Assembly (NCBI GenBank): GCA_019634005.1 | Contig: JAHQWD010000002.1 | Location: 30,969-94,968, forward strand | Source of the DNA: Candidatus Kaiserbacteria bacterium | GTDB taxonomy: Bacteria > Patescibacteriota > Minisyncoccia > Phycocordibacterales > UBA918 | Direction: 5' to 3' | DNA length: 64,000 nucleotides | In this document: positions 1-64,000 of the stretch, in pieces | How positions within the stretch are numbered: position 1 is the stretch's first letter | How the letters are laid out: every line of letters starts with the position of its first letter | The notes under the pieces: model-generated | What the model was told of the DNA's origin: nothing | The model's database searches: none | The model's input: only the letters and a program-made list of their open reading frames with translations | Program-made: the position numbers and the translations under genes

Positions 1-573
1 AGCATTGTTCATTTTGTTCTTGCTTCGTGAGAGAAGCTTTGCGGTAACGTCCTTCACACCAGCAAGCTCTAGTACAGTACGTACTGAGCTACCAGCCACA
101 AGTCCGCGACCTGGTGCAGGCATGATCATTACCTCACTTGAAGCGTACTTTGTCTGTACGTCATGTGGGATGTGTCCATCCTTATTCATACGAACCGTGA
201 TCATGTTCTTCTTTGCATCACGGTATGCCTTCTCAATCGCGAGCTGTGTGTCCGTTGCCTTTCCAACTCCCACACCAACTTTACCGCGCTTGTCTCCGAT
301 CACCATCGCAACGCTGAAACTGAAACGGCGTCCTCCCGCCATCACACGCGTTACGCGGCGAATACCAATAAGCTGCTGTTCGAACTCTGGTCGCATACGC
401 TCCCCTCGGCGTCCACCTCCGCGACGGTTCTGTCGTCGTGGGCGACGTGGGTTTCTCTTGCGTGGTGCGTCCGTATCGTTCGCAGGCTTTGCAGTCTTGT
501 CTTCAGTAGCTGGAGCAGCCTTCTGCTCCTCTGTCGCTACTGCGCCTGTCTCCTTTTTTTCTGTATCTGTCAT
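1..573 (-). CDS. rpsE: 30S ribosomal protein S5 (partial; C-terminus runs off window start)
   Basis: Reverse-strand translation from ATG at 573 gives MTDTEKKE...RRGGGRRGERMRPEFEQQLIGIRRVTRVMAGGRRFSFSVAMVIGDKRGKVGVGVGKA, a typical S5; follows L18 in spc-operon order. Listed + strand ORF 5..661 is antisense artefact. Confidence 0.9.
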   Translation of the reverse strand, partial: MTDTEKKETGAVATEEQKAAPATEDKTAKPANDTDAPRKRNPRRPRRQNRRGGGRRGERMRPEFEQQLIGIRRVTRVMAGGRRFSFSVAMVIGDKRGKVGVGVGKATDTQLAIEKAYRDAKKNMITVRMNKDGHIPHDVQTKYASSEVMIMPAPGRGLVAGSSVRTVLELAGVKDVTAKLLSRSKNKMNNA

Positions 574-596
574 ACGCTTTAGAGTATTTCTTATAA

Positions 597-941
597 TTAG
601 AAGGTTAGCCCTCCGTTACGAGCACCGTCTGCAAGTGCAGCGATGTTCCCCTGGTACTTGAATCCACCACGGTCAAATACGATAGTGGTGATTCCTGCTT
701 TCTTTGCACCCTCTGCGATTGCAGTTCCTACTTCCGTAGCACGCTCAGTAGGAGTTGCCCCCTTTGCCTTACGTGTGTCAGCAGACACGAGTGTCTTTCC
801 AGTTACATCATCGATAAGCTGGGCGTAGAGTGCTCTGTTTGAGCGGAACACAGCCAAACGTGGCTTTTCTGCGGTTCCTGAAACACGCGCACGGATTCGT
901 GCATGTCGGCGTGTTCGCTGCATTGTTTTACTTGTGTTCAT
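597..941 (-). CDS. rplR: 50S ribosomal protein L18
   Basis: ORF 597..986; ...[31 protein letters not shown]... is L18. Start moved to ATG at 941 (1 nt after L6 stop, AAGAAGG upstream); 923 and 986 are alternatives. Confidence 0.9.
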
Positions 942-942
942 A

Positions 943-1476
943 CTACACTGCCTTCTTACCCTGCTTTCTAATAATGTATTCACCAACGTAGTGGATTCCC
1001 TTGCCCTTGTATGGCTCAGGCTCCTTCACGGCGCGGATGTTAGCGGCAAACTGCCCCACAACCTCCTTGTCCACTCCGTTTACGGTGATGGTGTTCTTTT
1101 CTACCGCTACCGTCACCCCTTCAGGTGCGGTGAGTTCCACTGGGTGAGAGAATCCAACGTTTAGCTTGATTCCATTTCCCTGTGCCTCTGCACGGTATCC
1201 TACTCCCTCAATCTCGAGCTTCTTCTCGAAACCTTCGGTAACTCCTTCGATCATGTTGCGTGCGTGTGACGCGTATGTTCCCCAAAGAGCGCGTGCGGCA
1301 ATTGTCTCCTTTACGGGTGCAAATGAAACGGTACCGTCTGCAATGGTAACCTCCACGTCCTTCTTGATAGGGCGTGTCAGTGTTCCCTTTGGTCCCTTTA
1401 CAGTGAGGATATCATCAGCAAAGGTAACCTCTACTCCAGAGGGGATCGCAATTGGTTGTTTTCCTAGTCGACTCAT
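943..1476 (-). CDS. rplF: 50S ribosomal protein L6
   Basis: [17 protein letters not shown]...[18 protein letters not shown]; start trimmed to conserved MSRLGK at 1476. Confidence 0.92.
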
Positions 1477-1480
1477 ACCG

Positions 1481-1861
1481 TTACCAAATAATGAATAATT
1501 CCTCACCTCCTACGTTCTGCTTACGCGCCTCCTCTCCTGTGAGGATCCCCGCAGGTGTAGAGATGATGCGTCGTCCCTGTCCAAACTTCACGGGGAAGAT
1601 GTCCGCAGACTTAACGTAGAGACGTCGTCCTGGCTTTGAAATACGACGTACGTCGCTCACCGCACCGTCCTTCAAGGTAAGTGCAAGTGTCTTCTTTGCC
1701 TTCTTTCCTTGCTTTTCTGCTCCTGCAAGATATCCCTCCTTTACGAGAACATCTGCAATAGCGTGCTTCAGCTTAGAATATGGAAGTTCTACCTCCTCCT
1801 TGCCAACCATGCTGGCGTTCTTGATACGAATGATCAAGTCTGATACTGGGTCGTTTACCAT
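1481..1861 (-). CDS. rpsH: 30S ribosomal protein S8
   Basis: [16 protein letters not shown]... typical S8 N-terminus; spc order. Confidence 0.95.
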
Positions 1862-2040
1862 GATGATTTCTTTACGCCTGGTAAATGCCCCTGCTGTGCC
1901 TCTTCACGGAAGCAGATACGACAGAGATCAAAATCTCGCATGTATCCACGACCACGACCGCACTTAAAGCACCGTCGTACGACGCGGCTTTTGAACTTTG
2001 GTGTACGCTGTGAGCGTACGATGATAGATGTTCGTGCCAT
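1855..2040 (-). CDS. rpsZ: 30S ribosomal protein S14 type Z (zinc-binding)
   Basis: 61 aa with [20 protein letters not shown] zinc-ribbon Cys pairs; overlaps rpsH start by 7 nt. Confidence 0.9.
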
Positions 2041-2220
2041 CTGTATATAGGGCTAACTATTAAAACGTTTGAAAAGTGGTCTCACCTAGAAGATGGTGAC
2101 CGTTCTCTCCTTCCGCGACTCTGGGTAGCGTAAAAAACGCGTTCCCGACGGTTTTCCTTCTGAAAAACGGGTCAGGTGCGTCTGTTTCTACGTAAGAGTG
2201 CGTAAAACGTTATGGGGGCT

Positions 2221-2249
2221 ACTTTACACGGTTTGGGGGTGGGTGTCAA
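2221..2249 (-). promoter_or_regulatory. Sigma70-like promoter TTGACA-17-TAAAGT (minus strand) for rpsZ-rpsH-rplF-rplR-rpsE, followed by ~180-nt leader
   Basis: Minus-strand read cattgacacccacccccaaaccgtgtaaagt; shares TTGACACC extended -35 with other promoters in window. Confidence 0.45.
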
Positions 2250-2304
2250 TGAGAAAAAGGATGTGAACAAAATAATTTTGTGATAGGATAATCGTAAGAT
2301 AGTT

Positions 2305-2634
2305 ATGGAATCAATGGGAATCATCACAAGCAAAAATCTTGCTCATCAGAGAGACAAGGGCGAAGATGTGCGTTTGTCGATACACTGTAATCTGAGCGAG
2401 GATACTGCTTTCAGCATTCTTAGTAAAAAACCAACCTTTATAGAAGGGTTCGCAGGTTTGGTTGACTTCAGGGGAATTGATAGTCAATTTGAATCAACAT
2501 TACTGGAAGATGAAAGCTTAAGCGATACGTTTTTTGTAGGATGCGACTGGAAGATGGTCGGGAATTACTTTAATAAAGCATTCAAAAATTATGAGCAAGA
2601 AAAAGAAGAAGAACAAGGAACTTTCAGCAAGTAA
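2305..2634 (+). CDS. hypothetical protein (island gene A)
   Basis: 109-aa ORF in AT-rich region, no recognisable motifs, no SD; overlaps next ORF by 44 nt. Confidence 0.35.
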   Translation: MESMGIITSKNLAHQRDKGEDVRLSIHCNLSEDTAFSILSKKPTFIEGFAGLVDFRGIDSQFESTLLEDESLSDTFFVGCDWKMVGNYFNKAFKNYEQEKEEEQGTFSK

Positions 2635-3088
2635 GCCTGTCCAAAAAGATTCTGAACCGGAAGTTGAAGTAATTAGAGATCCAAAAGGACAAGTTGTTGG
2701 TTTCAGCGCTAGTAAAGCAGAGTTTTTCTCAGGACCCTTACCTCACCCTGATTTACTTAATAAATATAAAGAAGTAGACCCGAACGTTTTAGAGACAATA
2801 ACACGCATGGCAGAACGTGAACAAACCGAAAGATTGAAACGACAAAATAAGATAGTCTTGTTTGTTGGCGGTAAATCAATATTGGGTCTGATTTTTGCTT
2901 TTTTTGTGGTGTTGGCAGGAATTGCTGCGGGAGTCTATCTGCTTATGCATGATAAATCTGCCGAAGGTTTGTTTGTAGGAATAGCACCTTTTGCAATAGT
3001 TGTTGGTACGTTTATCTTGCAAACCTATTGGGAAAAAGACGAGAAGGAAACAGAGAAGGACAAGGCTGATCTACAAGACAATATATAA
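2591..3088 (+). CDS. DUF2335-like membrane protein
   Basis: FSGPLPHPDLLNKYKEVDP motif followed by MAEREQTERLKRQNK and two TM helices matches my recollection of the DUF2335 family common on phages/ICEs; Lys-rich N-terminus. Confidence 0.55.
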   Translation: MSKKKKKNKELSASKPVQKDSEPEVEVIRDPKGQVVGFSASKAEFFSGPLPHPDLLNKYKEVDPNVLETITRMAEREQTERLKRQNKIVLFVGGKSILGLIFAFFVVLAGIAAGVYLLMHDKSAEGLFVGIAPFAIVVGTFILQTYWEKDEKETEKDKADLQDNI

Positions 3089-3096
3089 ACTATTCC

Positions 3097-3318
3097 CTAA
3101 TGAAGACTTCTATCAACGTACTCCCTCGCTTTTTGCATACCGTGAACAAGTGCTCTGTCATCTGAAATATTACCCTCAACATTTTCTATGACAGCATGGG
3201 TTCCTTCCCATCCATTTTTAACTTTCCTCATAACTTCCCACCTAATAGCACAATGATTCTTTAAACGGTTGTGAATATTAGAAGTCAGTAGATAATTTTT
3301 ATATATTTCTTCCATCAT
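3097..3318 (-). CDS. hypothetical small protein (island gene C, 73 aa)
   Basis: ORF 38 nt downstream of PIN-like gene on same strand; no motifs recognised. Confidence 0.35.
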   Translation of the reverse strand: MMEEIYKNYLLTSNIHNRLKNHCAIRWEVMRKVKNGWEGTHAVIENVEGNISDDRALVHGMQKAREYVDRSLH

Positions 3319-3356
3319 TGAGTTGTATTATAACCGACTACCATTTCAGATATGTT

Positions 3357-3794
3357 CTATTTAATATCCGATAAGGACTTAATGTCTATATCAGATTTAA
3401 ATTCATTTTTAATTCTTTTGGACAAGCCAACATCTCCAGTGAACACATAAATTGTTTCAGTGGGATCGAAAAGTTGTTCTTTCTTCAAAGCTGCAAATCT
3501 CTCAATCAAAGTATGAACGGAGGCTAAAATTGAGATATCGCCAAAGCCAGTCATGTTGAAAAAAGATCTTCCTCCGTGATTATTTAGCATTTCCTTATAC
3601 TTATTGACATAGATGGGCTCATCAAATTCATCAATGTCCGATAACCTCAGGATATTCTTGGGAAGCTTCTTACCAAAGATAGTTTGGGTCATCTCTACTT
3701 CTTCCACAACATCTGGTGCCATATAGTACTTTTTGGAAGGAGAAATTCCATTCTTAAAAATATATGTAATTCCATTTGAATCAATTAAATTCAT
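3357..3794 (-). CDS. PIN-like domain protein (putative nuclease/toxin; island gene D)
   Basis: 145 aa; N-terminal MNLIDSN (PIN beta1-like Asp), acidic PDVVEEVE, later GDISIL and FTGDVGL Asp positions compatible with a PIN/NYN fold; start ATG overlaps stop of upstream gene (ATGA). Confidence 0.4.
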   Translation of the reverse strand: MNLIDSNGITYIFKNGISPSKKYYMAPDVVEEVEMTQTIFGKKLPKNILRLSDIDEFDEPIYVNKYKEMLNNHGGRSFFNMTGFGDISILASVHTLIERFAALKKEQLFDPTETIYVFTGDVGLSKRIKNEFKSDIDIKSLSDIK

Positions 3795-5050
3795 AGACTT
3801 AGTTCACTTCTATACTTCAGAAAACCTTTTTTCTGTGGCGCTCCCCAGATTAAATGTTGCGCTTGAGTATTCGGCAATGTTCCACCTTTTATGCCCAAGT
3901 TTATTGTCTCAAAAGATTTTAGACCACAAAATTTACTTACAGAAGTTGAAACTTTAGGAGTTCTAGGATGGCCTGTGTTTTTCAATTTTATTGGTTTTGG
4001 CTTGAGACTATCAAATTCTGACGATGATATGACTCCTCTCCTTCTCAGAGTAACCAATAAAGCAGTTGGTGATACCTTGAACTTGTTTGCCAATTCATCT
4101 CGCCTACTCTCTGTGACCTTTGTCCCTCGAATTTTTTCTGTCTCTGAACGCGGTATGAGTAATTCTGAAGTTATTAAGTGAAGTCTTACCTCCTTAATAG
4201 TTGTTCCTGTAATTTTAATTGTAAAATTTGGCTCAAGTATAAATTCATATTGATCTAACCCAATAATCGTTAACAAATAAAACAAGGTGTATATCTGCCT
4301 ACTGGCAACTTCGTCCTGATTAGTTTCTGATGGCAGAAAAATGAAGGGGACATGGTCGTCTTTTATTGCAAAACCACTCGTATTTTTATAAACGCTACTT
4401 GGTACCACTCGTGTGTTCGGGAGAATCTTATGTGCAAGTGTTCCTTGCGAAACATTTATATTTTTGTTTCCCACCTTTTTTATTAGTGCTTCCAGAGTAG
4501 CTTCCTTCCCCCTATCCCGCCACATCCAGTCTCTATCAATGTCAAAATGGTCTAAGATTTTATCTGCAGCAGATTTTATACTTTCATACTTCAAAGACCC
4601 GCAAAAACTATTTGATGGAAAGATTCCTGTACTTACAAGATAATTTTGCTGACGAATCAACCGATCCACAATGCGTTTCGGAGTGATCTTTCCTTGTCCT
4701 TTCCTCTTGGCAACAATTTTCTTTGAGACCTTATGCTGCCTTTGAGTCTCAATATGATTAATTGTCTGGTTTAGGTTTGTCGTGCTAAGAAAGAACATCT
4801 GCCAAGGAATGAGTATTTTTTCGCTTTCTTCTTTCAGATTTTTGAATGTAATAGAACCAGCAGAAAATGCCTGCTGAAATATTTTTCTGTTTATAAGTTT
4901 TTCTTCGGGATAAAGGTTGAGAATTCTTTTAATAACAGAGTCATCTATCTCTACCGAATTCTGCCCATTTACTGACACCCACATACTTAATAGGATATTT
5001 TTGAGTTCTTTCGGACATAGTGCGCAACATATAGAGAAAGTAGCACACAA
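3791..5050 (-). CDS. hypothetical 419-aa protein with C-terminal helix-turn-helix-like segment (island gene E)
   Basis: Long ORF; RRDELANKFKVSPTALLVTLRRRGVIS resembles an HTH; no HExxH, P-loop or recombinase motifs seen. Track start is TTG at 5050 (SD-like AAAGGA 5 nt upstream); ATG at 4984 (MWVSVNGQ) alternative. Confidence 0.5.
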   Translation of the reverse strand: MCATFSICCALCPKELKNILLSMWVSVNGQNSVEIDDSVIKRILNLYPEEKLINRKIFQQAFSAGSITFKNLKEESEKILIPWQMFFLSTTNLNQTINHIETQRQHKVSKKIVAKRKGQGKITPKRIVDRLIRQQNYLVSTGIFPSNSFCGSLKYESIKSAADKILDHFDIDRDWMWRDRGKEATLEALIKKVGNKNINVSQGTLAHKILPNTRVVPSSVYKNTSGFAIKDDHVPFIFLPSETNQDEVASRQIYTLFYLLTIIGLDQYEFILEPNFTIKITGTTIKEVRLHLITSELLIPRSETEKIRGTKVTESRRDELANKFKVSPTALLVTLRRRGVISSSEFDSLKPKPIKLKNTGHPRTPKVSTSVSKFCGLKSFETINLGIKGGTLPNTQAQHLIWGAPQKKGFLKYRSELSL

Positions 5051-5073
5051 AACATCCTTTTTCTAGGAGAGAA

Positions 5074-5105
5074 TTGACAATACACTTATATATGGTATCA
5101 TTCAA
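5074..5105. promoter_or_regulatory. Back-to-back divergent promoters: plus TTGACA(5074-5079)-16-TATCAT(5096-5101) for membrane gene; minus TTGAAT(5105-5100)-17-TATTGT(5082-5077) for island operon E-D-C
   Basis: Read directly: gaattgacaatacacttatatatggtatcattcaa; plus -35 overlaps minus -10. Confidence 0.4.
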
Positions 5106-5133
5106 CTTAGCATTTCCAATAGGGAGAAGACCG

Positions 5134-5481
5134 ATGGAAAATCAAAGTGCTGTTCTCTACCAAGATAAACCCTGGCTGAAGATTCTGGCATTCATTGTCA
5201 TCTGGATGATTCTTGCTGGCGAGGTTTGGGCGTATCTGGAACTTTTGCGCACCGTCAATGACCACAAGCGGAGCGCCTTCGGCGCACATGTTCCCATCCC
5301 CGACGGCGTTGGGATCATGTATATGACCATGCTGTTCTCAGTAGGGCCCGTTGGCCCCTTTCTGATACAGCTCGTCGGAAGCATGTTCGGCCAAATCATC
5401 ATCGCCGCTGTTCTTCTGCTCGGAGCAGGGGGCAATTGGCTGCTCTACAGTATCCTCGAGAATTTCGGATACTTCACCTAA
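5134..5481 (+). CDS. hypothetical polytopic membrane protein (115 aa, higher GC)
   Basis: ATG at 5134 preceded by SD AGGGAGAAG; hydrophobic ILAFIVIWMILAGEVWAYL and IIIAAVLLLGAGGNWLLY; track ORF 5074 uses TTG upstream. Confidence 0.55.
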   Translation: MENQSAVLYQDKPWLKILAFIVIWMILAGEVWAYLELLRTVNDHKRSAFGAHVPIPDGVGIMYMTMLFSVGPVGPFLIQLVGSMFGQIIIAAVLLLGAGGNWLLYSILENFGYFT

Positions 5482-5506
5482 GGGATCCCGAGAACGACCC
5501 GACCAA

Positions 5507-5576
5507 CCGCCGAACACACCCGTTCGGCGGTTTAACTTTACTCTTCCACCAAAAAACCACCCTCCCGGGTGGTTTT
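5507..5576. terminator. Two stem-loops; second (5553-5576, aaaaccaccc-tccc-gggtggtttt) is a bidirectional rho-independent terminator between membrane gene (+) and rplE (-)
   Basis: ccgccgaacacacccgttcggcgg + tttaacttta, then aaaaaaccaccctcccgggtggttttt; T/A runs both sides. Confidence 0.6.
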
Positions 5577-5580
5577 TCAT

Positions 5581-6117
5581 CTACTCAGCCTCAACCTTCT
5601 GAAGCGGAAGTCCGACATGCCGAAGCAATGCCTCTGCCTCTTCTTTGGTTTTCGCAGTAGTCACGAGTGTGATAGCAAATCCAAACACATCTCGAATCTC
5701 TTCATCTGAAGTCTCAGGGAAGATCGTGTGCTCCTTGATTCCCAAGGTGTAGTTCCCCATCTCATCGATGGCGGTCACCTTAAGACCACGGAAGTCACGG
5801 GTGTTTGGAAGCGCAACGTGAATCAACTTATCGAGGAAGTCATTCATACGCTCCCCACGAAGGGTTACCTGATATCCAATGATATCTCCCTCACGAAGCT
5901 TAAATGTCGCAATAGACTGCTTCGCAGGACGTGGAGATGGCTTCTGTCCGGTAATCTTCGCAAGACGATCTTGCATAAGCTCGATCTTCTTCTTGTCGTC
6001 GATCTTTCCCGTACCAGTTGATACCACCACCTTCGTGATGCGAGGTGCCTGCATCACATTCTTGTAAGAGAATGTGCCTTTCAGTGCCTCAAATACAGAT
6101 TGTAGTTTTTCTTTCAT
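5581..6117 (-). CDS. rplE: 50S ribosomal protein L5
   Basis: MKEKLQSVFEALKGTFSYKNVMQAPRITKVVVSTGTG... typical L5. Confidence 0.95.
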   Translation of the reverse strand: MKEKLQSVFEALKGTFSYKNVMQAPRITKVVVSTGTGKIDDKKKIELMQDRLAKITGQKPSPRPAKQSIATFKLREGDIIGYQVTLRGERMNDFLDKLIHVALPNTRDFRGLKVTAIDEMGNYTLGIKEHTIFPETSDEEIRDVFGFAITLVTTAKTKEEAEALLRHVGLPLQKVEAE

Positions 6118-6125
6118 AATACGTT

Positions 6126-6425
6126 CTATATCTTAGTACCCTTTGGACGAGTAACACGAACTTTCTTGCCGTCCACCACATCGTATCCCACACGTGCTGG
6201 CTTCTTACCATCAAGGATCGCAACGTTAGAGACGTGGATTGGCATAGGCTTCTCCACAATCTGTCCCGTAGATCCACGACGACGTGCCTTCTGGTGGCGA
6301 ACCGCAACGTTCACCCCATCAACGATGACCTTATCCGCAGAAGAGATAACCTCAAGGACTTCTCCGTCCTTTCCTTTATCCTTTCCGGAAATCACCATTA
6401 CTTTGTCTCCTTTGTGTATTTTCAT
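6126..6425 (-). CDS. rplX: 50S ribosomal protein L24
   Basis: MKIHKGDKVMVISGKDKGKDGEVLEV... KOW motif; start trimmed to ATG at 6425 (track ORF extends to 6515 over rplN). Confidence 0.92.
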   Translation of the reverse strand: MKIHKGDKVMVISGKDKGKDGEVLEVISSADKVIVDGVNVAVRHQKARRRGSTGQIVEKPMPIHVSNVAILDGKKPARVGYDVVDGKKVRVTRPKGTKI

Positions 6426-6435
6426 AGGCAATTCG

Positions 6436-6807
6436 TTACACAACCTCAGGTGCGAGGGATACAATTTTCTGATAACCCGCTTCAGCAATCTCACGTGGGA
6501 TTGGACCGAACACACGGTTTGCGCGTGGTTCTGGCTTCTCCTTGTCCACGAGGACTACTGCATTCTCATCAAATGAGATGTATGAACCATCCTTGCGGCG
6601 GAATGGCTTTCGCTGACGTACGACAACGCCATACACAACGTCCTTCTTCTTTACGAGCTTACGTGGCTCAGCAGTCTGTACAGAGAGTACAACCTTCTCA
6701 CCGAGCTCTGCGTAGCGCTTCTTCGATCCTCCGAGAACCTTGAACACGCGTCCAATCTTTCCTCCGGAGTTATCTGCAATCTTTACGATAGTCTGTGGTT
6801 GAATCAT
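6436..6807 (-). CDS. rplN: 50S ribosomal protein L14
   Basis: MIQPQTIVKIADNSGGK... classic L14. Confidence 0.95.
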   Translation of the reverse strand: MIQPQTIVKIADNSGGKIGRVFKVLGGSKKRYAELGEKVVLSVQTAEPRKLVKKKDVVYGVVVRQRKPFRRKDGSYISFDENAVVLVDKEKPEPRANRVFGPIPREIAEAGYQKIVSLAPEVV

Positions 6808-6818
6808 AAGTCAATTTA

Positions 6819-7076
6819 TTACTTAACCAAGGTAAAGCGCTTACGCTTTGAAATTGGACGTGTTTCTGTAATCTCGACCTTGTCTCCCATCTGTGCAGTG
6901 TTCCCTGCATCATGCACAAGATACTTCTTGCGACGACGCATGAACTTTTTGTACTTTGGATGCTTCACGTACCGCTCCACAAGAACGGTGATCGTGTCCT
7001 GCATCTTTGTAGACACAACGGTACCACGTAGGGTACGTCCGCCGGTCTTTGTTTTTGTTTCGTTTTCCATAGACAT
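6819..7076 (-). CDS. rpsQ: 30S ribosomal protein S17
   Basis: ...RTLRGTVVSTKMQDTITVLVERYVKHPKYKK... S17 OB-fold signature. Confidence 0.93.
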   Translation of the reverse strand: MSMENETKTKTGGRTLRGTVVSTKMQDTITVLVERYVKHPKYKKFMRRRKKYLVHDAGNTAQMGDKVEITETRPISKRKRFTLVK

Positions 7077-7080
7077 TTCT

Positions 7081-7272
7081 CTACACGTTCTTACGCGCGT
7101 TTAATTCAGTGAGAGCCTGCGCAATCTCCTTTTTCGCAGATCGCATAGCCTTCACATCTCGCATGCCACTTCCTGCAGATGCAAAGCGAAGTTCACGAAG
7201 CGCCTCTCGCTTCTCCTTCACCACCTTCTGTAGGTCTGCATCACTTTTGTTCTGAATATCTTTCATAGGCAT
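7081..7272 (-). CDS. rpmC: 50S ribosomal protein L29
   Basis: 63 aa, KSDADLQKVVKEKREALRELRF typical L29. Confidence 0.9.
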   Translation of the reverse strand: MPMKDIQNKSDADLQKVVKEKREALRELRFASAGSGMRDVKAMRSAKKEIAQALTELNARKNV

Positions 7273-7706
7273 TATGCAGTTGTCTCTTCACGAGTGACAA
7301 AACGTGCTTTTATAGGGAGTTTCGCGGTCGCCTTGCGGAATGCCTCGCGCGCAACGTCCTCAGAAACACCGTCAATTTCGAATAATACTCGACCAGGGCG
7401 TACCTCGAATACGAAGTGATCAGGATCTCCCTTACCCTTACCCATACCTACCTCAGCAGGCTTCTTGGTAATTGGCTTGTCAGGGAAAATACGAATCCAG
7501 ATCTTACCTGTCTTTCCGAGTGTACGAGAGATCACACGACGTGCCGCCTCAATCTGATTTGAACGTACACGTGACTGTGAAGTCGCCTTCAAACCGTACG
7601 CACCAAACGATACGGTGATACCACGAGTATCAGGGCGCTGCAGCTTCTCTGGGTGCTTACGCCCAACCTGCCATTTACGATGCTTTACTTTCTTTGGAAA
7701 CAACAT
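7272..7706 (-). CDS. rplP: 50S ribosomal protein L16
   Basis: [16 protein letters not shown]... typical L16. Confidence 0.95.
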
Positions 7707-7711
7707 AAGCC

Positions 7712-8425
7712 TTATCCGCGGTTATTCTCTCGACCTCCTCGGCGTGGTGCAGACGCACCATCTTTGCGATCTCCGAAGATATCTCCCTTATAAATCCAGA
7801 CCTTGATTCCGATTACACCGTACGGAAGAATTGCTCGCTCGGAAGCGAAATCAATGTCAGCACGAAGAGTCTGTAGTGGAATACGTCCCTTCTTTGCCTC
7901 CTCCTTACGTGCCATCTCAGCGCCACCAAGACGACCAGATACGATAATTCGTACTCCAAGTACGTCACGGTTCGCCATTACCTTCTCTACCGTCTGCTTC
8001 AGCACACGACGGAATGGCATACGCTTCTCAAGTCCTTCTACCACCATCTGTCCTACCACAGATGCACTTGATTCTGGAGAGCGGAGCTCTTCGATATCAA
8101 GTTTCACCTCAGGCTTTACAGAAAGCTTCAGTGTACGAAGCAGCATATCTACCTTCTTACGAAGTTTCTGTGCTCCCTCTCCACTACGTCCGATCACGAG
8201 ACCTGGACGTGAAGTAGTGATGATGATGCGATAGATGTTCTCATCTCGCTCGATCTCAACGCTCGCAACGTACATACCCTTGAGCTCTTTGCTCAATAGC
8301 TTACGTACAGACGCGTCGGTACGAACATACTCACGAAAACGCTTTGGGTCATTCGTAATCCAGCGAGACTGCCAGTCACGAATGATTCCAAGACGCTGTG
8401 CATATGGATGTGCTACGTGTGTCAT
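7712..8425 (-). CDS. rpsC: 30S ribosomal protein S3
   Basis: MTHVAHPYAQRLGIIRDWQSRW... KH domain GRSGEGAQKLRK; start trimmed to 8425 (track ORF overlaps rplV). Confidence 0.93.
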   Translation of the reverse strand: MTHVAHPYAQRLGIIRDWQSRWITNDPKRFREYVRTDASVRKLLSKELKGMYVASVEIERDENIYRIIITTSRPGLVIGRSGEGAQKLRKKVDMLLRTLKLSVKPEVKLDIEELRSPESSASVVGQMVVEGLEKRMPFRRVLKQTVEKVMANRDVLGVRIIVSGRLGGAEMARKEEAKKGRIPLQTLRADIDFASERAILPYGVIGIKVWIYKGDIFGDRKDGASAPRRGGRENNRG

Positions 8426-8435
8426 AGTGAATACT

Positions 8436-8759
8436 TTATCCGAGCTCCACGGTGATGTGGCTACTGCGGCGGTTAATAGGTGATGCAGATCCACGAGCGC
8501 GCGGCATATACTTTCGCATAACCGTACCCTTGTCGACTGCTACCTTAGTGATTTTTAGTGATTCGACCTCCTTCCCTGCCTGCTTTGCATTTGCTGCAGC
8601 AGAACGGATAACCTTTGCAAACGGCTCTGCAGCACGCTTCTCCACAAACTGAAGCGTATGAAGTGCCTCGTTCACCTTCTTCCCGCGTACAAGGTCTGCC
8701 AAGAGGCGTACCTTACGTGGAGACTGGCGATAATTTTTGAGTACTGCTTTCATAAACAA
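8436..8759 (-). CDS. rplV: 50S ribosomal protein L22
   Basis: MFMKAVLKNYRQSPRKVRLLADLVRGKKVNEALHTLQF typical L22. Confidence 0.93.
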   Translation of the reverse strand: MFMKAVLKNYRQSPRKVRLLADLVRGKKVNEALHTLQFVEKRAAEPFAKVIRSAAANAKQAGKEVESLKITKVAVDKGTVMRKYMPRARGSASPINRRSSHITVELG

Positions 8760-8764
8760 TCAGA

Positions 8765-9091
8765 TTATGCGGCCTTAGCTGCCTTAGCTGCTGCGATTTC
8801 CGCTTCCTTCTTCTTCTGCTCAAGCTCCTTCTGCATCTTACCTCCGTGACGGATGAACTTCTTCGTTGGAGAGAACTCTCCAAGACGATGTCCTACCATC
8901 TCTTCAGATACGAAGACCTCGACGTGATCCTTTCCGTTGTGTACCCCAAAGGTAAAGCCAACCATCTCTGGTGAGATCATAGAATCTCGTGCCCAGGTCT
9001 TGATAGTTCCTGCTTCCTTAGGATTCTTTCCAGAAACTTTCTTCAAAAGCTTCTCGTCAACGTATGGACCTTTGTATAGTGATCGTGACAT
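8765..9091 (-). CDS. rpsS: 30S ribosomal protein S19
   Basis: [19 protein letters not shown]...[18 protein letters not shown]; start trimmed to conserved MSRSL at 9091. Confidence 0.93.
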
Positions 9092-9237
9092 AACGAAAAA
9101 ACGCGCAAAAGCGCCCACTTGAGAGTCTCTTATAAAGGTATGTAACGGTCACCCTTAGTAGAGACCCCCAAAACTTATAATTGGTGCCATTTCCTTCCTG
9201 CCAGGGCCGAAAATGACTGAGGTTTTGGAACGGGGCT

Positions 9238-9266
9238 ATAGTATCCGAAATACGTGGTGGTGTCAA
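9238..9266 (-). promoter_or_regulatory. Strong sigma70-like promoter TTGACA-17-TACTAT (minus) for rpsS...rplE
   Basis: Minus read ttgacaccaccacgtatttcggatactat; perfect -35 with 17-nt spacer; immediately follows terminator of upstream small ORF. Confidence 0.55.
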
Positions 9267-9270
9267 TATA

Positions 9271-9300
9271 AAAAGAAAACGCCGAGCCCGAGGGCATGGC
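9271..9300 (-). terminator. Rho-independent terminator after small membrane ORF
   Basis: 8-bp stem AAAACGCC/GGCGTTTT with internal mini-hairpin, then U-tract on minus strand (cgttttctttttat). Confidence 0.5.
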
Positions 9301-9331
9301 GTTTTGGTTGTTTTGGTTGCTGCCGCTACGT

Positions 9332-9478
9332 CTAGTAGCTTGCGACCACCATAGCGGGAACTGCGATGCAGGCAACCACGGCGGCTGTTAGAAGCAGCCC
9401 TGCCAGCAGACACTTTGTCCAAAATAGGGGACGGTCTGCTGCTTTTGCAGCGGCGACGTTTTTAGCAAGATCAGACAT
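9332..9478 (-). CDS. small single-TM protein (48 aa) MSDLAKNVAAAKAADRPLFWTKCLLAGLLLTAAVVACIAVPAMVVASY
   Basis: Not in 60-aa track as a separate ORF (inside spurious 9057..9422); found by reading: SD AAGGAG 7 nt before ATG at 9478, stop TAG at 9334-9332, terminator downstream. Confidence 0.5.
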   Translation of the reverse strand: MSDLAKNVAAAKAADRPLFWTKCLLAGLLLTAAVVACIAVPAMVVASY

Positions 9479-9581
9479 TTGTTTTCTCCTTGTGAGGGCG
9501 ATTCACCACCTGGTGAATACTTTTATACCCTCACTTTCTAATTATAGTATATCATCTATAGACACTTCTGTCAAGTAATTT

Positions 9582-9830
9582 CTATCGTATTCTCTGAAAT
9601 ATGGCTCTATGTAAGCGTAGAATACGCTTAAACACCCGTGTAGACGCTACCCACCGCTCTATAGGCTCTAATACACCACAGAGAATAAGGGCTAGTACGA
9701 GTAAAAAGAGCCCCAGAAGCACCTCAACCGTCGCTTCAAGCCCATAGAGGGCATAGGTAGTACTTGATATAAACGCAGACGGAATCACAATCGTTACATA
9801 CGCAGCCGCTTTCAGGACACTCTTTGTCAT
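9582..9830 (-). CDS. small membrane protein (82 aa)
   Basis: Start trimmed to ATG at 9830 preceded by GGAGG; two predicted TM helices (VTIVIPSAFISSTTYALYGL, LLGLFLLVLALILCGVL). Confidence 0.45.
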   Translation of the reverse strand: MTKSVLKAAAYVTIVIPSAFISSTTYALYGLEATVEVLLGLFLLVLALILCGVLEPIERWVASTRVFKRILRLHRAIFQRIR

Positions 9831-9874
9831 TGTGCCTCCATTGTATACCGCATCCAAAGAAAAAGGCGTCCGTA

Positions 9875-10210
9875 TCAACAGACGCCTCCTGGATACATCG
9901 GTATCCACTTCTTTGGATGGGATACGCCGTAACGCACCCGCAGATAGTGTCGGAGGGACCAGTCATTAACAATCTGACACACCCTCTGCCAACACTTTCG
10001 TATGAACTCTCGGTGTATGCCAACACGTATAGCAATCAGCAAATACGTGCCGATAAACACCGAGTATTGCAGGAGCCACAAAGCAACCAGAACGCAGAGT
10101 AGTATCTGCATCAGCCCGAAGTTCTGATAGAGCCACACAGAAATTCCTGCCGTACTTGCCCATGGACCGAGAACAAGTACAAGAAAAAACGAATGGATTC
10201 TCTCTAACAT
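9875..10210 (-). CDS. small membrane protein (111 aa)
   Basis: Start trimmed to ATG at 10210 preceded by AGGGGAGAG; hydrophobic FFLVLVLGPWASTAGISVWLY, ILLCVLVALWLLQYSVFIGTYLLIAI. Confidence 0.45.
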   Translation of the reverse strand: MLERIHSFFLVLVLGPWASTAGISVWLYQNFGLMQILLCVLVALWLLQYSVFIGTYLLIAIRVGIHREFIRKCWQRVCQIVNDWSLRHYLRVRYGVSHPKKWIPMYPGGVC

Positions 10211-10257
10211 GTTCTCTCCCCTTATTTGATCAGCCGACCAAAATCCTACCACAAAAC

Positions 10258-10286
10258 AAAAAAGCCCCCAAGGGGGCTTTTTTGAT
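10258..10286. terminator. Palindromic rho-independent terminator directly after rplB (aaaaaagcccccaagggggcttttttg)
   Basis: 7-bp GC-rich stem with A/T tracts both sides; terminates the rplC-rplB unit before the inserted small genes. Confidence 0.65.
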
Positions 10287-10297
10287 AAGAAATATCT

Positions 10298-11158
10298 CTA
10301 TTTCTTTGAAGTCATAAGCTTACCTGGCTTACGACGAGATACGATAAGTCGATCAGAGTACTTCTTCGGCTTACGTGTCTTTTGTCCCTTACCAGTAGGG
10401 CGACCCTGCTTGGTACGCTGACGACGATGTCCTCGTGGTGAGCGTCCCTCTCCACCTCCGTGTGGGTGGTCTACCGGGTTACGTGCTGCTCCACGTGTCT
10501 TCGGACGAAGACCCATGTGACGTGCACGTCCTGCCTTACCAATAGTGACGAGCTGGTGCTCTTCGTTAGACACCTCTCCGACGGTTGCCCATGCGGTAGA
10601 GATAACCTTACGAATCTCAGTAGATGGCAGCCTGATCTGCGTATATCCAGAGTCATGCGCTACTACCTCAGCACGGTTTCCTGCAGAACGCACGAGACGT
10701 GCACCTGCGTTTGGCTTAAGCTCGATGTTGTACACGAAGGTACCTGAAGGAATCTTGCCAAGCGGAAGACGGTTTCCTGTCTTCGGCTTTGCCTCCTCTG
10801 ACACCTCAAAGGTGTCTCCTACCTTCATGTCCTGTGGTGCAAGGATGTATCGTCGTTCTCCATCTGCATAGAGTACGAGTGCGATGAATCCTGAGCGATT
10901 TGGATCGTACTCGATAGATTCAATCTTCGCTGGTACACCCTTCTTGTCGAACTTAAAGTCGATCTGTCGGTAGGTACGTTTGTTACCTGCACCACGGTAG
11001 TGGGTGGTAATACGTCCCTGACTGTTACGTCCACCGGTAGATCGCTTACCCTTCGTAAGTGACTTAAGCGGCTTGTTTTTCGTAGTTGAGAGTTTCTCGC
11101 GGTAATCGATAACACTTGCTCCACGACGGCCGGCTGATGTTGGTTTGTATTTTTTCAT
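10298..11158 (-). CDS. rplB: 50S ribosomal protein L2
   Basis: MKKYKPTSAGRRGASVIDY...GGGEGRSPRGHRRQ typical L2. Confidence 0.95.
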   Translation of the reverse strand: MKKYKPTSAGRRGASVIDYREKLSTTKNKPLKSLTKGKRSTGGRNSQGRITTHYRGAGNKRTYRQIDFKFDKKGVPAKIESIEYDPNRSGFIALVLYADGERRYILAPQDMKVGDTFEVSEEAKPKTGNRLPLGKIPSGTFVYNIELKPNAGARLVRSAGNRAEVVAHDSGYTQIRLPSTEIRKVISTAWATVGEVSNEEHQLVTIGKAGRARHMGLRPKTRGAARNPVDHPHGGGEGRSPRGHRRQRTKQGRPTGKGQKTRKPKKYSDRLIVSRRKPGKLMTSKK

Positions 11159-11168
11159 ACGTTTTTAC

Positions 11169-11522
11169 TTAGGCAAGCGTAATAGTGTCTCCCTCCTTGA
11201 GGTAGACATACGCTTTCTTAAGCCCTTTAACACCAATAACTCGACCTTTTGTTCGCTTCATAACACGGCGTGGCTGCTGCGTTACCGTACGCACCTTCAC
11301 CGGTGTTACTCCGTAGAGTTCCTTTACTGCATCCCGTACGTCGTATTTAGACGCATCACGACGAATCTCAAAGGTATATACATTGTTGTCTACACCAAGG
11401 AGCGCCTTCTCCGTCACACGAGGACGAATGATCACTCCAGAGATATCACGTGGCGCTACAGCGCGCGGTGCCTCTTTCTTCTCTACGGTCTTCTCTTCTT
11501 TCTTAGATCCAAAGATTCCCAT
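11169..11522 (-). CDS. rplW: 50S ribosomal protein L23
   Basis: ...IIRPRVTEKALLGVDNNVYTFEIRRDASKYDVRDAVKELYGV... typical L23. Confidence 0.92.
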   Translation of the reverse strand: MGIFGSKKEEKTVEKKEAPRAVAPRDISGVIIRPRVTEKALLGVDNNVYTFEIRRDASKYDVRDAVKELYGVTPVKVRTVTQQPRRVMKRTKGRVIGVKGLKKAYVYLKEGDTITLA

Positions 11523-11527
11523 ACGCG

Positions 11528-12208
11528 TTATTTAGCCTTTGCGGAAGATCCAACACGAGTCTCGAAGATTTCGAGCGCCGCTTCTGGCTCTGCCACAATG
11601 ACGTACTTAAAGGTGAGTAAATCGACCGGGTTAATGTCCTTTGCTTGAGACACTACCACGTTTCCAAAGTTACGGAAACTACGTTCTACGTTCTCATCAC
11701 GTGATGGAAGAACGATAAGTGCAGCATTCTTTCGCTTTGTGGAAAGCATCTCAGACCCCTTGATGCTACCGAGAGCAGTGATGACGTTCTTCGCATCAGC
11801 TGCCTTTGGTGCCTCAAATCCGAATGCATCCACGAAGAGAATCTCCTTGTCTGCGTTCTTCTTAGAAAGTACGGTTGCAAGCGCCTTGGCACGCACCTTC
11901 TTGTTGATCTTCTTGCTGTAGTCCTTTTCAGAGAGTGGTCCATGGGTGACTCCTCCTCCTGTCCAGATTGGAGAACGACGAGATCCGTGACGCGCACGTC
12001 CAGTACCCTTCTGCTTCCACGGCTTCTTTCCTCCACCGCGAACCTCAGAACGGTCCTTCGCATCTGCTGTCCCCGCACGTGCGTTCGACTGCATAGATAC
12101 CACCACCTCGTGAACGAGGTCTGCGTTCCATGCCACGTCAAACACCTCCTTTGGCAAAGTGATATCACTCACTTTCTTTCCTTCAATAGAGTATACGTTT
12201 GCTTTCAT
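11528..12208 (-). CDS. rplD: 50S ribosomal protein L4
   Basis: ...GGGKKPWKQKGTGRARHGSRRSPIWTGGGVTHGP... typical L4. Confidence 0.95.
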   Translation of the reverse strand: MKANVYSIEGKKVSDITLPKEVFDVAWNADLVHEVVVSMQSNARAGTADAKDRSEVRGGGKKPWKQKGTGRARHGSRRSPIWTGGGVTHGPLSEKDYSKKINKKVRAKALATVLSKKNADKEILFVDAFGFEAPKAADAKNVITALGSIKGSEMLSTKRKNAALIVLPSRDENVERSFRNFGNVVVSQAKDINPVDLLTFKYVIVAEPEAALEIFETRVGSSAKAK

Positions 12209-12211
12209 ATG

Positions 12212-12832
12212 CTAGATGCTACGAACTTCGACTAATGTTCCCTTTCGACCTGGTACGGCTCCTGATACCACGAGGACATTGTCCTCTGTGTTCACCTGAA
12301 GCACTTTAAGATTCTTTACACTGACGCGGTCACTTCCCATGCGTCCCGCCATACGTGTTCCTTTTTGCACCCGCTGGATGCCTCCAATACCGATAGATCC
12401 CGGCGCACGAAGGGTATGCTTCTGTCCGTGAGATCCAGGACCTCCACCGAAGTTGTATCGTTTTACAACTCCCTGGAATCCCTTACCCTTTGAAACCGCA
12501 GAAACCACAATCTGGTCACCTGGCTCAAAGACGGATGCATCCATAGTCTGTCCTACTTCCATTCCTTCGATGTTCTCATCGAAGTTAGTACGTGGACGAA
12601 ACTCCTTCATGAACTTCGCCGCTCCTCCCTCGATACCACGCTGTGCTTTCGCTACACGTGACTCTTTCTGAGGAACAGTCGCGATCTGTACGGCATCATA
12701 CCCATCCTTCTCTGTACCCTTCACCTGCGTGATAGTTGCAGGGGATACCCGGAGGATGGTCGCAGCCATAACCTCTCCGTCTTCGTTGAAGACTTGGGTC
12801 ATGCGCTCCTTAGTACCGACAATGAATTTCAT
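12212..12832 (-). CDS. rplC: 50S ribosomal protein L3
   Basis: MKFIVGTKERMTQVF...KGKGFQGVVKRYNFGGGPGSHG typical L3. Confidence 0.95.
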   Translation of the reverse strand: MKFIVGTKERMTQVFNEDGEVMAATILRVSPATITQVKGTEKDGYDAVQIATVPQKESRVAKAQRGIEGGAAKFMKEFRPRTNFDENIEGMEVGQTMDASVFEPGDQIVVSAVSKGKGFQGVVKRYNFGGGPGSHGQKHTLRAPGSIGIGGIQRVQKGTRMAGRMGSDRVSVKNLKVLQVNTEDNVLVVSGAVPGRKGTLVEVRSI

Positions 12833-13117
12833 TACTGAATATGTCTTTGTGACTTATAAAAGCTTTCAAGTGACCTCCAAAACAAAAACCGCATATAGCG
12901 GAGCACAAGCTCACGAATATACGCGGTCTTTGTGCCCATTGGTCCGTCCGTAAACGTACGTAGGTCTTTTAAAAGCTGTGGGCAGTATACGGGTATTTGG
13001 GGAGATTGCAAGCTTTGAGCTTATGCGTATCCCCGTGCGAAAGAAGTCCTACACACAAACTCCCAAAGCCGTAACCGTGAAATAATATCTGTGGCATCAT
13101 TAGTATACAAAAGTCCC

Positions 13118-13160
13118 TTGAACACGCGAAGTGTCCAAGGGACAAAGGGTCAAAGACCAA
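13118..13160 (-). terminator. Rho-independent terminator after inserted high-GC gene
   Basis: Minus read gtcccttggacacttcgcgtgttcaagggac + ttttgtatac. Confidence 0.5.
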
Positions 13161-13170
13161 AGTGCAGAGG

Positions 13171-13766
13171 TCAGACGGTCTGTTGCTGAACCACCAGACG
13201 ACGGCGGTCGCCCGCGCCCCAGACGCCGTCGTAAGCAAAGCATTCCACGCTCGCCCTGAGCTTGCCAACGTACACGCAGACGCGGGCGACAAACAGCTCA
13301 CCGTTTACCTCAAAAAGGAAGAACGTGCCGCAACCTTCTTGCCGAAGTGAGTAGCGATGATTGCGACAGAACTCGACAATCTGCCCTTGATGCAGAACGA
13401 GTTTACACGGATCGCCATGTGATTCAAACAGCTGTTTGAACGTGCCGTTGCGTGTCATTTCATGCACGTCAACAGCGGTCTCGGGAGTGTCTTTGCCGGG
13501 AACATTGGTGCCCCAGTTTCTGAAGTCACCGTCGAGGTAGCCCGTAAAGACGTCAGTCGCTTCGGCGAGCGTCGTCTCGCCCCTGGTCGGAGCGAGAGTG
13601 ACGGTTCTGAGGTGGCGAGTGTATTCCCGTTCTTCTTCCGCCGCAAGACCGGAAAGAAATTTTTTCAACCCTTTCGGGTTGTCAATCCACCCCTGCATTA
13701 CACCCGAAGACATGGCCGGCACATTCTCAAACATGCAGGCCCAGAATTTCATCTCTTGCTTACTCA
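13171..13766 (-). CDS. hypothetical protein (198 aa), compositionally distinct (high GC) gene inserted between rpsJ and rplC
   Basis: Start trimmed to ATG at 13766 (MSKQEMKFWACMF..., AGGAAA upstream). GC-rich stretches (ccagacgacggcggtcgcccgcgccccagacgccgtcg) unlike flanking ribosomal genes. No motif recognised. Confidence 0.5.
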
Positions 13767-13857
13767 TGACGTTTTTTCCTTTCCAGGATTTCGTCGTTGA
13801 CAAAATACTCTAAACTACTTTTTGGTATACTATATCTACAGAAGTTTGTCAAACACA

Positions 13858-13886
13858 ACAAAACCCGCCAAACGGCGGGTTTTGTC
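13858..13886 (-). terminator. Rho-independent terminator after rpsJ (aaaacccgccgtttggcgggttttg on minus)
   Basis: 6-7 bp GC stem + U-tract; followed by TTGACA-17-TATACC promoter-like sequence for the inserted gene. Confidence 0.55.
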
Positions 13887-13903
13887 TACTGTGACAACAA
13901 TCC

Positions 13904-14260
13904 TTACATCATCTTCACGTCAATGTTGACGCCAGATGGCAAAGAAAGATTAGTGAGTGCCTCAACGACTTTCGCACTCGGATTCAAGATATCGATAACA
14001 CGCTTGTGCATTCGCATCTCGAATTGTTCTCGCGCATCTTTGTACACGAATGTTGAACGATTCACCGTATATTTCTTAATCTCAGTGGGAAGCGGGATTG
14101 GACCAACAACCTTCGCGTCAAAACGCATAGCGGTGTCGATAATCTGCTTTACTGAGGCATCAAGAATTTTGTGCTCGTACGCACGGACTCGAATCCGGAG
14201 TTTATTGATGTCCCCAGGCATCGCGTCCTTCTTTGCTTTAGTGTCTGTTTTTGTTGTCAT
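13904..14260 (-). CDS. rpsJ: 30S ribosomal protein S10
   Basis: ...[43 protein letters not shown]... typical S10; ATG at 14221 (SD GAAGGA) is an alternative start. Confidence 0.93.
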
Positions 14261-14286
14261 AGATCAGTTTTGTTTGAGTCTTCGCC

Positions 14287-15477
14287 TTACGCGATAATCT
14301 TTGTTACCACTCCAGCTCCAACAGTCTTACCACCCTCACGGATAGCGAAGTTCTTCTGCTCCTCGAGCGCAATTGGCGCTACAAGTTTCACCTTAAAGGT
14401 TGCAGTGTCTCCTGGCATAACCATCTCTGTTCCCTCGGCAAGCGTAACGTCTCCTGTTACGTCTGTCGTTCCGATGTAGAACTGTGGCTTGTATCCAGAG
14501 AAGAATGGTGTGTGACGACCTCCTTCGTCCTTACCAAGTACGTATACCTCAGCCTCGAACTCTGTGTGCGGAGTGATAGATCCCTTCGCAGCAAGTACCT
14601 GTCCTCGGTGTACGTCCTCCTTCTTAGTTCCGCGGAGAAGAATTCCCGCGTTGTCTCCAGCCTGTGCAGAATCTAGAGACTTGTTGAACATCTCAACACC
14701 AGTAACGGTGGTGACGGTAGTATCCTTGATACCAACGATCTCTACTTCGTCTCCAACCTTAACCTGACCGCGCTCTACACGACCAGTTACTACTGTTCCA
14801 CGTCCTTCAATTGAGAAGATGTCCTCAATTGGCATAAGGAATGGCTTGTCGAGCTCTCGCTCTGGCTCTGGGAAGTACTCATCCATCGCATCTACAAGCT
14901 CAATAACCTTCGCTCCCCAGTCGCCTGCAGGCTCCTCAAGCGCCTTAAGTCCTGAACCCTTGATGATTGGTGCATTCTCACCATCAAATCCGTTTGCAGT
15001 AAGAAGCTCACGAAGCTCCTCCTCTACGAGCATTACCATCTCCTCATCGTCAACCATGTCGGTCTTGTTAAGGAATACGATAATCTTTGGTACTCCAACC
15101 TGCTTTGCAAGAAGTACGTGCTCACGAGTCTGAGGCATCGCTCCATCAGTCGCAGCTACTACGAGTACCGCACCATCCATCTGTGCAGCACCAGTGATCA
15201 TGTTCTTGATGTAGTCGGCGTGACCTGGCGCATCGATGTGCGCGTAGTGACGCTTTGGTGTCTCGTACTCAGAGTGAGAAAGAGAAATAGTAATACCACG
15301 CGCCTTCTCCTCTGGCGCCTTGTCAATGTCTCCAACGTCCTTAAGGTTTGCGGCGTAGCCGTCTCCCTTTGCGTTGAGCACATTTAGAATTGCGGCAGTA
15401 AGCGTAGTCTTACCGTGGTCAACGTGACCAATAGTTCCTACGTTTACGTGCGGCTTTGAACGATCAAAATCTGCCAT
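14287..15477 (-). CDS. tuf: elongation factor Tu
   Basis: [30 protein letters not shown]... full-length EF-Tu. Confidence 0.97.
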
Positions 15478-15738
15478 ATTCGTAAATAATTTAGCTTATA
15501 TTCTATCCGCACCGTACTGCCATTGTATTAAATGGAGGTACGTATGGAGTGGTAAGGGCGCGAGAACGCAGTGCCTTACCGCTACATACATAAATTCGAT
15601 AAAGAGCGATGCTCCTCACCGACCCTCTACACGCCAAAAAGCGCATAAAGAGCGATGCGGTGTCCGCCATGGTACATGAGTGCGCCATATTTTGCAATAC
15701 CAAAAAGCCGCGCCGATGTGGCGCGACTTTATTCATTG

Positions 15739-16218
15739 TCAGTGAACGAGCTTCGTTTCCTCGGCATGCTGAACGAGAAGGGTATCGAAAAGCTTTTGCT
15801 CTGCCGCAAAGGCATCCTCGAGTACTTCGTACTCGCCAGCAATAGTGCTTTCAGTAGACACGTGCACTTCTTGCTCTGTGTGAAGCAGTGCATGGTGTGC
15901 GTCTTGAGGAACGCGACCGCAGATACACGGTGAGCCAGTGTTGAACTGCTCCATCCAATGCGTCAGTTTCGGGCACTGCTTGCCCGAAACACGCGCTGCG
16001 ATGATTACTGAGAAATACGGGTCTTTGCTGTTCGACCCATATGCGACAATCAGTCGCGTCACGGGAATTCCCAGCAAACGAACACTTGTTCCGTGAATCC
16101 CAACAGATCCGTGTATCTGGTACCAGCCCTCGTGCCTAAATGCAAACAGGGCGAGGGTACTTTTCATCGTTCTGAAGCTTGGCGTTACCACCAGAGCCTT
16201 CTTTCCGTCGAACGGCAT
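15739..16218 (-). CDS. hypothetical protein (159 aa)
   Basis: ORF with terminator-like hairpin downstream (15690-15725); weak AYGSN and HGT/CICGR motifs, not assignable. Confidence 0.45.
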   Translation of the reverse strand: MPFDGKKALVVTPSFRTMKSTLALFAFRHEGWYQIHGSVGIHGTSVRLLGIPVTRLIVAYGSNSKDPYFSVIIAARVSGKQCPKLTHWMEQFNTGSPCICGRVPQDAHHALLHTEQEVHVSTESTIAGEYEVLEDAFAAEQKLFDTLLVQHAEETKLVH

Positions 16219-16341
16219 GACACTCTCCCTTTTCTGTTTTACCGTAGTTTATACTACACCCAGATCTGTTATTTGACAATAACTCTTATACACTGTCTAA
16301 AATACACCGTATTGATTTTGTCTTTTGATACAATTGAGGGA

Positions 16342-17466
16342 ATGCTTAAAAGTCTTCTCAAAAAGATACGTTCAAAAAAGAAATACGAGCGGCTTATAAA
16401 GGTGGTGATCGATAGTGCGGCAATCAAGCATAATCTCTCTGTATTCCAGACACAGTACAATGTCGCTGTCGCTCCAGTACTGAAGAGTAATGCGTACGGA
16501 CACGGTCTCGTTGAGATAGGAAACATAGTAGACACAGAAGAGATTCCTTTTATTTGTGTCGACACGTTCTTTGAGGCACTCACACTCCGCAGTAGTGGTA
16601 TACAAAAACCCATTCTCATCATCGGCTACACACCCCATGAGACAATCGTGCACAATAAACTGAGAAACACTTCTTTTGCAGTCATAAGTCTTGAAGAGCT
16701 TAAACGACTTGCCACTTCAAAAAAACCCGCTTCAATACACCTCAAGATAGACACAGGCATGCATCGCCACGGTGTCCATGTTGAAGAACTCCATGAAGCC
16801 CTTAATCTCATTGCACACTCTTCGCTTATACTCGAAGGTGTCTACACACACCTTGCAGATGCAGACACCAAAGGTTCTACACTTACCGATACGCAGATTG
16901 ATGCGTGGAATACTGCGGTACAGACCATACGATCCCACATCCCAACCGTCACATACTTCCACTGCGGACACTCTGCGGGAAGTTTCTATTCCAAGCATAT
17001 AGATGCTAATGGTATTCGCTTGGGAATTGGGCTCTACGGAGTCAATGTCGGACTTGATGACCTAGATCTCAAACCAGCGTTAGAGATGAAGACAAGAATC
17101 ACCAGTATCAAAACGCTCAAACAAGGAGAAACCATCGGGTACAATGGCACCTTTACCGCAGAAAAAGACATGCGTGTGGCAACAATCCCTGTTGGATATA
17201 ACGAGGGACTTGACCGAAGACTTTCAAATAAAGGGAGTGTGTTAGTACACGGAACAGTCTGCCCTATTCTTGGAAGAGTTAACATGAATATCACGTCTAT
17301 TGATGTATCCCAGATCCCAGACATTAAACTCGATGATGAAGTGACCATCATTAGTGGTGACAAGACACAGCCAAACTCCATAGAGCACCTGGCAAAGCTT
17401 TGCGAAACTATCCCCTATGAACTCCTTGTTCATATACAGAGTACTCTCTACAGGAAAGTTATATAA
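16342..17466 (+). CDS. alr: alanine racemase
   Basis: VAVAPVLKSNAYGHGLVEIG (PLP-Lys region) and C-terminal YNEGLDRRLSNKGSVLVHG...PILGRVNMNITSIDV typical Alr; start trimmed to ATG 16342. Confidence 0.9.
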   Translation: MLKSLLKKIRSKKKYERLIKVVIDSAAIKHNLSVFQTQYNVAVAPVLKSNAYGHGLVEIGNIVDTEEIPFICVDTFFEALTLRSSGIQKPILIIGYTPHETIVHNKLRNTSFAVISLEELKRLATSKKPASIHLKIDTGMHRHGVHVEELHEALNLIAHSSLILEGVYTHLADADTKGSTLTDTQIDAWNTAVQTIRSHIPTVTYFHCGHSAGSFYSKHIDANGIRLGIGLYGVNVGLDDLDLKPALEMKTRITSIKTLKQGETIGYNGTFTAEKDMRVATIPVGYNEGLDRRLSNKGSVLVHGTVCPILGRVNMNITSIDVSQIPDIKLDDEVTIISGDKTQPNSIEHLAKLCETIPYELLVHIQSTLYRKVI

Positions 17467-17471
17467 ATCAA

Positions 17472-17500
17472 AAAGCCGTCTTCTTTCGAGAGACGGCTCT
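17472..17500. terminator. Stem-loop between convergent alr (+) and beta-rich secreted protein (-)
   Basis: agccgtct-tctttcgag-agacggct 8-bp stem; weak U-tracts. Confidence 0.4.
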
Positions 17501-17520
17501 TCAAGAACTCGGTACAAAAC

Positions 17521-18119
17521 TTAGAACTTGTACTTGATCGCCACCTGAACAGTTGTGGTATCACCGAAGATGCCCACCTCTGTTCCAACTTCAAACGGCA
17601 GGGATTTCACGTTCATCCACACCTGTGGTTGGGCGACATTCGGGGCATTGTGCCGTATCCGAACGAAACCCGAGGTATAGATGTCGATGTTATCCGTCAG
17701 TCGGACATTCTCCGACAACCATGCGAACTTAACCTGTGCTCGATCGCCAGCATCATGCGTTACCGCAGGATACCAAGTGGCTCTTACGAACTTCATTCCC
17801 GGAACTGAGAGTTGGATACCAGCCCCAGCTTTGACGGTGAAGCCGCCGTTGGTGGCGCCAACCTCCGTCGAAGCGAAAGCGTATTTGCTCAGAGAGCAAT
17901 CGACGACGTGGTTTGTGAAGAAGTCCTTCGACGTGTTCGTGACATAGAGATCAACGAACCCGAAACCTCCGCATGTGCCTTTTTTCCAGGCGTATTCGGG
18001 AGTAACGGTCGTGAGACCGCCGTTGTTCACCGCCTGTAGTATATGAACGTCCCCCACAAGGAAGTCATCTGCGTAGACTGGTGTGGCAAGTAGCATTAGT
18101 GCCAAAGAGCTTTTTAACA
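17521..18119 (-). CDS. secreted beta-rich protein, possible outer-membrane beta-barrel (OmpW/OmpA-like); uncertain
   Basis: GTG start at 18119 (SD AGGAGGA) gives signal peptide VLKSSLALMLLATPVYA|DD; alternating hydrophobic pattern and C-terminal ...VQVAIKYKF (terminal Phe as in OM barrels). Confidence 0.5.
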
Positions 18120-18155
18120 CGCGATCCTCCTCTTTTTGATTGCGCTGTCCCTCGT

Positions 18156-18184
18156 ATAATAACACACTGATAACCTCATGTCAA
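18156..18184 (-). promoter_or_regulatory. Sigma70-like promoter TTGACA-17-TATTAT (minus) for beta-rich protein gene
   Basis: Minus read ttgacatgaggttatcagtgtgttattat. Confidence 0.5.
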
Positions 18185-18210
18185 AAAAGACCCCTTTCGG
18201 GGTCTTTTTT
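18184..18210. terminator. Rho-independent terminator after fusA (aaaaaagacccctttcggggtctttttt)
   Basis: Perfect 7-bp stem GACCCC/GGGGTC flanked by A6/T6. Confidence 0.65.
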
Positions 18211-18213
18211 GAC

Positions 18214-20388
18214 TTACTCGTCTCCTCCTTTGTTCTGTACTCCTCGCTCTCGCTTGATCTCCTCCGCAACGTTTGGTGGAACAACTGCATAGTGATCAAA
18301 CTCCATCGTCATCGATGCACGCCCTTGTGTCATCGAACGAAGTGAACTGGTGTATCCAAACATTTCAGAAAGTGGAACTTTCGCATGAATGATGGTCTTT
18401 CCACCAATCTCCTCGGTTCCTTCTACCTGTCCACGCTTTGATGAAAGGTTTCCGTTGATGTCTCCCATGTACTCTTCTGGAGTACGTACCTCTACCTTCA
18501 TCACCGGCTCAAGGATAACGGCATTCGCACGCTCTGCAGCCTCTTTGAAGGCGTTGATACCTGCGAGCTTGAAAGCAATCTCTGAAGAGTCCACATCGTG
18601 GTAACTACCATCGAAGAGTTCGACTGAGATATCCTCCATCTTGTACCCTGCAACGAATCCACGACTCATTGCCTCCTTACATCCCTTCATTACTGCTGGA
18701 ATGTATTCCTGTGGAATGGCACCTCCCTTAATATTGTTGACGAACTCAAAGTGGTCATCACGAGTCACATTCTTTGCAACCTCTTCATCTTCACCAAGTG
18801 CGACCAGTGGCTTGATGCGAAGCTTTACGTGTCCGTACTGTCCACGTCCTCCAGACTGCTTCACGTACTTGTGCTCTGCTTCAGCCTCAGACTGGATAGT
18901 CTCACGATACGCTACCTGTGGCTGTCCGATGTTCGCCTCGACGCCGAACTCTCGCTTCATACGATCGATAATAATATCGAGGTGGAGTTCTCCCATACCT
19001 GCGATAATCGTTTCAAGTGTCTCTTCGTCAGTTGATACCTTGAATGTCGGGTCCTCATCAGCAAGACGCTTCAACGCTACCGACATTTTCTCCTGGTCAT
19101 TCTTGGTCTTTGGCTCTACACGTACTGCAACCACTGGCTCGGGGAAGGTAATCTGCTCAAGAAGGATTGGATTTGCCTCATCACAGAGTGTGTGTGATGT
19201 TTTCACTTCCTTAATACCCACCGCAGCAGCAATCTCTCCTGCGTATACTTCCTCGACTTCCTCACGCTTGTCTGCCTGAAGACGTACGATACGTCCCACA
19301 CGCTCTTTGTTTCCTGTAGACGCATTCAAGATATATGAACCCGCCTTTACGGTACCAGAGTACACACGGAAGAAGGCAAGCTGTCCAACGAACTTGTCGT
19401 CCTGAAGCTTGAAAGCAAGCGCACAGAATGGTTCGTCATCTGATGGCTTTCGCTCAAGTGTCTCCTCCTCATTATTTGGGTTTGTTCCCTCTACTGGAGG
19501 AAGGTCAAGTGGAGAGGGGAGATAATCTACCACTGCATCAAGTACCAGCTGTACACCGATGTTCTTCAGTGCGGTACCTGTCATGATCGGGAAGATTGCG
19601 TTTGCGATAACCGCCTTACGAAGGGTCTTCTTAAGATCTTCAAGTGAAGGCTCTTCACCACCAAGGTATGCCTCCATAAGTGCGTCGTCGTGCTCCACCA
19701 CACGCTCGATAAGTTCCGCTCGCCACTTCTTTGCATCCTCCACCATGTTCTCTGGTATATCCTCTTCAGTCACATCCATTCCCATTTCTCCACCGAAACG
19801 GTATGCCTTCATGGTAACGAGATCCACCACTCCGCTCATATCATCCTCTGCACCGATTGGAAGCTGGATACGTACTGCCTTCTTTGAAAGACGATCCTCA
19901 ATAGACTTCACTGATGCATCAAAGTCTGCACCAAGTTTGTCCATTTTGTTCACGAAACAGATACGTGGCACGTTTGCCTCGTCTGCGTACCCCCAGTTTG
20001 TTTCAGTCTGTGGCTCTACACCAGCAGCACCGTCAAATACCACCACCGCACCGTCGAGCACACGCATCGAACGCTTTACCTCTGCGGTAAAGTCGATGTG
20101 TCCTGGGGTATCAATGATGTTAAAGGTGTACTGAAGATCCTTGTTCGTACGATCTGTCTCAAGGGTCTTTGCCCAGTTACATGAGATCGCTGCGGCAGTA
20201 ATGGTAATACCGCGCTCTCGCTCTTGCTCCATCCAGTCGGTAACGGTCTCACCGTCGTGTACCTCACCGATCTTGTGACTCATTCCGGTATAGAAGAGTA
20301 CGCGCTCTGATGTCGTCGTCTTTCCTGCGTCTACGTGCGCAACAATACCGAAGTTTCGTAGTTTCTCTAGTGGAAATGCTCTGCTCAT
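18214..20388 (-). CDS. fusA: elongation factor G
   Basis: [35 protein letters not shown]... 724 aa EF-G. Confidence 0.97.
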
Positions 20389-20510
20389 AAATATATCTAT
20401 TCAATAATAATTACCTCCTTTCAGTCCTTACGTGGCGAACGTAAAAGAAAAAGGTCCTCAGACCTTAGGTGCGCACACTATACGGTATTTAAGGAAAGAA
20501 AACAATACGT

Positions 20511-20792
20511 TTAGAGGTCAAAAAGTACAATTGTTGTCCCTCGAATAAAGTCCTGATGGTCTTTCGGCTTTACTCTCTCTACATAAACGGCAAGCTCATC
20601 AAGGGTAAAACCGTTGTAGTGTGGCTCTAAATCATTGAGTTCACACGCAATCTCAAAGACGAGACAAGCTGTGCGCTTATTCCCATCCGTGAATGGATGG
20701 TCTTTAATAAGAAAATAAAGAAGCGCAACCAGTTTTTCTTCTGGTCGCTCATAAATATCAACGCCGAAATGCGTCTGATTAATTATTCTCTG
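20511..20792 (-). pseudogene. Fic/Doc-family (death-on-curing) toxin remnant lacking start codon/N-terminus
   Basis: Minus frame from TGA at 20795-20793 reads QRIINQTHFGVDIYERPEEKLVALLYFLIKDHPFTDGNKRTACLVFEIACELND...; HPFxDGNKR is the Doc catalytic motif. No ATG/GTG/TTG in the 93 codons; putative N-terminal part (MKEKKLFQ...TENN) in another frame. Confidence 0.5.
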
Positions 20793-20851
20793 TCAAAGAC
20801 TCAACTGTTTTCTGTGCGTTTGGAGTAAGTGGGAAGGCTATATGTCCTCGA

Positions 20852-21019
20852 CTATGAAGAAGTTTGTACGTTAGACAGACGATCTGCCACGTTGTCGGTT
20901 GAAATAACTTTTTTTCCTTCATCGTAATCACGAAGCGATTCAATCACCTGCTTATTTTCTTTAAGCTGGCGCTCTGCAATTTGAGTGATATTCTTTTTTC
21001 GCTTCAAAAAATTAAACAT
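20852..21019 (-). CDS. small ORF upstream of Doc remnant (55 aa), possible antitoxin-like partner; speculative
   Basis: MFNFLKRKKNITQIAERQLKENKQVIESLRDYDEGKKVISTDNVADRLSNVQTSS; position relative to Doc remnant only; no strong SD. Confidence 0.25.
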   Translation of the reverse strand: MFNFLKRKKNITQIAERQLKENKQVIESLRDYDEGKKVISTDNVADRLSNVQTSS

Positions 21020-21051
21020 GGTACTTATACTGTGCTACAAAGCCTCCTTAC

Positions 21052-21077
21052 AAAAAAGCCCCTCTCGGGGCTTTTTC
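21052..21077 (-). terminator. Rho-independent terminator after rpsG (aaaaagccccgagaggggcttttttg on minus)
   Basis: 6-bp GC stem + U-tract 4 nt after rpsG stop. Confidence 0.6.
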
Positions 21078-21081
21078 TCTT

Positions 21082-21555
21082 CTACCACGCAAAGTGTGCA
21101 AATGCGCGGTTGGCTTCTGCCATCTTGTGTGTGTCTTCCTTCTTCTTTACTGCTGATCCCTCCTCGTTTGCTGCGAGCATGAGCTCTTGTGCAAGTGCTT
21201 TATGCATAGGGGTTCCCTTTCCACTGCGTGCTGCTGAGATAATCCAACGGAGTGCAAGTGCAAGACGTCGCTCTGGACGCACCTCACGTGGCACCTGGTA
21301 GTTTGCACCACCGACACGACGGCTTCGTACCTCCATCTGTGGACCTGCATTAGAGAGTGCCTTTTCGAAGATCTCAAGTGGCTCTCCACCATTCTCCTTT
21401 GCATTCTTAATCTCCTCGAACGCTCCATACACGATCTTACGTGCAGTTTCCTTCTGTCCACGAAGCATCACGTAGTTGATAAGACGTGCTACTTCGATTG
21501 AATTGTACCGCTCATCAGGTTGTACCTGTGGCTTCTTTTTGATTGGTCTTCGCAT
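21082..21555 (-). CDS. rpsG: 30S ribosomal protein S7
   Basis: ...[27 protein letters not shown]...[11 protein letters not shown]... typical S7. Confidence 0.95.
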
Positions 21556-21607
21556 ATTATTTCTATCGTTATCTAAAGCGAATATAAACTATTTATGAGT
21601 AATTGTG

Positions 21608-22021
21608 CTATTCACCCTTCGGCTTCTTTGCTCCGTAGCGTGAACGTCCTCGTCGTCGTTCATCCACACCAGTCGCATCGTACTTACCACGGACAACAGT
21701 GTAGTTCACACCGATGTCCTTCACGCGTCCTCCACGGACGAGCACAACAGAGTGCTCCTGAAGTGTGTGTCCCATACCTGGGATGTATGCGGTAATTTCC
21801 TGTCCGTTGGTAAGGCGTACACGTGCAATCTTTCGAATCGCAGAGTTCGGCTTACGCGGAGTCTTGGTCGTTACACGCGTACACACACCACGCTTGAATG
21901 GTGAGTTATATGCGTTTGGTCGGTTCTTAACCTTGTTGAAACCAGACTGCAATGCAGCCACCTTTGATTTCTTTGCAGGGTCTCGACGACTCTTACGTGT
22001 TAATTGATTAATTGTTGCCAT
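21608..22021 (-). CDS. rpsL: 30S ribosomal protein S12
   Basis: [14 protein letters not shown]...[48 protein letters not shown]; start trimmed to ATG 22021 (track ORF 22231 is upstream extension). Confidence 0.95.
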
Positions 22022-22442
22022 ATTTGGTGGCAGTACTCTACTATATCTGTGTGAAACTGCAAGTGTTTGAGTATAAAAAACGCCCCTAAGTGTCTGCCGC
22101 AACAGACGCTTAGAGGCTTCGCACCCTGTCTTCTTGGCCACTAATCTGTTTACACGCATGTGAACAGACCCCGAGACACCATTCATGAAAGTTACATCGT
22201 GAATAACTACCACTAGAAGACATTGTCTCAAGAACGTGCGCAGTCCTTGCCTACCAGTCTCGGGTTCAAACTGTCTATTTGAAAGATACTAAAGAACACT
22301 CTACATTTGCAACAACAAGGCGCATGCGCCGTTGGAAGTATGGGGAGAGGGGTTTGCCAATCACTCTGGCCGTAGGCCGCTGTGAATTAATCAAGGAATC
22401 TTCTCTTGAACCCTCTCCCCCAAGAGAAGCGGCAAAACAATA

Positions 22443-23093
22443 CTACAAACCTCCCAATCCTGTCAAGAGACCAAATACTTTGAACAACAGTACAGAAAAC
22501 GGTGTCCACAGTACATTTATAAATAGAAAGAGAAGAAGGAATGTGAAGAGGAGTCCCAATCGTTCAATACGTGCAGTCATTTCTTGGTATTTCATGGCAG
22601 CGCGTGTAGGAAGCAGCGCCAAGAGTACCTTCGATCCATCAAGCGGTGGGAGTGGAATAAGATTAAAGAACCCGAGTAATATATTGATATATACAATGTA
22701 ACTTGAAAGCTCTACCACCGCAGGGGTAAGACCGAGTATATCCGCAGAACGAATTAAAAGCGCAAAGATAATAGCAAGCAGAAAGTTCGCAAGCGCTCCT
22801 GCTGCTGCAACAAATGCCTCCGCATACCGTCCTTGCCCAAAGAGTGGTCGCAGATTATACGGATTGTACGGCACTGGCTTTGCCCATCCAAAAAGAAATC
22901 CTGCATTTGAAAGAAAGAGGAGTCCTGGGATAATCACGGATCCCAATGGGTCAATATGGTTCAGTGGATTTATGGTAAGCCTTCCCTGAAGACGTGCCGT
23001 TGGGTCTCCAAGCCAGTCTGCCGCATATCCATGCGCTACTTCATGGAGCACAATAGAAAGAATGAGGGCTACGATGATGATAAGTTCTGCCAT
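22443..23093 (-). CDS. site-2 protease family zinc metalloprotease (peptidase M50)
   Basis: HEVAHG motif in first TM helix, polytopic membrane protein, LDGSKV later; M50 architecture. Confidence 0.75.
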   Translation of the reverse strand: MAELIIIVALILSIVLHEVAHGYAADWLGDPTARLQGRLTINPLNHIDPLGSVIIPGLLFLSNAGFLFGWAKPVPYNPYNLRPLFGQGRYAEAFVAAAGALANFLLAIIFALLIRSADILGLTPAVVELSSYIVYINILLGFFNLIPLPPLDGSKVLLALLPTRAAMKYQEMTARIERLGLLFTFLLLFLFINVLWTPFSVLLFKVFGLLTGLGGL

Positions 23094-23159
23094 AGTGGAG
23101 ACATTCTATCATAGAGACACTTGCACTCCACCCTATATATGGTACGATGGCGCGCACAT

Positions 23160-23402
23160 ATGGCTAAGCAATGCGACATCACTGGAAAGAAAACCCAGAT
23201 TGGGGGACGATACTCTAACCGCACACGTGCGACGCAGTTTAACCCGTGCGGAAAGACACGTCGTCAGCCAAACCTTCAGAAGAAACGAATCTTCGTACCA
23301 GAGATTGGAAAGACGGTTGTGGTTAATGTTTCAGCAAAGGCACTCCGCACTATTGCAAAGAACGGAGCATACAAGACGCTCAAGGAAGCAAAGATTATTT
23401 AA
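23160..23402 (+). CDS. rpmB: 50S ribosomal protein L28
   Basis: MAKQCDITGKKTQIGGRYSNRTRATQFNPCGKTRRQPNLQKKRIFVPE; start trimmed to 23160. Confidence 0.88.
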   Translation: MAKQCDITGKKTQIGGRYSNRTRATQFNPCGKTRRQPNLQKKRIFVPEIGKTVVVNVSAKALRTIAKNGAYKTLKEAKII

Positions 23403-24246
23403 ACCAGATACTCTTTCCGTCAGAAATCATGAAAATACTGCCCTCATCGGCAGTGTTTTTTATTTCACTGACAGAAAGATTCTCCAGAACCTCTGCATGT
23501 GGGTGTCCGTACCTGTTATCCTTCCCGGCGGAAATAATGGAATATGTTGGACGAACTACTTCAATAAACTCCTCTGCAGTTGATGTCTTAGACCCGTGGT
23601 GTCCCACCTTCAGCACATCACTCTGTATATCTCCTTCCAAAAGTTTTCGTTCCACCTCCTGAGGCGCATCTCCCATAAAGAGAAACTCGCTCTCTCCATA
23701 GACCAGGCGTGCGACGATTGAAGCCTCGTTACTTTCTAAATCTGATGCATCAGCCTCGGGGAAGAGGATGGTCAGCACCGCTCCACCGCCAAGGTCATAG
23801 GTCTGACCACGTCGTGCAAAGAGCATCTCTCCTTCAAGACGTTCTTCCACCGCCTGCCAAACTGCGGTCTCACTTTCCTTTTCTGTTCGAAGCACGTGCA
23901 GAATCTCATAGCGATCAAATACAGAAACCAATCCTCCAACATGATCACTGTCTGGATGGGTAATGAGGACATAGTCTATAGTCTTATCAAAAAAACCCAT
24001 CACATCCGCAAGCGGTCGAAGCACCGCACTCCCTCGCCCACCATCGATAAGCATCTGTGTTTCCGTTGGAGATTGTATGAATATGGAATCTCCTTGCCCT
24101 ACATCAAGAAAAACAACACAGAGGAGTCTCTCTGGACATGTGCCAGACTGAGACACCGCCGCAACATTCCGCTCTGGAAGCACATCAAGACTCCCAATGA
24201 GAATGAAGAAGAGTACAAGCAGTATCAAAGAACGAAGGATTCTCAT
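23395..24246 (-). CDS. ComEC-type metallo-beta-lactamase domain protein (stand-alone C-terminal module of ComEC/Rec2)
   Basis: N-terminal TM anchor then LITHPDSDHVGG ... KVGHHGSKTS ... motifs of the ComEC MBL domain. Confidence 0.75.
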   Translation of the reverse strand: MRILRSLILLVLFFILIGSLDVLPERNVAAVSQSGTCPERLLCVVFLDVGQGDSIFIQSPTETQMLIDGGRGSAVLRPLADVMGFFDKTIDYVLITHPDSDHVGGLVSVFDRYEILHVLRTEKESETAVWQAVEERLEGEMLFARRGQTYDLGGGAVLTILFPEADASDLESNEASIVARLVYGESEFLFMGDAPQEVERKLLEGDIQSDVLKVGHHGSKTSTAEEFIEVVRPTYSIISAGKDNRYGHPHAEVLENLSVSEIKNTADEGSIFMISDGKSIWFK

Positions 24247-24307
24247 ATTTTGAAGAGTTGTTCTCCATACTATACAATGTGTGCATCATTATCTTTAAAA
24301 CAATTCT

Positions 24308-24886
24308 ATGGAATACACAGCAAAAACATTTAATCTAGGAGCACTCGAGGGTCTCTCAGAGAAACAACTCTCTGTACACCTCGGTCTCTATGAGGGATAT
24401 GTAAAACACGTGAATCACTTGCGCACGCAGGTACATGATCTCGAATCACAGGACAAAGAGAAGTATGCATACGCAATTGCAGAACTTCGACGCCGTCTTG
24501 GATTCGAGTTCGACGGTATGCGTATGCACGAGTACTACTTCTCACAATTTGAAGGTGGTGCCACTGATGTGCCAGAAAACCTCTCTGCACTGGTATCAGA
24601 AAAGTACGGTTCGTGGGAAGGATTCATCGAACACTTCACTACCGTAGGCATGACCCGCGGTATTGGTTGGACTGTTCTCTACCAAGACCCAGACGTAAAC
24701 ACTGTCCATGTTGCATGGGTGGGAGATCACGAGCTCGGACAACTTTCTGGACTTCCTATTATCCTCGCCATGGATATGTGGGAACACGCGTTCATGGTGG
24801 ACTACGTACCGAGTGAGAAGAAAACGTATATCGAAGCCTTCCTCAAGAATATAAATTGGGAGACGGTTGCGAAGCGCATCACCTAA
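24308..24886 (+). CDS. sodA: Fe/Mn superoxide dismutase
   Basis: ...HHxxHH-type N-terminus and DMWEHAF motif (ILAMDMWEHAFMVDY). Confidence 0.92.
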   Translation: MEYTAKTFNLGALEGLSEKQLSVHLGLYEGYVKHVNHLRTQVHDLESQDKEKYAYAIAELRRRLGFEFDGMRMHEYYFSQFEGGATDVPENLSALVSEKYGSWEGFIEHFTTVGMTRGIGWTVLYQDPDVNTVHVAWVGDHELGQLSGLPIILAMDMWEHAFMVDYVPSEKKTYIEAFLKNINWETVAKRIT

Positions 24887-24889
24887 GAA

Positions 24890-24918
24890 AAAGCCTCACG
24901 AATCTCGTGAGGCTTTTT
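24890..24918. terminator. Bidirectional terminator between convergent sodA (+) and comEC (-) (aaaagcctcacgaatctcgtgaggctttttt)
   Basis: 9-bp stem with A/T tracts both sides; comEC stop lies inside the stem. Confidence 0.6.
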
Positions 24919-26353
24919 TCATTTTCAGAAGTACAGCTCCCATCACGACATAACAAAGTGCAACGATCCAGAATGGGAATGTGGGAACTGCAAACGACGC
25001 GAGCGAGAGATCTCCAAACCATGATGCAACAGACACGATGTATGCAAGTAACCCAAACGCAAAAAATCCAAAAAGCATTCCAAGAGGGGCAGACACAAAT
25101 CCAATGACTCCTGATAAAAATGAGAGGAGCATCGCAAGCGGCACTGCAGGTAACACGAGCACATTCACGAGCGGGGCAACTATAGAAAACTCTCCCATCA
25201 TGTAGAGGAGAAGTGGAAGCACTGCAATCTGTGTTGCAATGGTGGAGACAACAAACTCGCGTATCTGTAATTGCGTCGGTACTCGGATGAAAACTTTTTC
25301 TAAGTGCGGTGCGATTAAGATCAGTCCGAGTGTCGCAAGAAACGAAAGTTGAAACCCTGGATCAAAAACAAGGAGATACGGATTAAAAAGTACCATCACT
25401 GCTCCAGAGAAAAGGAGTGCACGCGTAACCTGATACCGTCTTCCCATCGACCGTGCAAGGAGCACGAGCGCTGCCATGATAGATGCCCGCACGACCGTTG
25501 CAGAGAGTCCAACGATGAGTGCAAATGAAAGAATGGCTCCCCCACCAAAAAGTACGCGTGTCCGTGGCGTCGTGAAGTATGAGAGTAGCCGCATGATGCT
25601 TTCAACGACGATCATAATGTTGTATCCAGAGAGCACCACAATGTGAATGATGCCTGTCTTCCGAAATGCTTCTTCTAAATCTTCTCCGAGGGCTCGTTTC
25701 ACACCGAGCAATAATCCTTCGCCCAGGCCCGCCTCTGGCTCTGGGAGTAGTCGTTCTAGTGAAGACATAAATGAGTGCTTCCACAAAAGGAGTCTTTCAA
25801 TAACTGGATTCCCCTCTCCCTCTCCAAGTACTTCCACCTCCGCACCAGAGATGCGGTGTGTCACCCCACGTGCACGGAGATAGCCAGGATAGTTGAACGT
25901 ACGACCAAGATCTGTTTCAAAAGACTCTGGACGTTCCACAACGCCATGAAACAGAGTACGATCACCATACGCTACATCTAAAAATGGATCCGTAGTGATG
26001 AGTATCAAAGCGTCATGCTCCTCATCCTGTACATAGAGGTGTTGTGAAACACTGCGCACATCTGGCTCACGCACCACAATGCCAACAAGAGAAACCGTAG
26101 TGTTTTCGAGTCCCACATACGGAGATGTTTCCCACGTGGTCACATCCATGCGGAATAATCCGACCGCGCATCCAAGTAAAAACACACTGAAATATAAAAA
26201 GAACGCAGCATATCTGCGTTGCCAAAGTACACCCAACACCAGAGACAGAAGAAGCGTCCAAAGTATCACCGCCTGTGAAACAGGTACGAACGATGCAATA
26301 AATATACCTATGCCAAAGCCACCGAGTGCACTATAGAACGATCCTGCACTCAT
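24896..26353 (-). CDS. comEC: ComEC/Rec2 DNA internalisation channel, N-terminal DUF4131 + competence domain (MBL domain encoded separately)
   Basis: Polytopic membrane protein with OB-like segment (VSLVGIVVREPDV...), conserved ComEC core (IIHIVVLSGYNIMIVV, LATLGLI); ATGA overlap with rnhA. Confidence 0.8.
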   Translation of the reverse strand: MSAGSFYSALGGFGIGIFIASFVPVSQAVILWTLLLSLVLGVLWQRRYAAFFLYFSVFLLGCAVGLFRMDVTTWETSPYVGLENTTVSLVGIVVREPDVRSVSQHLYVQDEEHDALILITTDPFLDVAYGDRTLFHGVVERPESFETDLGRTFNYPGYLRARGVTHRISGAEVEVLGEGEGNPVIERLLLWKHSFMSSLERLLPEPEAGLGEGLLLGVKRALGEDLEEAFRKTGIIHIVVLSGYNIMIVVESIMRLLSYFTTPRTRVLFGGGAILSFALIVGLSATVVRASIMAALVLLARSMGRRYQVTRALLFSGAVMVLFNPYLLVFDPGFQLSFLATLGLILIAPHLEKVFIRVPTQLQIREFVVSTIATQIAVLPLLLYMMGEFSIVAPLVNVLVLPAVPLAMLLSFLSGVIGFVSAPLGMLFGFFAFGLLAYIVSVASWFGDLSLASFAVPTFPFWIVALCYVVMGAVLLKMKKASRDS

Positions 26354-26772
26354 GCACCACGATCCATTGCTTCGTTAGCAAGCCGATCTGCATCTTTGTT
26401 ATATTCTCTCCGAACGTGAGTAAAAGTGATGTGCGGGAAGTATTCATCACGGATCCGAATGATCTCCTCATAGATTGGACGGAGAGTGTCAGATTTTACC
26501 TTATACTCCCCATTAATTTGCTTCTGTACTAACTCGCTATCGAGTTTAATCTCAAACTGCATGTGTGGCGTATCATCTCCATAGAGTTCTCGGAGTGTCT
26601 CAAGCGCCACCAACGCCCCAGCATACTCTGCAAAGTTATTCGTCTGCTCTCCGAGATATTGTGAAACCTCTTTCAACACATCTCCATCTTCGTTCTCAAT
26701 ATGCACCCCGAGACCTGCAGGACCCGGATTCCCTCGTGCACCGCCGTCGGTGTATGCGATGATTTTTTTCAT
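26350..26772 (-). CDS. rnhA: ribonuclease HI
   Basis: MKKIIAYTDGGARGNPGPAGLGV...NNFAEYAGALVALE...KDADRLANEA RNase H catalytic DEDD motifs. Confidence 0.88.
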   Translation of the reverse strand: MKKIIAYTDGGARGNPGPAGLGVHIENEDGDVLKEVSQYLGEQTNNFAEYAGALVALETLRELYGDDTPHMQFEIKLDSELVQKQINGEYKVKSDTLRPIYEEIIRIRDEYFPHITFTHVRREYNKDADRLANEAMDRGA

Positions 26773-26793
26773 AAAGATAAGTATGCCACAGAT

Positions 26794-28473
26794 CTATACC
26801 TTTGGCAGAACATCAACAATTCGCAACCGCACCTCTTTCCGTCCCATGAAAAAAGACTCTTCGACATGTGCAATAAGTGTACAGCCATCAGTGGAGAGGT
26901 GTGTAAACTCTTCTGGCTTCTTAAAGAACGCAATTGCATTGATGGTGTCAAAATATATTTTCGTATGATCTCCTCCCTTTCCAAAACTTTCTACCTTCTT
27001 TGGCTTCACATTTTTCAGACGAAACAATGGCTTCGGATTTCCCATACCAAACGGTGCCAGTGTTTTTAAATCTTTGAGGAAAGACTCAGTAATGTCTTCT
27101 AGCTGTATATCCGCATCAACAAAAATCTCTTCTTTCTCCGAAAGTGTTGCAGACAATTTTTCATACGCCTCATTGAGTGCATCAGAAAGTATGTGCACCT
27201 GTTCATCACTGGTAGAAAATCCTCCTGCCTCTTTGTGTCCACCAAACCCAAGAAGTGCATGGCTCGCCTCCTGCATCAAGTCCACCACAGATACTGAACC
27301 ATCTGATCGACACGACCCTTTGATAACACCCTGTCCGTCTCGACCCCATACAAAGACTGGTCGCTGGTATGTCTCCACCAAACTATTTGCAGAGAGTCCC
27401 ACAAGTGCAGGCTTCCATTCTGGATTTCCAATAACAATGACATTTGGAATTTCCGAAAGTTTCTCAAGCCGCCGTTTCAGTTCTCGGCTCATCACCGCAA
27501 CGGTTGTCTTTCGTTCTTTATTCAACTTCTCGAGATGTGCGGCACGTGTTCCTGCCTCAACCTCGTCCTTGGTAGAGAGGAGTGTAAACGCATCCTCTGG
27601 CGTATCCATACGTGAAGCAGCATTCACCCGCGGTGCGATGGTAAAGCCAATATCATCTTCGGTAAGCATATGTTGCCGAAGTCCATTCTTCCGCACCAAA
27701 TGATGCAACCCTGGCCTTCGAGACTTATGTAATACCTTAAGCCCATAATGTGCGAGTGCTCTATTCTCTCCAGTCAGTGGCACCATGTCTGCAATCGTTG
27801 CAACACCCACCATATCCAAAAGCCACTTCTCCCATCCGAGAGGCAACTCGACCCTCTCTCGCTTTCGCCCTTCAGTGATAAGTGCCTGCACAAACTTATA
27901 CGTTACCCCTGCAGCACAGAGTCCTTTGAAAGGATACGCGTCATCACACTTTGGATTCAAAAGCGCAAATGCATCGGGAGTCTCTTCTCCCGATTCATGG
28001 TGATCCACGATGATGACTGGAATGTTTGCCTCTTTTGCAGCGGCCAGTGCCTCATGATCCACCGTCCCGCAATCTATGGTGATGATGAGATTCACTCCAT
28101 CCTCTTTAAACTTTGTAACTGCACCCGCATTAAATCCATATCCCTCTTCATGACGATGCGGAATATAGTTTTGAAAGTTCTCATACCCAATTGCTTTGAA
28201 AAAATCATGAAGGACCACTCCTCCTGGAATACCGTCGCAGTCATAGTCACTGAAGACGGCGATGTGCTCTTCGTTTTCGATTGCATCCCACGTACGTGAA
28301 ACTGCCTTCTCCATATCAGACATGAGAAATGGGTCATGAAGGTGCGTGTCATAATCTGGATTTAAAAATCCTTCGATGTCTTTTTCTTCAGTGATTCCTC
28401 TATTTGCAAGCAGGGTATGAATTAAAGAATCTTTGGAGGTATCATGGAGTGTGTAGACTTTCTCTGGCCGCAT
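26794..28473 (-). CDS. recJ: single-stranded-DNA-specific exonuclease RecJ
   Basis: DHH motifs (VFSDYDCDGIPG, ITIDCG, VIIVDHHE) and DHHA1 GGHKEAGG. Confidence 0.9.
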   Translation of the reverse strand: MRPEKVYTLHDTSKDSLIHTLLANRGITEEKDIEGFLNPDYDTHLHDPFLMSDMEKAVSRTWDAIENEEHIAVFSDYDCDGIPGGVVLHDFFKAIGYENFQNYIPHRHEEGYGFNAGAVTKFKEDGVNLIITIDCGTVDHEALAAAKEANIPVIIVDHHESGEETPDAFALLNPKCDDAYPFKGLCAAGVTYKFVQALITEGRKRERVELPLGWEKWLLDMVGVATIADMVPLTGENRALAHYGLKVLHKSRRPGLHHLVRKNGLRQHMLTEDDIGFTIAPRVNAASRMDTPEDAFTLLSTKDEVEAGTRAAHLEKLNKERKTTVAVMSRELKRRLEKLSEIPNVIVIGNPEWKPALVGLSANSLVETYQRPVFVWGRDGQGVIKGSCRSDGSVSVVDLMQEASHALLGFGGHKEAGGFSTSDEQVHILSDALNEAYEKLSATLSEKEEIFVDADIQLEDITESFLKDLKTLAPFGMGNPKPLFRLKNVKPKKVESFGKGGDHTKIYFDTINAIAFFKKPEEFTHLSTDGCTLIAHVEESFFMGRKEVRLRIVDVLPKV

Positions 28474-28805
28474 AGTATGCCTATACTACCATGAGGCACA
28501 AGAGTTGATCTGTCACTTAAAATAAAAGAGGCGCCTGCTGTGTAAGCAGAACGCCTCAAATCTTATGCTGACTATTTCCTCCTTGATCAGCAAGCCAATG
28601 GCTAAAGGAACCAGACGCTGTCACCGTGCGGTTTGTTCGGAAACACGGTGTACACAAGAACATCATTTCTGATTTGCTTGCTGGCACTCACGTGCCGTGC
28701 GGTGTGCAACACCATTCTTGTCAATGTAGAGACACACTGGTCTTCTCCCTTATAATGATTTCAAGACAACTCAGTACTGGGACTAATATATCATATATAA
28801 ACCAT

Positions 28806-28836
28806 ATTGTCAAGTAATTCAAAAGCCTGCTATACT
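28806..28836 (+). promoter_or_regulatory. TTGTCA-18-TATACT promoter 6 nt upstream of HIT start codon (leaderless transcript candidate)
   Basis: attgtcaagtaattcaaaagcctgctatactaccctcATG; same CTATACTACC decamer also abuts recJ start (28476-28485). Confidence 0.4.
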
Positions 28837-28842
28837 ACCCTC

Positions 28843-29256
28843 ATGGAAAAGACCCTCTACGAAAAACTCATCGACAGAGATCTCCCTGTATGGCCAGTGT
28901 ACGAAGATGATACGGCCTTCGCCTTTTTAGATATAGAGCCAACAAATAAGGGTCATGCACTTGTGATCCCAAAGAAGCCCTATCGAAATATTTTCGATAT
29001 TCCGCACGATGTACTCGGACACCTCATGGGAGTAGCGCAAAAGATTTCCCATGCTATGAGAGAAACGCTAGAAGCAGACGGTATTACCATTGTTATGAAC
29101 AACGAATCTGCGGGAGGGCAAAAAGTATTTCATACGCATATCCATATCATTCCCCGATTTGAAGGAGATGAGATCTTTCAAGACCCAAAGCACACAGAAT
29201 ATAAAGACGGAGAAAAAGATGCCCTTGCTGAAAAACTTCGTGATGCTATTTCATAA
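28843..29256 (+). CDS. HIT family (histidine triad) hydrolase
   Basis: HTHIHIIPR histidine triad; start trimmed to MEKTLYEK at 28843. Confidence 0.85.
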   Translation: MEKTLYEKLIDRDLPVWPVYEDDTAFAFLDIEPTNKGHALVIPKKPYRNIFDIPHDVLGHLMGVAQKISHAMRETLEADGITIVMNNESAGGQKVFHTHIHIIPRFEGDEIFQDPKHTEYKDGEKDALAEKLRDAIS

Positions 29257-29294
29257 TGTGTTGACATTGTGCGCACAATGTATACACTGCATAC

Positions 29295-29555
29295 ATGTCT
29301 ACTTCAACGATAAATATCCGCATTGATGAAAAAACAAAGCGTCGCGCAGCCGCAACGCTTTCTTCTATTGGGCTCGACATGTCGAGTGCAGTAAAAATGT
29401 TCCTCCACCAGGTGATACTTGAGGACGGTGTTCCATTTATACCCTCTCGAAAGAGACAGAAGGAGATTCGTGCTGAATGGGATCAGGAAATCGCAGAAGC
29501 AATGAAAGGAACGAGCTACCGTACCGCAAAAGAACTCCACGACGCAATAGAATAA
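29295..29555 (+). CDS. dinJ: RelB/DinJ family antitoxin
   Basis: INIRIDEKTKRRAAATLSSIGLDMSSAVKMFLHQVILEDGVPF parallels E. coli DinJ VRARIDEDLKNQAADVLAGMGLTISDLVRITLTKVAREKALPF. Confidence 0.65.
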   Translation: MSTSTINIRIDEKTKRRAAATLSSIGLDMSSAVKMFLHQVILEDGVPFIPSRKRQKEIRAEWDQEIAEAMKGTSYRTAKELHDAIE

Positions 29556-29562
29556 CTCTTCC

Positions 29563-29718
29563 ATGTATTCTATTGTTGCTTCAAAGAAATACGTGCGTTC
29601 TTATAGAAAGTACCTACGCTCTGGAGTTAAGAAGCAAACATTAGATGAGTTGCAACTCGTCATTGATACCCTTGCTGAAGGAAAGAAACTTAATCGTCAC
29701 GCCCAATTATTTAAGTGA
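29563..29718 (+). pseudogene. truncated YafQ/RelE-family toxin (51 aa; N-terminal segment fused to C-terminal tail, catalytic core missing)
   Basis: MYSIVASKKYVRSYRKYLRSGVKKQTLDELQLVIDTLAEGKKLNRHAQLFK resembles YafQ N-terminus (YSGQYSKDVKLAQKRHKDMNKLKYLMTLLINNTLPLP) and C-terminal THAALFG, ~40 core residues absent; stop overlaps pgk stop. Confidence 0.45.
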
Positions 29719-30820
29719 GTGCCTCAATTCCTGGAAGTGTTCCCGTTTCTAGGAACACTAACATCGCACCGCCTGCGGTAGAGAGAAAAGAAAACCTATC
29801 TTCAAGTTGCAGCTTTGCAATCGAGGCAATGGTGTCTCCGCCGCCGACGACAGAGTATGCATCACTTGTTGCAATAAGATCTGCGAGTGCCTCTGTATAT
29901 TCCGCAAATCCTTCTTCATAATTTCCAAGCGGACCATTCCATAAAATAGTTTGTGCTTCAGCGACATAGGTTGCAAGCATCTTCATTGTTTCAGGCCCCG
30001 CATCAAGAATCATTTCATTGGATCGCACGTCATCTGGACTCGTCACCCGCACCTCACCCGTCGCATTTCTCACCGTGACATCCACAGGAAGCAGGATGTT
30101 CTCCCGACTAAGCAATGCATCATCAACCGCAACAGAAGAGACAAGGGATGTGCCCACCTCAAATCCTTTTGCTTTAAAGAAATCATTTGCAAGTGCTCCG
30201 CCAACAAACACACGGTCATATATATCAGCGTATTGTGTAATAAGCGGTGCTTTGGTCTCAAATTTTGCTCCGCCGAGTATAAATAGTGATGGAGATTCTG
30301 GAGTGCGCACTTCTTCAAGTGTGTGATACTCCTTCTCAAAATTCAGTCCCATGTACGAAGGAAGATGTTTCGGGATGCCAACAATAGATGCATGTGCTCT
30401 ATGCGATGCGGCGAAGGCATCGTTCACATAGATGTCAGTAAGGGATGCAAGTTCTTTTGCAAAGGTATCGTCATTTTTTTTCTCTCCCTCATTACACCGA
30501 AGGTTCTCAAGAAGAAGTGCTTCTCCATTTTCCAACGCATCAGTCATCTCTTTCGCCTCAGAAAAATCTCCGCACCATAAGAGTGACATCCGCCGTCGCA
30601 TCGCTTGGTACACCGATTCAAGTGTATCTGTTTTTTCTCGTCCGATGTGTGCAATGATTACAACCTTTGCCCCTTCTCCTACAAGGTAATCGATCGTCTT
30701 CATCGCCTTTCTAATACGAAAGTCATCGATCACCTCCCCATTTTCAATCGGTACGTTAAGTGATGCGCGAAGTAACACTTTCTTTCCACGGAGATCTGGT
30801 ACGTCCACTATCGATTTCAT
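29711..30820 (-). CDS. pgk: phosphoglycerate kinase
   Basis: Full-length PGK (LLRASLNVP, VVIIAHIGR, NGPLG, VVGGGDT). Confidence 0.95.
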   Translation of the reverse strand: MKSIVDVPDLRGKKVLLRASLNVPIENGEVIDDFRIRKAMKTIDYLVGEGAKVVIIAHIGREKTDTLESVYQAMRRRMSLLWCGDFSEAKEMTDALENGEALLLENLRCNEGEKKNDDTFAKELASLTDIYVNDAFAASHRAHASIVGIPKHLPSYMGLNFEKEYHTLEEVRTPESPSLFILGGAKFETKAPLITQYADIYDRVFVGGALANDFFKAKGFEVGTSLVSSVAVDDALLSRENILLPVDVTVRNATGEVRVTSPDDVRSNEMILDAGPETMKMLATYVAEAQTILWNGPLGNYEEGFAEYTEALADLIATSDAYSVVGGGDTIASIAKLQLEDRFSFLSTAGGAMLVFLETGTLPGIEALT

Positions 30821-31572
30821 AGGCGATCTACAATTTTTGCCACCTCGATAAAATTATCTGCTTTCAGACTTGCTCCACCGACCAAGAAACCATCTACTTC
30901 ACCTTGTGTGTAGAGTTCCTCTGCATTCTTTTTATTCACTGATCCTCCATACAGCACACGAATTTTTGAAAGTGCAGTACGCCCAAACATGTCGCTGAGT
31001 ACTTTTTGTATAAAAAGTTTCATTTCGTGTGCATCATGTGCTGTTGCTGTATTGCCAGTGCCAATTGCCCAGATTGGTTCATACGCAATAGCAACATTCC
31101 CAAGTTTTGTCTTCGGTACACCTTGAAGCGCCATCCGAATCTGATCCTCTACAAGCGCAAGGTAGTGTCCGTGGTCATCTCGCTCTTTCTCTCCGACACA
31201 GATAATGGCAGTATTCCCTGCTTTCACTGTCGCAGATACTTTCTTCGCCACCTCATCATCTGTCTCTCCCTGCTCTCGTACCTCAGAGTGCCCAATGATG
31301 ACATGCTTTACATTGATGCTCGAAAGCATCGCATTTGAAACTTCTCCCGTATGTGCACCTAATTTCTCCCAAAAGACATCCTGGGCTACCAAAAATGTCT
31401 TCTTTCCTTTTGCTTTCTCAGCGAGTGCAGAGAGGAAGACCATTGGTGGTGCAACAGCAACTTCTACCTTCCTCAAGCGTGCCACCCCCTTCTGCACATC
31501 TGTATATAACGTATTCGCAAGCGAAAGCGACGTTGGATTAAGTTTCCAGTTCCCGATGACAATTGGTTTCAT
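30817..31572 (-). CDS. tpiA: triosephosphate isomerase
   Basis: MKPIVIGNWKLN...IIGHSERR-like HVIIGHSEVR...AYEPIWAIGTG. Confidence 0.95.
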   Translation of the reverse strand: MKPIVIGNWKLNPTSLSLANTLYTDVQKGVARLRKVEVAVAPPMVFLSALAEKAKGKKTFLVAQDVFWEKLGAHTGEVSNAMLSSINVKHVIIGHSEVREQGETDDEVAKKVSATVKAGNTAIICVGEKERDDHGHYLALVEDQIRMALQGVPKTKLGNVAIAYEPIWAIGTGNTATAHDAHEMKLFIQKVLSDMFGRTALSKIRVLYGGSVNKKNAEELYTQGEVDGFLVGGASLKADNFIEVAKIVDRL

Positions 31573-31589
31573 ACGAAGATTGTAGCATG

Positions 31590-33338
31590 CTACTCCTCTG
31601 CGAGTATCCGAAGCACTTCTTCAATACTAGTCTGTCCTAGTGCCGCCTTAAAAAGTCCATCTTCTGCAAGTGTAGTCATACCCTCTTTTGCTGCATGCTT
31701 CTGTATCTTTTCGATGTCTGCTTCTTCAAGAATCAGTTCTCGAAGTGCAGGAGTGATACGGAGCACCTCGTGGATACCGATACGTCCAAGACCCTCCACG
31801 ACAGCATCTTTCTTTGGTCTATAAAATGGAATCGTACTCCATGTTGCAGTCTTCTTCACCACACCTTCAGCCTTGAGGTGTTTAAGGACGGCATTCATAT
31901 CTATATATTGCTCGAGTGCATCACGCTCTTCTTTTGAAAGTGTATACGCCTCCTTCTCTTCTGGGAGTTTCCCAACCAGACGAATGCCGATAGCAAGTTT
32001 TAACGTGTGTGCAAGCACAAATGGCTCTATGTCCATCTCCCGAAGACGGGTAATGACATCCACCGCACGTGCTGCATACATACCACCGAGCATCAGGTGT
32101 CCACTCTGTGCGGCGTGTGTGGTAAGTGTCGCAGTCTGGGCATCTTTAATATCTCCCACCATCACGATGTCGGAGTCTTGGCGAAGGAGTGCACGAAGGC
32201 CTGATGCGAAGGTGAGGCCGAGGTCTGGACGTATCTGGGTCTGATTCACTCGTGCGAGTTGGTATTCTATTGGATCTTCAATGGTTGCTACGTTAACGTC
32301 TGGTGTATTGAGCACATCAAGCATGGTGTAGAGAGTAGTTGTTTTTCCAGAGTCTTCAGGACCTGCAAGCACAATGAGCCCTTGCCGTTCTCGCATAACC
32401 TCGTGAATCTGTTCGAGAGACTCTCCGTGGAAGCCAATACCCTCAAGGGTAAACCCTGAGCGATTCTCTTCCACGAGGCGCATGACTACCTTTTCGCCAA
32501 AGTACACAGGCACTACTGACACACGAAATACAATCTTCTGGCTCTCGAGTTCCATCTTGAAACGTCCTTCCTGCGGAAGATACTTCTGATCCAAACGAAG
32601 TCCTGCAATATTTTTAATCCGTGCACTGATAAACGGTGCCAAACGCTTTGGGAGCACCATCGCATCATGAAGCACGCCATCGATACGGTAGCGAATGACC
32701 AACTCATTCTCTGCTGGTTCTATATGCACATCCGATGCGGACTGTGCAATCGCGTGACGAAGTAACATATCGACAATACGTACCACTTCTGGTCGTTCAA
32801 TACGCTTTGCCAGTGCACTGATATCAATCTTTCCGTCTGCGGTTTGCGGACACTCTGCAACACCACGTGCTTCTTGTGCAATTCGGCTTCCAAACGCTGT
32901 TTTTAACCCTTGGTGATATTGCCCCAGTGCATATTTCATTGAAGCCGTGTCAGTGAGACGAGGGCGCATACGATATCCCATACGCTTTGCGAGCGTCTCT
33001 AACGCCTTCATGTTTTGAACATCAAGGGTTGCCACCTCTAGTACATTTCCTTCTTTCTTAAATGCAATGACATTGTGTCCACGTGCAATTGGCTCTGGAA
33101 TAATGGAAAGCACGTCGAAGGTGAGATCTGTTCCGCTAAGTTGCACAAACGGTACACCAAGAATGTACGCCTCGATACGACGGAGATCATCTTCAGTAAT
33201 GGTTCCATTAGAAATTAATGCTTCTGCAAATGACATGCTTCGATCTTCTGCAAGTGTCTCGGCAGCATCAAGATCCTTCCGAAGTGCCATACCGGAATCG
33301 AGCATAAATCTTTTCAATTGCGCGTCTTGAATGTGCAT
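31590..33338 (-). CDS. pilB: type II/IV secretion ATPase GspE/PilB (type IV pilus assembly ATPase)
   Basis: N-terminal GSPII_E_N domain, Walker A GPEDSGKTTTLY, Asp box VATIEDPIEY, His box. Confidence 0.88.
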   Translation of the reverse strand: MHIQDAQLKRFMLDSGMALRKDLDAAETLAEDRSMSFAEALISNGTITEDDLRRIEAYILGVPFVQLSGTDLTFDVLSIIPEPIARGHNVIAFKKEGNVLEVATLDVQNMKALETLAKRMGYRMRPRLTDTASMKYALGQYHQGLKTAFGSRIAQEARGVAECPQTADGKIDISALAKRIERPEVVRIVDMLLRHAIAQSASDVHIEPAENELVIRYRIDGVLHDAMVLPKRLAPFISARIKNIAGLRLDQKYLPQEGRFKMELESQKIVFRVSVVPVYFGEKVVMRLVEENRSGFTLEGIGFHGESLEQIHEVMRERQGLIVLAGPEDSGKTTTLYTMLDVLNTPDVNVATIEDPIEYQLARVNQTQIRPDLGLTFASGLRALLRQDSDIVMVGDIKDAQTATLTTHAAQSGHLMLGGMYAARAVDVITRLREMDIEPFVLAHTLKLAIGIRLVGKLPEEKEAYTLSKEERDALEQYIDMNAVLKHLKAEGVVKKTATWSTIPFYRPKKDAVVEGLGRIGIHEVLRITPALRELILEEADIEKIQKHAAKEGMTTLAEDGLFKAALGQTSIEEVLRILAEE

Positions 33339-33460
33339 ACCTCCAAAGTATTGTTTTTAGTATACCGCACATACTCCCACATCGGGAGTTGTGTGTTGTA
33401 GAGAATTAGAAAAGGCCGCACATGTAGTGCGACCTTGTTTTTGTTTTGGAGTATTTGTCA

Positions 33461-33862
33461 TTATTCGACAATATTCTCCGGCTTGACTGTTGCTACCAGA
33501 GCATCCGTCAGCTGTTTTTCAATTGCAATCAATTCCAGCGACCGTTCATACGGCTGCCAGAACCCGAGTTCGTTTTTCTTGTAACAGTCGGCGACCTTTT
33601 GGGCGGGGATACAAATCTCCACCATTTTTTTCTGGTCCCGATCATAGAAGCCAGTGAGAGCGCCTTCCAGCCACGGGGCCTCCTCCTGGATAAGGAGGTA
33701 AGCATTTTTCATGTCCAGTACCTGAACGTCGCGGTACTCTTCAAGCTGAGCCCAATATGTTACCGTTTTGCCTGCTGTTTCTGCCACGTGTGCGATAGAC
33801 AGGCCGACAATAGAAAAAAGGGCTATAACAACTGCTGTAAACTTCAAAGAACGTTTATTCAT
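33461..33862 (-). CDS. hypothetical secreted protein (133 aa)
   Basis: Signal peptide MNKRSLKFTAVVIALFSIVGLSIAHVA; no motif recognised. Confidence 0.5.
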   Translation of the reverse strand: MNKRSLKFTAVVIALFSIVGLSIAHVAETAGKTVTYWAQLEEYRDVQVLDMKNAYLLIQEEAPWLEGALTGFYDRDQKKMVEICIPAQKVADCYKKNELGFWQPYERSLELIAIEKQLTDALVATVKPENIVE

Positions 33863-34075
33863 TGGATTTCTCCTTGCTACGGCCGACCCCCTCTTGGTGT
33901 CTCCTCTTCCGTAACTCTTAATTATATTATAACATATTTGTATATGTTGTCAACAGTATTAAGATATCGCCTATTTTGACCATTTGACACCCACCCACCT
34001 ATCAGATATACTCTTATCACTGAAGGAAGTCGGCATGCGCCGACGTTTTTTATTAAAAAAATTACATACAGAACT

Positions 34076-35398
34076 ATGTTTGACCTTAAGGTAATTAACT
34101 CCGTACTGGATCAGATGGAGGAAGAACGCGGCATTGGACGCGAAAAGATGCTGGATGCAATCGAGCAGTCTCTTGCAACTGCATATAAGAAAGAATACGG
34201 AAAGCGCGGACAGATTGTACGTGCGTCATTCGATATCAATACAGGAGATACTGCATTCGAGCAGGTAAAGACCGTTGTAGACGAGTCTCTTGTACGTATG
34301 GAAGAGGAGGGTGAAGAAATCGAGGAGGTAGAAACACCAGAAGTCGACGAAGACGGGGAGGAGAAACTTCCTCGCTTCGATGCTGAAAAGCACATCATGC
34401 TTGAGAACGCGAAGCTCATTAAGGGTGATGCACAACTTGGCGACGAACTCGTATTCCCCCTTGAGCCGAAAGACGATTTCGGACGTATCGCTGCACAGAC
34501 TGCAAAGCAGGTCATCATTCAGAAGATCCGTGAAGCAGAGAAAGAGTCTGCACTTAAAGAGTTCGGACAGAAAGCAGGAGACATCGTCGTTGGACACGTA
34601 CAGCGTTTCGAACGTGGAAACCTCTACGTAGATCTTGGACGCGTGACCGCCATCATGCCGTATGACGAGCAGATCCCTGGAGAACGATTCAAGACGGGAG
34701 ATCGTATCCGTGCAATGCTTATGGCCGTAGAGGAGACACCACGCGGTATTTTCCTCAAACTTTCTCGATCAAGTTCCGACTTCCTTAAAAAACTCTTTGA
34801 AATTGAGGCACCCGAGCTTCAGAACGGTACCGTTGAGGTAAAAGCAATCGCCCGTGAAGCGGGTTCACGTTCTAAGATTGCGGTATACGCAACAGACTCA
34901 CACATTGATCCCGTAGGATCACTCGTCGGACAGCGTGGAGTACGTGTCTCTACCGTTATGAGCGAGCTTGGTGGTGAAAAGATCGACATCATTGAATGGT
35001 CTGAAGCACCAGAAGATTTTATCGAAGATGCACTCTCTCCTGCACAGGTACTTGAGGTAAAAATCGAAGAAGAGGGAGAAGAGGATGCAGATATCAAAGG
35101 TCACGCAATTGTAGAAGTTGCTGAAGATCAGCAATCTCTCGCTATCGGACGAGGTGGACAGAATGTGCGCCTTGCCGCAAAACTTACTGGCTGGAAGATT
35201 GATATTGTCTCTGCGAATACTGGAGACCAGCTTGCAGAAGCAGATGAAACTGGAGAGGTAGAAGTTGCTGAACCAGTTGAAGCGGCGGAGGCTGAAGTAG
35301 TAGAAGAAACTCCAGCTTCAGAAGTTGAAGAAAAGCCAGAAGAGACTCCCGAGGAGGAACCTTCTGAGGAAAAGGAGGAAACCGAAGACAAGGAGTAG
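34076..35398 (+). CDS. nusA: transcription termination/antitermination factor NusA (with acidic C-terminal tail)
   Basis: NusA N-domain, S1 and two KH regions (GQRGVRVSTVMSELGGEKIDII, AIGRGGQNVRLAAKLTGWKIDI). Confidence 0.93.
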   Translation: MFDLKVINSVLDQMEEERGIGREKMLDAIEQSLATAYKKEYGKRGQIVRASFDINTGDTAFEQVKTVVDESLVRMEEEGEEIEEVETPEVDEDGEEKLPRFDAEKHIMLENAKLIKGDAQLGDELVFPLEPKDDFGRIAAQTAKQVIIQKIREAEKESALKEFGQKAGDIVVGHVQRFERGNLYVDLGRVTAIMPYDEQIPGERFKTGDRIRAMLMAVEETPRGIFLKLSRSSSDFLKKLFEIEAPELQNGTVEVKAIAREAGSRSKIAVYATDSHIDPVGSLVGQRGVRVSTVMSELGGEKIDIIEWSEAPEDFIEDALSPAQVLEVKIEEEGEEDADIKGHAIVEVAEDQQSLAIGRGGQNVRLAAKLTGWKIDIVSANTGDQLAEADETGEVEVAEPVEAAEAEVVEETPASEVEEKPEETPEEEPSEEKEETEDKE

Positions 35399-35408
35399 CT
35401 CAAAAATA

Positions 35409-35436
35409 AAAACCGCAGGATATCCTGCGGTTTTTA
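35409..35436. terminator. Bidirectional terminator after nusA (aaaaaccgcaggatatcctgcggttttt)
   Basis: Perfect 10-bp stem; also directly follows stop of minus-strand small ORF 35437..35628. Confidence 0.65.
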
Positions 35437-35628
35437 TTATACCTGGATCATTGCTAACACCTCACCAAAAAGGAGAAGTCCCCCGAGAATAATCACTTCA
35501 ACTACGACAATGAGGAGCGCAAGTCTCCAATATAGTGACCACGACATTCCGATCATTGTCTTTTTCGGATACTTCTCTACAAAATCTTTAAACCGAGGGT
35601 TTAAACCGCCTAGATTCCACCAACTCAT
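35437..35628 (-). CDS. small membrane protein (63 aa); tentative
   Basis: ATG ORF with C-terminal TM helix LALLIVVVEVIILGGLLLFGEVL; terminator immediately downstream; no SD. Confidence 0.4.
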   Translation of the reverse strand: MSWWNLGGLNPRFKDFVEKYPKKTMIGMSWSLYWRLALLIVVVEVIILGGLLLFGEVLAMIQV

Positions 35629-35724
35629 AGATATATTGTTTAATTACTATGTATATATCCTAGCAAAGTTTTCATTACAAAAAATCCTGCTATACTGACT
35701 TCCACAAGTTAAATACACAAAACT

Positions 35725-36240
35725 ATGAACCTACTTCACGATATTCCAGCAGGAACCGCTGATGAAATGAACGTCATCATCGAGATTCCAAAGTTCTCAA
35801 AGAACAAATACGAGATCGACAAAGAAACGGGTATTATTGCACTTGATCGTGTGATGCACACCGCGCAAGACTATCCATTTGATTACGGATTTGTCCCCCA
35901 AACACTCTTCGATGACGGAGATGCACTTGATGTAGTGCTCGTGACTACATATCCACTTCAGCCAGGAATCCTCGTGAAAGCACGTCCTGTTGCCATTATG
36001 GAGATGGTAGATGGCGGAGAACGAGATGACAAGGTCGTTGCAGTCCCTGTAGAAGACCCGCGACTTGAGCACATCAAGGATCTTGGAGACCTTAATCCTC
36101 ATTTCACCAAGGAAATGGCACACTTCTTCGAGACATATAAGAAAGTGCAGAATAAGGAGGTCTCTGTTGGAGAATGGCATGGAAAAGAGAAGGCAAAAGA
36201 GGCTTTCGAGCACAGCCGAGAACTCTATACAAAGAAATAG
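35725..36240 (+). CDS. ppa: inorganic pyrophosphatase
   Basis: Family I PPase motifs (EIPKFSKNKYEIDKETG, DGDALDVVL, DDKVVAV). Confidence 0.93.
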   Translation: MNLLHDIPAGTADEMNVIIEIPKFSKNKYEIDKETGIIALDRVMHTAQDYPFDYGFVPQTLFDDGDALDVVLVTTYPLQPGILVKARPVAIMEMVDGGERDDKVVAVPVEDPRLEHIKDLGDLNPHFTKEMAHFFETYKKVQNKEVSVGEWHGKEKAKEAFEHSRELYTKK

Positions 36241-36264
36241 AGCGTGAAATAACGTTTTGTGTAC

Positions 36265-36296
36265 AACCGACCCCATCAATTTGATGGGGTCGGTTT
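36265..36296 (+). terminator. Rho-independent terminator after ppa (aaccgaccccatcaatttgatggggtcggttt)
   Basis: 11-bp stem + T-tract. Confidence 0.65.
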
Positions 36297-36354
36297 ATAC
36301 TTAAAATAACCACATGTATCTCTCGTGGTTATTAACCCTATTCATTAGCGTAGT

Positions 36355-37257
36355 ATGAACACATCAATATCAAATTATAAGATAGCAACCCTTGCAGGAG
36401 CGCTTGCGTTCCTTCTTGTTGCGCCATCGGTATTTGCACAAAGCAATTTCGACCGTGTACAGCGAACAGATTTGCAGGCACAGCAAGTAGAAAGGCAGGA
36501 GGCTGCAGATGCACGGAAGGCGGAGATGGAAGCGATGCAGGCAGAGCGTCAGGATGCGATGGAAGCGAAAAAGGTTGAGGCTGAAGCACAGAAAGAGGAG
36601 CGCATGGAAGCCATGGAGGCGCAAAAGATGGAACGTGCCGAGACTATGGAGGAGCGACAGACCATGATTGTTGAGAAGAAAGAAGAGCGTGAAGCCATGA
36701 TGGAGGAACGCAAGGCGGAGATGGAAGCGAAACGCGAAGAGCGAGAGCTCGCACTTGAAGAAAAACGTGCCGAGATTGAGGCGCGTAAAGAAGAACGTGT
36801 TGCAGCGCTCAGCGAACAGCGACAGGCACGTATCGCAGAGGTTGCAAGCAATGCAACAGACCGTCTCGAAGCAGGAATCAGTAAGGTACAGGGTGCCATC
36901 GACAGCATCACTGAACGTGCAGAAAGTCTTGAAGAGCGTGGCGTTGACGTAGACGCAGCATTTTCAACGCTTGCAAGTGCAGAAAGTGCCCTTGATGAAG
37001 CCGCTGTACTCATTAACGGTCTTGATGTGGAGGTGGAATACACCACGACATCAGACGACCCGCAGGCAGACTGGGAAGGTGCACGAGCACAGTTTGATGA
37101 GATTCGCGATCTTATCAAGTCTGCAGCAGCACTTGTTCGAGAAGCAGTTGCAGAACTGAAGGATGCAGTCGCTGATGCAGATCTCGGTCAAGGAGTGAGT
37201 GACGCGGTGCGTCAGGACGATGCAGATGATACAGTAGAAGATGAAACTACTGAGTAA
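36355..37257 (+). CDS. secreted repetitive Glu/Arg/Met-rich coiled-coil (single-alpha-helix-like) protein
   Basis: Signal peptide ...VAPSVFAQ; degenerate tandem repeats AEMEAMQAERQDAMEAKKVEAEAQKEERMEAMEAQKMERAETMEERQ... then acidic tail. Antisense ORF 36549..37118 is low-complexity artefact. Confidence 0.6.
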   Translation: MNTSISNYKIATLAGALAFLLVAPSVFAQSNFDRVQRTDLQAQQVERQEAADARKAEMEAMQAERQDAMEAKKVEAEAQKEERMEAMEAQKMERAETMEERQTMIVEKKEEREAMMEERKAEMEAKREERELALEEKRAEIEARKEERVAALSEQRQARIAEVASNATDRLEAGISKVQGAIDSITERAESLEERGVDVDAAFSTLASAESALDEAAVLINGLDVEVEYTTTSDDPQADWEGARAQFDEIRDLIKSAAALVREAVAELKDAVADADLGQGVSDAVRQDDADDTVEDETTE

Positions 37258-37279
37258 TTTATTCGCATAATGTATAACT

Positions 37280-37696
37280 ATGGACGAAAATAACAAAGAC
37301 GGTATGACCACTCCAGAGGAGGGATCAATGGATACCGAGAAAATGAACATGCCAGAGCAAGAGGCACCACAACAGACTGCAACACCTGCTCCAGAACCAA
37401 TGACTGAAGCCCCCGCTACAGAGCCAGAGAAAAAATCTTCTCTCCTTGGCCCAATCATTGGTATTGTCATCATCCTTATCCTTCTCATTCTCGTTGGACT
37501 CTATGTCCGCGGTGCAATGATTCGTGAGGATGCGATGATGGAAAATGAAGAAGCAATGATGATGGATGATGAAGATGCCGATGTAGCAGCCCTTGATGAT
37601 ATTGATGCTCTTGTTGAAGACCTTGATGTCGATGCAATCGACGAGGAACTTGAAGCAATTGATGCAGAGCTCGACGAAGCGCTCAGTGACATCTAA
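37280..37696 (+). CDS. single-pass membrane protein with Pro/Thr/Glu-rich N-terminus and acidic C-terminus
   Basis: TM helix LLGPIIGIVIILILLILVGLYV; C-terminal DDEDADVAALDDIDALVEDLDVDAIDEELE. Confidence 0.5.
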   Translation: MDENNKDGMTTPEEGSMDTEKMNMPEQEAPQQTATPAPEPMTEAPATEPEKKSSLLGPIIGIVIILILLILVGLYVRGAMIREDAMMENEEAMMMDDEDADVAALDDIDALVEDLDVDAIDEELEAIDAELDEALSDI

Positions 37697-37715
37697 AGAG
37701 AGATACATACCTCCC

Positions 37716-37746
37716 AAAAATCCACGCATGGTGCGTGGATTTTTGC
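37716..37746 (+). terminator. Rho-independent terminator (aaaaatccacgcatggtgcgtggatttttgc)
   Basis: 9-bp stem + T-tract between surface-protein pair and tig. Confidence 0.6.
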
Positions 37747-37781
37747 ATATTTGCACACCCTCGTGTACACTGTCCCCCACT

Positions 37782-38879
37782 ATGACAAAAGATGAACTAA
37801 AGAACATTAGCGTAGAAAAACAAGAGGGCTCAGCGGTGAAAATTACTGGTGAAATTCCGTTTGAACACCTTGCTCGTCACCGCGAAGCAGCGGTAAAGCA
37901 CCTTGCAAAAGATATTGAAATCGATGGCTTCCGTAAGGGAAACATCCCAGAGAAAGTACTCGTAGAACGTGTCGGAGAAGGACCAATTCTCGAGGAAATG
38001 GCCAACCGTGCACTCCAGGATGCATACCCGAAGATTATCGAGGAGCACAACATTGATGTGATCGGGTACCCACAGATCTCTCTCACCAAACTTGCGATGG
38101 ATAATCCACTTGGATTCACCGCAACAGTTGCAACGGTGCCAGAAATCAAACTCCCAGACTACAAAAAGATTGCGGGGGAGATTAACAAAGACAAAGAGTC
38201 TGCAGACGTGACCGAGGAAGATATTGAGAACCAGATCAAGGACATTCTTCGCCAGAAGACTGCGTACGAACGTCTCCAGAAGAAGGCAGAGCAGGCAAAG
38301 GAAGGTGAAGAAGCACCAACTGATGAACCAGAAGGAGAGGTAAAGGATGAGGAACTTCCAGAACTCACTGATGAAATTGTAAAAACACTCGGACAGCCTG
38401 GACAATTTGAGAATGTTGAAGACTTCAAGGCGAAAATCAAGGAACATCTTGAAATCCAGAAGAAGCAAGAAGTGGAGTCTGCCCACCGTGCAAAAATCAC
38501 TGATGCCATTGTAGAAGAGACAGAGATGGAACTTCCGAAAGTGCTCATCGATGCAGAAATTGCACAGATGTTTGGACAGATGGAGCAGGATCTTACACGC
38601 GCAGGGCTGAAGATTGATGACTACCTCGGTCACATGAAAAAGACACGTGAAGATCTTGTGAAAGAATGGACTCCAAGCGCAGAGAAGCGTGCGAAACTGC
38701 AGTTGGTACTCAATGAAATTGCAAAGCAGGAAGACACAAAGCCTGATGAGACAGAATTGAAGAATCAAACTGATGCACTTATCGCACAGTACAAGGACGC
38801 GGACGAGACACGTGTACGTACATACGTTGCATCAGTGCTCACTAACGAAGCAGTGATGAAGATGTTGGAGAGTCAATAG
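37782..38879 (+). CDS. tig: trigger factor
   Basis: Start trimmed to ATG 37782; N-terminal ribosome-binding region ([18 protein letters not shown]... GFRKGNIP) and overall TF length/composition. Confidence 0.9.
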
Positions 38880-38884
38880 ACTTC

Positions 38885-39505
38885 GTGATACACTCACCTC
38901 ATATGGAACACAAAAATACCGAGACAAATAACTTTCTCGTCCCTATGGTCGTTGAAAAAAGCGCCCAAGGCGAACGTGCGTTTGATATCTACTCACGTCT
39001 TCTTAAGGAGCGCATTATCTTTGTAACTGGTCCAATTGAAGACCATATGGCAAACCTCGTGGTAGCCCAACTTCTCTTCCTTGAAGCAGAAGATCCAAAG
39101 AAAGATATCTACCTCTACGTAAACTCTCCAGGAGGAAGTGTCACCGCAGGACTTGGTATTGTAGACACTATGAATCACATCAAGCCAGATGTCGTGACCG
39201 TCTGTGTCGGTATGGCAGCATCTATGGGATCCATCATCCTCTCACAGGGGGCAAAAGGAAAGCGAAGTATTCTTTCAAACGCCGAGGTGATGATTCATCA
39301 ACCATGGGGTGGTGCACAGGGACAGGCGTCTGACATTGAAATTACTGCACGTCACATTCTGAAGACTCGTGAACGTCTTAATAAGATGCTTGCGAAAGCA
39401 ACTGGTAAGGCATTGTCTCAGATTGAAAAAGATACCGACCGCGACTTCTTTATGACCGCAGAAGAAGCAAAGAAATACGGTATTGTCGACGAGATATTGA
39501 AATAA
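38885..39505 (+). CDS. clpP: ATP-dependent Clp protease proteolytic subunit
   Basis: [36 protein letters not shown], catalytic [13 protein letters not shown]; ATG at 38903 alternative. Confidence 0.93.
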
Positions 39506-39506
39506 T

Positions 39507-40712
39507 CTATACTCTCTTAACTTCCGCCCACCTCGTTGTGTACCGAGGTGAGCGGTTTTTTTGTTCTTTCTGTTTCGCCACCCTTCCGATAGTGAGCGTA
39601 TCAACACCAAACCGCTCGTTAATACTGTCGAGCGTACTCATAAGGGTATTGTCAGTCTCCTCTTCTGCAAAAAGTGTGTGCTGTGTGTACTCTATAGGTA
39701 CAATTCTCGAGACAGATACACCTACTTTTTTATACAAAACATCTGGTTCATACAGTTCTCGAAGTATATGGAGTGCTTCTTTAAGCATGAGACGTGTGTC
39801 GCTTGTTGGTGCGATGAGTACCACCTCCTTCCGTCCCCCACGCAGTGCCCAATCTCCAAATCGGCTCGTCCCTAAAGATACATTCAATACCGAACATACT
39901 GCGTCCATTTCTCTCAGCTCCTTGGCCACTTGCTCCACGTGATGCGCCAGTGCAGATTCCAAAACAGAGAGATCTATTGTTGTTTTGGTAAGGGAGCGTG
40001 TGCTCATGATGCTCTTTTGCATTCCCAGCCTATCCTTCGGATGGTACACAGGGTGTTCTCCGAGTTCTTTCTGCACTCTCGTGCCATGTATACCAAAGAG
40101 TGTCTCAATACGCGCAGGGTCTGCATCCAGGAGGTCTTGTACCATAACCAACTCATGCTCCCGCATAGCACGCGCTGTTTTTCCTCCAATTCCCCATATG
40201 GCAGCAAGCGGAATATCTGGAGTTAGCTTCTGCCACTTCTCTCCCTCAAGTACACACAGCCCACTTCCCCGTTTTTCGTATTCACTCGCGTATTTTGCGA
40301 TGGTCATAGTCTTTCCAGCTCCCAAAGATACGGGAATACCAATGTGTTTCTCTATCAATGCTTTAATGCGAGGAAGCTCTTTCGCATCCTTGAGCACCAT
40401 AAACGCTTCGTCGATAGAATATTGGTACACATGTCCCACCTCCTCTTCAAGTGTGCGCATCACCCGAGCTGAGATATCTTTGTATAGCTCAAAGTTTGCT
40501 GAGAAGACTGCAACATTATGTTTCTTCACAATGTCCTCCACCTGAAAGTATGGGGCAGCCATAGGGATACCGAGTTCCTTTGCCTCTTCACTCCGCGCAA
40601 CCACCACACCGCCTCCGCCTCCCGCTACTATCGTGGGGCGTCCAACTAAATCCGGACGAAACAAACGCTCGCAAGAGACAAAGAAGTTATTACAGTCCAG
40701 AAGCACAAACAT
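39507..40712 (-). CDS. umuC: Y-family DNA polymerase (UmuC/DinB-like, translesion synthesis)
   Basis: MFVLLDCNNFFVSCERLFRPDL...SIDEAF... IGIPVSLGAGKTMTIAKYAS, IWGIGGKTA motifs of Y-family pols; downstream of umuD-like gene. Confidence 0.88.
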   Translation of the reverse strand: MFVLLDCNNFFVSCERLFRPDLVGRPTIVAGGGGGVVVARSEEAKELGIPMAAPYFQVEDIVKKHNVAVFSANFELYKDISARVMRTLEEEVGHVYQYSIDEAFMVLKDAKELPRIKALIEKHIGIPVSLGAGKTMTIAKYASEYEKRGSGLCVLEGEKWQKLTPDIPLAAIWGIGGKTARAMREHELVMVQDLLDADPARIETLFGIHGTRVQKELGEHPVYHPKDRLGMQKSIMSTRSLTKTTIDLSVLESALAHHVEQVAKELREMDAVCSVLNVSLGTSRFGDWALRGGRKEVVLIAPTSDTRLMLKEALHILRELYEPDVLYKKVGVSVSRIVPIEYTQHTLFAEEETDNTLMSTLDSINERFGVDTLTIGRVAKQKEQKNRSPRYTTRWAEVKRV

Positions 40713-40714
40713 AT

Positions 40715-41002
40715 TTAATATTTCCGTACGAGACCAATAACCACACCCCAGAGCGTCACCTCTTCTTTTTCTTCCCAGTATCCAAGCTCCATCTCCCCTT
40801 CTACAACCTGAATCACCAGACTTCCTTTCTTAGGTGTCTGCGACCGATCTACCGCCACCATGTCCCCTGCGTGTATGTCACTCCCTTCAGGACCATCTTC
40901 TTCTGTTTGTATAAAAAAGGTACTCTCTGGATTTTGTACGAGATATTCCCTGATATCGAGCGGATGATGCGCATCCTCTCCTTTGGTGAAGCCTTTTGCC
41001 AT
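40715..41002 (-). CDS. umuD: short UmuD/LexA-like S24 peptidase-fold protein (95 aa)
   Basis: GSDIHAGDMVAVD...GSLVIQVVEGEMELGYW resembles S24 core (GDSMIDAGISDGDLLIVD); lacks N-terminal arm/cleavage site, catalytic Lys not evident. Confidence 0.55.
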   Translation of the reverse strand: MAKGFTKGEDAHHPLDIREYLVQNPESTFFIQTEEDGPEGSDIHAGDMVAVDRSQTPKKGSLVIQVVEGEMELGYWEEKEEVTLWGVVIGLVRKY

Positions 41003-41141
41003 ATGCCCATTGTACCAATAATAAAGAAAGGCCGTCGGTGCACCGACGGCCTGGACAGGTATTTACATGGAGAGGTTAAGATCCTTGCTACGCGAAAGAC
41101 AACCCCAATACCTGATACTCCAGCATCATCTTATCACAAAA

Positions 41142-41705
41142 TTATCCTTTCACCCCCACCACAAACGTCGTGTAGTTAAACTTAAGGTCTTGTATAGATT
41201 CTTCAAGAATCTCGAGTTCGTATAACTCAGCACACCTGCGTGGTGCAATAACTGCGGTAGTGTCTGGAAGTTCTCCGTCATGGAGTGCTTTTGCAGCTGC
41301 CGCAGTATCTTTATACTCTGCAATCTCAATATGTCCCCAAATACGCTTTAAATACATACGACACTGCTTAAGCGCCTGATCATGTGAGGTAATACTTTCA
41401 ATGTGTGAGGCAGTCACCCCTGGTTTCACAAGGAGATTGTGATGGACATCTATCTCAAACATCTTTTCAACTTTAAACCGATGCTTCGCCATCGCGTGTA
41501 CTGCCTCAATCACAATACCTCCATTGGAGTTCTCGATTGGAAAAATACCCTTATCTATAGCCCCCGTTTCAATAGCGTCAAGTACTGCCTCTGCAGAAAC
41601 AAGTGGTATCAATGCTCCATCGGGAAGCTTCTCGTCTTCAATATACCGCTCCCCTGCCTGTTCAGAGAAACTTCCCTTTGCACCCATAATTCCAATACGT
41701 ATCAT
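41142..41705 (-). CDS. prephenate dehydratase domain protein (PDT only, no ACT domain)
   Basis: Matches B. subtilis PheA catalytic region: IPLVSAEAVLDAIETGAIDKGIFPIENSNGG, ITSHDQALKQCRMYL, TAAAAKAL, KFNYTTFVV. Confidence 0.75.
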   Translation of the reverse strand: MIRIGIMGAKGSFSEQAGERYIEDEKLPDGALIPLVSAEAVLDAIETGAIDKGIFPIENSNGGIVIEAVHAMAKHRFKVEKMFEIDVHHNLLVKPGVTASHIESITSHDQALKQCRMYLKRIWGHIEIAEYKDTAAAAKALHDGELPDTTAVIAPRRCAELYELEILEESIQDLKFNYTTFVVGVKG

Positions 41706-41884
41706 AGAGAAAAGCGTATCACACTCGTGTGACGTAAAGATAACCAGAACACAAAAAATATTCTGTTACTAGTGCCTTGCGCCAAAAAAAGCGTACTATA
41801 TAATGGTTTGAAGCCACAGAATTGGCATCAAGTGGAAAGTGCAAACATTTTTACTCACCACATTTAAAAAATTCAGTAACTACT

Positions 41885-42157
41885 ATGAACAAGGCAGATA
41901 TCATCAACAAAGTACACGAGACCCTCGGAGGGACTCGTGCTGACGCAGAACGAGCAGTTGAGACTATGGTTTCAACTATCGTTGACACTCTAAAAGATGG
42001 TAACGAGGTTTCTATCGCAGGACTCGGTATCTTCTCAGCTAAGATGCGAAATGCACGTACTGGACGTAACCCACGTACTGGCGAGACTATCCAGATCCCA
42101 GCAATGCGCGTGCCTAAGTTCCGCGCTGCGAAGGCTCTCAAGGACGCTGTTAAGTAA
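41885..42157 (+). CDS. hup: DNA-binding protein HU
   Basis: MNKADIINKV...GFGTF-like GLGIFSAKMRNARTGRNPRTGETIQIPA; start trimmed to 41885. Confidence 0.9.
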   Translation: MNKADIINKVHETLGGTRADAERAVETMVSTIVDTLKDGNEVSIAGLGIFSAKMRNARTGRNPRTGETIQIPAMRVPKFRAAKALKDAVK

Positions 42158-42171
42158 ACAACCCTTTGTTC

Positions 42172-42205
42172 AAAAAACCACACGCCATATGGCGTGTGGT
42201 TTTTT
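42172..42205. terminator. Bidirectional terminator between hup (+) and DM13 gene (-) (aaaaaaccacacgccatatggcgtgtggtttttt)
   Basis: 10-bp perfect stem flanked by A6/T6. Confidence 0.65.
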
Positions 42206-42207
42206 GT

Positions 42208-42630
42208 CTATATCTCTGCGTAGTTAAACAACACACTAAACGGCACACACCAATACATCACGTAAGAATATTCTGTGATATCTATATCCTCAGGAACAAC
42301 ATAGTTGATATTCCCTTCTGTTCCCCGTATTGGTCCAAGATCTACAAACTCTTTTGCATCGAGATCTTTTGCAAGATATACATGAAGATTTGGTCCATTT
42401 ATTGTTTTAAAGTTCTCGTATCGAATAATGGTTTCCCCGTCCACGCCTTCAATAATCCGTACTGTTCCTGATGCGGGATGGGTTGGCGTATCAATAATCT
42501 CCGCACTCTGTACCTCAGTACTCTCAGGAGCAGTCTCATCAAGTGAAACATTCCTAAAGAATGGAGAGATTGTATAGTATCCAATCCCGAGGACGATGAC
42601 GATAATAACGATGCCGATGATTTTTTTCAT
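42208..42630 (-). CDS. membrane-anchored DM13-like domain protein; tentative
   Basis: N-terminal TM anchor MKKIIGIVIIVIVLGIGYY then ~110-aa beta-rich domain (GTVRIIEGVDGETIIRYENFKTINGPNLHVYLAK) reminiscent of DM13; start trimmed to 42630. Confidence 0.4.
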   Translation of the reverse strand: MKKIIGIVIIVIVLGIGYYTISPFFRNVSLDETAPESTEVQSAEIIDTPTHPASGTVRIIEGVDGETIIRYENFKTINGPNLHVYLAKDLDAKEFVDLGPIRGTEGNINYVVPEDIDITEYSYVMYWCVPFSVLFNYAEI

Positions 42631-42696
42631 ACGGTAAGCGTAACATAAATTCCGGCGCATCATCTGATGCGCCGGCTGTGTTTGTGATTTTTTGGA

Positions 42697-43437
42697 TTAA
42701 TCTTCATCTGATTCGTTGATGATTGTAGTCCTTTCGATGTGAGAATTATTTACAGACGTACTGGCCACGAGGGGTGCGCCGATCATGACCGCACCAAGTC
42801 CACTTGCGACAATTTCGTCCGGAGGAACCTCCATTTTAGTCGCAGTCTTTTTGAGGACCTCTGCACGCATCTCTGCTGCAGCTTCCAGATTCACAATAGG
42901 GGCACTCTCTGGAGTGGGCGCAACCGTTGTCAATCGGAAGTCGATCAGTGAAATCCCCCATTCGTCTGTTCGTTCTTTGATAGTCTTAAAGATCTCCCTT
43001 GAGATCACCTCGGTGTCTGCAAGATCATGATGATCCTTGCGTTGCGCAATCTTGTCGCGAAGAACACCCATCGCAAGTTGCTCGATAGACTCATCGAGCA
43101 TTTCAATTTCAAAGAGTGCCTTGTATATATCGTTGACACGAAAATACAAAGCGCCGGCAACACGAAAAGTGAGACCGCTCTTCAAAGTTATCACTTGCTC
43201 ATCCAGAGTCACTTCTTGTTGCCGAACATGGCGACGACGTAATGTTTCCACAAATGGAATCATCCAGACAAAGCCGGGTTTGATCACTTTGGGAGTACCA
43301 TCCCTGGTACGCACCACTTTACCAAACCGCAACTTGAGCCCAAGAGATCCCTCTTGCACAAATCTGAAACTCTGGAAAAGAGCAACAGCACCTGAACCAA
43401 GTACTGCAACTGACTCGACTATTCCACCACCTATCAT
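42697..43437 (-). CDS. SPFH/Band-7 (stomatin/HflC-like) domain protein
   Basis: N-terminal TM then EQVITLKSGLTFRVAGALYFRVNDIYKALFEIE...QLAMGVLRDKIAQ pattern typical of SPFH. Confidence 0.75.
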   Translation of the reverse strand: MIGGGIVESVAVLGSGAVALFQSFRFVQEGSLGLKLRFGKVVRTRDGTPKVIKPGFVWMIPFVETLRRRHVRQQEVTLDEQVITLKSGLTFRVAGALYFRVNDIYKALFEIEMLDESIEQLAMGVLRDKIAQRKDHHDLADTEVISREIFKTIKERTDEWGISLIDFRLTTVAPTPESAPIVNLEAAAEMRAEVLKKTATKMEVPPDEIVASGLGAVMIGAPLVASTSVNNSHIERTTIINESDED

Positions 43438-43506
43438 GATGTTTTCTCCTGTTTGTCCAAACTAAGTGGAACTGTACACTAACTAATGGCCCTGTCAAGA
43501 AAACAC

Positions 43507-43530
43507 AAAAACCGCCTTTCGGCGGTTTTT
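43507..43530 (-). terminator. Terminator downstream of tRNA-Gly (aaaaaccgccgaaaggcggttttt on minus)
   Basis: 6-bp stem ACCGCC/GGCGGT + U-tract. Confidence 0.55.
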
Positions 43531-43537
43531 GCTTTGG

Positions 43538-43608
43538 TGCGGGTGAGAGGAATCGAACCCCCGACCTCTGCTTGGAAGGCAGATGTTTTACCACTAAACT
43601 ACACCCGC
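43538..43608 (-). tRNA. tRNA-Gly (anticodon UCC)
   Basis: Minus read GCGGGTG TA GTTT AGTGGTA AAAC A TCTGC CTTCCAA GCAGA GGTC GGGGG TTCGATT CCTCT CACCCGC A; perfect acceptor and anticodon stems, two G-U in T-stem; no encoded CCA. Confidence 0.75.
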
Positions 43609-43639
43609 AAGTGAGTAGGATTCTATCACACTTTTAGTT

Positions 43640-44962
43640 TTACTCAACAACAGCGTCAGTCGTTGTCGCAGTCTCTGTTTCGTCTTCTATAGTATCTTCC
43701 TCCTCCACAACCTCTTTCGCTTCTTCTAGGAGCATTTTGAGACTCTCAAGGTATCCTTTGGCAGCTTCCACTGCTTCTTCTGCGGTATCAAAATCTTTTT
43801 CTGCAAGTGTACTTGATGCAGTCTCTACACTTGAATCAAATGCAGTTGTTGTAGATGCAATATCGGTGTCCTCTTCGTCGAGCTCAAAAGCATTTCGTGC
43901 ATTCATAAGTTCATCAAGAGCACCAAGAATCGCAGTGGTGCGTTCTTCATCTGTCTTCTCCGCTGGCACAAGGTCTTCAAGGAGTACGCTCTCTCGAACA
44001 TCGATATCAGTGATGAAGAGTACGAGCTTCTGGATGTCACGAAGTGTCGTTGCAAGAATACTGATTGGATTCACCTTCTCTTCTTCTGCAACTACAGGAG
44101 TCGTTGTTCCTGTTGAAGTAGCAGTATCCGCTTCGTGTGCAAGGTGCGCAGTCTCTACTTTTTTCTCAATATCTCCGAGACGTCGCTCAATGTCTGTGCG
44201 CTCTTCGTCGGTGACTGAGCCATTAATTGCAGCGAAGAGATCCTCGACACGAGTAATCTCCTCATGTACCCGAGTATTGAGCCTCTCGTATGATGGCGTT
44301 GAGGTGCTCACTGCACTCTGCGCATCACGAAGGACGCCTGCAACTCCTTCTGAGGAGCCACCGACACCACGCGCTTCGTCACTTGAAAGTACCGCAGACT
44401 GTACTTCAAGGGTAGAACTAAATGCGATTTCTGCGATAGCCGCCTCTTCTGCATCACTGTTCTTAAGCTCATTAATGCCCTCCTGTACTGCTGACGCATG
44501 TCCTTTTACGGTCTCTGCAATCTTTGCATCAGTTTCTTCATTAAGCTTCCCTTCTTTTGCAAGAAGACGTGCTTCTGCAATACGTCGCTCAAGGAGTTCT
44601 GTCTCAAAGGCTACTTTCTCATACGGAGAATCTGCAAAGGATGCAAGAATACTTTCGTTAATCTTTGTCTTGATAGGATAAAGCACATCTCCTGGCACTG
44701 CTTTCTCTGCAGCAAATGGAAGTACGAGTACGACAAACACCGCCATGAACGCTCCTGCAAGACTGCGTGTATGTGACTGGCTCCACGCAAGCACTTCTCC
44801 AACATTAAATGATGGAACCTCCGTACGCTTCTCACGCATTGTTTCAGGAAGCGGATGATACTCCATGTATGAAAGGACACGATCACGAAGCATACGGCGT
44901 TCTGCCGCTTTCAAGCGTGTTTTTTCTGCAATCTTTGTAATGTCGTTATCAAAAGACTTCAT
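43640..44962 (-). CDS. membrane protein downstream of ECF sigma factor, probable anti-sigma factor with large acidic extracytoplasmic domain
   Basis: N-terminal cytoplasmic segment, TM helix AGAFMAVFVVLVLPFAA, Glu/Thr/Ala-rich C-terminus; 12 nt after sigma gene stop. Antisense ORF 43737..44681 is artefact. Confidence 0.45.
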   Translation of the reverse strand: MKSFDNDITKIAEKTRLKAAERRMLRDRVLSYMEYHPLPETMREKRTEVPSFNVGEVLAWSQSHTRSLAGAFMAVFVVLVLPFAAEKAVPGDVLYPIKTKINESILASFADSPYEKVAFETELLERRIAEARLLAKEGKLNEETDAKIAETVKGHASAVQEGINELKNSDAEEAAIAEIAFSSTLEVQSAVLSSDEARGVGGSSEGVAGVLRDAQSAVSTSTPSYERLNTRVHEEITRVEDLFAAINGSVTDEERTDIERRLGDIEKKVETAHLAHEADTATSTGTTTPVVAEEEKVNPISILATTLRDIQKLVLFITDIDVRESVLLEDLVPAEKTDEERTTAILGALDELMNARNAFELDEEDTDIASTTTAFDSSVETASSTLAEKDFDTAEEAVEAAKGYLESLKMLLEEAKEVVEEEDTIEDETETATTTDAVVE

Positions 44963-44974
44963 AATCGTGTGGAA

Positions 44975-45616
44975 CTATTTGAATGCACGACGCATTCGGG
45001 ACGCTTCCTCTTCCCCGTCATCAATTTTTTGTTTCAATGCTTTCAGTCCGCGATGTAGGCGAACAGAAACAACGTTCTCTGTCTCCTCTATCAGGTGACT
45101 GATCTCCTTCGGACCAAGTCCGTCAATGAATCGAAGTACCAACACCTCACGATACGTGTCTGGAATCTCTTCAAGGAGTCCCAATGCACGTTCAGCATCC
45201 ATCGAAAATGTTAACTCTTCGATGGAACCACCGTGAAGTTCTTCAAACTTCCCCTCATCAGTCCCCTCTTCTTCCATAAGCGCATCGAGTGAGTGTTCTT
45301 TACGCTTACGGTACTCATCGATGATGAGATTGTTGAGAATCTTGTACAGGAATGGTTTGTATGACTGTACTTCGTGTCCTCCGCGGATATACCCCCACAC
45401 TTTTGTGAAGGTGTCGTGAACGAGTTCGATTCCCCGTTCGCGATCCGAGAGTCTGTACACAGCATGGCGAAAGAGCGCATCACTGTATTCATCAAAAGCT
45501 TTCAAGAAACGTTCCTCATGGTTCCCTCCTGAAGCGATGTTTTCGTTTGTGAGTCCATCTTTCTCCATGTGTGAACCATTATATACGGAGACGGACGAAA
45601 TGCCGACTTCTTTCAC
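44975..45616 (-). CDS. RNA polymerase sigma-70 factor, ECF subfamily
   Basis: Region 2 (ERFLKAFDEYSDALFRHAVYRLSDRERGIELVHDTFTKVW) and region 4 HTH (EVLVLRFIDGLGPKEISHLIEETENVVSVRLHRGLKALK). Confidence 0.8.
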   Translation of the reverse strand: MKEVGISSVSVYNGSHMEKDGLTNENIASGGNHEERFLKAFDEYSDALFRHAVYRLSDRERGIELVHDTFTKVWGYIRGGHEVQSYKPFLYKILNNLIIDEYRKRKEHSLDALMEEEGTDEGKFEELHGGSIEELTFSMDAERALGLLEEIPDTYREVLVLRFIDGLGPKEISHLIEETENVVSVRLHRGLKALKQKIDDGEEEASRMRRAFK

Positions 45617-45695
45617 AGAATAAGGCTCGATTTTTCCTCAAACAGATGGTATGATTGCCCCTGCACAATTTGCTTATATTTCTTTTTGTTTAAGT

Positions 45696-45766
45696 CGGGG
45701 TGTAGCATAATGGTAGTGTACACGGTTTGGGACCGTGCGGCCGGGGTTCGATTCCCCGCTCCCCGA
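45696..45766 (+). tRNA. tRNA-Pro (anticodon UGG)
   Basis: CGGGGTG TA GCAT AATGGTA GTGT A CACGG TTTGGGA CCGTG CGGC CGGGG TTCGATT CCCCG CTCCCCG A; perfect anticodon and T stems; one U-U mismatch in acceptor stem (pos 6-67). Confidence 0.75.
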
Positions 45767-45787
45767 CTTAGGCTGAAAGAGAAAGAA

Positions 45788-45811
45788 AAGAACATGCAGT
45801 ACTGCATGTTC
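45788..45811 (+). terminator. 24-bp perfect palindrome agaacatgcagtactgcatgttct followed by T-tract; terminator after tRNA-Pro
   Basis: Read directly; shares GAAC/CATG/GTTC elements with downstream repeat array. Confidence 0.5.
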
Positions 45812-45821
45812 TTTTCTTTTG

Positions 45822-46079
45822 GTTCCATGTGGAACTGACAGTATGAGTTTCACGTGGAACAAAGTTACCATTCTCCCTACCTGTTCCATATGGAACAGGT
45901 ACATATTCCTATTTCGTACAGCGTATAGGTTCCATGTGGAACGTGTATTCCTAAAATCTATACAAAACTAAACACCTTTACCTCCAACCAGCTCAATTCA
46001 GGGAGTTTGTTCCATGTGGAACCGTCTAAACAGCTTTTGGCACACTAAATACTTCAAAATCATATGTTTCACGTGGAAC
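45822..46079. repeat. Array of six 14-bp imperfect palindromes, consensus GTTyCAyrTGGAAC (candidate operator/iteron cluster)
   Basis: Copies at 45822 gttccatgtggaac, 45847 gtttcacgtggaac, 45883 gttccatatggaac (perfect palindrome), 45929 gttccatgtggaac, 46009 gttccatgtggaac, 46066 gtttcacgtggaac; spacings 25/36/46/80/57 bp; unique spacers; between tRNA-Pro and a cupin-like gene. Confidence 0.7.
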
Positions 46080-46225
46080 AATAGGCTATATTTACTATGT
46101 CTTTTTATATAAGGTAATAAATAAGCCATATTTTAAAAAGACGTGCTTTTTGAATAAATGTCCTTTATACACATATCCCCTGTTTTATGCACAGTTTTGC
46201 ACATTTCAGGTATACTATCTACATT

Positions 46226-46510
46226 ATGGAACTATCTGAACGATATATACAAAAGCTTGAAGATGAAGGATTTTCTCACGTATGCGATGAACAAGATGAT
46301 CCAGGTAAAATTTACAAAGAACATGAGTGTCAGAATAAAGTGTCTCTTATTATTACGGACGGATCTTTAGAAGTTATTCTTGATAATGAGGTTAAGAGAC
46401 TTTCAACACACGATCGACTTGATATACATCCACAAACAAAACTATCTGCAGTTGTTGGTCCTGAAGGATGCGGATACGTCGTTGGAGAGATGATTAAGGG
46501 TGATTTTTAG
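46226..46510 (+). CDS. hypothetical small protein, possibly cupin-like (94 aa)
   Basis: Start trimmed to MELSERY (ATG 46226); beta-rich with Cys/His (SHVCDEQDDPGKIYKEHEC...GPEGCGYVVGEM); assignment weak. Confidence 0.4.
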   Translation: MELSERYIQKLEDEGFSHVCDEQDDPGKIYKEHECQNKVSLIITDGSLEVILDNEVKRLSTHDRLDIHPQTKLSAVVGPEGCGYVVGEMIKGDF

Positions 46511-46573
46511 AAAATACAGGTTTATCAACGTATTTTATAATATGAACCATTGTACTATGCTATTATAGTACAT

Positions 46574-47227
46574 ATGAGTACACGTAAGGAACGGGCTTTT
46601 GAACTCCGTAAAAAGGGGAAGAGCTATAACCAGATATCCGAAGAAATTGGCGTCGCAAAAAGCACTCTATCCAACTGGTTCAAAGGAATGTCCTTTTCAG
46701 AGGAGATAAAGAAACAGCTTCGTAAAGAAGCCCAGGGAGTGAGTATTGAACGAATTGAACGCCTCAACAGAGTGCGTGGAGAAAAATTAGATGCTCTCTA
46801 CGCAAGGGCACAAGAAGAAGCACGCGCTGAAGCGGGTAAATATGCGTTTAATCCACTTTTTGTAGCTGCCGTAGCGGCATATTGGGGAGAAGGGGACAAG
46901 AAGTCTAAAAATCATGTTCGTCTAACGAATACAGACCCAAAAATGATAGCTCTCTTCCGTAAATTTCTTCTTGAAATATGTAAAATACCTGACGAAAAGA
47001 TAAAAGGGGCGCTCTTTATCTACGAAGACTTAGATGAGGCCGCCTGCAAGGAATACTGGGCGCGTGAGACGGGTATCACACAGTTTCACAAGACGATGAT
47101 ACTGCCGAAACCTAAAGATGAGACACATGTTTCATATGGAACATGTTCTCTTATTGTCTCAAATACGTATCTGAAGACAAAAATGAAGGTTTGGATTGAC
47201 CAATTGCCCGAAATAATATTACAATAG
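46574..47227 (+). CDS. DNA-binding protein: N-terminal HTH plus LAGLIDADG-like segment (homing-endonuclease-like); tentative
   Basis: HTH KGKSYNQISEEIGVAKSTLSNWFKG; later FVAAVAAYWGEGDKKS resembles LAGLIDGDG motif; start trimmed to MSTRKER. Confidence 0.45.
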   Translation: MSTRKERAFELRKKGKSYNQISEEIGVAKSTLSNWFKGMSFSEEIKKQLRKEAQGVSIERIERLNRVRGEKLDALYARAQEEARAEAGKYAFNPLFVAAVAAYWGEGDKKSKNHVRLTNTDPKMIALFRKFLLEICKIPDEKIKGALFIYEDLDEAACKEYWARETGITQFHKTMILPKPKDETHVSYGTCSLIVSNTYLKTKMKVWIDQLPEIILQ

Positions 47228-47234
47228 CGATCAC

Positions 47235-47305
47235 GCGGCCATGGTTAAGTGGTATAACGGGTCCTTGCCAAGGATCAGTCGGGGTTTCGATTACCCCTGG
47301 CCGCA
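47235..47305 (+). tRNA. tRNA-Gly (anticodon GCC)
   Basis: GCGGCCA TG GTTA AGTGGTA TAAC G GGTCC TTGCCAA GGATC AGTC GGGGT TTCGATT ACCCC TGGCCGC A; all stems canonical. Confidence 0.9.
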
Positions 47306-47353
47306 CAAAAGCAAAAAGCCATCACGAACGTGACAGCCTCTTGCTGCGTCTAG

Positions 47354-47425
47354 TGCACCCGGAGGGACTCGAACCCCCAACAACTGATCCGAAGTCAGTC
47401 ATGATATCCATTTCACCACGGGTGC
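47354..47425 (-). tRNA. tRNA-Arg (anticodon UCG)
   Basis: Minus read GCACCCG TG GTGA AATGGATA TCAT G ACTGA CTTCGGA TCAGT TGTT GGGGG TTCGAGT CCCTC CGGGTGC A. Confidence 0.85.
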
Positions 47426-47489
47426 AGTTGGCACATAATACGCGCCCTTAAGCGAAATTGCAATAAAAGTCTGTTAGAATAGCCGTATC

Positions 47490-48962
47490 ATGATCACTAA
47501 AGAACATATTCCTCTTGAAGTACGAATTGTCGCAGAAACGCTTGAGAAAGCGGGTTTTGAAGCGTATCTGGTAGGAGGATGTGTGCGAGACATTCTTACA
47601 GGAAAGACACCAAAAGACTGGGACATTACGACAAATGCCCATCCCGAAGATGTTGAAAAGATATTTGAGAGCACCTTCATGAATAACGACTTCGGTACTG
47701 TTGGTGTCGTAAATGAGGAGACAGAAGACGAGTCTCTTAAGGTAGTGGAAGTAACTCCATACCGAAGTGAGTCTGGATATTCTGATGCTCGACGCCCTGA
47801 TGAGGTGACCTTTGGTGTTTCACTCGATGATGATCTCACTCGAAGAGATTTCACGGTAAACGCCATTGCATACCGTGTAAAGGACAATACGCTCGTAGAC
47901 CCATTTGATGGGCAAAAGGACGTAAAGGACAAAAAACTTCGTGCGGTGGGGGAGGCAAGACTTCGATTTGAAGAGGACGCACTTCGTATGATGCGCGCTG
48001 TACGCCTTGCTGTCGAGCACGATTTCATCATTGAAGCCGAAACCATGGCTGCAATTACCCAAAATGCATCTAACTTGGAGCGTATCTCAAAAGAACGTAT
48101 TCGAGATGAGTTCGTTCGTATCATTAACTCTGCACAGCCCATGCAGGGAATTGTATTCCTTGAGAAGCTGGGACTTCTCCCCTATGTATTGCCACACATT
48201 GCTGACGGTATTGGTATCGAGCAAAACCAAGCACATGCATACGATGTATACGAGCATAACCTCAGGTCTCTCCAGCACGCTGCAGACAAAAACTATCCAT
48301 TCGAGATCCGTCTTGCAGCCCTCCTTCACGACATTGGAAAGCCAGCTACCCGAGAACACAGTGAGGAAAAAAGAGACTGGACCTTCTACAACCACGAGGT
48401 AGTTGGGGCAAAAATGGCTAAAAATATACTCAAAGACCTTAAGTTTCCACGTGAAACCACTGAGACGGTCACAAAACTGGTGCGGTGGCACATGTTTTTC
48501 TCAGACCCAGACCAGGTAACACTCTCTGCAGTGCGACGCACTATACGCAACGTAGGAGAAGAACAGATCTGGAATTTACTCAATCTCCGCATCTGCGACC
48601 GCATTGGTACTGGACGTCCAAAGGAGCAGCCGTTCCGTTTCCGAAAATACAAATCTATGGTGGAGGAAGCACTTCGAGACCCCATTTCTGTAAAGATGCT
48701 TAAAATGGATGGTGGGAAAATCATGGGGATAACTGGTGAAAAACCTGGTCCTAAGTTGGGGAATATTCTTCACGCACTTCTTGAAGAAGTTCTTGATGAC
48801 CCTAAGAAAAATACTGAGGAGTATCTCGAAAAACGAGTAAAAGAACTCTCTGGAATGCCTGAGAAAGAACTTCGTGCACTTGGAGAGAAAGGGAAGGAGA
48901 AGCAGGCGGAAACTGAAGCGCAGGAAATCAAGAAGATACGCCGTAAAAACAAGGTGTATTAA
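47490..48962 (+). CDS. cca: CCA-adding tRNA nucleotidyltransferase with HD domain
   Basis: Pol-beta NTase head (AYLVGGCVRDILTGKTPKDWDITT) and HD motif LAALLHDIGKP. Confidence 0.85.
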   Translation: MITKEHIPLEVRIVAETLEKAGFEAYLVGGCVRDILTGKTPKDWDITTNAHPEDVEKIFESTFMNNDFGTVGVVNEETEDESLKVVEVTPYRSESGYSDARRPDEVTFGVSLDDDLTRRDFTVNAIAYRVKDNTLVDPFDGQKDVKDKKLRAVGEARLRFEEDALRMMRAVRLAVEHDFIIEAETMAAITQNASNLERISKERIRDEFVRIINSAQPMQGIVFLEKLGLLPYVLPHIADGIGIEQNQAHAYDVYEHNLRSLQHAADKNYPFEIRLAALLHDIGKPATREHSEEKRDWTFYNHEVVGAKMAKNILKDLKFPRETTETVTKLVRWHMFFSDPDQVTLSAVRRTIRNVGEEQIWNLLNLRICDRIGTGRPKEQPFRFRKYKSMVEEALRDPISVKMLKMDGGKIMGITGEKPGPKLGNILHALLEEVLDDPKKNTEEYLEKRVKELSGMPEKELRALGEKGKEKQAETEAQEIKKIRRKNKVY

Positions 48963-48970
48963 ACATATAA

Positions 48971-49030
48971 AAAAGCCCGTGGGGATCGAATGCCGAGCCG
49001 TGCTCAGTGCCCGATCCCTACGGGCTTTAT
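48971..49030 (+). terminator. Extended stem-loop after cca (agcccgtggggatcg...cgatccctacgggct) + ttat
   Basis: Long-range 15-bp imperfect stem enclosing inner hairpin; weak T-tract. Confidence 0.45.
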
Positions 49031-49327
49031 AGAATGGGGTGGTTTTACGAAGTGTTACAAGGGCCTCTGCCCAAACGCGATGAGTCATTCCATGCTCAAG
49101 TCGCACAAAAGTAATCACATTCATACTTCAAAATGATTCACATATGTTTCGAACCATCTTGGAAATAGATGAACTATAGAGTTATTTGGAGGTTTTACTC
49201 TTGTACAAAGATCTGCTTTGGGGACAGTAGTCATGTCGCCCGCCTTTCTGGCCTACCCAAAGTATATGTCCTTTAGAGACTTTGTAAAAGACATTACTGT
49301 GGATAAATGTCCTTTATAAAAAGTCCT

Positions 49328-50122
49328 TTAATCTAAGCGTATATCTACAGAAACAGGGCAATGGTCACTCCCCATAACATCTACATGGATCCGTGCATTT
49401 TTAATAAGTGATGTTAGTGCTTCTGAGGTCATCACATAATCAATACGCCATCCAACATTTCGCTCTCGTGCACCACCCCAGTGAGACCACCAGGTGTAGT
49501 GCCCGTTGCCTTTCTCAAAAAGACGGAACGTATCTATAAATCCTGCTTTGAGCATGTTATCGACACCTTCTCGTTCTTCATCGGTGAACCCCTTTTTTCC
49601 TACATTCTGCTTTGGTCGCGCAAGGTCATTCTCAGTATGTGCAACATTGAAATCACCGCAGAAAATAACAGGTTTCTCTTCATTAAGACGTTTCATGTAC
49701 TCTAGATATGCTGGATCCCATTGCTGTCGCATAGGAATGCGTGAGAGATCTTCTTTTGCATTTGGCGTATAGACCGTAGAGACAAAGAAGTTTTCAAACT
49801 CCAAGACAAGTACACGACCTTCTTTCGTCGTGTCACCATAATCATCGGTGAGTTTGTATTTTTTTATAATATCTTCAGGTAAACCATAAAAAACCTCAAT
49901 TGGCGGTATTTTTGTGAAAATAGCGGTGCCAGAATATCCTTTTTTCTCCGCGGAATGCCAATACTCTTCATAGTCTGGTAGATCTACCTCAACCTGATCC
50001 TTGTTGGCCTTTGTCTCTTGAAGACAGAGAATATCTGGCTGATATTTCTCAATAAATGGCAATAGTGCCTCTTTTCTAATAACTGCACGGATGCCGTTCA
50101 CGTTCCAAGAAAAAATTTTCAT
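49328..50122 (-). CDS. xth: exodeoxyribonuclease III (Xth/APE family)
   Basis: MKIFSWNVNGIRA...LCLQETK...WSHWGGARERNVGWRIDYV...GSDHCPV EEP-nuclease motifs. Confidence 0.92.
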   Translation of the reverse strand: MKIFSWNVNGIRAVIRKEALLPFIEKYQPDILCLQETKANKDQVEVDLPDYEEYWHSAEKKGYSGTAIFTKIPPIEVFYGLPEDIIKKYKLTDDYGDTTKEGRVLVLEFENFFVSTVYTPNAKEDLSRIPMRQQWDPAYLEYMKRLNEEKPVIFCGDFNVAHTENDLARPKQNVGKKGFTDEEREGVDNMLKAGFIDTFRLFEKGNGHYTWWSHWGGARERNVGWRIDYVMTSEALTSLIKNARIHVDVMGSDHCPVSVDIRLD

Positions 50123-50161
50123 GGAAATAGTATATACTAGAGAACATATACATCAAAAATA

Positions 50162-50962
50162 GTGATCAATATTATGGACGAGACACAAAACAAATCTATG
50201 GAAACACCTGAAACTATGAATCAGGAAGTAACTGAAACAGGAGAAGGACGTATGCACACCCGCATTATTATTGCCGTTGTTGTTATCGTTATTCTTGCAC
50301 TCGGATATTTCTTCTTTATCGGAGAGCGCACTCCACAGACACCAACAACCGCTGAAACTGTTGGACTTATCGACACTAAGACAAAAGAGCCTGTCGCTCG
50401 TGTTAATAGTGACGAGATTGAACGTGCGTTCTATAACAGCATGGTTATAAACTTAACTAGTGTTGCAGAAACCCAAGGTCTTGATATTACCGATGCAACA
50501 ATACAGGATGCTATAAAAACCCAAGCACTCACTTCACTTGTAAACAATGAACTCCTCCTCCAGAATGCGTCCGCTGATGGTATCACTGTTGATGACGAAA
50601 TCGTTACAACCGAATACGAAAGTCTTGTTACACAGGCAGGAGGGAATGACGTACTGAAGGAGCGTCTTGCTGAAGCACGAATCACTCCTGACATGCTTCG
50701 CATAAATGTTGCCGAACAGCTTGTGGTAAATCAATATCTCGATGCATTCCTTGCAACGCAAGACCTCTCTGTTTCAGACACAGAGGTCTCTTCCTTCTAT
50801 GATTCACTCGTGAGTCAGACCGAAGAAGGCGCTGAAGTCCCGACACTTGCAGACGTACGTGTGCAACTTGAACAGCAGCTTGTACTTCAAAAGCAGCAAG
50901 CGGCCGTCGGGTCACTTCTTGAGACACTCCGCGCAAACGCAACAATCGAGATTCTCATTTAG
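50162..50962 (+). CDS. membrane-anchored SurA N-terminal-domain-like chaperone protein; tentative
   Basis: TM anchor IIIAVVVIVILALGYFFFI then alpha-helical domain (EIERAFYNSMVINLTSV...ERLAEARITPDMLRINVAEQLVVNQYLD) resembling SurA_N/PrsA/PpiD N-domains; no PPIase domain. Confidence 0.5.
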   Translation: MINIMDETQNKSMETPETMNQEVTETGEGRMHTRIIIAVVVIVILALGYFFFIGERTPQTPTTAETVGLIDTKTKEPVARVNSDEIERAFYNSMVINLTSVAETQGLDITDATIQDAIKTQALTSLVNNELLLQNASADGITVDDEIVTTEYESLVTQAGGNDVLKERLAEARITPDMLRINVAEQLVVNQYLDAFLATQDLSVSDTEVSSFYDSLVSQTEEGAEVPTLADVRVQLEQQLVLQKQQAAVGSLLETLRANATIEILI

Positions 50963-51113
50963 TCTCACTACCCAAAAACATCGCGGAAATACCGCGGTGT
51001 TTTTTGCTTTTTATGGAAGAGTGTGCTTCAATATGCACAACAAAGCAGATCTCCTTTGTGGATATTTTTGTGAAGTGGTGATGTTTTGTAGATTAGCACT
51101 TAATACACAAACG

Positions 51114-51320
51114 ATGGTAGGAAAGATTGCACGTCTTACTGACCGTGGATTCGGATTTATTACTCCGGAGGACGGTGAGAAGGACCTCTTCTTCCACGCA
51201 CGCGACCTTGTTGATGTCATGTTTGATGACCTCAAGGAGGGAGAGACTGTGAACTTCGAAGTTGTAGATGGACAGAAAGGTCCAGCTGCAGCTGAGGTTA
51301 CACGTCCTGAAGCGGCGTAG
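51114..51320 (+). CDS. cold-shock protein (CspA family)
   Basis: MVGKIARLTDRGFGFITPEDGEKDLFFHARDL RNP motifs; start trimmed to 51114. Confidence 0.9.
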   Translation: MVGKIARLTDRGFGFITPEDGEKDLFFHARDLVDVMFDDLKEGETVNFEVVDGQKGPAAAEVTRPEAA

Positions 51321-51332
51321 GGAGTATAAAGA

Positions 51333-51362
51333 AAAACCCAGAGCATATGCTCTGGGTTTTTC
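51333..51362 (+). terminator. Rho-independent terminator after csp (aaaaacccagagcatatgctctgggttttt)
   Basis: 10-bp stem + T-tract; second hairpin at 51380-51407. Confidence 0.65.
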
Positions 51363-51421
51363 TTATATATAAACAATTCAGGCCGCTGAGGTAATCCCCA
51401 GCGGCCTTTACAGCGAAGTGT

Positions 51422-51679
51422 TTACTTCACCCTTGATATTCCGAACGCCTTGAACATGTTCTCCTCAACGGTCAATGCATCTGGACTCATGTTTACAAGG
51501 AAAGTACAACCTTGTTCGGTTGTCTCTGCAGAGACAACTTGCGGGCGAAGCCCTTCGACCACTCCATCGATAAGGTCTCGAGTCATTGGTAGCAAAGGGC
51601 CGTCAGCATTGACGATCGTAATCATCGACTGGTTTTCCCCACAAGGGAAGATGTCGAATCTTGCTTCTTCTACAGTCAT
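51422..51679 (-). CDS. hypothetical protein (85 aa)
   Basis: ATG ORF, no motif recognised. Confidence 0.4.
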   Translation of the reverse strand: MTVEEARFDIFPCGENQSMITIVNADGPLLPMTRDLIDGVVEGLRPQVVSAETTEQGCTFLVNMSPDALTVEENMFKAFGISRVK

Positions 51680-51888
51680 TTTGAACCTCTCTTAATGTGC
51701 TTTCTGTTTATTATACCATCTAGAGAATCTATGTCAACTAAAGACGGAGGATTCCTGGCAAATGAGCGAACAGACAGCGTGTTCGGGCAACACCTTGCAA
51801 AAATAGTCAATCTATGGTAGAGTGGTGGCACCTTCGCAGGTAGAAGAAAGACAGCAATTGGTTCAATTGCTTTTTATTTTCAAACATT

Positions 51889-52155
51889 ATGCTAACAAAA
51901 CGAAAGAAAGAAAACGCAACAAAAGATGTGAAGCGTCATGACTCTGACACTGGTTCTCCAGAAGTACAGGTTGCATTGCTTACCAAGCAGATTGACGAGC
52001 TTTCTTCTCACCTCAAGAAACACGCTAAGGATTTTCATTCTCGCCGTGGACTACTCCAGATGGTAGCTGACCGACGTAAGCACCTCAAGTATCTTGAGAA
52101 AAAGAACGAGAAAGCATACAAGAGCATCGTAAAGAAACTTGGTCTGAAGCGATAA
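51889..52155 (+). CDS. rpsO: 30S ribosomal protein S15
   Basis: ...DTGSPEVQVALLTKQIDELSSHLKKHAKDFHSRRGLLQMVADRRKHLKYL typical S15. Confidence 0.93.
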   Translation: MLTKRKKENATKDVKRHDSDTGSPEVQVALLTKQIDELSSHLKKHAKDFHSRRGLLQMVADRRKHLKYLEKKNEKAYKSIVKKLGLKR

Positions 52156-52274
52156 CGACCAGCGAAGGCGCACCACTTGGTGCGCCTTCATGCTACAATG
52201 CGAAGGTACTCTGATTCTCTTTTAATACTGGTACTTCAGAGAAACAATTTTTTAATATATAAACAACTATAAAT

Positions 52275-52853
52275 ATGTCTGTTATTAAACACAAAGAGCA
52301 GCGTGTGGCTCTCTTTATTGACACGCAAAACCTATATCACAGTGCAAAGAATCTCTACAGAGCAAAAGTAAACTTTGACGCCATCGTAAAGGCGGCTGTC
52401 GGAGACCGAAAACTTGTACGGGCACTTGCCTACGTGGTAAACACCGAGAGTGGGGAAGAGAAGCCCTTTTTCGAGGCACTTGAAAAGATTGGAATTGAGG
52501 TAAAAACCAAGGATCTCCAGATCTTCTTCGGTGGTGCTAAGAAGGCAGACTGGGACGTTGGTATGGCAATTGATGCCTGTAAGGTCGCAGACAAGGTGGA
52601 TGCCATTATCATTGCAACAGGGGATGGAGACTTTATTCCGCTTGTAGAATATGTACGTTCGCACGGTGCGCAGATTGAAGCAATCACCTTTGGACGCTCC
52701 GCATCATCAAAGCTCCGAGAATTCGTAGATGACTTTATCGATCTCGATGAAGAGCCAAAGAAATATCTTATTGGATATCGTGCACCACGAAAGAAGCGAG
52801 GTGTCACAAAGAAGATCCAAAAGGTAGTGGGAACTGATACAGACGACATTTAG
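52275..52853 (+). CDS. NYN/LabA-like domain protein
   Basis: RVALFIDTQNLYHSAK ... DWDVGMAIDA ... IIIATGDGDFIPLV acidic residues typical of NYN/LabA fold. Confidence 0.7.
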   Translation: MSVIKHKEQRVALFIDTQNLYHSAKNLYRAKVNFDAIVKAAVGDRKLVRALAYVVNTESGEEKPFFEALEKIGIEVKTKDLQIFFGGAKKADWDVGMAIDACKVADKVDAIIIATGDGDFIPLVEYVRSHGAQIEAITFGRSASSKLREFVDDFIDLDEEPKKYLIGYRAPRKKRGVTKKIQKVVGTDTDDI

Positions 52854-52908
52854 TCTTATTCCCGAATCATAATTCTCAAGAGAGAGTCTCTGCGATACTA
52901 TAAAGTAT

Positions 52909-54222
52909 ATGGCGGAGGAAAAACCTCTTATTGAACGAAAACCTGGAACTGCAAAAGATTCGGAAATCTTTGACGTTGGGCGTGCATTTGAATCAGGTGA
53001 GGTTGCAGGTACTATTGTATCCGACAAAAAACGGAAAGGTGTTTTTGGACAACTGAAGGATGCTGCCACAGAGATTGCAGGAAGTGCAACAAAGGCGGTG
53101 CAGGAAGTAAAAGTTTTTGAAGAACCCGAAGAACCAAAAGTCACTCCAGGTACAGAGCGGAAAGACATCATTGAACGAGCAGTCCAAGATGCCGAGCAAG
53201 CACCACAGGATGATCATGATGTTGTTATTGAACGTATACGCACATTCCAGAAAGACGCAGAACGGGTCAGTGGGAAACCGTACCTTATAAAAAAGAATAA
53301 GGAACAAACAAAATCCTCATGGTCACATGTTATTGGTGATAAGCCCGCAGAGCAGAAAAAAGAAACGGAAACAAAACCTGCACCACAAGTAACGGAGACC
53401 ATACGCCGTGCTCCAAAGCCACAGATGCCGCAGCAGATGGAACGTGCTGTCATTCCAACACGGAAAGTGCCGACAACGGAATCTGTGGTGGAACAAACTC
53501 CACCACCACAGCCAGAACCGCAAGTTGAGGAAACCCCGAAACCAACGCCGCCAGTGCCGCCTCGCCCGCAATCAGCACCACAAGAATCAACACGTACGCG
53601 TTCTCTTGTCACTATTGGTGTCGGTGTCCTTGCAGCTATTATAGTGCTCGGCGGAGGCGTGTACCTCTATACACTTCTCACCAACCCAACAAGTACGACC
53701 GTCACGCAAGAACCAATCGAACTGGATCTCAATGAATACCTCCCTCTGGAGCAGCTTGCAACGCTTCCTGTCCGTCTTGAGAATCAAGAAGCCACTATCT
53801 CTCAAGTAGTGATTGTGACACGCCAAGGAGAAACCACTCCGCTTACCACAACACAATTCTTAACTGCAGTTGCTGAGAATGTTCCAAGTACCCTTGTCCG
53901 TTCTCTTAATGGATCAATGGTTGCAGGCGGTATTCGCACAGGTGGTGGAACATACCCATACCTCCTCTTCCGTACTATTAATTTTGACAACGCGTTTGCA
54001 GGAATGCTTGCCTGGGAACGATCCATGGGTACTGATCTCAACGAGCTCTTCACGCGAGCGCAAGGAGATATATTTGTTGATCGTGTCCTAGAAAACCAAC
54101 ATGTACGTGTCCTCTATGATGTCAATGGTATCGAGCGTCTTGTTTATGGATTTGTGAGTGGACGTATGCTCATTATTACCAATACCAGCGCTTCATTCAA
54201 AGCAATTGTCTCTGAATTGTAA
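52909..54222 (+). CDS. hypothetical membrane-anchored protein with Pro-rich linker and extracytoplasmic domain (437 aa)
   Basis: Low-complexity PQ-rich region (TPPPQPEPQVEETPKPTPPVPPRPQ), TM helix LVTIGVGVLAAIIVLGGGVYLY, globular C-terminus. Confidence 0.5.
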   Translation: MAEEKPLIERKPGTAKDSEIFDVGRAFESGEVAGTIVSDKKRKGVFGQLKDAATEIAGSATKAVQEVKVFEEPEEPKVTPGTERKDIIERAVQDAEQAPQDDHDVVIERIRTFQKDAERVSGKPYLIKKNKEQTKSSWSHVIGDKPAEQKKETETKPAPQVTETIRRAPKPQMPQQMERAVIPTRKVPTTESVVEQTPPPQPEPQVEETPKPTPPVPPRPQSAPQESTRTRSLVTIGVGVLAAIIVLGGGVYLYTLLTNPTSTTVTQEPIELDLNEYLPLEQLATLPVRLENQEATISQVVIVTRQGETTPLTTTQFLTAVAENVPSTLVRSLNGSMVAGGIRTGGGTYPYLLFRTINFDNAFAGMLAWERSMGTDLNELFTRAQGDIFVDRVLENQHVRVLYDVNGIERLVYGFVSGRMLIITNTSASFKAIVSEL

Positions 54223-54245
54223 TCTGCGTGCTATAATCCCTGCAT

Positions 54246-54620
54246 ATGAAAGACACAGTACAATACAAGACAAGACTTGAGGAAGAACTCAAGGAACTTA
54301 CTGCAGAATTAAAAACTATCGGTGTACATGATCCAGAGAACACAGAGAACTGGATCGAATCTGGCGCAGACCTCAATGATCCATCTGCTGATCCACTTGA
54401 TGTAGCAGATCGTACTGAGGAGTACGGCGAGCGCCGTGCAACCGTTGCTGTTCTTGAAACACGCTATAACAACATTACTCGTGCGCTTGAGAAAATAGAA
54501 AAGGGAACCTACGGGATATGTGAGATAAGCGGGGAAGAAATTAGCCCTGAGAGACTCGATGCAAATCCTGCTGCACGAACCTGTACAGCACACATGGAGG
54601 AAGAGAACTCGCTCTCATAA
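54246..54620 (+). CDS. DksA/TraR-family C4 zinc-finger protein
   Basis: Coiled-coil N-terminus then CEISGEEISPERLDANPAARTC zinc-finger. Confidence 0.6.
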   Translation: MKDTVQYKTRLEEELKELTAELKTIGVHDPENTENWIESGADLNDPSADPLDVADRTEEYGERRATVAVLETRYNNITRALEKIEKGTYGICEISGEEISPERLDANPAARTCTAHMEEENSLS

Positions 54621-54624
54621 ATAG

Positions 54625-54655
54625 AAAAAACCGCTTCAACACGAAGCGGTTTTTC
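54625..54655. terminator. Bidirectional terminator (aaaaaaccgcttcaacacgaagcggttttt) between dksA-like (+) and M23 peptidase (-)
   Basis: 8-bp stem flanked by A6/T5. Confidence 0.65.
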
Positions 54656-54659
54656 TTTA

Positions 54660-55670
54660 TTAAAATGGATTCCGCGCGCCACGAACCTCAAAGTGGAGAT
54701 GTGTTCCCGTCGAACGCCCAGTATTTCCAACTCCACCCACTGTCTCACCAGCACCCACTGTCTCACCGACTGATACCGATACCGATGAAAGGTGTGCATA
54801 GAGTGTCTGGGTACCGTTCCCATGACGGATCACCACATAATTTCCATATCCACCATTCCACCCATACCCTTTAGCCACGATAACCGTTCCGCGAGCAACT
54901 GCACGAACTGCAGTGCCTGCAGGAAGGCCCGCAAGGTCCACACCGTTATATCCGTGGATACCCTGTGTCTTCACTGCGCCTGGAAGCGGATGTACAAATC
55001 CAGCACTTCCATTACCTGTAAGGGTGACTGCTGATGATGCACCACGTGAGACAACTGGTGCGGCCATAACCCCACTTGGAACTACGACAATATCGCCAAC
55101 ACCAATATCTCCCACACCAGCGAGACGGTTATACGCAACAATCTCGTCAGCATCACCTTCATACTTCTTCGCGATGGATGCAATGGTATCACCCTTCTTC
55201 ACGACGTGGCGGACACCCGTGATAGGGAGAATAACGAGAGTGTCTCCTGGCTGGATAACACTTGGATCCTTAATGTCATTTGCCCACAGGATGGTGTTCG
55301 AAGATACATCAAACATCTCTGCAATCTGTGAAAGAGTATCTGCCTCACGAACAACATAGACACTAATTTCTCCTTTTTCTGTACGACTCTCAGTATCAAT
55401 ATCTTTTCGCACATCACCATCAGGCACAAGTGCTCCTTCTTCTATAAGAATGTCTCCGCCGCCCTTTGCAGGATTAGGATCTGAGTGGAGCGCTGCTTTG
55501 AGGAGGGACGTAGACTGTGCAGAGGCAAGCACTGTCTCTTCAGTTGTCTGTTCTTCAGAGGTAAGAAGGTTACCAAGTGACGAGAAAAAACCTGCTTGAA
55601 CAGAGAGAGGGAGAATGATCGCAAGGAGCGCTCCAAGGACAATGGAGCGTTTCACACGAAGATATGTCAT
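54660..55670 (-). CDS. M23 family peptidoglycan metalloendopeptidase with two LysM domains
   Basis: Signal anchor; LysM repeats (DTLSQIAEMFDVSSNTILWAN, DTIASIAKKYEGDADEIVAYN); C-terminal M23 motifs (GYNGVDLA, GNYVVIRHGNG, TGTHLHFEV). Start trimmed to ATG 55670 (track start is GTG). Confidence 0.8.
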   Translation of the reverse strand: MTYLRVKRSIVLGALLAIILPLSVQAGFFSSLGNLLTSEEQTTEETVLASAQSTSLLKAALHSDPNPAKGGGDILIEEGALVPDGDVRKDIDTESRTEKGEISVYVVREADTLSQIAEMFDVSSNTILWANDIKDPSVIQPGDTLVILPITGVRHVVKKGDTIASIAKKYEGDADEIVAYNRLAGVGDIGVGDIVVVPSGVMAAPVVSRGASSAVTLTGNGSAGFVHPLPGAVKTQGIHGYNGVDLAGLPAGTAVRAVARGTVIVAKGYGWNGGYGNYVVIRHGNGTQTLYAHLSSVSVSVGETVGAGETVGGVGNTGRSTGTHLHFEVRGARNPF

Positions 55671-55897
55671 CCGTTTATCAGTATCGTCGGAATCGTGATG
55701 TGTAGGTTGAATAAGCCTTTTGTTTTGGTCTCGCCGCCTGTTTGCTTCCACTACGGTCACTTCGTTTTACCTCCCTACATTTTCGGGATACCCACAATAC
55801 TATAGGAGCCTCTCTGGGGGTCAACCTTGCTATTTCACAGTATCCACCGTGCTATAGAAGGAGACTTTTCACGCTTCAATAGAGCCACATTTCCCAT

Positions 55898-55927
55898 ATT
55901 GACACCAAAATATATTGTTATCTAATA
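55898..55927 (+). promoter_or_regulatory. Sigma70-like promoter TTGACA-18-TAATAT upstream of pcrA
   Basis: ttgacaccaaaatatattgttatctaatat; TTGACACC extended -35 as in other promoters. Confidence 0.45.
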
Positions 55928-55970
55928 TCTCTGCACTTTGTTATGGTATAGTGCTTGCGATTACGTATAT

Positions 55971-57914
55971 ATGCTTGATTTAAATACACTGAATGCACCT
56001 CAAAAGGATGCAGTGACCACAACCACAGGACCCCTTCTTGTACTGGCGGGTGCGGGATCTGGAAAGACACGCGTCATCACATATCGCATTGCATACCTTA
56101 TTGAAAACGGTGTCGCACCACACACGATTCTTGCACTGACGTTCACCAACAAGGCTGCAAAAGAAATGCGTGAGCGAGTGACCACGCTCATCGCAGAAAA
56201 TGAGACGACCAATCGTATCGAATCCACACCTTTGGTGACCACCTTCCATGCGCTTGGTGTTCGTATCCTTCGTGAACACCATGACCGCATTGGATTAAAA
56301 CGACAATTCGCGATCTACGACCGAAGTGACTCCAACCGAGCAATTAAGAAATCTTTAGAAAAAGCGGGGTACGATCCCAAGCAATTTGAGCCGCGGAAGA
56401 TGCTTAGCATCATTTCACGAGCAAAGGGAGACGCGCTCTCCCGCACTGATTTCCTTGATGGCGCACGATCTTTTCCAGAACGGGTCGCGGGGGAAGTGTG
56501 GGCACACTACGATGCGATTCTTCGTGAAGAACAGGCGGTCGACTTTGATGATCTCCTTCTTCTAACACTGAATCTTCTTCAGAAACATACCGATGTACGA
56601 GAGCAGTATCAGAATAGGTTCAAGTATGTTCACATAGATGAGTACCAAGACACCAACAAGGTACAGTATGAAATCGCTTGTCTTCTCTTAAATAAGGAGC
56701 GGAATCTCTGTGTTGTGGGAGATGTCGACCAAAACATTTATAGTTGGAGAGGAGCGAACGTTACCAATATTTTGAAGTTTGAAAAACATTTCCCAGGATG
56801 TAAGACCATACTCCTTGAAGAGAATTACCGCTCAACGCAGACGATCATTGCTGCATCAAATAGCATTATTGAAAAGAACGTACGGCGACCTGAGAAGAAG
56901 GTCTTCACGAATAATCATGAGGGAGATCTGATTTCTCTGTATGTCGCCATGAATGGAACCGAGGAGGCGCAATATGTCGCACGACGGGCGCAGGAACTGA
57001 TCAGCAACGGTGCATCTCCAGCACATATTTCTGTTCTCTATCGTACCAACTTCCAATCTCGTCTTCTTGAGGAGGCTTTCCTTGATGCCAATATCCCATA
57101 CCAACTACTGGGTACAAAATTCTTTGAACGAAAAGAGATCAAGGACATTCTGTCATATCTCCGCTATGCACTAAATCCTGAAATCACCGCAGACCTTGCA
57201 CGTATCGTGAACACGCCAAAGCGCGGTATTGGGAAGGTGACACTATTAAAGCTCATCGAAGGAAACCGAGCTGATATAAAAGGGAAGACACTCGAGAAAG
57301 TTGCTCACTTTGAACAACTCATCGAAGACATCGGAGTATACGCACGAGCACACCCTGTTAGTAACACACTGAAGTTCATCATGAAGCAGTCGGGTATGGA
57401 AGAATCACTTAAAAATGATGGGGAAGAGGGATTGGAACGTCTTGAAAACCTTCGGGAGCTCGTGACACTTGCAACACGATATGATGCCTTTGAACACGAA
57501 GAGGCTATCGAACGGCTTCTTGAAGACGCTGCACTTCAAAGTGATCAAGATGAGATGGAGGAAGAAAAAGAAGCGGTACGTCTCATGACCGTACACGCTT
57601 CAAAAGGACTCGAGTTCCCGTATGTCTTTATTACAGGACTTGAAGAGGGACTTTTCCCGCATGAACGTATCGTAGAAGAAAAAGGGCGGAGCACTCACGA
57701 CGATGAGGAAGAGCGACGACTCTTCTACGTGGCATTGACCCGAGCAGAAAAGAAAGTCTTCCTTTCTTTTGCGCACCTCCGTACCATCTTTGGAAGTGAA
57801 CGCGTGAATGCACCGTCTTCTTTCCTCCAAGACATCAGTGATGACCATCTGCAGGAAGAAAATCCAAATGGATATGGCGGAGGAGGAGGAGAAACCGTTG
57901 TATACTTAGACTGA
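55971..57914 (+). CDS. pcrA: ATP-dependent DNA helicase PcrA/UvrD (superfamily 1)
   Basis: LNAPQKDAV, Walker A GAGSGKTRVIT, motif II VHIDEYQDTN, QNYRST motif III; start trimmed to ATG 55971. Confidence 0.9.
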   Translation: MLDLNTLNAPQKDAVTTTTGPLLVLAGAGSGKTRVITYRIAYLIENGVAPHTILALTFTNKAAKEMRERVTTLIAENETTNRIESTPLVTTFHALGVRILREHHDRIGLKRQFAIYDRSDSNRAIKKSLEKAGYDPKQFEPRKMLSIISRAKGDALSRTDFLDGARSFPERVAGEVWAHYDAILREEQAVDFDDLLLLTLNLLQKHTDVREQYQNRFKYVHIDEYQDTNKVQYEIACLLLNKERNLCVVGDVDQNIYSWRGANVTNILKFEKHFPGCKTILLEENYRSTQTIIAASNSIIEKNVRRPEKKVFTNNHEGDLISLYVAMNGTEEAQYVARRAQELISNGASPAHISVLYRTNFQSRLLEEAFLDANIPYQLLGTKFFERKEIKDILSYLRYALNPEITADLARIVNTPKRGIGKVTLLKLIEGNRADIKGKTLEKVAHFEQLIEDIGVYARAHPVSNTLKFIMKQSGMEESLKNDGEEGLERLENLRELVTLATRYDAFEHEEAIERLLEDAALQSDQDEMEEEKEAVRLMTVHASKGLEFPYVFITGLEEGLFPHERIVEEKGRSTHDDEEERRLFYVALTRAEKKVFLSFAHLRTIFGSERVNAPSSFLQDISDDHLQEENPNGYGGGGGETVVYLD

Positions 57915-57916
57915 TC

Positions 57917-58723
57917 ATGACCAATCTTGAAGCGAAAAAATCTTTGGGTCAGAATTTCCTTACCAACCCCAAGGTGCCTGAGTGGATGGCGGATGCAGGG
58001 AAGGTGAAGAAGGGGAGCGTCGTCCTTGAGATAGGTCCAGGAACAGGAATGCTCACTCGAGAACTCCTTGCCCGCGGCGCACAGGTTGTTGCTATTGAAG
58101 CAGACCCTCGAGCAATGGAAATCCTTCACGAGACATTTCCCGAAGCCATTAAAAATAGAAAACTTCTTCTCATACACGGTGATATTCGGGAGATGACCGC
58201 AGAAGATATTCCTGTTTCCCCCCATGAATACACGTTAGTTGCAAACATTCCTTACTATCTTTCTGGACACCTCTTTCGCTTCTTTCTTTCGGGGAATATA
58301 CAGCCAAAGACCTTGGTGTTCCTTGTTCAAAAAGAAGTTGCAGTGCGTATTGCACGAGATGAAAAAGAGTCTCTACTGTCTCTCAGTGTAAAGGCATTTG
58401 GAACACCACAATATATAAAGACAATCTCAAAAGGAAACTTTCGACCACAACCAAAAGTGGATTCCGCCATTATCGCCGTCACTGATATCTCACACGATAA
58501 TTTTAGAAAGCTTCCTGAACCATTTTTCTTCAAGATACTTCATCTCGGACTCTCTGCAAAACGAAAAATGCTTCTCGGGAGTCTTGCGAAGGAATATGAC
58601 CGCGATACTCTGAAAGAAATCTTTACAAAACTGGATATTCCACTAACGGTCAGGGGGGAAGATCTTCCTGTCAACAGGTGGTTCACCCTTATACAGACTT
58701 TATACACAACTTTTAAACAGTGA
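57917..58723 (+). CDS. rsmA: 16S rRNA (adenine1518/1519-N6)-dimethyltransferase RsmA/KsgA
   Basis: LGQNFL, SAM-binding VLEIGPGTGMLT, NIPYYLS motifs. Confidence 0.9.
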   Translation: MTNLEAKKSLGQNFLTNPKVPEWMADAGKVKKGSVVLEIGPGTGMLTRELLARGAQVVAIEADPRAMEILHETFPEAIKNRKLLLIHGDIREMTAEDIPVSPHEYTLVANIPYYLSGHLFRFFLSGNIQPKTLVFLVQKEVAVRIARDEKESLLSLSVKAFGTPQYIKTISKGNFRPQPKVDSAIIAVTDISHDNFRKLPEPFFFKILHLGLSAKRKMLLGSLAKEYDRDTLKEIFTKLDIPLTVRGEDLPVNRWFTLIQTLYTTFKQ

Positions 58724-58796
58724 CTTCAGGTGTTCTCCACGTATTTTTCCTCTCATTATCCAGACAGGGACACATTCTTGGTATACTGGAGACACA

Positions 58797-59633
58797 ATGA
58801 ATAGACGTATTGGAGGAGCGGTTATTTTTGGTATTGCACTTGTGGCAATTGCCTTTTTCGTACGCTTCCACGAACCTGCAATGACCTCCTCTACAGTCTC
58901 AACCATTCCGACAGAACAAACATCTTTTGAGACAAACCAAGATTGGGAGGCACTACTGAAGACGAGAATGGAACGGTCGACTGAAGATGAAGAGGCTATC
59001 GCAGACGACATCGAGCTTGACACAAGTATTACAGGAACGTTCGCACGTACGTTCTTCGAGAACTATCTATTCTTGAGTGCACAAGGCAACTTAACCGCTG
59101 AACAAGAGGAAAACCTCATCAATTCTTCTATTAGTTCTTTACGATCTGAGGCAACGGATAGGGTATACACCCTCTCTGACATTCCTCATACTACCGAACC
59201 ATCTCTTTCGTATCTTCGTACGTACGGAAACGCGCTTGCTATTGCACTTCGTGCACATCCAGATCCAGCAGAAAACGAGCTTGTTGTATTTCAACGAGCT
59301 GTAGAGACCAATGAAGCAAAGCATCTTGCTGACCTTACCGAACACGAGTCAACCTATGATGCGTTTCTCAAGGATCTACTTTCTATAGAAGCCCCTATCG
59401 AACTTCAGGATGAACACCTTGTGATTGTGAACGCGACACTTGCACTTCGTAATGATGTTCGCGGCATGATGTTGTTCTTTGAAGACCCCCTCTACGCAAC
59501 ATTACGTGTCCAACGATACACGACTGATTTAGAAGCTGTGTACGCTGCTCTACGTACTATTTATTCATACCTAGAAGACCGAGGGATACGGTATACTGAA
59601 GGAGAACCTGCTGCTATCATAAAAGTACAGTAA
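58797..59633 (+). CDS. hypothetical membrane-anchored protein (278 aa), first gene of T4SS-like locus
   Basis: N-terminal TM anchor AVIFGIALVAIAFFV; TATACT 11 nt before ATG. Confidence 0.45.
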   Translation: MNRRIGGAVIFGIALVAIAFFVRFHEPAMTSSTVSTIPTEQTSFETNQDWEALLKTRMERSTEDEEAIADDIELDTSITGTFARTFFENYLFLSAQGNLTAEQEENLINSSISSLRSEATDRVYTLSDIPHTTEPSLSYLRTYGNALAIALRAHPDPAENELVVFQRAVETNEAKHLADLTEHESTYDAFLKDLLSIEAPIELQDEHLVIVNATLALRNDVRGMMLFFEDPLYATLRVQRYTTDLEAVYAALRTIYSYLEDRGIRYTEGEPAAIIKVQ

Positions 59634-59639
59634 CGCCTT

Positions 59640-60989
59640 ATGTTTAAGTCTCGAAACATCTTTACACAAAGTATAGTAAGCACACTCTTAATTTTTGTGC
59701 TTGTGTTGGCACCTCTCACACCAACTCTGCAAACAAAGAAGGCAGAGGCACTCTTTGGTGTTGGTGATACTTCAATCGTTATCGTAGACATTCCTCGCGT
59801 CGTCACCGAGATTGCCAACGGAATTGTCTACGCACTCGCGAAAGCGATCGTAAATCGTATCGTTGAGAGTACTATTCGATGGATCAACTCTGGATTTAGA
59901 GGAAGCCCTACTTTTATTCAAGATCTGGATGGATTCCTTCTTGAGACGCTGGATGTGACCGTCGGTGATTTCATATACGGAAGTGAACTTGGTTTCTTCT
60001 GTGAACCCTTCCAATTAAGTGTACGGACAGCGCTTGCCATTGATTACTATGGTACGGGGACTGAACGATATGCCTGTTCTCTCTCTGGTGTTGCAAATAA
60101 CATTGATAATTTCATAGGAGATGCTGGAGAGGAAGGATGGGCTCGTTGGTTTAACGTGACAACACAACGGCAGAATAACCAGTATGGTGCTCTTGCTCAG
60201 GCGAATGAAGACCTTGGTGTTGTTCTTACAAATGCAAGAGGAAGGGAACTCCAGCTCCTTGATTGGGGAGATGGATTCATTACAATTGAGAAATGTGAAA
60301 CTGGTGCAGATGGTGTCGAGCAGTGTTATAACACCACTCCTGGAAAACTTATCTCTGAACAGCTCATCAAAGCAGTTGGGGCAGGGCAGGACACCCTTAT
60401 AGCAGCTGACCAGATTAATGAGATTGTGGGAGCACTCTTGAGCCAACTTGCCATTCAAGTCATCTCTGGAGCAGCTGGTCTTCTTGGTCTCTCTGGAGGA
60501 GGATACACTGGCTACACGGGATCCCGATCATATCTTGACCAGCTTGCAGATGAAGGAGCAGAACTCACTGCCGCTGGTGAAAGAGGGGAGATGGAACTGA
60601 CAAAAACACAAGAAACACAGATACGTGATACGTATGTAGACGTGCAGAACCTTGTCACAGACACACAGAAAGAGGCAAAACGTCTTGTTGACGAGGAAGG
60701 TTGTATCGCTTCAACAGCAATTCCTCAAGAACTTAGTGATGCGTATGCTGAAGCAACGGAACAAATCCCTGTTGTTGCGGCAAACGTTGATGTCATCGAT
60801 GCACTTATTGCAAATTATGATGGTGGAGACACAGAAGAGGCATATGATTCATATCAGAGACTCGTTGATGCAGATGTGTTCTCAACATCAGCTGACGCAG
60901 TAAATGCTTCTTCACTCCTTAACAGTGCTATCACAGCAAGTACATCATTCCTTGAAGACATTGAGAGTAAGTGTGAGATATCAACATGA
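59640..60989 (+). CDS. hypothetical secreted protein (449 aa)
   Basis: Signal peptide ...LTPTLQTKKAEA; no recognisable motif; 4-nt overlap with next gene. Confidence 0.5.
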   Translation: MFKSRNIFTQSIVSTLLIFVLVLAPLTPTLQTKKAEALFGVGDTSIVIVDIPRVVTEIANGIVYALAKAIVNRIVESTIRWINSGFRGSPTFIQDLDGFLLETLDVTVGDFIYGSELGFFCEPFQLSVRTALAIDYYGTGTERYACSLSGVANNIDNFIGDAGEEGWARWFNVTTQRQNNQYGALAQANEDLGVVLTNARGRELQLLDWGDGFITIEKCETGADGVEQCYNTTPGKLISEQLIKAVGAGQDTLIAADQINEIVGALLSQLAIQVISGAAGLLGLSGGGYTGYTGSRSYLDQLADEGAELTAAGERGEMELTKTQETQIRDTYVDVQNLVTDTQKEAKRLVDEEGCIASTAIPQELSDAYAEATEQIPVVAANVDVIDALIANYDGGDTEEAYDSYQRLVDADVFSTSADAVNASSLLNSAITASTSFLEDIESKCEIST

Positions 60990-63082
60990 TGGGCATCATT
61001 CGAAATAATCGTATAGGTCATCTCTTCCTTTGTCTTTTTTTCTCTGCGTTCCTCATCAGTGCACCAATCGCAACCACTCTGGACACCCCTTCATACGCCT
61101 ACGCAAATGAGATTGACAAGGCAAACGCCCTCTCAAACAGTGATAGTCTTGGTATAGAGATGGGAGAATGGATTCTCTCGCTTGGAGCATACGTTGCGGG
61201 AATTGGTGGAGTACTACTTGATCTCTCAATCAAGAGTTTTGCCATAGATATGAAACAAACACTCTTTGGAGACCAAGAGAATCCACGGAGTCTTGGTGGT
61301 ACTATTCAAAACATGTGGACGGTAGTGCGCGACATCGCGAATATCGTCTTTATATTTGGTTTTTTATACATTGGAATAATGACTATATTCCGTCCTGACA
61401 GCTCTCGTGTGAAAGGGCTGCTTGCACAGCTCATCATCGCAGCACTTTTAATAAACTTCAGTCTTTTCTTTGTTCAAATTATTGTTGACATCTCCAGTCT
61501 CTTTGCAGGAGAAATACATAAATATATTCCTTCAGGAGAAGGAACTGACATCGGTCTTGAATATGCACATCTTATGGGACTCACTGGCCTCTACGGAGAC
61601 CTCCCACCAGAACAGTTACAAAAACTTACGGGAGGGGGTGCCTTTGCGTTCTTTGTCATCGGAACCATCTTCATGATGATTGCGGGATTTGTTATGGCTG
61701 CGGGAGCGGTGCTTCTTATCGTCCGCTTTGTTGCACTTGTTCTTTTCATGATCTTTTCACCCCTCCTGTTTGCTGCAGCTATCTTTATGGACATGAAAGA
61801 ATATTGGAAAAAGTTGATCAACTACGCACTCTTTGCCCCAGCATTTCTTTTTCTTCTCTATCTATCCTATAAAATCCTTGAAAATGCTCCATGGAATAAG
61901 ACAACGAGCTTTGCTGAGGTCTTGCTCGTCAGCAACCTCGAGAATACGGATGCATACTCTGTCATCTTGCAGTTTACCGTTGCGCTCTTCTTCCTTATTG
62001 CAGCACTTAAATCTGCAGACGCTTTAGGAATCATGGGAGGTAAGGCAGCCGTATCGGTAGGGAATCGTGTTCGTGGAGTAGTGCAGTCTTCAGCTCTTGC
62101 ACTTCCTCGCGGTATTGGATCCTGGACGGGTCGTACTGTTGTTGGCGGAGGAATGAATCAAATTCAGAAAGGATCTGAACGTATTCAGGCGCGAAATGGA
62201 GTGCTTGCAAAAAGCATACGTTTGACCGGTCTCGACCGAACAATTTCTCAAGCTGCTGATAAGGCCAATAAGAAGGAGTTCTTTGGGGGAACATCTCGTG
62301 CCAACGTGAAGAGTTATGAAAAGAAACGAGATGCAAAGAGTGTGAAACTTCGTGGCGCAATGAAGCTCAAAGATGCCATTGGAATCCCTGACACTCAAGA
62401 AAAACGAGATGCAGTTGGTGCAGCAGTGCTCAATCTAACAAAACAACAACTTGAAGAAGCGGGAGCAAAGACACTTAAGGATGCAGAAGTTATGCGAGTG
62501 CTCTCCAATAGCCAAATGGAGGCTATCCTTGGAAGTGATGAATTTAGTGATGAAACGAAAGCAGAGTTCAAAGAACTTCGTGGGGAAGCTATTGAGAAAC
62601 TACTCACCCAGGCAGCAGGTGCTAATGCGACCTTGCTGGACGGTATTGGAAAGGCAAGTATCTCACAACTTGAAGCTTTGGGTACCGAACGATTGAAAGC
62701 ACATGCAGCTGGGCTCTCTTCTGCGCAGTTAGATAAGATCAAGAGTAGTAAGCAGTTTACTGAAACGCAAGTGCAAGATATTACAACCGCCCGTGCACAG
62801 GGTCTCGTCGCACAATTTAAGATAGATCCAGACTCTGTCCTTGGAGGAAAGAAGGAGGAGGAAATTGCAAAGATGCCATTCGATGTCCTTAATGACGACA
62901 ATGCAATTAAGTACATAACGGGAGGGGTGCTCAAGACCATTGTTGACAAACAAACCCTCACCCCAAAACAGCGTAATGAACTTGCTCTACGAGTTACCCA
63001 CGGCCCATTACTATCTGAGATAGATCCGACGGTAGAAACATATCTAGATTCTCCACATGGACAATCTGCCTATAACCTTTAA
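60986..63082 (+). CDS. large polytopic membrane protein, VirB6/TrbL-like (T4SS inner-membrane channel component); tentative
   Basis: Signal peptide, at least five hydrophobic helices (residues ~60-330) then ~370-aa hydrophilic C-terminal domain; this architecture plus adjacent PrgI-like gene suggests VirB6 analogue. Confidence 0.45.
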   Translation: MMGIIRNNRIGHLFLCLFFSAFLISAPIATTLDTPSYAYANEIDKANALSNSDSLGIEMGEWILSLGAYVAGIGGVLLDLSIKSFAIDMKQTLFGDQENPRSLGGTIQNMWTVVRDIANIVFIFGFLYIGIMTIFRPDSSRVKGLLAQLIIAALLINFSLFFVQIIVDISSLFAGEIHKYIPSGEGTDIGLEYAHLMGLTGLYGDLPPEQLQKLTGGGAFAFFVIGTIFMMIAGFVMAAGAVLLIVRFVALVLFMIFSPLLFAAAIFMDMKEYWKKLINYALFAPAFLFLLYLSYKILENAPWNKTTSFAEVLLVSNLENTDAYSVILQFTVALFFLIAALKSADALGIMGGKAAVSVGNRVRGVVQSSALALPRGIGSWTGRTVVGGGMNQIQKGSERIQARNGVLAKSIRLTGLDRTISQAADKANKKEFFGGTSRANVKSYEKKRDAKSVKLRGAMKLKDAIGIPDTQEKRDAVGAAVLNLTKQQLEEAGAKTLKDAEVMRVLSNSQMEAILGSDEFSDETKAEFKELRGEAIEKLLTQAAGANATLLDGIGKASISQLEALGTERLKAHAAGLSSAQLDKIKSSKQFTETQVQDITTARAQGLVAQFKIDPDSVLGGKKEEEIAKMPFDVLNDDNAIKYITGGVLKTIVDKQTLTPKQRNELALRVTHGPLLSEIDPTVETYLDSPHGQSAYNL

Positions 63083-63093
63083 TAACACTTCAT

Positions 63094-63618
63094 ATGGACT
63101 GGAACACCCGTTACAAAAAATACCTTGAGTCGCCGACACATATACAGGAGGCGTACAGTGGCTCAGAGACAGGGAAGCTGCTCCGCAGTACTGCTGAGGC
63201 ACATCACATTCCCGATAATGCGTACGCCCCATTTGCGCAACTTATTGGAGATGTCATCTTAGGAATATTGTCATTAGAAAGACTCCCTGTACAACTCCAG
63301 GAAGCAGTAGGAATCTCCCCGACAGACGCTGAGGGAGTTACTACCGCACTGAAGCCATTTATTACCGAGATGCATAAGACACCTCCTGCGCAACAAGAAG
63401 TAGCTGATCGAGAGGAAGATACGGTATCTAAACCCAATATAACTGAGTCTCCTATACTGCAGGCAACACGTACTATGGAGAAAGACATTGCAGAGGCGAC
63501 AGATAATGAAGCGCCACAGTGGCGTACCGTAGAAGATGCCGAGGACACAGTTGAATCACCTGAGACAGCAATCCCCAGCTACGCTAAACCGTTAACCGAC
63601 ACACCAAAGTACGAATAA
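63094..63618 (+). CDS. hypothetical protein (174 aa)
   Basis: ORF between VirB6-like and PrgI-like genes; no motif. Confidence 0.4.
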   Translation: MDWNTRYKKYLESPTHIQEAYSGSETGKLLRSTAEAHHIPDNAYAPFAQLIGDVILGILSLERLPVQLQEAVGISPTDAEGVTTALKPFITEMHKTPPAQQEVADREEDTVSKPNITESPILQATRTMEKDIAEATDNEAPQWRTVEDAEDTVESPETAIPSYAKPLTDTPKYE

Positions 63619-63657
63619 TCCACCGTTGTTATTCTGTGAATGATGTACAATGAGGTC

Positions 63658-64000
63658 ATGCGATTTGAGGTGCCACAGTTCATAGAGATTGAGGATAAGA
63701 TCTTTGGGCCGCTTACGTGGCGTCAATTTGTATATCTTGCAGGTGGGGCAGCAGTTGTTGTTGTTACTTTTCTTGCCCTGCCACTCTTTATATTCCTACT
63801 TACTGGCGTTCCTATTGCTATCCTTGCTTTCTTCTTAGCATTCCACAAGATAAACAATAGACCATTCGTCTTTTTTCTCGAGTCTGCGATAAATTATTTC
63901 TTTGGAAATAAGCTCTATCTCTGGAGACGGAGGCACAAAGATGTCGTACATGCACAGACTGATACGCCTGTGTCGCCGAAAACGCAAGAGGTCCCAACAC
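63658..64000 (+). CDS. PrgI-family (VirB3-like) T4SS membrane protein, partial (continues past window end)
   Basis: Read directly (not in track because no stop): MRFEVPQFIEIEDKIFGPLTWRQFVYLAGGAAVVVVTFLALPLFIFLLTGVPIAILAFFLAFHKINNRPF... matches PrgI-family signature and two-TM topology. Confidence 0.55.
   Translation, partial: MRFEVPQFIEIEDKIFGPLTWRQFVYLAGGAAVVVVTFLALPLFIFLLTGVPIAILAFFLAFHKINNRPFVFFLESAINYFFGNKLYLWRRRHKDVVHAQTDTPVSPKTQEVPT

Follow-up and report, generated by a model that had tools for sequence, protein, structure and literature searches.

What fills the space between rplB and rpsS in the genome of a Candidatus Kaiserbacteria bacterium, and how could accessory genes be accommodated at such a position? 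The S10-spc cluster is the textbook case of a frozen gene order and serves as a concatenated phylogenetic marker as well as a check for chimeric bins. In the stretch of DNA analysed here (64,000 nucleotides of contig JAHQWD010000002.1, denoted as the window), rplB and rpsS are separated by a gap (9119-10297) containing three small ORFs on the same strand, termed orfA, orfB, and orfC. The following sections deal with the authenticity of this arrangement, its distribution among related bacteria, the small genes themselves, and the signals that border them.

Organization of the rplB-rpsS junction

On one side of the gap, rplB (uL2; 10298-11158, minus strand), an ORF of 286 aa, closes the rplC-rplD-rplW-rplB unit. 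On the other, the rpsS ORF (uS19; 8765-9091, minus strand) opens the rpsS-rplV-rpsC-rplP... unit. The Pfam domains Ribosomal_L2_N/C and Ribosomal_S19 were matched in the respective genes of L081, an identical contig. An assembly artefact was ruled out: a contig from an independent Logan assembly is 100% identical across 8861 bp, and the architecture recurs in relatives. The layout given in the original prediction was borne out, with every feature it named recovered in place. These comprise three small hydrophobic minus-strand ORFs of 111, 82, and 48 aa with SD sites and hydrophobic segments (hydropathy according to Kyte-Doolittle for all three) and the strong terminator 3' of rplB. Features that had been overlooked are a stronger promoter in front of orfC, a hairpin with U-run at the end of orfA, and a structured leader of rpsS. 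The scan for expression signals returned six promoter-like sites (2.7 +/- 1.8 in shuffles) and six terminator-like sites (1.8 +/- 1.4 in shuffles).

The intrinsic terminator after rplB (10257-10284, minus strand) consists of a 12-bp stem and a U-run (-18.1 kcal/mol, z -3.7) and is the left boundary of a variable slot. Among 140 unique related loci, 121 have a terminator no more than 130 nt from the rplB stop codon; of 160 control segments taken from within rplB, 6 contain one. The right boundary is the terminator of the orfC unit (9276-9305), which carries T-runs on both strands (-17.5 kcal/mol, z -5.2). In the window the slot extends from about 9307 to 10242 and represents the smallest version among four close genomes. 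No convincing flanking repeats, attachment-site-like ones included, were found around it; the only repeat pair, 74% complementary, comes from the T-rich tails of the terminators at the two borders.

An open junction throughout the clade

The rplB|rpsS break is common to the window bacterium and about 150 relatives. The comparison set comprised 161 related loci from Kaiserbacteria/Paceibacteria-like bacteria of the Candidate Phyla Radiation (CPR), and only two junctions of the S10 operon are open across it, namely rpsJ|rplC (median gap 1057 bp) and rplB|rpsS (median 1169 bp, 95% above 200 bp). The other directly adjacent junctions show medians of 7-36 bp, the rplN-rplE interval being measured across rplX. 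Gaps between rplB and rpsS range from 83 to 5843 bp and exceed the sequence held in 45 further loci, where more than 1 kb follows rplB and rpsS was not found. With the junction open clade-wide in these 161 loci, the view of the region as a one-off insertion had to be abandoned.

The genes housed at this position vary, and 243 of 356 gap ORFs have no relative among the others. Cargo found elsewhere includes a DUF2103-like protein, PG_binding_1 acidic-repeat proteins, TSP1-domain proteins, an ECF sigma factor, PhoH/PIN, and RTX/M10 proteins; in the four close genomes, the slot cargo consists of one RTX protein, one M10-RTX protein, and an ORF that Pfam does not match. Membrane proteins are not significantly enriched among the cargo (45% vs. 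32% with a hydrophobic segment, p = 0.13). A small membrane gene after rplB was also considered as a general rule and rejected, as it holds in the four close genomes only, whereas candidates in other loci seem spurious or have no relation to them. We read the region as an accessory-gene slot at a transcription-unit boundary in the S10 cluster, the boundary being a clade-wide feature, and assign this reading a probability of about two in three.

The orfA/orfB pair

orfA (9875-10210, minus strand; 111 aa) is preceded by the SD sequence GGGGAGAG and encodes two to three hydrophobic segments followed by a basic C-terminal tail. It shares 45-51% identity with its homologues in the close genomes L082 and L162 (BLASTP E 1e-35 to 1e-39), at dN/dS of 0.30-0.37; the protein databases searched returned no match. 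The gene caller used for L081 missed orfA and preferred a 61-aa antisense ORF, which is not kept in L082. In the tail of the rplB terminator lies a putative extended -10 element, TGgTAGGAT (10243-10251, minus strand). The motif TTTTTTGTTTTGTG(G/A)TAGnAT is common to all four genomes with the orfA/orfB pair, and similarity stops directly after it. The element matches the consensus weakly and is put forward, for its conservation, as a candidate orfA promoter. At the other end of the gene, a terminator-like hairpin with U-run overlaps the stop codon (9856-9886, minus strand; -27.8 kcal/mol, z -6.8) and is kept in L082 and L162.

orfB (9582-9830, minus strand; 82 aa, SD GGAGG) encodes two hydrophobic segments and likewise a basic C-terminal tail. 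NCBI annotates its product as a hypothetical protein of Candidatus Kaiserbacteria bacterium. In the protein databases, only three close relatives were matched (P0002-P0004, 59-72% identical), and a profile of the family, compared with 1.84 billion proteins, matched only two cluster representatives. The gene shows dN/dS of 0.10-0.22, and the AlphaFold model of the protein is all-helical at low confidence (pLDDT 67). A conserved TACAAT (9840-9845, minus strand) is located 8-10 nt before the orfB ATG in all four genomes, whereas the SD is not kept across them. It may be the -10 box of a short-leader orfB transcript, a suggestion drawn from its conservation, given a weak match to the consensus.

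The order orfA-orfB is kept in the window, L082, and L162, and in L086 an orfB-like paralogue occupies the position of orfA. No paralogues of orfA, orfB, or orfC were found elsewhere in the 64-kb window. Conservation in relatives, to which the original prediction had looked for support, was found for both genes in the four close genomes, at dN/dS of 0.10-0.37. To judge from the sequences, orfA and orfB are real genes under purifying selection, and they constitute a lineage-restricted, probably paralogous pair of small membrane proteins. The products would be helical hairpins with cytoplasmic basic tails, which may act together.

Small proteins that each combine two hydrophobic segments with a strongly charged C-terminus could also be pictured as the remnant of a phage lysis cassette, in the form of a holin/antiholin-like pair. 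The L086 orthologue starts with MKTTMKK, which resembles a dual-start motif. However, PHROGs and Pfam yielded no holin (the best PHROGs match, E = 0.03, is a family of unknown function). Nor does the slot contain an endolysin, an integrase, or any other phage gene in the four genomes; its neighbours are ribosomal-protein genes, and attachment-site-like flanking repeats are missing. A phage descent of the pair is hardly credible on these grounds.

The orfC unit

The 48-aa orfC (9332-9478, minus strand) was confirmed as described, with an AAGGAG SD 7 nt before its ATG and with the terminator introduced above. Its product begins with a hydrophilic stretch, has one hydrophobic segment, located at the C-terminus, and would be a tail-anchored peptide. 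Its codon score corresponds to the 15th percentile of real genes and to the top 2% of non-coding frames. Codon usage, proposed earlier as an indicator of coding, spoke for orfB, which falls inside the range of real genes, and for the coding-like orfC, but gave an ambiguous score for orfA. The sole match of orfC in protein databases is itself, and tblastn found none in the 161 loci. orfC, having no homologue, is an orphan and a putative coding gene.

The unit possesses expression signals of its own. A strong promoter (TTGACA-17-TGnTATACT, 9546-9574, minus strand) shows 11/12 consensus matches together with a TG extension, and L082 and L086 each have a homologous promoter at the matching site. 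In the predicted fold, the 5' UTR forms a stable hairpin (9492-9534, minus strand; -21 kcal/mol, z -5.2) that stops just short of the SD and leaves it unpaired, and the terminator adjoins the -35 box of the rpsS promoter, likewise in L082 and L086. In these two relatives the promoter and the terminator are kept but the coding part is not; their units hold different small ORFs, each again with a hydrophobic segment at its end.

In size, hydrophobicity, and autonomous expression signals, orfC resembles type I toxins and small bacterial membrane proteins. The roles originally suggested for the three peptides (toxins, holins, or regulators of ribosome synthesis) found no backing, since no family was matched and the same slot carries unrelated cargo in relatives; in Pfam, NCBIfam, PHROGs, and PADLOC, none of the three had a significant toxin, holin, or defence match, and the homologues that were detected have no known function. 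If orfC, and possibly orfA and orfB, were type I toxin-antitoxin-like membrane toxins restrained by an antisense RNA, the hydrophobic 48-aa product, the strong promoter, the structured 5' UTR, and the terminator of orfC would be accounted for. Yet the toxin families of Pfam, NCBIfam, and PADLOC were not matched, and on the opposite strand within or beside orfC no promoter-like site reaches at least 9/12, although such a consensus scan may miss a weak promoter. The sole antisense candidate (9213-9242, 9/12) lies upstream of the 9276-9305 terminator with its T-runs on both strands. In type I toxin mRNAs the ribosome-binding site is hidden; the orfC mRNA would not be translationally locked, since its SD is unpaired in the predicted fold. 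Moreover, the hydrophobic segment is C-terminal and not N-terminal as in type I toxins, only one copy of the unit is present in the 64-kb window, and relatives retain the promoter, not the peptide. orfA and orfB, at more than 80 aa and with two or more hydrophobic segments, fit poorly with toxins of under about 60 aa. Altogether, a toxin function appears quite improbable.

It is likewise unlikely, though somewhat less so, that some of the ORFs are untranslated, in which case orfC may be a fortuitous reading frame within a small RNA gene and orfA, too, may have arisen by chance. The lack of an orfC homologue, the retention of only its promoter and terminator, the ambiguous codon score of orfA, and the choice of its antisense ORF by the gene caller would agree with this. 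On the other hand, the open frame of orfA is conserved at the dN/dS given above, and the antisense ORF is not kept in L082. orfC combines an AAGGAG SD at ideal spacing with a codon score reached by few non-coding frames, and each relative has an ORF with a terminal hydrophobic segment inside its orfC-type unit.

Divergence and proposed exchange of slot contents

Between the window and L082, the rplB proteins are 99% identical. The DNA shows 94% identity up to 10243, is 76% identical or unalignable in the slot, and reaches 92% from 9306 onwards, where similarity restarts beside the orfC terminator. Synonymous divergence behaves accordingly, with dS of 0.16-0.24 in four ribosomal-protein genes, 1.6 in orfB, and saturation in orfA (pS 0.81). 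Within a segment of just 33 nt from the first slot gene's 5' UTR, the window is 76% identical to L086 and 55% to L082, and L082 is 75% identical to L162; in the flanks, the window shares 94% with L082 and 78% with L086. The slot looks mosaic in this segment, and from these comparisons we infer recombination between slot alleles. Locally raised mutation is retained as an alternative, because the tree and identities of orfB are roughly congruent with those of the flanks.

It is proposed that the junction is pre-insulated by a terminator and a promoter; since it would already be insulated, insertions would leave ribosomal-protein expression undisturbed. The nearly invariant ribosomal genes on both sides would serve as homology arms, by means of which slot contents are swapped or replaced by recombination. 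Such an exchange would explain the near-saturated dS within flanks that are 92-96% identical, the sharp breakpoints, and the mosaic similarity. The three products would be inner-membrane peptides and, in this scheme, dispensable envelope accessories, neither toxins nor ribosome factors.

Promoter and leader RNA of rpsS

The near-consensus promoter said to restart transcription at rpsS was found as TTGACA-17-TACTAT (9238-9266, minus strand; 10/12 matches). A promoter precedes rpsS in nearly all related loci. TTGACW-N16-18-TAnnnT is situated roughly 105-130 nt upstream of a CCGTTA loop in most loci holding both. The loop belongs to a structured RNA conserved in the 5' leader of rpsS (9111-9180, minus strand), a hairpin of 70 nt whose CCGUUA loop is invariant. 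RNAalifold predicts 15 pairs, every one of them with compensatory changes, and 17 of 19 pairs change on both sides. In the alignment 85.9% of cells are paired, compared with 38-63% when the partners are slid, and none of 500 shuffles attained the observed values. A covariance model gave 66.7 bits at 9111-9180 as its sole match in 64 kb. It detected the leader in at least 58 related loci, with one operon-strand match each, upstream of rpsS wherever rpsS is present; the loop lies about 58-390 nt upstream of rpsS across related loci. Searched against Rfam, the region, the complete window, and 13 loci gave nothing beyond tRNAs or sub-threshold noise located at the rplB terminator, and no rRNA genes were found in the window or in any locus (16S was looked for). 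We regard the hairpin as a candidate ribosomal-protein leader not represented in Rfam.

Directly before the rpsS ATG, a short GC hairpin with U-run (9099-9116, minus strand) gives a terminator-like match. Most relatives have a hairpin with U-run at the corresponding place, even where the gap is minimal; the element is possibly an attenuator or an SD-less initiation region. The leader hairpin would probably bind a protein encoded downstream and thereby feed back on the rpsS unit, possibly via this hairpin and U-run. A long alternative-pairing hairpin, another candidate regulatory RNA not in Rfam, was seen before rplC.

The E. coli S10 leader is autoregulatory and acts by L4-mediated attenuation. 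As expected of ribosomal-protein leaders, the rpsS leader is located on the coding strand in the 5' UTR of a ribosomal-protein unit. With the E. coli S10 leader and the candidates of Eckert and Weinberg (2020, PMC7247131) it shares a covarying 5' UTR structure followed by a hairpin and U-run. The rpsS/S19 passages of that work contain no leader directly before rpsS, their only rpsS entry being the Alphaproteobacteria L2 leader, which is located before rplB. The present candidate leader differs from known ones in having no Rfam match.

The location on the same strand inside a ribosomal-protein cluster, together with basic tails of orfA and orfB that could bind RNA, may suggest that the peptides are tied to ribosome or ribosomal-protein synthesis, e.g. 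as membrane tethers or regulators, with an adaptive position. We regard this as highly improbable. The orfA/orfB pair is limited to four close genomes, unrelated cargo fills the slot in other genomes, and a strong terminator stands between rplB and the ORFs; the conserved leader of the rpsS unit itself is the likelier regulator.

Relation to known systems and significance

Pangenome studies have described flexible (replacement) genomic islands or hotspots that are flanked by conserved core genes. The accessory-gene slot shares with them a fixed position between core genes, differing content, the lack of mobility genes, divergence far above that of the flanks, sharp boundaries, and a similarity pattern that looks mosaic. 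Unlike these islands, it measures 0.1-6 kb, lies inside the S10 cluster, has a terminator at one border and a promoter with leader at the other, and shows no demonstrable enrichment of surface proteins. The entry of foreign genes into a conserved translation-gene cluster at operon boundaries, with the cluster otherwise intact, is a further parallel (PMC8046335). The examples in the pertinent part of that study are mostly insertions between operons, whereas the breaks seen here fall inside an E. coli-type S10 operon (rplB|rpsS and rpsJ|rplC), are clade-wide, and show a fast turnover of content. A search of the literature found no description of this split operon or of an rpsS leader in CPR.

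More broadly, this CPR clade might have turned two S10 junctions into recombination-driven cassette slots. Ribosomal genes would act as universal homology arms, small membrane, secreted, and regulatory genes would be swapped between lineages, and each sub-operon would carry its own non-Rfam RNA attenuator leader (the CCGUUA hairpin before rpsS and the alternative-pairing hairpin before rplC). This generalization is tentative and, in our estimation, more probably wrong than right.

Two routinely open junctions with fast-changing content matter for binning and annotation, because contigs of this kind could be flagged as chimeric or broken there; in addition, one automatic gene caller either overlooked orfA-type genes or placed them on the wrong strand. 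We know of no ribosomal-protein regulation described in this phylum, and the rpsS and rplC leaders are testable regulatory RNA candidates outside Rfam. The slot itself would offer a compact natural system for the gain and exchange of accessory genes in the very small genomes of CPR bacteria.

A transcription-unit boundary between rplB and rpsS

An S10-type ribosomal-protein cluster (tuf, rpsJ, rplC, rplD, rplW, rplB, rpsS, rplV, rpsC, rplP and further genes) lies on the minus strand of the window; its rplB (10298-11158) and rpsS (8765-9091) genes are 1.2 kb apart. An assembly artefact is ruled out as the source of this arrangement by an independent Logan assembly, which is 100% identical to the window across 8.9 kb. 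The nearest genomes are metagenome-assembled genomes of Candidatus Kaiserbacteria, Paceibacteria, and other Patescibacteria (CPR). Around rplB relatives in 80 loci of species-representative genomes and 80 from metagenomes, the gap was measured at every junction of the ribosomal-protein cluster, the rplN-rplE interval being taken across rplX. Two junctions are open in these related loci, rpsJ-rplC (median gap 1057 bp, >200 bp in 98%) and rplB-rpsS (median 1169 bp, >200 bp in 95%), and 45 further loci contain >1 kb of sequence beyond rplB without reaching rpsS; the remaining directly adjacent junctions are tight (medians 7-36 bp). Of 140 unique loci, 121 have an intrinsic terminator no more than 130 nt from the rplB stop, compared with 6 of 160 control segments; nearly all loci, including distant ones with a gap of only ~100 bp, have a TTGACW-N16-18-TAnnnT promoter upstream of rpsS. 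Given the open junctions and these clade-wide signals, rplB-rpsS is a transcription-unit boundary throughout the clade, and the three-gene insertion of the original prediction is one instance of it.

The DNA filling this boundary, here called the slot, is insulated by a terminator on one side and a promoter plus leader on the other. Directly 3' of rplB lies a terminator (10284-10257, minus strand; 12-bp stem, -18.1 kcal/mol, z -3.7), followed on the same strand by orfA (10210-9875; 111 aa, Shine-Dalgarno sequence (SD) GGGGAGAG), whose stop codon is contained in a minus-strand hairpin with a subsequent U-run (-27.8 kcal/mol), and by orfB (9830-9582; 82 aa, SD GGAGG). A very good minus-strand promoter (TTGACA-17-TGnTATACT, 9574-9546, 11/12 matches) and a stable 5' hairpin of the transcript, which leaves the SD free in the predicted fold, precede orfC (9478-9332, minus strand; 48 aa, SD AAGGAG). 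The orfC terminator (9305-9276, -17.5 kcal/mol) abuts the minus-strand rpsS promoter (TTGACA-17-TACTAT, 9266-9238), and a leader region of ~140 nt separates the latter from rpsS. Hydropathy profiles show 2-3 hydrophobic segments and a basic tail in orfA, two such segments and a basic tail in orfB, and a single C-terminal segment in orfC. Terminators, ORFs, SDs, hydrophobic segments, and promoter were thus all located, and the original description of the sequence holds in every detail.

Coding capacity of the three ORFs

In three close relatives (L082, L086, and L162; rplB protein identity 91-99%), an orfA-type gene and then an orfB orthologue come directly after the rplB terminator, as in the window; L086 differs in having an orfB-like paralogue where orfA would be. 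The orfA-type proteins match each other with 45-51% identity (E 1e-35 to 1e-39), and the orfB orthologues are 54-73% identical in pairs. Conservation in relatives, proposed earlier as a check, is thus found for both genes in the close genomes, with dN/dS values between 0.10 and 0.37 (orfA 0.30-0.37, orfB 0.10-0.22). Because of this conservation and the low dN/dS, orfA and orfB are real protein-coding genes under purifying selection; codon usage by itself is ambiguous for orfA. No entry for orfA was found in a database of 5.8 billion proteins. In L081, the Logan contig identical to the window, the gene caller of the public protein collection placed a 61-aa antisense ORF instead of orfA (L081 5057-5242, minus strand; window 9917-10102, plus strand). 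This miscall may be the reason for orfA's absence; the antisense frame is not retained in L082. The orfB family is very narrow: when its profile was run against 1.84 billion representatives, the orfB cluster and the L086 paralogue were the sole matches. In NCBI, orfB is listed as a hypothetical protein from a Candidatus Kaiserbacteria bacterium.

The codon score of orfC is coding-like; no relative of it was found among the related loci or in the protein database. Homologues of its promoter and terminator occupy the equivalent position in L082 and L086, where they enclose different small ORFs (64 and 67 aa), likewise with a hydrophobic segment at the end. Judged by these alignments, the autonomous orfC unit is conserved and its peptide is not. 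Translation of orfC is likely, though unproven.

Turnover and cargo of the slot

Window and L082 DNA are 94-96% identical through the ribosomal genes up to 10243, just past the rplB terminator; inside the slot, identity drops to 76% or the DNA is unalignable, and it returns to 92% from 9306, at the orfC terminator. Between the window and L082, dS is 0.16-0.24 for rplB, rpsS, rplW, and rplV, compared with 1.6 for orfB and saturation for orfA, and this increase is beyond what amino-acid selection could produce. Turnover of the slot is rapid. The alignment breaks abruptly directly after a conserved TG(G/A)TAGnAT box, and in the 33 nt past this box the window pairs with L086 (76%) and L082 with L162 (75%), while the flanks show the opposite relationships. 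No integrase, transposase, or flanking repeats were found at the slot. The simplest reading of these alignments, in which the mosaic segment is short (33 nt), would be homologous exchange of slot alleles, in which ribosomal genes and terminators, both conserved, serve as arms; the divergence could also come from a local mutation hotspot.

Crude ORF calls in the rplB-rpsS gaps of the first 80 loci yielded 356 ORFs, 243 of them without a relative among the remaining gap ORFs. The most frequent cargo is a conserved ~105-aa protein on the opposite strand (28 of these loci), with a weak match to the metal-binding DUF2103 (E 2.6e-4) and the motif MSKPRGKEHTTLTETA...IAPG...ISGQ..VQK[VI]AIH. A ~500-aa secreted protein (11 loci), encoded on the operon strand as the first gene 3' of rplB, has a hydrophobic segment at its N-terminus, a PG_binding_1 domain, and a very long repeat region rich in Asp and Glu. 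TSP1-domain, PhoH/PIN, RTX, and M10-RTX proteins recur as well, as does an ECF sigma factor with membrane proteins beside it; none of these recurrent types is present in the window, and enrichment of membrane proteins in the cargo is not significant. The close relatives carry one additional opposite-strand gene between orfB and the orfC-type unit, each on the minus strand of its locus: a 280-376-aa ORF without Pfam match (L082 8551-9681), an RTX-repeat protein (L086 8565-9371), and an M10 peptidase with RTX repeats (L162 4295-5710). As the window lacks this gene, its slot version is the smallest of the four.

Heterogeneous cargo counts against inferring function from location beside ribosomal genes, and the proposed tie to ribosome synthesis loses its footing. 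None of the toxin, holin, and ribosome-regulator ideas is supported: each falls short in one or more tests or has no positive evidence behind it.

Structured RNAs 5' of rpsS and rplC

Between promoter and rpsS, a hairpin whose loop contains an invariant CCGUUA is common to most relatives (window 9180-9111, minus strand). In an alignment of 43 sequences, RNAalifold reports compensatory changes at all 15 pairs. With 19 pairs considered, the paired share of cells is 85.9% (38-63% with partners slid by 1-3 columns) and 128 cells show double changes (~35 in controls), values reached by 0 of 500 shuffles. A covariance model gives exactly one operon-strand match in the 64-kb window and one per locus in 58 related loci; in every locus that includes rpsS, the match is upstream of it. 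In most loci, the rpsS start, which has no SD, is closely preceded by a short GC hairpin with a U-run. This leader is a candidate for ribosomal-protein autoregulation and may be an attenuator. It resembles known ribosomal-protein leaders, yet fits no described family: Rfam 15 contains no match. Among its matches to rpsS and S19, the 2020 catalogue of candidate ribosomal leaders (PMC7247131) has no leader directly 5' of rpsS.

The window (9089-9100) and the relatives examined lack an SD before rpsS, and a U-rich tract ahead of the start, often UUCGUUA(UG), echoes the CGUUA of the leader loop. The usual loop form in relatives, GCCGUUACC (window ACCGUUACA, 9136-9160, minus strand), is presumably the reverse complement of the E. 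coli/B. subtilis 16S helix-11 loop GGUAACGGC, and would lie one base off GGCCGUAAC of 23S helix 69. In a subgroup (L006, L024, L085, and L095), the loop of the second hairpin likewise reads YNGUUAC.

A second conserved structured element (12870-12990, minus strand) is found 5' of rplC (12212-12832) in the window and most relatives, downstream of a TTGCAA-17-TATACT promoter. It reads AAGACCTACGT..GGACCAATGGGCACAAA(G)ACCGCG...GAGCTTGTGCTC...GCGGTTTTTGT..GGTC and forms a long covarying stem with a U-run at its end; alternatively, GGGCACAA can pair with UUGUGCUC, with a compensatory GGGCAGAA/UUCUGCUC in L017. The element is absent from Rfam and looks like an attenuator of the rplC-rplD-rplW-rplB unit, perhaps responsive to L4. 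The neighboring rpsJ-rplC gap of the window (13016-13853) holds an orphan soluble 187-aa ORF (13171-13734, minus strand), which matches nothing in Pfam and is without relatives in all the loci compared; the L082 junction contains 2.4 kb of DNA unlike the window's.

Proposed expression and biological meaning

Transcripts of orfA would originate at an extended -10 element within the tail of the rplB terminator or by read-through, and those of orfB at a conserved TACAAT or by read-through past the orfA hairpin. Transcripts of orfB would run into orfC and end at its terminator. The products would be inner-membrane peptides, any basic tails facing the cytoplasm, and may serve as dispensable envelope accessories.

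The slot behaves like flexible genomic hotspots. A further parallel is with inter-operon insertions described in the secE-to-alpha cluster (PMC8046335); the slot differs from those in lying within the equivalent of E. coli's S10 operon, in being CPR-clade-wide, and in its fast turnover. Taken by themselves, the three peptides are ordinary hypothetical membrane proteins specific to their lineage; what makes the region interesting is the splitting of the operon across the clade, together with its hypervariable slot and new leader RNA.

What the first reader, a model, noticed from the sequence alone, without database searches (positions are those of the whole stretch)
12833..13903. Compositionally foreign (high-GC) orphan gene inserted between rpsJ and rplC with its own promoter and terminator
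The 198-aa ORF 13171-13766 has long GC-rich runs unlike neighbouring ribosomal genes. It is preceded by a TTGACA-17-TATACC element right after the rpsJ terminator and followed by a hairpin terminator (13118-13160). A further ~285 bp of non-coding DNA lies before rplC. The protein (MSKQEMKFWACMFENVPAMSSGVMQGWIDNPKGL...FLFEVNGELFVARVCVYVGKLRASVECFAYDGVW) matches nothing I recognise. It is a recent horizontal acquisition candidate placed where it will be highly expressed.
Basis: partly seen in the sequence, partly recalled or inferred. Interest (0 to 1): 0.55.

Follow-up and report, generated by a model that had tools for sequence, protein, structure and literature searches.

The report
Solo DGR hypervariable-protein gene between rpsJ and rplC
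The "orphan" gene belongs to a large family of hypervariable binding proteins that candidate-phyla bacteria rewrite with a diversity-generating retroelement (DGR), and here it sits alone, without its reverse transcriptase, in an 836-bp cassette that a near-identical relative replaces with a methylase cassette.

Summary
The ORF is real (13171-13767, minus strand, 198 aa) and has the highest GC and GC3 of 60 ORFs in the window. It is not an orphan: 1,532 cluster representatives match it. In five independent loci, homologues lie next to a template repeat (TR), a bAvd gene and a reverse transcriptase. Their 3' ends differ from the TR almost only at TR adenines, which is the DGR signature. The window copy keeps the variable region (VR, 13181-13296), three TTTGRYC repeats, a covarying GC hairpin (13113-13143) and a 67-nt element that is 92-95% identical to a DGR-linked locus. 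No TR or reverse transcriptase occurs in the 64 kb.

A relative with 93-98% identical flanks carries DNA methylase plus MTaX1 at the same junction. This defines the insert as 13017-13852. The remaining "non-coding" DNA (12833-13016) is the native rplC promoter and leader.

High GC is a trait of DGR target genes, which are GC-richer than their own cassette's RT and Avd, so it does not prove foreign origin. The predicted fold is weakly C-type-lectin-like.

Verdict: a new member of a known kind. It is a solo DGR target cassette in an insertion hot spot, and whether it is still diversified in trans is unresolved.

The parts
13860..13883 (-). rpsJ intrinsic-terminator hairpin (AAAACCCGCC-GTTT-GGCGGGTTTT) with a T-rich tail. 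It is the last host sequence before the insert.
   Evidence: Read directly. RNA fold gives dG -16.0. It lies in the left flank that is 96% identical to L108 as far as 13853.
13017..13852 (-). The 836-bp inserted cassette: promoter-like site, short leader, variable-protein gene, DGR target-site elements and a truncated spacer.
   Evidence: Homology with the close relative L108 ends at 13853 and resumes at 13016. L108 carries 2,423 bp (DNA_methylase + MTaX1) instead. Insert GC is 0.514.
13824..13852 (-). Promoter-like TTGACA (13852-13847), 17-nt spacer, TATACC (13829-13824). The -35 hexamer is the first six bases of the insert.
   Evidence: Not called by the consensus scan because the -10 lacks the final T. 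It aligns with the family's TTGACT-17-TATTAT promoter region, but the family's leader hairpin is missing.
13171..13767 (-). Variable-protein (DGR target-type) gene of 198 aa plus stop, preceded by the Shine-Dalgarno-like sequence GGAAAGGA. GenBank protein MBX2866437.1, annotated as hypothetical, Candidatus Kaiserbacteria MAG.
   Evidence: AlphaFold2 model has pLDDT 87.6.
13633..13767 (-). N-terminal three-helix module (residues 1-45, MxKQExKFWARMFENxPxMSxxVxQGWIDNPKxLKKFL type). The same module is attached to different C-terminal domains in other proteins.
   Evidence: Alignment A1 (P0036-P0040 share only this module). Helices 3-18, 21-29 and 31-42 in the model. The second target in L091 shares it.
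13174..13620 (-). Core domain (residues ~50-198). High-confidence model with a weak C-type-lectin-like fold.
13181..13296 (-). Variable region (VR) of 116 nt, codons L158 to Q195 plus CA. It corresponds to the stretch that is templated by a TR in DGR-linked homologues.
   Evidence: VR/TR pairs with A-only mismatches occur in L003, L088, L091, L099 and L112. The window differs from the conserved family TR at 17 of 32 TR-adenine positions. VR column identity is 0.64 at TR-A positions against 0.93 at other positions. A content is 12.5% and GC 0.65.
13140..13161 (-). Three tandem TTTGRYC repeats (TTTGGTC, TTTGACC, c, TTTGTCC) between the stop codon and the hairpin. They are part of the region beyond the VR/TR homology, which I call IMH-like after the initiation-of-mutagenic-homing element.
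   Evidence: Conserved in nearly all family members. Their function is inferred, not tested.
13113..13143 (-). GC-rich hairpin (13-bp stem, loop TTCGC) 27 nt after the stop codon, followed by TTTTGT. It is a terminator-like and DGR target-site hairpin.
   Evidence: Called by the terminator scan. dG is -21.3. It is present at +25 to +33 in most family members. 93.4% of cells are paired, 4 of 13 pairs show compensatory changes, and the covariation score exceeds all 500 shuffles and all slid controls.
13046..13112 (-). Conserved post-hairpin element: a TATACT box (13107-13102), then GCCACAGATATTATTTCACGGTTACGGCTTTGGGAGTTTGTGTGTAGGAC. It is the start of the target-to-TR spacer of full DGR modules and is truncated here.
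   Evidence: It falls within the 120-nt stretch (13187-13068, from the end of the VR through the hairpin) that is 92-95% identical to L003, against 65-85% in the coding sequence. It is shared with the DGR-linked L003, L088, L091, L099 and L112 and with the solo L001, L104 and L105.
12984..13011 (-). Native rplC promoter: TTGCAA, 16-nt spacer, TATACT.
   Evidence: It is the only promoter-like site the scan found in 12000-15800. It is conserved upstream of rplC in L007, L008, L009, L108 and L109 whatever lies upstream.
12833..12983 (-). Native, structured rplC 5' leader. It is not part of the insert.
   Evidence: Conserved in four Paceibacteria-type genomes, with 26 predicted pairs of which 8 show compensatory changes. 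About 95% identical in L108. No Rfam family matches.

Best explanation
The ORF encodes a variable protein of the type diversified by diversity-generating retroelements (DGRs) of Patescibacteria (the candidate phyla radiation, CPR). It has an N-terminal three-helix module and a divergent C-type-lectin-like domain. The last ~40 codons of that domain form the variable region (VR).

In full modules of this family (L003, L088, L091, L099, L112) the order is: promoter, leader hairpin, target gene with VR, TTTGRYC repeats, GC hairpin, ~300-nt spacer, template repeat (TR), bAvd (on the opposite strand where it is identified), and reverse transcriptase. The reverse transcriptase copies TR RNA and misincorporates opposite adenines. 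The cDNA then replaces the VR, so AAY codons of the TR become any of many codons in the protein's binding surface.

The window holds only the front part of such a module, from the -35 box to about 95 nt past the hairpin's 5' end. It is an 836-bp self-contained cassette lying between the rpsJ terminator and the rplC promoter, a junction where close relatives carry other cargo.

Shown:
- homology to the family;
- the DGR linkage of the family;
- the adenine-specific variation pattern;
- an intact VR and target-site elements;
- absence of TR and RT from the 64 kb;
- the exact insert boundaries.

Inferred: the copy is still a competent target that a TR/Avd/RT elsewhere in the genome could rewrite in trans (my estimate is about 0.5). 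Otherwise it is a recently orphaned target that now encodes a fixed binding protein. The ligand and cellular role are unknown. There is no signal peptide or transmembrane segment by eye, as reported for CPR targets in PMC8144416.
For: Family size.

DGR linkage of homologues:
- L003 has bAvd and RVT_1 adjacent. Its VR (4461-4586) and TR (4892-5017) show 19 mismatches in 126 nt, 17 of them at TR adenines.
- Non-A versus A mismatches over a 100-nt window are 0/15 in L003, 1/17 in L088, 0/12 and 2/11 in the two L091 units, and 3/23 in L099.
- L112, which has the same N-terminal type and is 62% identical, shows 0/12 with RVT_1 downstream.

Variation pattern:
- TRs of three loci are nearly identical and rich in AAY codons.
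- VR columns are 0.93 identical at non-A positions and 0.64 at TR-A positions.
- The window differs at 17 of 32 TR-A positions.
- Among six solo copies, pairwise difference is 0.61 at TR-A positions and 0.23 elsewhere. VR third codon positions (0.31) are more conserved than third positions upstream of the VR (0.54).

Target-site elements:
- The hairpin is at a fixed distance from the stop and shows covariation.
- The repeats and post-hairpin element are 92-95% identical to L003.
- For the Bordetella phage DGR, the IMH element plus a hairpin downstream of the VR are required and sufficient for targeting (PMC3240598).

Fold.

Insert boundaries and alternative cargo.

Precedents:
- The nearest relative in the genome collection (L007) has a complete, unrelated DGR directly upstream of the rplC promoter.
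- Ribosomal protein genes lying between CPR DGR genes have been noted before (PMC5758913).
Against: - No TR was found in the window, even when any number of adenine mismatches plus 15 others were allowed.
- No reverse transcriptase or Avd was found by tblastn.
- The rest of the 215-kb contig and the rest of the MAG could not be searched. The genome is not in genome contigs, and none of the best 120 RT clusters lies on a 215,184-bp contig.
- The copy is truncated on both sides relative to full modules. It lacks the leader hairpin, and the spacer is cut.
- Two assemblies of this locus have identical VRs, so there is no direct sign of ongoing diversification.
- Remote targets more than 100 kb from the RT were reported only outside the CPR set (PMC5758913).
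Confidence: 0.8

Rival explanations
1. Orphaned (fossil) DGR target. The cassette was copied or left behind without its TR, Avd and RT, no cognate DGR exists in the genome, and the VR is frozen. The gene now encodes a fixed-sequence binding protein or is on its way to decay.
For: - No TR or RT occurs in 64 kb.
- The module is truncated at both ends.
- Many family members are solo: L001/L087, L005, L104, L105, L110, L111, L094 and L102.
- Some of these (L110, L111) have clearly lost the repeats and hairpin element, so fossilisation does happen in this family.
- The VR is identical in two assemblies.
- CPR DGRs were reported to have mostly single, adjacent targets (PMC5758913).
Against: - The ORF is intact and keeps the family's near-invariant residues.
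- The target-site DNA is the best-conserved part of the cassette. It is 92-95% identical to a DGR-linked locus, against 65-85% in the coding sequence. The hairpin is intact. This is unlike the true fossils L110 and L111.
- DGR reverse transcriptases are very common in this group, with at least 8,000 clusters at E <= 1e-30, and the nearest relative in the genome collection has one.
Confidence: 0.4
2. One reading: a compositionally foreign orphan gene of unknown type, recently acquired from a high-GC donor and placed for high expression. It has no relation to any known system.
For: - GC and GC3 are the highest in the window.
- The gene is absent from a 93-98% identical relative at this site.
- There is no hit in Pfam, NCBIfam, PADLOC or PDB sequences.
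Against: - 1,532 cluster representatives match it.
- The family is DGR-linked in five independent loci.
- High GC is shared by target genes inside cassettes whose RT and Avd are AT-rich like the host, and by the family in hosts of GC 0.37-0.50.
- The gene is insulated by hairpins on both sides and has a sub-consensus promoter.
Confidence: 0.03
3. The hairpin and flanking elements are only an ordinary transcription terminator and promoter of a small accessory gene. Their conservation reflects recent common descent of the cassettes, not a DGR target-site function.
For: - The hairpin plus T-run fits the intrinsic-terminator consensus.
- A TATACT box follows it.
- The solo copies could all be recent derivatives of linked modules, because the spacer remnants differ in length between the solo copies.
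Against: - The hairpin sits at a fixed distance from the stop (+25 to +33) across members as low as 45-50% identical, with compensatory changes.
- The repeats and hairpin are more conserved than synonymous sites of the adjacent gene.
- In the Bordetella phage DGR, a hairpin immediately downstream of the VR is a required target-site element whose stem structure, not its sequence, matters (PMC3240598).
- The two roles are not mutually exclusive.
Confidence: 0.15

Closest known systems
DGR variable (target) proteins of Patescibacteria/CPR (RT clade 2 of Roux et al. 2021, PMC8144416; 'CPR set' of Wu et al. 2018, PMC5758913)
   Same: - Small proteins with no recognisable Pfam, transmembrane or signal domain.
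- The VR is at the extreme C-terminus.
- AAY-rich TRs and adenine-specific VR/TR mismatches in homologues.
- bAvd and RVT_1 partners.
- DGR parts interleaved with ribosomal protein genes have been noted in CPR (PMC5758913).
   Different: - This copy has no TR, Avd or RT within 64 kb and is truncated to an 836-bp cassette.
- I could not check whether the family corresponds to one of the published target clusters or 'UVR' classes, because the supplements are not held.
Remote (non-adjacent) DGR targets, such as the Treponema denticola DGR with seven remote targets (as cited in PMC5758913 and PMC4891356)
   Same: A VR-bearing gene with intact downstream target-site elements but no RT or TR nearby. 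Such targets are diversified in trans by a single TR and RT.
   Different: - Remote targets more than 100 kb away were reported only for non-CPR lineages (PMC5758913).
- Here a cognate TR has not been found, so trans-diversification is an inference.
Bordetella phage BPP-1 Mtd target site (IMH plus hairpin/cruciform; Guo et al. 2011, PMC3240598)
   Same: A GC-rich inverted repeat lies shortly downstream of the end of VR/TR homology. The stem is conserved in structure but variable in sequence.
   Different: - The hairpin is longer (13 bp) and lies ~37 nt beyond the end of TR homology, with three TTTGRYC repeats in between.
- It is followed by a T-run, so it can also act as a terminator.
- No functional test exists for this clade.
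C-type-lectin-fold DGR variable proteins (Mtd, TvpA 2y3c, archaeal AvpA, Thermus TaqVP; PMC5006420, PMC6328139)
   Different: - There is no Foldseek hit.
- There is no match to FGE-sulfatase, DUF1566 or Fib_succ_major in Pfam, unlike the target of the neighbouring-lineage DGR in L007.

Membership tests
DGR (diversity-generating retroelement) target gene | Homologues have a VR at the 3' end of the ORF paired with a nearby TR that differs essentially only at TR adenines | tested here: met
   Non-A versus A mismatches: L003 0/15, L088 1/17, L091 0/12 and 2/11, L099 3/23, L112 0/12.
DGR (diversity-generating retroelement) target gene | A cognate TR for this copy's own VR | tested here: not met
   None in the 64-kb window by blastn or by an adenine-tolerant pattern allowing 15 further mismatches. 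None in genome contigs or viral contigs, but the genome itself is absent from those collections. The other 151 kb of the contig and the rest of the MAG could not be tested.
DGR (diversity-generating retroelement) target gene | A DGR-type reverse transcriptase (and usually Avd) in the same genome, typically adjacent | tested here: not met
   No tblastn hit in the window to two RTs or two Avds. None of the best 120 of at least 8,000 RT clusters lies on a 215,184-bp contig. Genome-wide presence could not be tested.
DGR (diversity-generating retroelement) target gene | Variation among family members concentrated at positions templated by TR adenines | tested here: met
   VR column identity is 0.64 at TR-A positions and 0.93 at non-A positions. 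The window differs at 17 of 32 TR-A positions. Among solo copies, pairwise difference is 0.61 against 0.23.
DGR (diversity-generating retroelement) target gene | Target-site elements downstream of the VR (IMH-like sequence not shared with the TR, plus a hairpin/cruciform) | tested here: met
   VR/TR homology ends at CAGCAACA. The repeats and a covarying 13-bp hairpin follow. Their function was not tested.
DGR (diversity-generating retroelement) target gene | Ongoing diversification (VR polymorphism within a population) | tested here: inconclusive
   The two assemblies of this locus are identical over 900 nt. Read-level data are not available here.
C-type lectin (CLec) fold | Structural similarity of the VR-bearing domain to CLec domains | tested here: inconclusive
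   [not shown]
Variable cargo at an insertion hot spot (genomic islet) | Different unrelated cargo at the same junction in closely related genomes, with sharp homology breakpoints | tested here: met
   L108 has flanks 93-98% identical and a 2,423-bp methylase/MTaX1 cargo, against 836 bp here. The breaks are at 13853|13852 and 13017|13016. L007 has a full DGR upstream of the same rplC promoter.
Intrinsic terminator | GC-rich stem-loop followed by a T-run | tested here: met
   13143-13113 was called by the scan with 13 pairs and the tail TTTTGTATAC. dG is -21.3.

The most novel reading that the evidence does not exclude
Short, self-contained 'VR cassettes' (promoter, target gene, VR, TTTGRYC repeats, hairpin, ~70-nt element) may be a dispersed, exchangeable class of accessory units in CPR genomes. 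They would be rewritten in trans by a DGR located elsewhere, so that one reverse transcriptase serves several scattered hypervariable genes. The rpsJ|rplC junction would be one of several r-protein-operon hot spots where such cassettes and defence-type cargo (methylase/MTaX1, whole DGRs) are swapped between near-identical strains. Remote targeting has not been documented for CPR DGRs.
Probability: 0.3. Interest if true: 0.6.

Novelty: new member of a known kind. Interest (0 to 1): 0.42.

Why it matters
- **Annotation.** The gene is deposited as 'hypothetical protein' and matches no Pfam or NCBIfam model. It can now be placed in a very large family (at least 1,500 clusters at 50% identity) of DGR-diversified binding proteins of Patescibacteria. 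The family's cis elements, fold class and module architecture are described here.
- **A caveat for scans.** Extreme GC or GC3 in AT-rich CPR genomes can flag DGR target genes rather than foreign DNA.
- **Operon plasticity.** The most conserved gene junction in bacteria (rpsJ-rplC) is a cargo-swapping site in this lineage. Near-identical genomes carry different inserts there.
- **A test case.** If the solo copy is rewritten in trans, it would be a tractable example of remote targeting in CPR, where the biology of DGR targets is essentially unknown.

Tried and rejected
- **Sequence libraries.** Pfam, NCBIfam, PHROGs, PADLOC and PDB-sequence searches of the protein found nothing meaningful. The PHROG hits at E ~0.15 and the antibody and designed-protein PDB hits are chance.
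- **Rfam.** Scans at gathering and at E-value thresholds gave only sub-threshold matches driven by the terminator hairpins.
- **tRNA.** There are no tRNA or tmRNA genes near the locus, so no tRNA-type attachment site.
- **Fold searches.** Foldseek against PDB and BFVD gave no hit. The afdb50 library was unavailable.
- **Search for the cognate TR.** I tried blastn, an adenine-tolerant regex in the window, and IUPAC pattern scans of genome contigs and viral contigs. The genome is not in those collections.
- **Search for the RT on the same contig.** I used the 'longest contig' field of RT homologues. This was uninformative because at least 8,000 clusters exist and only 120 are listed.
- **Phage origin.** Only two distant relatives occur in 2.9 million viral contigs, and neither has an RT or TR nearby.
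- **Population variation.** Comparing paired assemblies found essentially none. The one exception is a single VR difference between L093 and L094.
- **Technical failures.** The first alignment was too diverse for the metagenome scan. A mixed-register hairpin alignment gave a meaningless consensus. One alignment (A9) contained two sequences I had mistyped; it was discarded and redone as A10.
- **Spurious ORF.** Considered and rejected because of the family's conservation and the high-confidence fold.
Full report
**What is there**

All genes in this stretch are on the minus strand: tuf 14287-15477, rpsJ 13904-14260, a 198-aa ORF, rplC 12212-12832, then rplD, rplW and rplB. The gene is 13171-13767.

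- rpsJ ends with a hairpin at 13883-13860 (dG -16) and a T-rich tail.
- TTGACA (13852-13847), a 17-nt spacer and TATACC (13829-13824) follow. The consensus scan does not call this site because the -10 lacks the final T.
- The ORF is followed by a 13-bp-stem hairpin at 13143-13113 with a T-run, and then by 280 nt before rplC.
- The ORF is the compositional extreme of the window: GC 0.554 and GC3 0.641, against 0.470 +/- 0.039 and 0.441 +/- 0.068 for 60 ORFs. It ranks 60 of 60 for both.

The physical observation therefore holds, with small coordinate corrections.

**Not an orphan**

Pfam, NCBIfam, PHROGs, PADLOC and PDB sequences give nothing. The large protein collections tell a different story. 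There are 40 close hits, the few named ones being Candidatus Parcubacteria and Nomurabacteria. There are also 1,532 representatives of 50%-identity clusters at E <= 1e-3, of which 894 are at E <= 1e-10.

The alignment shows a well-conserved ~140-residue core. Its last ~40 residues alternate invariant and hypervariable columns: LFVAxVxVxxGxLxAxVxRFxxDxVWxAxxRxRLVVxQQT.

**The family is a DGR target family**

A DGR (diversity-generating retroelement) rewrites a variable region (VR) in a target gene from a template repeat (TR), using a reverse transcriptase that misreads adenines.

- In the complete Candidatus Nomurabacteria genome CP060227.1 (L003), the homologue is followed by a bAvd gene and an RVT_1 reverse transcriptase. 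Its 3' end (4461-4586) matches a repeat ~300 nt downstream (4892-5017). There are 19 mismatches in 126 nt, 17 of them at adenines of the downstream copy.
- The same holds in four further independent loci. Non-adenine versus adenine mismatches are L088 1/17, L091 0/12 and 2/11 (two target-TR units served by one Avd-RT), L099 3/23, and L112 0/12. L112 has the window's N-terminal type and is 62% identical.
- The TRs of three loci are almost identical and rich in AAY codons.
- Across VRs, column identity is 0.93 at non-adenine positions and 0.64 at TR-adenine positions. The window's VR (13181-13296) differs from the family TR at 17 of 32 TR-adenine positions.

This is the defining signature of a DGR.

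**The cis elements**

- Immediately after the stop codon, nearly all members have three TTTGRYC repeats (window 13161-13140). A GC hairpin follows at +25 to +33, followed by Ts.
- On seven same-register sequences the hairpin is 93.4% paired. Four of 13 pairs show compensatory changes, and the covariation score exceeds all 500 shuffles and all slid controls.
- Then comes a TATACT box and an element containing GGTTACGGC (window 13112-13046). In full modules this is the start of the ~300-nt spacer leading to the TR.
- The ~120 nt from the end of the VR through the hairpin to most of this element (13187-13068) are the best-conserved part of the whole unit. They are 92-95% identical to L003, against 65-85% in the coding sequence.
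- For the Bordetella phage DGR, the IMH (initiation of mutagenic homing) sequence plus a hairpin just downstream of the VR are required and sufficient for targeting, and stem structure rather than sequence matters (PMC3240598).

**What the window lacks**

- There is no TR. blastn finds none, and an adenine-tolerant pattern finds none even with 15 extra mismatches.
- There is no reverse transcriptase or Avd in the 64 kb.
- The family's usual TTGACT-17-TATTAT promoter and 23-bp leader hairpin (13 covarying pairs) are also missing. Homology begins at the -35-like TTGACA.
- I could not reach the rest of the genome. It is not in genome contigs, since the pattern did not even find the VR itself. The pattern found nothing in viral contigs. 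An RT search returns at least 8,000 clusters, and none of the best 120 lies on a 215,184-bp contig.

**Insert boundaries and hot spot**

The organism is a MAG named Candidatus Kaiserbacteria bacterium, and the ORF is MBX2866437.1, annotated as hypothetical. An L3 protein at least 90% identical led to a close relative, L108. Its tuf, rpsJ, rplC, rplD, rplW and rplB are 93-98% identical at the nucleotide level.

- At the same junction L108 carries DNA_methylase plus MTaX1 (2,423 bp).
- Homology stops at 13853|13852, right after the rpsJ terminator. It resumes at 13017|13016, right before TTGCAA-16-TATACT.
- The insert is therefore 13017-13852, 836 bp.
- The 184 nt from 13016 to 12833 are the native rplC promoter and a structured leader. 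They are conserved upstream of rplC in L007, L008, L009, L108 and L109 whatever lies upstream.
- In L007, the nearest relative in the species collection, a complete but unrelated DGR sits directly upstream of that same promoter. It has a Fib_succ_major target, bAvd, a TR with 0-1 non-A and 13 A mismatches, and RVT_1.
- Across 80 genomes the rpsJ-rplC gap is usually under 110 bp. It is 300-1,500 bp in many Patescibacteria.
- Ribosomal protein genes lying between CPR DGR genes were noted before (PMC5758913).

**Composition**

- The family has GC 0.53-0.58 and GC3 ~0.63-0.68 in most loci, where host GC is 0.37-0.50.
- Within complete cassettes the target gene (0.47-0.54) is GC-richer than the RT (0.34-0.39) and Avd (0.37-0.45) of the same cassette. 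This is also true of the unrelated L007 target.
- The VR is the extreme part (GC 0.65, A 12.5%), as expected when adenines are the mutable bases.

High GC is thus a property of these target genes and not, by itself, evidence of a foreign donor. The comparative evidence, not the composition, shows that the gene is an insertion.

**Protein**

AlphaFold2 on 35 sequences gives pLDDT 87.6, and about 95 for residues 50-180. The model has three N-terminal helices and an alpha/beta domain.

- Foldseek finds nothing.

I read this as a very divergent CLec-like scaffold. That is consistent with the rule for DGR variable regions (PMC8144416), but it is not proven.

**Solo copies**

I compared family members that have enough flanking DNA to judge.

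- Linked to a DGR: L003, L088, L091, L099 and L112.
- No TR or RT within reach: the window, L001/L087, L005, L094, L102, L104, L105, L110 and L111.

The solo copies fall into two kinds. The window, L001, L104 and L105 keep the repeats, the hairpin and a spacer remnant whose length differs between copies. L110 and L111 have lost these elements and look like true fossils.

Among six solo copies, pairwise difference is 0.61 at TR-adenine positions and 0.23 elsewhere. VR third codon positions (0.31) are more conserved than third positions just upstream of the VR (0.54). This fits repeated overwriting from a conserved TR. It could also arise if each solo copy escaped independently from a linked module.

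The two assemblies of the window locus are identical.

**Conclusion**

The gene is a DGR-type variable-protein gene. It is carried on a truncated, self-contained cassette in an insertion hot spot between the rpsJ terminator and the rplC promoter.

I put about 0.9 on that identity. I put about 0.5 on the copy still being rewritten in trans by a DGR elsewhere in the genome, and about 0.4 on it being recently orphaned. Remote DGR targets are known (PMC5758913, PMC8144416) but have not been documented for CPR elements.

It is a new member of a known kind. It is useful for annotation and as a caveat for GC-based scans, and it is moderately interesting for DGR biology.

Noticed in passing
window 12833-13011 (minus strand); also L007:3325-3503, L008:1300-1482, L009:3335-3503, L108:4817-5000: rplC has its own promoter (TTGCAA-16-TATACT) and a ~150-nt conserved, structured 5' leader in this lineage. 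The consensus fold has 26 predicted pairs, 8 with compensatory changes. It is present regardless of what lies upstream and matches no Rfam family. It is a candidate ribosomal-protein autoregulatory leader.
   Followed up: partly
L001:3835-4003, L003:3822-4003, L005, L088, L089, L090, L091, L097, L098 (upstream of the target genes): The family's target genes are preceded by a strong TTGACT-17-TATTAT promoter and a 23-bp leader hairpin with 13 covarying pairs. The window copy lacks both. The function is unknown; it could be regulatory RNA or a DNA cruciform.
   Followed up: partly
window 13140-13161 (minus strand) and the equivalent position in nearly all family loci: Three tandem TTTGRYC heptamers lie between the stop codon and the hairpin. 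They may be a protein-binding or homing element specific to this DGR clade.
   Followed up: no
L007:456-3265: The nearest relative in the species collection (Candidatus Nomurabacteria HK-STAS-PATE-30) has a complete DGR directly upstream of the rplC promoter, and no rpsJ within 3.5 kb. The DGR has a Fib_succ_major target, bAvd, a TR at ~1904-2043 and RVT_1.
   Followed up: yes
L108:2431-4837 and L108:7973-9428: The close relative carries DNA_methylase plus MTaX1 at the rpsJ|rplC junction. It also has a three-ORF insert between rplB and rpsS that the window lacks. Ribosomal-protein operons in this species-level group are peppered with variable cargo.
   Followed up: partly
L091:2944-6559: Two different target genes, each with its own downstream TR (3854-3953 and 5153-5252), precede a single Avd-RT pair. 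The second target shares only the window protein's N-terminal module.
   Followed up: partly
window 15478-18216: fusA (18217-20388) and tuf are separated by three genes. The first is a 191-214-aa ORF with a secretion-signal-like N-terminus, its own TTGACA promoter and terminator, and GC3 of 0.61 (17521-18165, minus). The second is alanine racemase on the opposite strand (16093-17466). The third is a 159-aa ORF with no Pfam match (15739-16218). The str operon is therefore interrupted as well.
   Followed up: partly
window 2591-5050: A low-GC islet (GC 0.34-0.39) lies between rplE (5581-6117) and rpsH (1481-1861). It holds a 419-aa and a 145-aa ORF with no Pfam match, and a DUF2335 ORF on the opposite strand. 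It is probably another insertion inside the spc operon.
   Followed up: no
L110:4339-4400 and L111:1209-1288: Two solo family members have replaced the repeats, hairpin and spacer element with an unrelated terminator. One of them shows changes at non-adenine VR positions. They are likely true fossil DGR targets and would make useful negative controls.
   Followed up: partly

Follow-up and report, generated by a model that had tools for sequence, protein, structure and literature searches.

A probable chromosomal parS cluster in Candidatus Kaiserbacteria

Known parS clusters and the Kaiserbacteria locus

The parS site is the near-universal bacterial "centromere", which is bound by ParB to separate sister chromosomes. 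In Bacillus subtilis the parS sites are spread through the origin-proximal fifth of the chromosome, with one of them inside parB. The sequence of B. subtilis parS is 5'-TGTTCCACGTGAAACA (PMC4333373), and the consensus bound by Spo0J (ParB) can be written TGTTNCACGTGAAACA. Clusters of parS sites near the origin, with 1 to 20-23 sites per genome, are normal for ParABS systems (PMC7333895). Streptomyces coelicolor and Listeria innocua (both with 20-23 sites) and Pseudomonas aeruginosa (parS1-4 at oriC) are described as having grouped near-origin copies that serve one partition complex and an SMC loading zone (PMC7333895; PMC10419367). The Noc-binding site (NBS, ATTTCCCGGGAAAT core) is likewise a 16-bp palindrome and is bound by a ParB paralogue. 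The two kinds of site are told apart by positions 1 and 6 of the half-site, which are A1/C6 in NBS (PMC7383237).

Here we describe an array of six palindromes from a chromosome of Candidatus Kaiserbacteria (Patescibacteria/CPR), located in a stretch of 64 kb that was analysed as a whole (hereafter the window). We consider it to be a cluster of chromosomal parS sites, that is, centromere-like loading sites of a ParABS system, and put the probability of this reading at roughly 85%. The reading is based on the identity of the sites to canonical parS, their clustering, the purifying selection acting on them, their conserved position and the co-occurrence of the motif with parB elsewhere. A parS cluster is a known kind of element, seen newly in a CPR lineage. 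The window is ordinary chromosome, containing ribosomal-protein operons and genes for EF-G, NusA, trigger factor, ClpP, RecJ, PGK/TIM, UvrD and KsgA, as well as an ECF sigma factor, its DUF5667 partner and a CCA-adding enzyme.

The array has in common with the B. subtilis parS/Spo0J system the 16-bp palindrome, the G1/A6 half-site and the multiplicity of sites. It differs in that the six sites are packed into 258 bp of a single intergenic region with no parB nearby, and in that four of the six have a non-canonical centre, either CATGTG or CATATG. When compared with the clusters of S. coelicolor, L. innocua and P. aeruginosa, the local density (6 sites in 258 bp) is higher and the host is a CPR bacterium, whose genome measures roughly 1 Mb to judge from related contigs of 0.6-1.0 Mb.

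The palindrome array and its resemblance to parS

All six palindromes listed in the original prediction are present as exact copies of GTTYCAYRTGGAAC (the degenerate motif can also be written GTTNCAYRTGNAAC), and its count of three sequence variants is correct: GTTCCATGTGGAAC occurs three times, GTTTCACGTGGAAC twice and GTTCCATATGGAAC once (Table 1). The start-to-start distances of 25, 36, 46, 80 and 57 bp are irregular, as had been observed, and each spacer is unique. The two copies of GTTTCACGTGGAAC had been credited with identical extended flanks, which is not the case, since their 5' bases differ (a in aGTTTCACGTGGAACaa at 45846, t in tGTTTCACGTGGAACaa at 46065). The degenerate 14-mer is expected to match by chance only 0.02 times per 64-kb window, and none of 100 shuffled sequences reached the observed number. 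Across the window, seven exact matches and one near match all fall inside 2.6 kb, with two or three weak matches elsewhere (4440, 1316 and 57462; 1-2 mismatches), which is about the chance level. The motif is thus confined to one region of the window, not scattered at random. A mobile repeat or MITE was considered and rejected, as the spacers are unique and unconserved.

The reverse complement of the element at one edge of the array (46065-46080, TGTTTCACGTGGAACA) is identical to B. subtilis parS, at 16/16 positions, and a second element (45846-45861) matches at 15/16. The statement in the original prediction that the palindromes correspond to no known box is therefore wrong. The remaining four sites match at 13-14/16 positions; they have a different innermost base in one (CATGTG) or both (CATATG) half-sites, and three of them also a different outer flanking base. 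The half-sites of all six read GTTYCAY, with the parS-type G at position 1 and A at position 6, and the sites conform to the 16-bp palindrome of the parS consensus. For the same reason Noc-binding sites were rejected, as NBS would need A1/C6. Two further candidates were discarded: DnaA boxes, because the part shared with the 14-mers amounts to TCCACA alone and is present in only three of the six sites, and the LexA Cheo box, because its half-sites are in the opposite order (GAAC-N4-GTTC). The proposal that a dimeric DNA-binding protein recognises the GTTC and GAAC half-sites was sound, and a partition site was rightly among the functions that had been listed.

Table 1. Features of the locus, with positions in the 64-kb window; site names follow the parS reading.
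Feature	Position	Strand	Remarks
tRNA-Pro(TGG), conserved left landmark	45696..45767	+	ARAGORN; flanks site cluster in relatives too
tRNA-Pro terminator hairpin	45781..45820	+	core is the 24-bp palindrome 45788-45811, with A-/T-tract flanks; outside the array
parS-like site 1, gGTTCCATGTGGAACt	45822..45835	.	CATGTG centre; pairs with an L125 site in the alignment
parS site 2, aGTTTCACGTGGAACa	45847..45860	.	15/16 to B. subtilis parS
parS-like site 3, tGTTCCATATGGAACa	45883..45896	.	perfect 16-bp palindrome, CATATG centre; 14/14 against the aligned L125 site
parS-like site 4, gGTTCCATGTGGAACg	45929..45942	.	
parS-like site 5, tGTTCCATGTGGAACc	46009..46022	.	
parS site 6, tGTTTCACGTGGAACa	46066..46079	.	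array member adjoining the AT-rich stretch
AT-rich spacer	46080..46157	.	78% A+T against 54% in the window; candidate DNA-unwinding region
Tandem DnaA-box-like array, tgtccT-TTATACACA-(tatcccctg)-TTATGCACA-g-TTTTGCACA	46158..46203	+	boxes 46165-46203, same orientation, ~10 bp spacing; candidate DnaA operator or core of oriC
Sigma-70-like promoter match, TGCACA-17-TATACT	46188..46216	+	consensus match only; for the downstream operon; overlaps DnaA boxes
Cupin-like ORF, 94 aa	46226..46510	+	no Pfam match; neighbour outside the element
217-aa protein with N-terminal HTH, long helix and LAGLIDADG-like domain	46574..47227	+	conserved neighbour; any role in the array putative
Seventh site, tGTTTCATATGGAACa	47129..47142	.	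within 3' end of HTH gene; exact
Degenerate site, gTTTCCACGTGAAACc	48444..48457	.	1 mismatch; within CCA-adding enzyme gene

Outside the array, the seventh site has an identical copy in the closest related locus, L125 (position 10556), as does the degenerate site at 48444 (L125, 12400), where conservation may reflect coding constraint alone. A palindrome just upstream of the array (45788-45811) had been proposed to share sequence elements with it. The palindrome is real, but the kinship is unsupported, and we rejected it as an array member since it forms the core of a separate tRNA-Pro terminator. This assignment follows from the presence after tRNA-Pro of a strong hairpin with flanking tracts (predicted RNA fold -23.6 kcal/mol, z -6.6) and from a positional equivalent in L125 (9249-9275), where a hairpin of unrelated sequence occupies the same place. 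A simple terminator scan did not call the hairpin at 45781-45820.

The motif is widespread in other bacteria. Using one genome per species, 185,579 species genomes were scanned for two motif copies 5-35 bp apart, for which about 0.03 chance matches are expected by our own arithmetic. Motif pairs were found at at least 120 loci, in representatives of the Acidobacteriota, Bacteroidota, Actinomycetota, Firmicutes, Proteobacteria, Planctomycetota and Parcubacteria. Among the matches listed, 44 of 120 loci of 8 kb (37%) encode a ParB with the GERRxRA box, and when metagenomes were scanned for a CATATG-type site pair, ParB was likewise encoded in 20 of the 120 loci listed. In two long records, those of Terriglobus roseus (NC_018014) and Terrabacter LjRoot27, the motif pair lies ~30-40 kb or less from the record end, which fits an origin-proximal position if these records start near dnaA.

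The density of the array had been described as unusual, which is a reasonable assessment, although it is not unique: at least five sites per 260 bp were also present in 2 of the 120 parS loci from other bacteria, among the matches listed. A Clostridiales metagenome-assembled genome (L084, 942-1047) has five sites with an exact period of 23 bp, and in a Flavobacterium sp. (L105, 94-735) eight sites share 640 bp, so that parS arrays of very high density also occur in other phyla. A Parcubacteria group bacterium (JBAYWF010000010.1; L051, 7009-7812) contains ten canonical parS sites in 800 bp, including three copies of a unit with three sites each. These lie within an ORF for a 364-residue membrane-protein-like product, in which they translate as FHVEQ, CSTWN and VPRGT, and gyrA is located just upstream.

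No parB was found in the 64-kb window by tblastn with 45 ParB sequences, nor in 27 related loci reaching up to 10 kb on each side of the cluster, and the literature searched on ParB in Patescibacteria or Parcubacteria gave nothing useful. This absence speaks against the parS reading, as do the non-canonical centres of four of the six sites. We infer that the source organism encodes a ParB, which would bind all six sites, the CATGTG- and CATATG-centred variants included.

Conservation in relatives and the neighbouring HTH protein

Related loci were gathered in two ways, through the neighbouring HTH protein and through the metagenome scan for the CATATG-type site pair. The original prediction had recommended comparative genomics of the region downstream of tRNA-Pro. 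In all 22 non-redundant related loci, 3-8 sites are grouped over 0.25-1.5 kb inside the same interval, from tRNA-Pro(TGG) to the HTH gene/tRNA-Gly(GCC). The interval forms part of a syntenic block with the order CCA enzyme, tRNA-Arg, an optional cupin gene, HTH gene, tRNA-Gly(GCC), site cluster, tRNA-Pro(TGG), ECF sigma factor and DUF5667. In the relatives the cluster usually overlaps a UPF0102/YraN gene, which normally bears several of the sites. In the window and in L125 this gene has been lost and the cupin-HTH-tRNA-Gly unit is inverted relative to most relatives (L128, L155, L165 and L180 were compared), and yet the sites remain. The position of the cluster is kept despite local inversions and loss of the UPF0102 gene, and these events explain why the six sites occupy a bare intergenic stretch of 258 bp. 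When the window is aligned with L125, site columns are 76% identical compared with 32% for the spacers (Fisher p 1.5e-11). The sites themselves are thus under purifying selection, and the spacers are not.

The centres of the sites are characteristic of the lineage. In Kaiserbacteria-like clusters, 74 of 118 sites (63%) have the centre CATATG, 26 have CACGTG and 18 are mixed. These counts are partly biased, as one CATATG site was the selection criterion for some of the loci, but the trend is the same in those found through the protein. In a phylum-wide sample, obtained with a search pattern that admitted all three centres, CACGTG accounts for 336 of 357 sites and CACATG for the other 21, with no CATATG. 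Some relatives possess CATATG sites only, without a canonical CACGTG. The mostly-CATATG lineage is represented by L125, L127, L129, L131, L145, L152, L180, L195, L227 and L238, and in the window by the sites at 45883 and 47129. Where both types of centre occur, the CACGTG site is usually located beside the DnaA-box module discussed below, and a CATATG or mixed site follows 24-38 bp further on. We found no mention of a CATATG-centred parS variant in the literature searched. The parS core appears to have drifted from CACGTG to CATATG in this lineage, and the prevalence of CATATG counts against the parS reading, in that the binding protein must either have a relaxed or shifted specificity or be a different protein.

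A candidate for such a different protein is encoded next to the array. The 217-residue HTH protein has the same sequence as KTR10_00750 from a Candidatus Kaiserbacteria bacterium, and its architecture of an HTH and a LAGLIDADG-like domain resembles that of WhiA. However, WhiA has two degenerate LAGLIDADG domains and a C-terminal HTH, as opposed to a single LAGLIDADG-like domain and an N-terminal HTH in the Kaiserbacteria protein, and there is no homology at the sequence level. Sequence searches of PDB, PHROGs and NCBIfam with the protein returned generic HTH matches only. Family members in Kaiserbacteria and Parcubacteria are often tandemly duplicated (paralogues are located at L122 6592-10666, with four copies, L126/L127 9307-10654, L129 9306-10666 and L155 5626-7498), and tRNA-Gly(GCC) comes after the last copy at all loci checked. 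The L125 orthologue of the cupin-like ORF gives a weak match to Cupin_2.

It is conceivable, but in our view improbable, that this WhiA-like protein, acting as a dimer, uses the palindromes as operators or as centromere or origin sites specific to the lineage, in place of ParB or besides it, for example at the CATATG sites. In all related loci its gene is found at most ~1 kb away from the cluster, in either orientation, and 17 of the 120 CATATG-pair metagenome loci listed carry the family, none of them among the 20 with ParB. The predicted recognition helix (KSTLSNWF) is nearly invariant, the modelled structure includes a helix of 47 residues that could dimerise, CATATG centres are almost specific to the lineage, and WhiA, the closest architectural analogue, binds DNA. 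However, the CCA enzyme, ExoIII, ECF sigma/DUF5667, UPF0102 and three tRNAs are all syntenic in the same loci, and the 17 HTH-bearing loci represent one syntenic lineage, in which the CCA enzymes are 57-72% identical. The adjacency is therefore not independent evidence, and we have downgraded the link accordingly. Moreover, the motif is the universal parS, used in phyla with no HTH homologue in the loci examined, and additional paralogues occur away from any site cluster (L195 and L122).

The LAGLIDADG-like domain also invites the idea that the protein is a homodimeric homing endonuclease which recognises or cleaves the palindromes. Its WGEGDK motif, which is nearly invariant in the family, retains both acidic LAGLIDADG positions in a by-eye alignment to I-CreI, and homodimeric enzymes of this class do recognise palindromes. 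Nevertheless, it is exceedingly improbable that the array has this function. It would be self-destructive for every relative to maintain six to eight cleavage sites under selection next to the gene for the enzyme itself, homing sites usually occur singly and are interrupted by the element, and the context of an intron or intein is absent. A Foldseek search against PDB gave no significant match, and the predicted strand order (alpha-beta-alpha-beta-alpha-beta-beta-alpha) is not the classic alpha-beta-beta-alpha-beta-beta-alpha. Operators, and recognition sites of the adjacent endonuclease-like protein, had both been put forward in the original prediction; nothing specific supports operators or cleavage sites of this protein, and the adjacency is explained by conserved synteny.

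The AT-rich and DnaA-box module and a model for the locus

Directly beyond the canonical site at the edge of the array lies a module that is conserved in relatives. Outward from this site the order is an AT-rich stretch (85-110 bp at the same position in the relatives), GGACA/TGTCC, and two to four tandem DnaA-box 9-mers in the same orientation ~10 bp apart. The window has three TTWTNCACA boxes in 39 bp, compared with five in total in 64 kb. In L155 the boxes are TTATCCACA, TTATCCACA and TTTTCCACA with spacing identical to that in the window, and perfect TTATCCACA boxes in this layout are seen in L155, L203/L152, L200 and L199 (module coordinates: L155 5100-5237, L203 4440-4490, L152 2387-2440, L199 8727-8830, L200 11100-11161 and L125 9520-9623). 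Of the 54 boxes in the 22 loci, 25 are located no more than 250 bp from the cluster, in a region that makes up 8.6% of the sequence (9-fold enrichment, p 3e-13). A CACGTG site adjoins the AT-rich/DnaA-box module in 10 of 16 relatives, and the mutual arrangement of cluster and module is unchanged in the window (45600-46230) and L125. Many relatives also have an inverted repeat, AAGGACA-N22-25-TGTCCTT, within the module.

A further perfect DnaA box, TTATCCACA, is found at 49298-49306 (minus strand) between the genes for the CCA enzyme and exonuclease III. It is kept in L125 (13269) and L128 (13592), and a tandem pair of boxes is present at the equivalent place in L165 (5048/5058) and L180 (5958/5968). 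This box may represent a second DnaA-box site flanking the locus.

The module shares several features with the basal unwinding system of bacterial oriC, namely tandem TTATNCACA boxes in the same orientation ~10 bp apart, a GC-containing GGACA and a stretch with 78% A+T, all conserved in the relatives. A DnaA-box cluster is thus present in the module at 46080-46203, and the portion 46080-46157 has the composition of an adjacent AT-rich element and is a putative unwinding region. In contrast to bacterial oriC, the module is not located beside dnaA or dnaN (an adjacency that is usual but not universal), and no DnaA-trios were identified. No DnaA signature, and neither dnaA nor dnaN, was found in the 64-kb window, and among the called genes of L122-L130 there was no match to Bac_DnaA. 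Gene orientation diverges at the module in the window. The GC skew is higher to the right of the module than to the left in 12 of 13 loci, although these are syntenic and the difference is confounded by gene orientation; the cumulative GC skew of the window flattens at 46 kb and forms no V. Operons for ribosomal proteins, EF-G and EF-Tu are present in the same window and, together with the DnaA-box array beside the cluster, fit an origin-proximal location. We regard it as possible, at somewhat less than even odds, that the AT-rich stretch and the tandem DnaA-box array (46080-46203) constitute a replication origin, in which case a single compact locus would combine origin and centromere. The module could equally be a DnaA-regulated promoter. 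A sigma-70-like match overlaps the boxes (Table 1), and its -10 element is conserved in L125. The constant position of the module, whether UPF0102 or the cupin gene adjoins it, argues against a mere promoter of a single gene.

The proximity of the module raises the question of whether the palindromes themselves could be replication-origin iterons to which an initiator, and not a partition protein, binds. The directly adjoining tandem DnaA-box array and 78% A+T stretch, the divergence of gene orientation in the window and the direction of the GC skew in 12 of 13 loci would all be in keeping with this. We nonetheless consider it very unlikely, as the palindromes are distinct from DnaA boxes, those of DnaA type being a separate element 85 bp away, the window is without dnaA or dnaN, and the identity of the palindromes to parS and the association of the motif with ParB elsewhere account for them fully. 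In any case, an origin beside parS would complement the parS reading, not supplant it.

On the basis of the homology of the site, we adopt for the parS cluster the standard ParABS mechanism as reviewed (PMC7333895). A ParB dimer would dock on each 16-bp palindrome by means of its helix-turn-helix domains, and CTP binding stimulated by parS would then close ParB into a clamp that slides onto the flanking DNA. Clamps originating from several neighbouring sites would combine into one dense partition complex, to be moved by ParA if the genome has one. The complex would load SMC condensin, so that the newly replicated origin region would be organised and separated. In a more speculative version, which we think doubtful, the Kaiserbacteria locus would be a compact, lineage-specific origin-plus-centromere module of ~0.5-1.3 kb, comprising the DnaA-box array, AT-rich stretch and parS cluster, and situated away from dnaA and parB. 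Its CATATG sites would have as their reader either a ParB with shifted specificity or the adjacent HTH protein, the latter as a CPR-specific centromere or origin factor.

A parS cluster is ordinary biology, and the main value of the present analysis is the correct annotation of what seemed to be a regulatory array of no recognised type. The combination of a parS cluster, drift towards CATATG, a DnaA-box module and a WhiA-like neighbour would make experiments on origin mapping and ParB specificity easy to design. For an uncultured CPR lineage, the array shows where the centromere probably lies, and possibly the origin as well.
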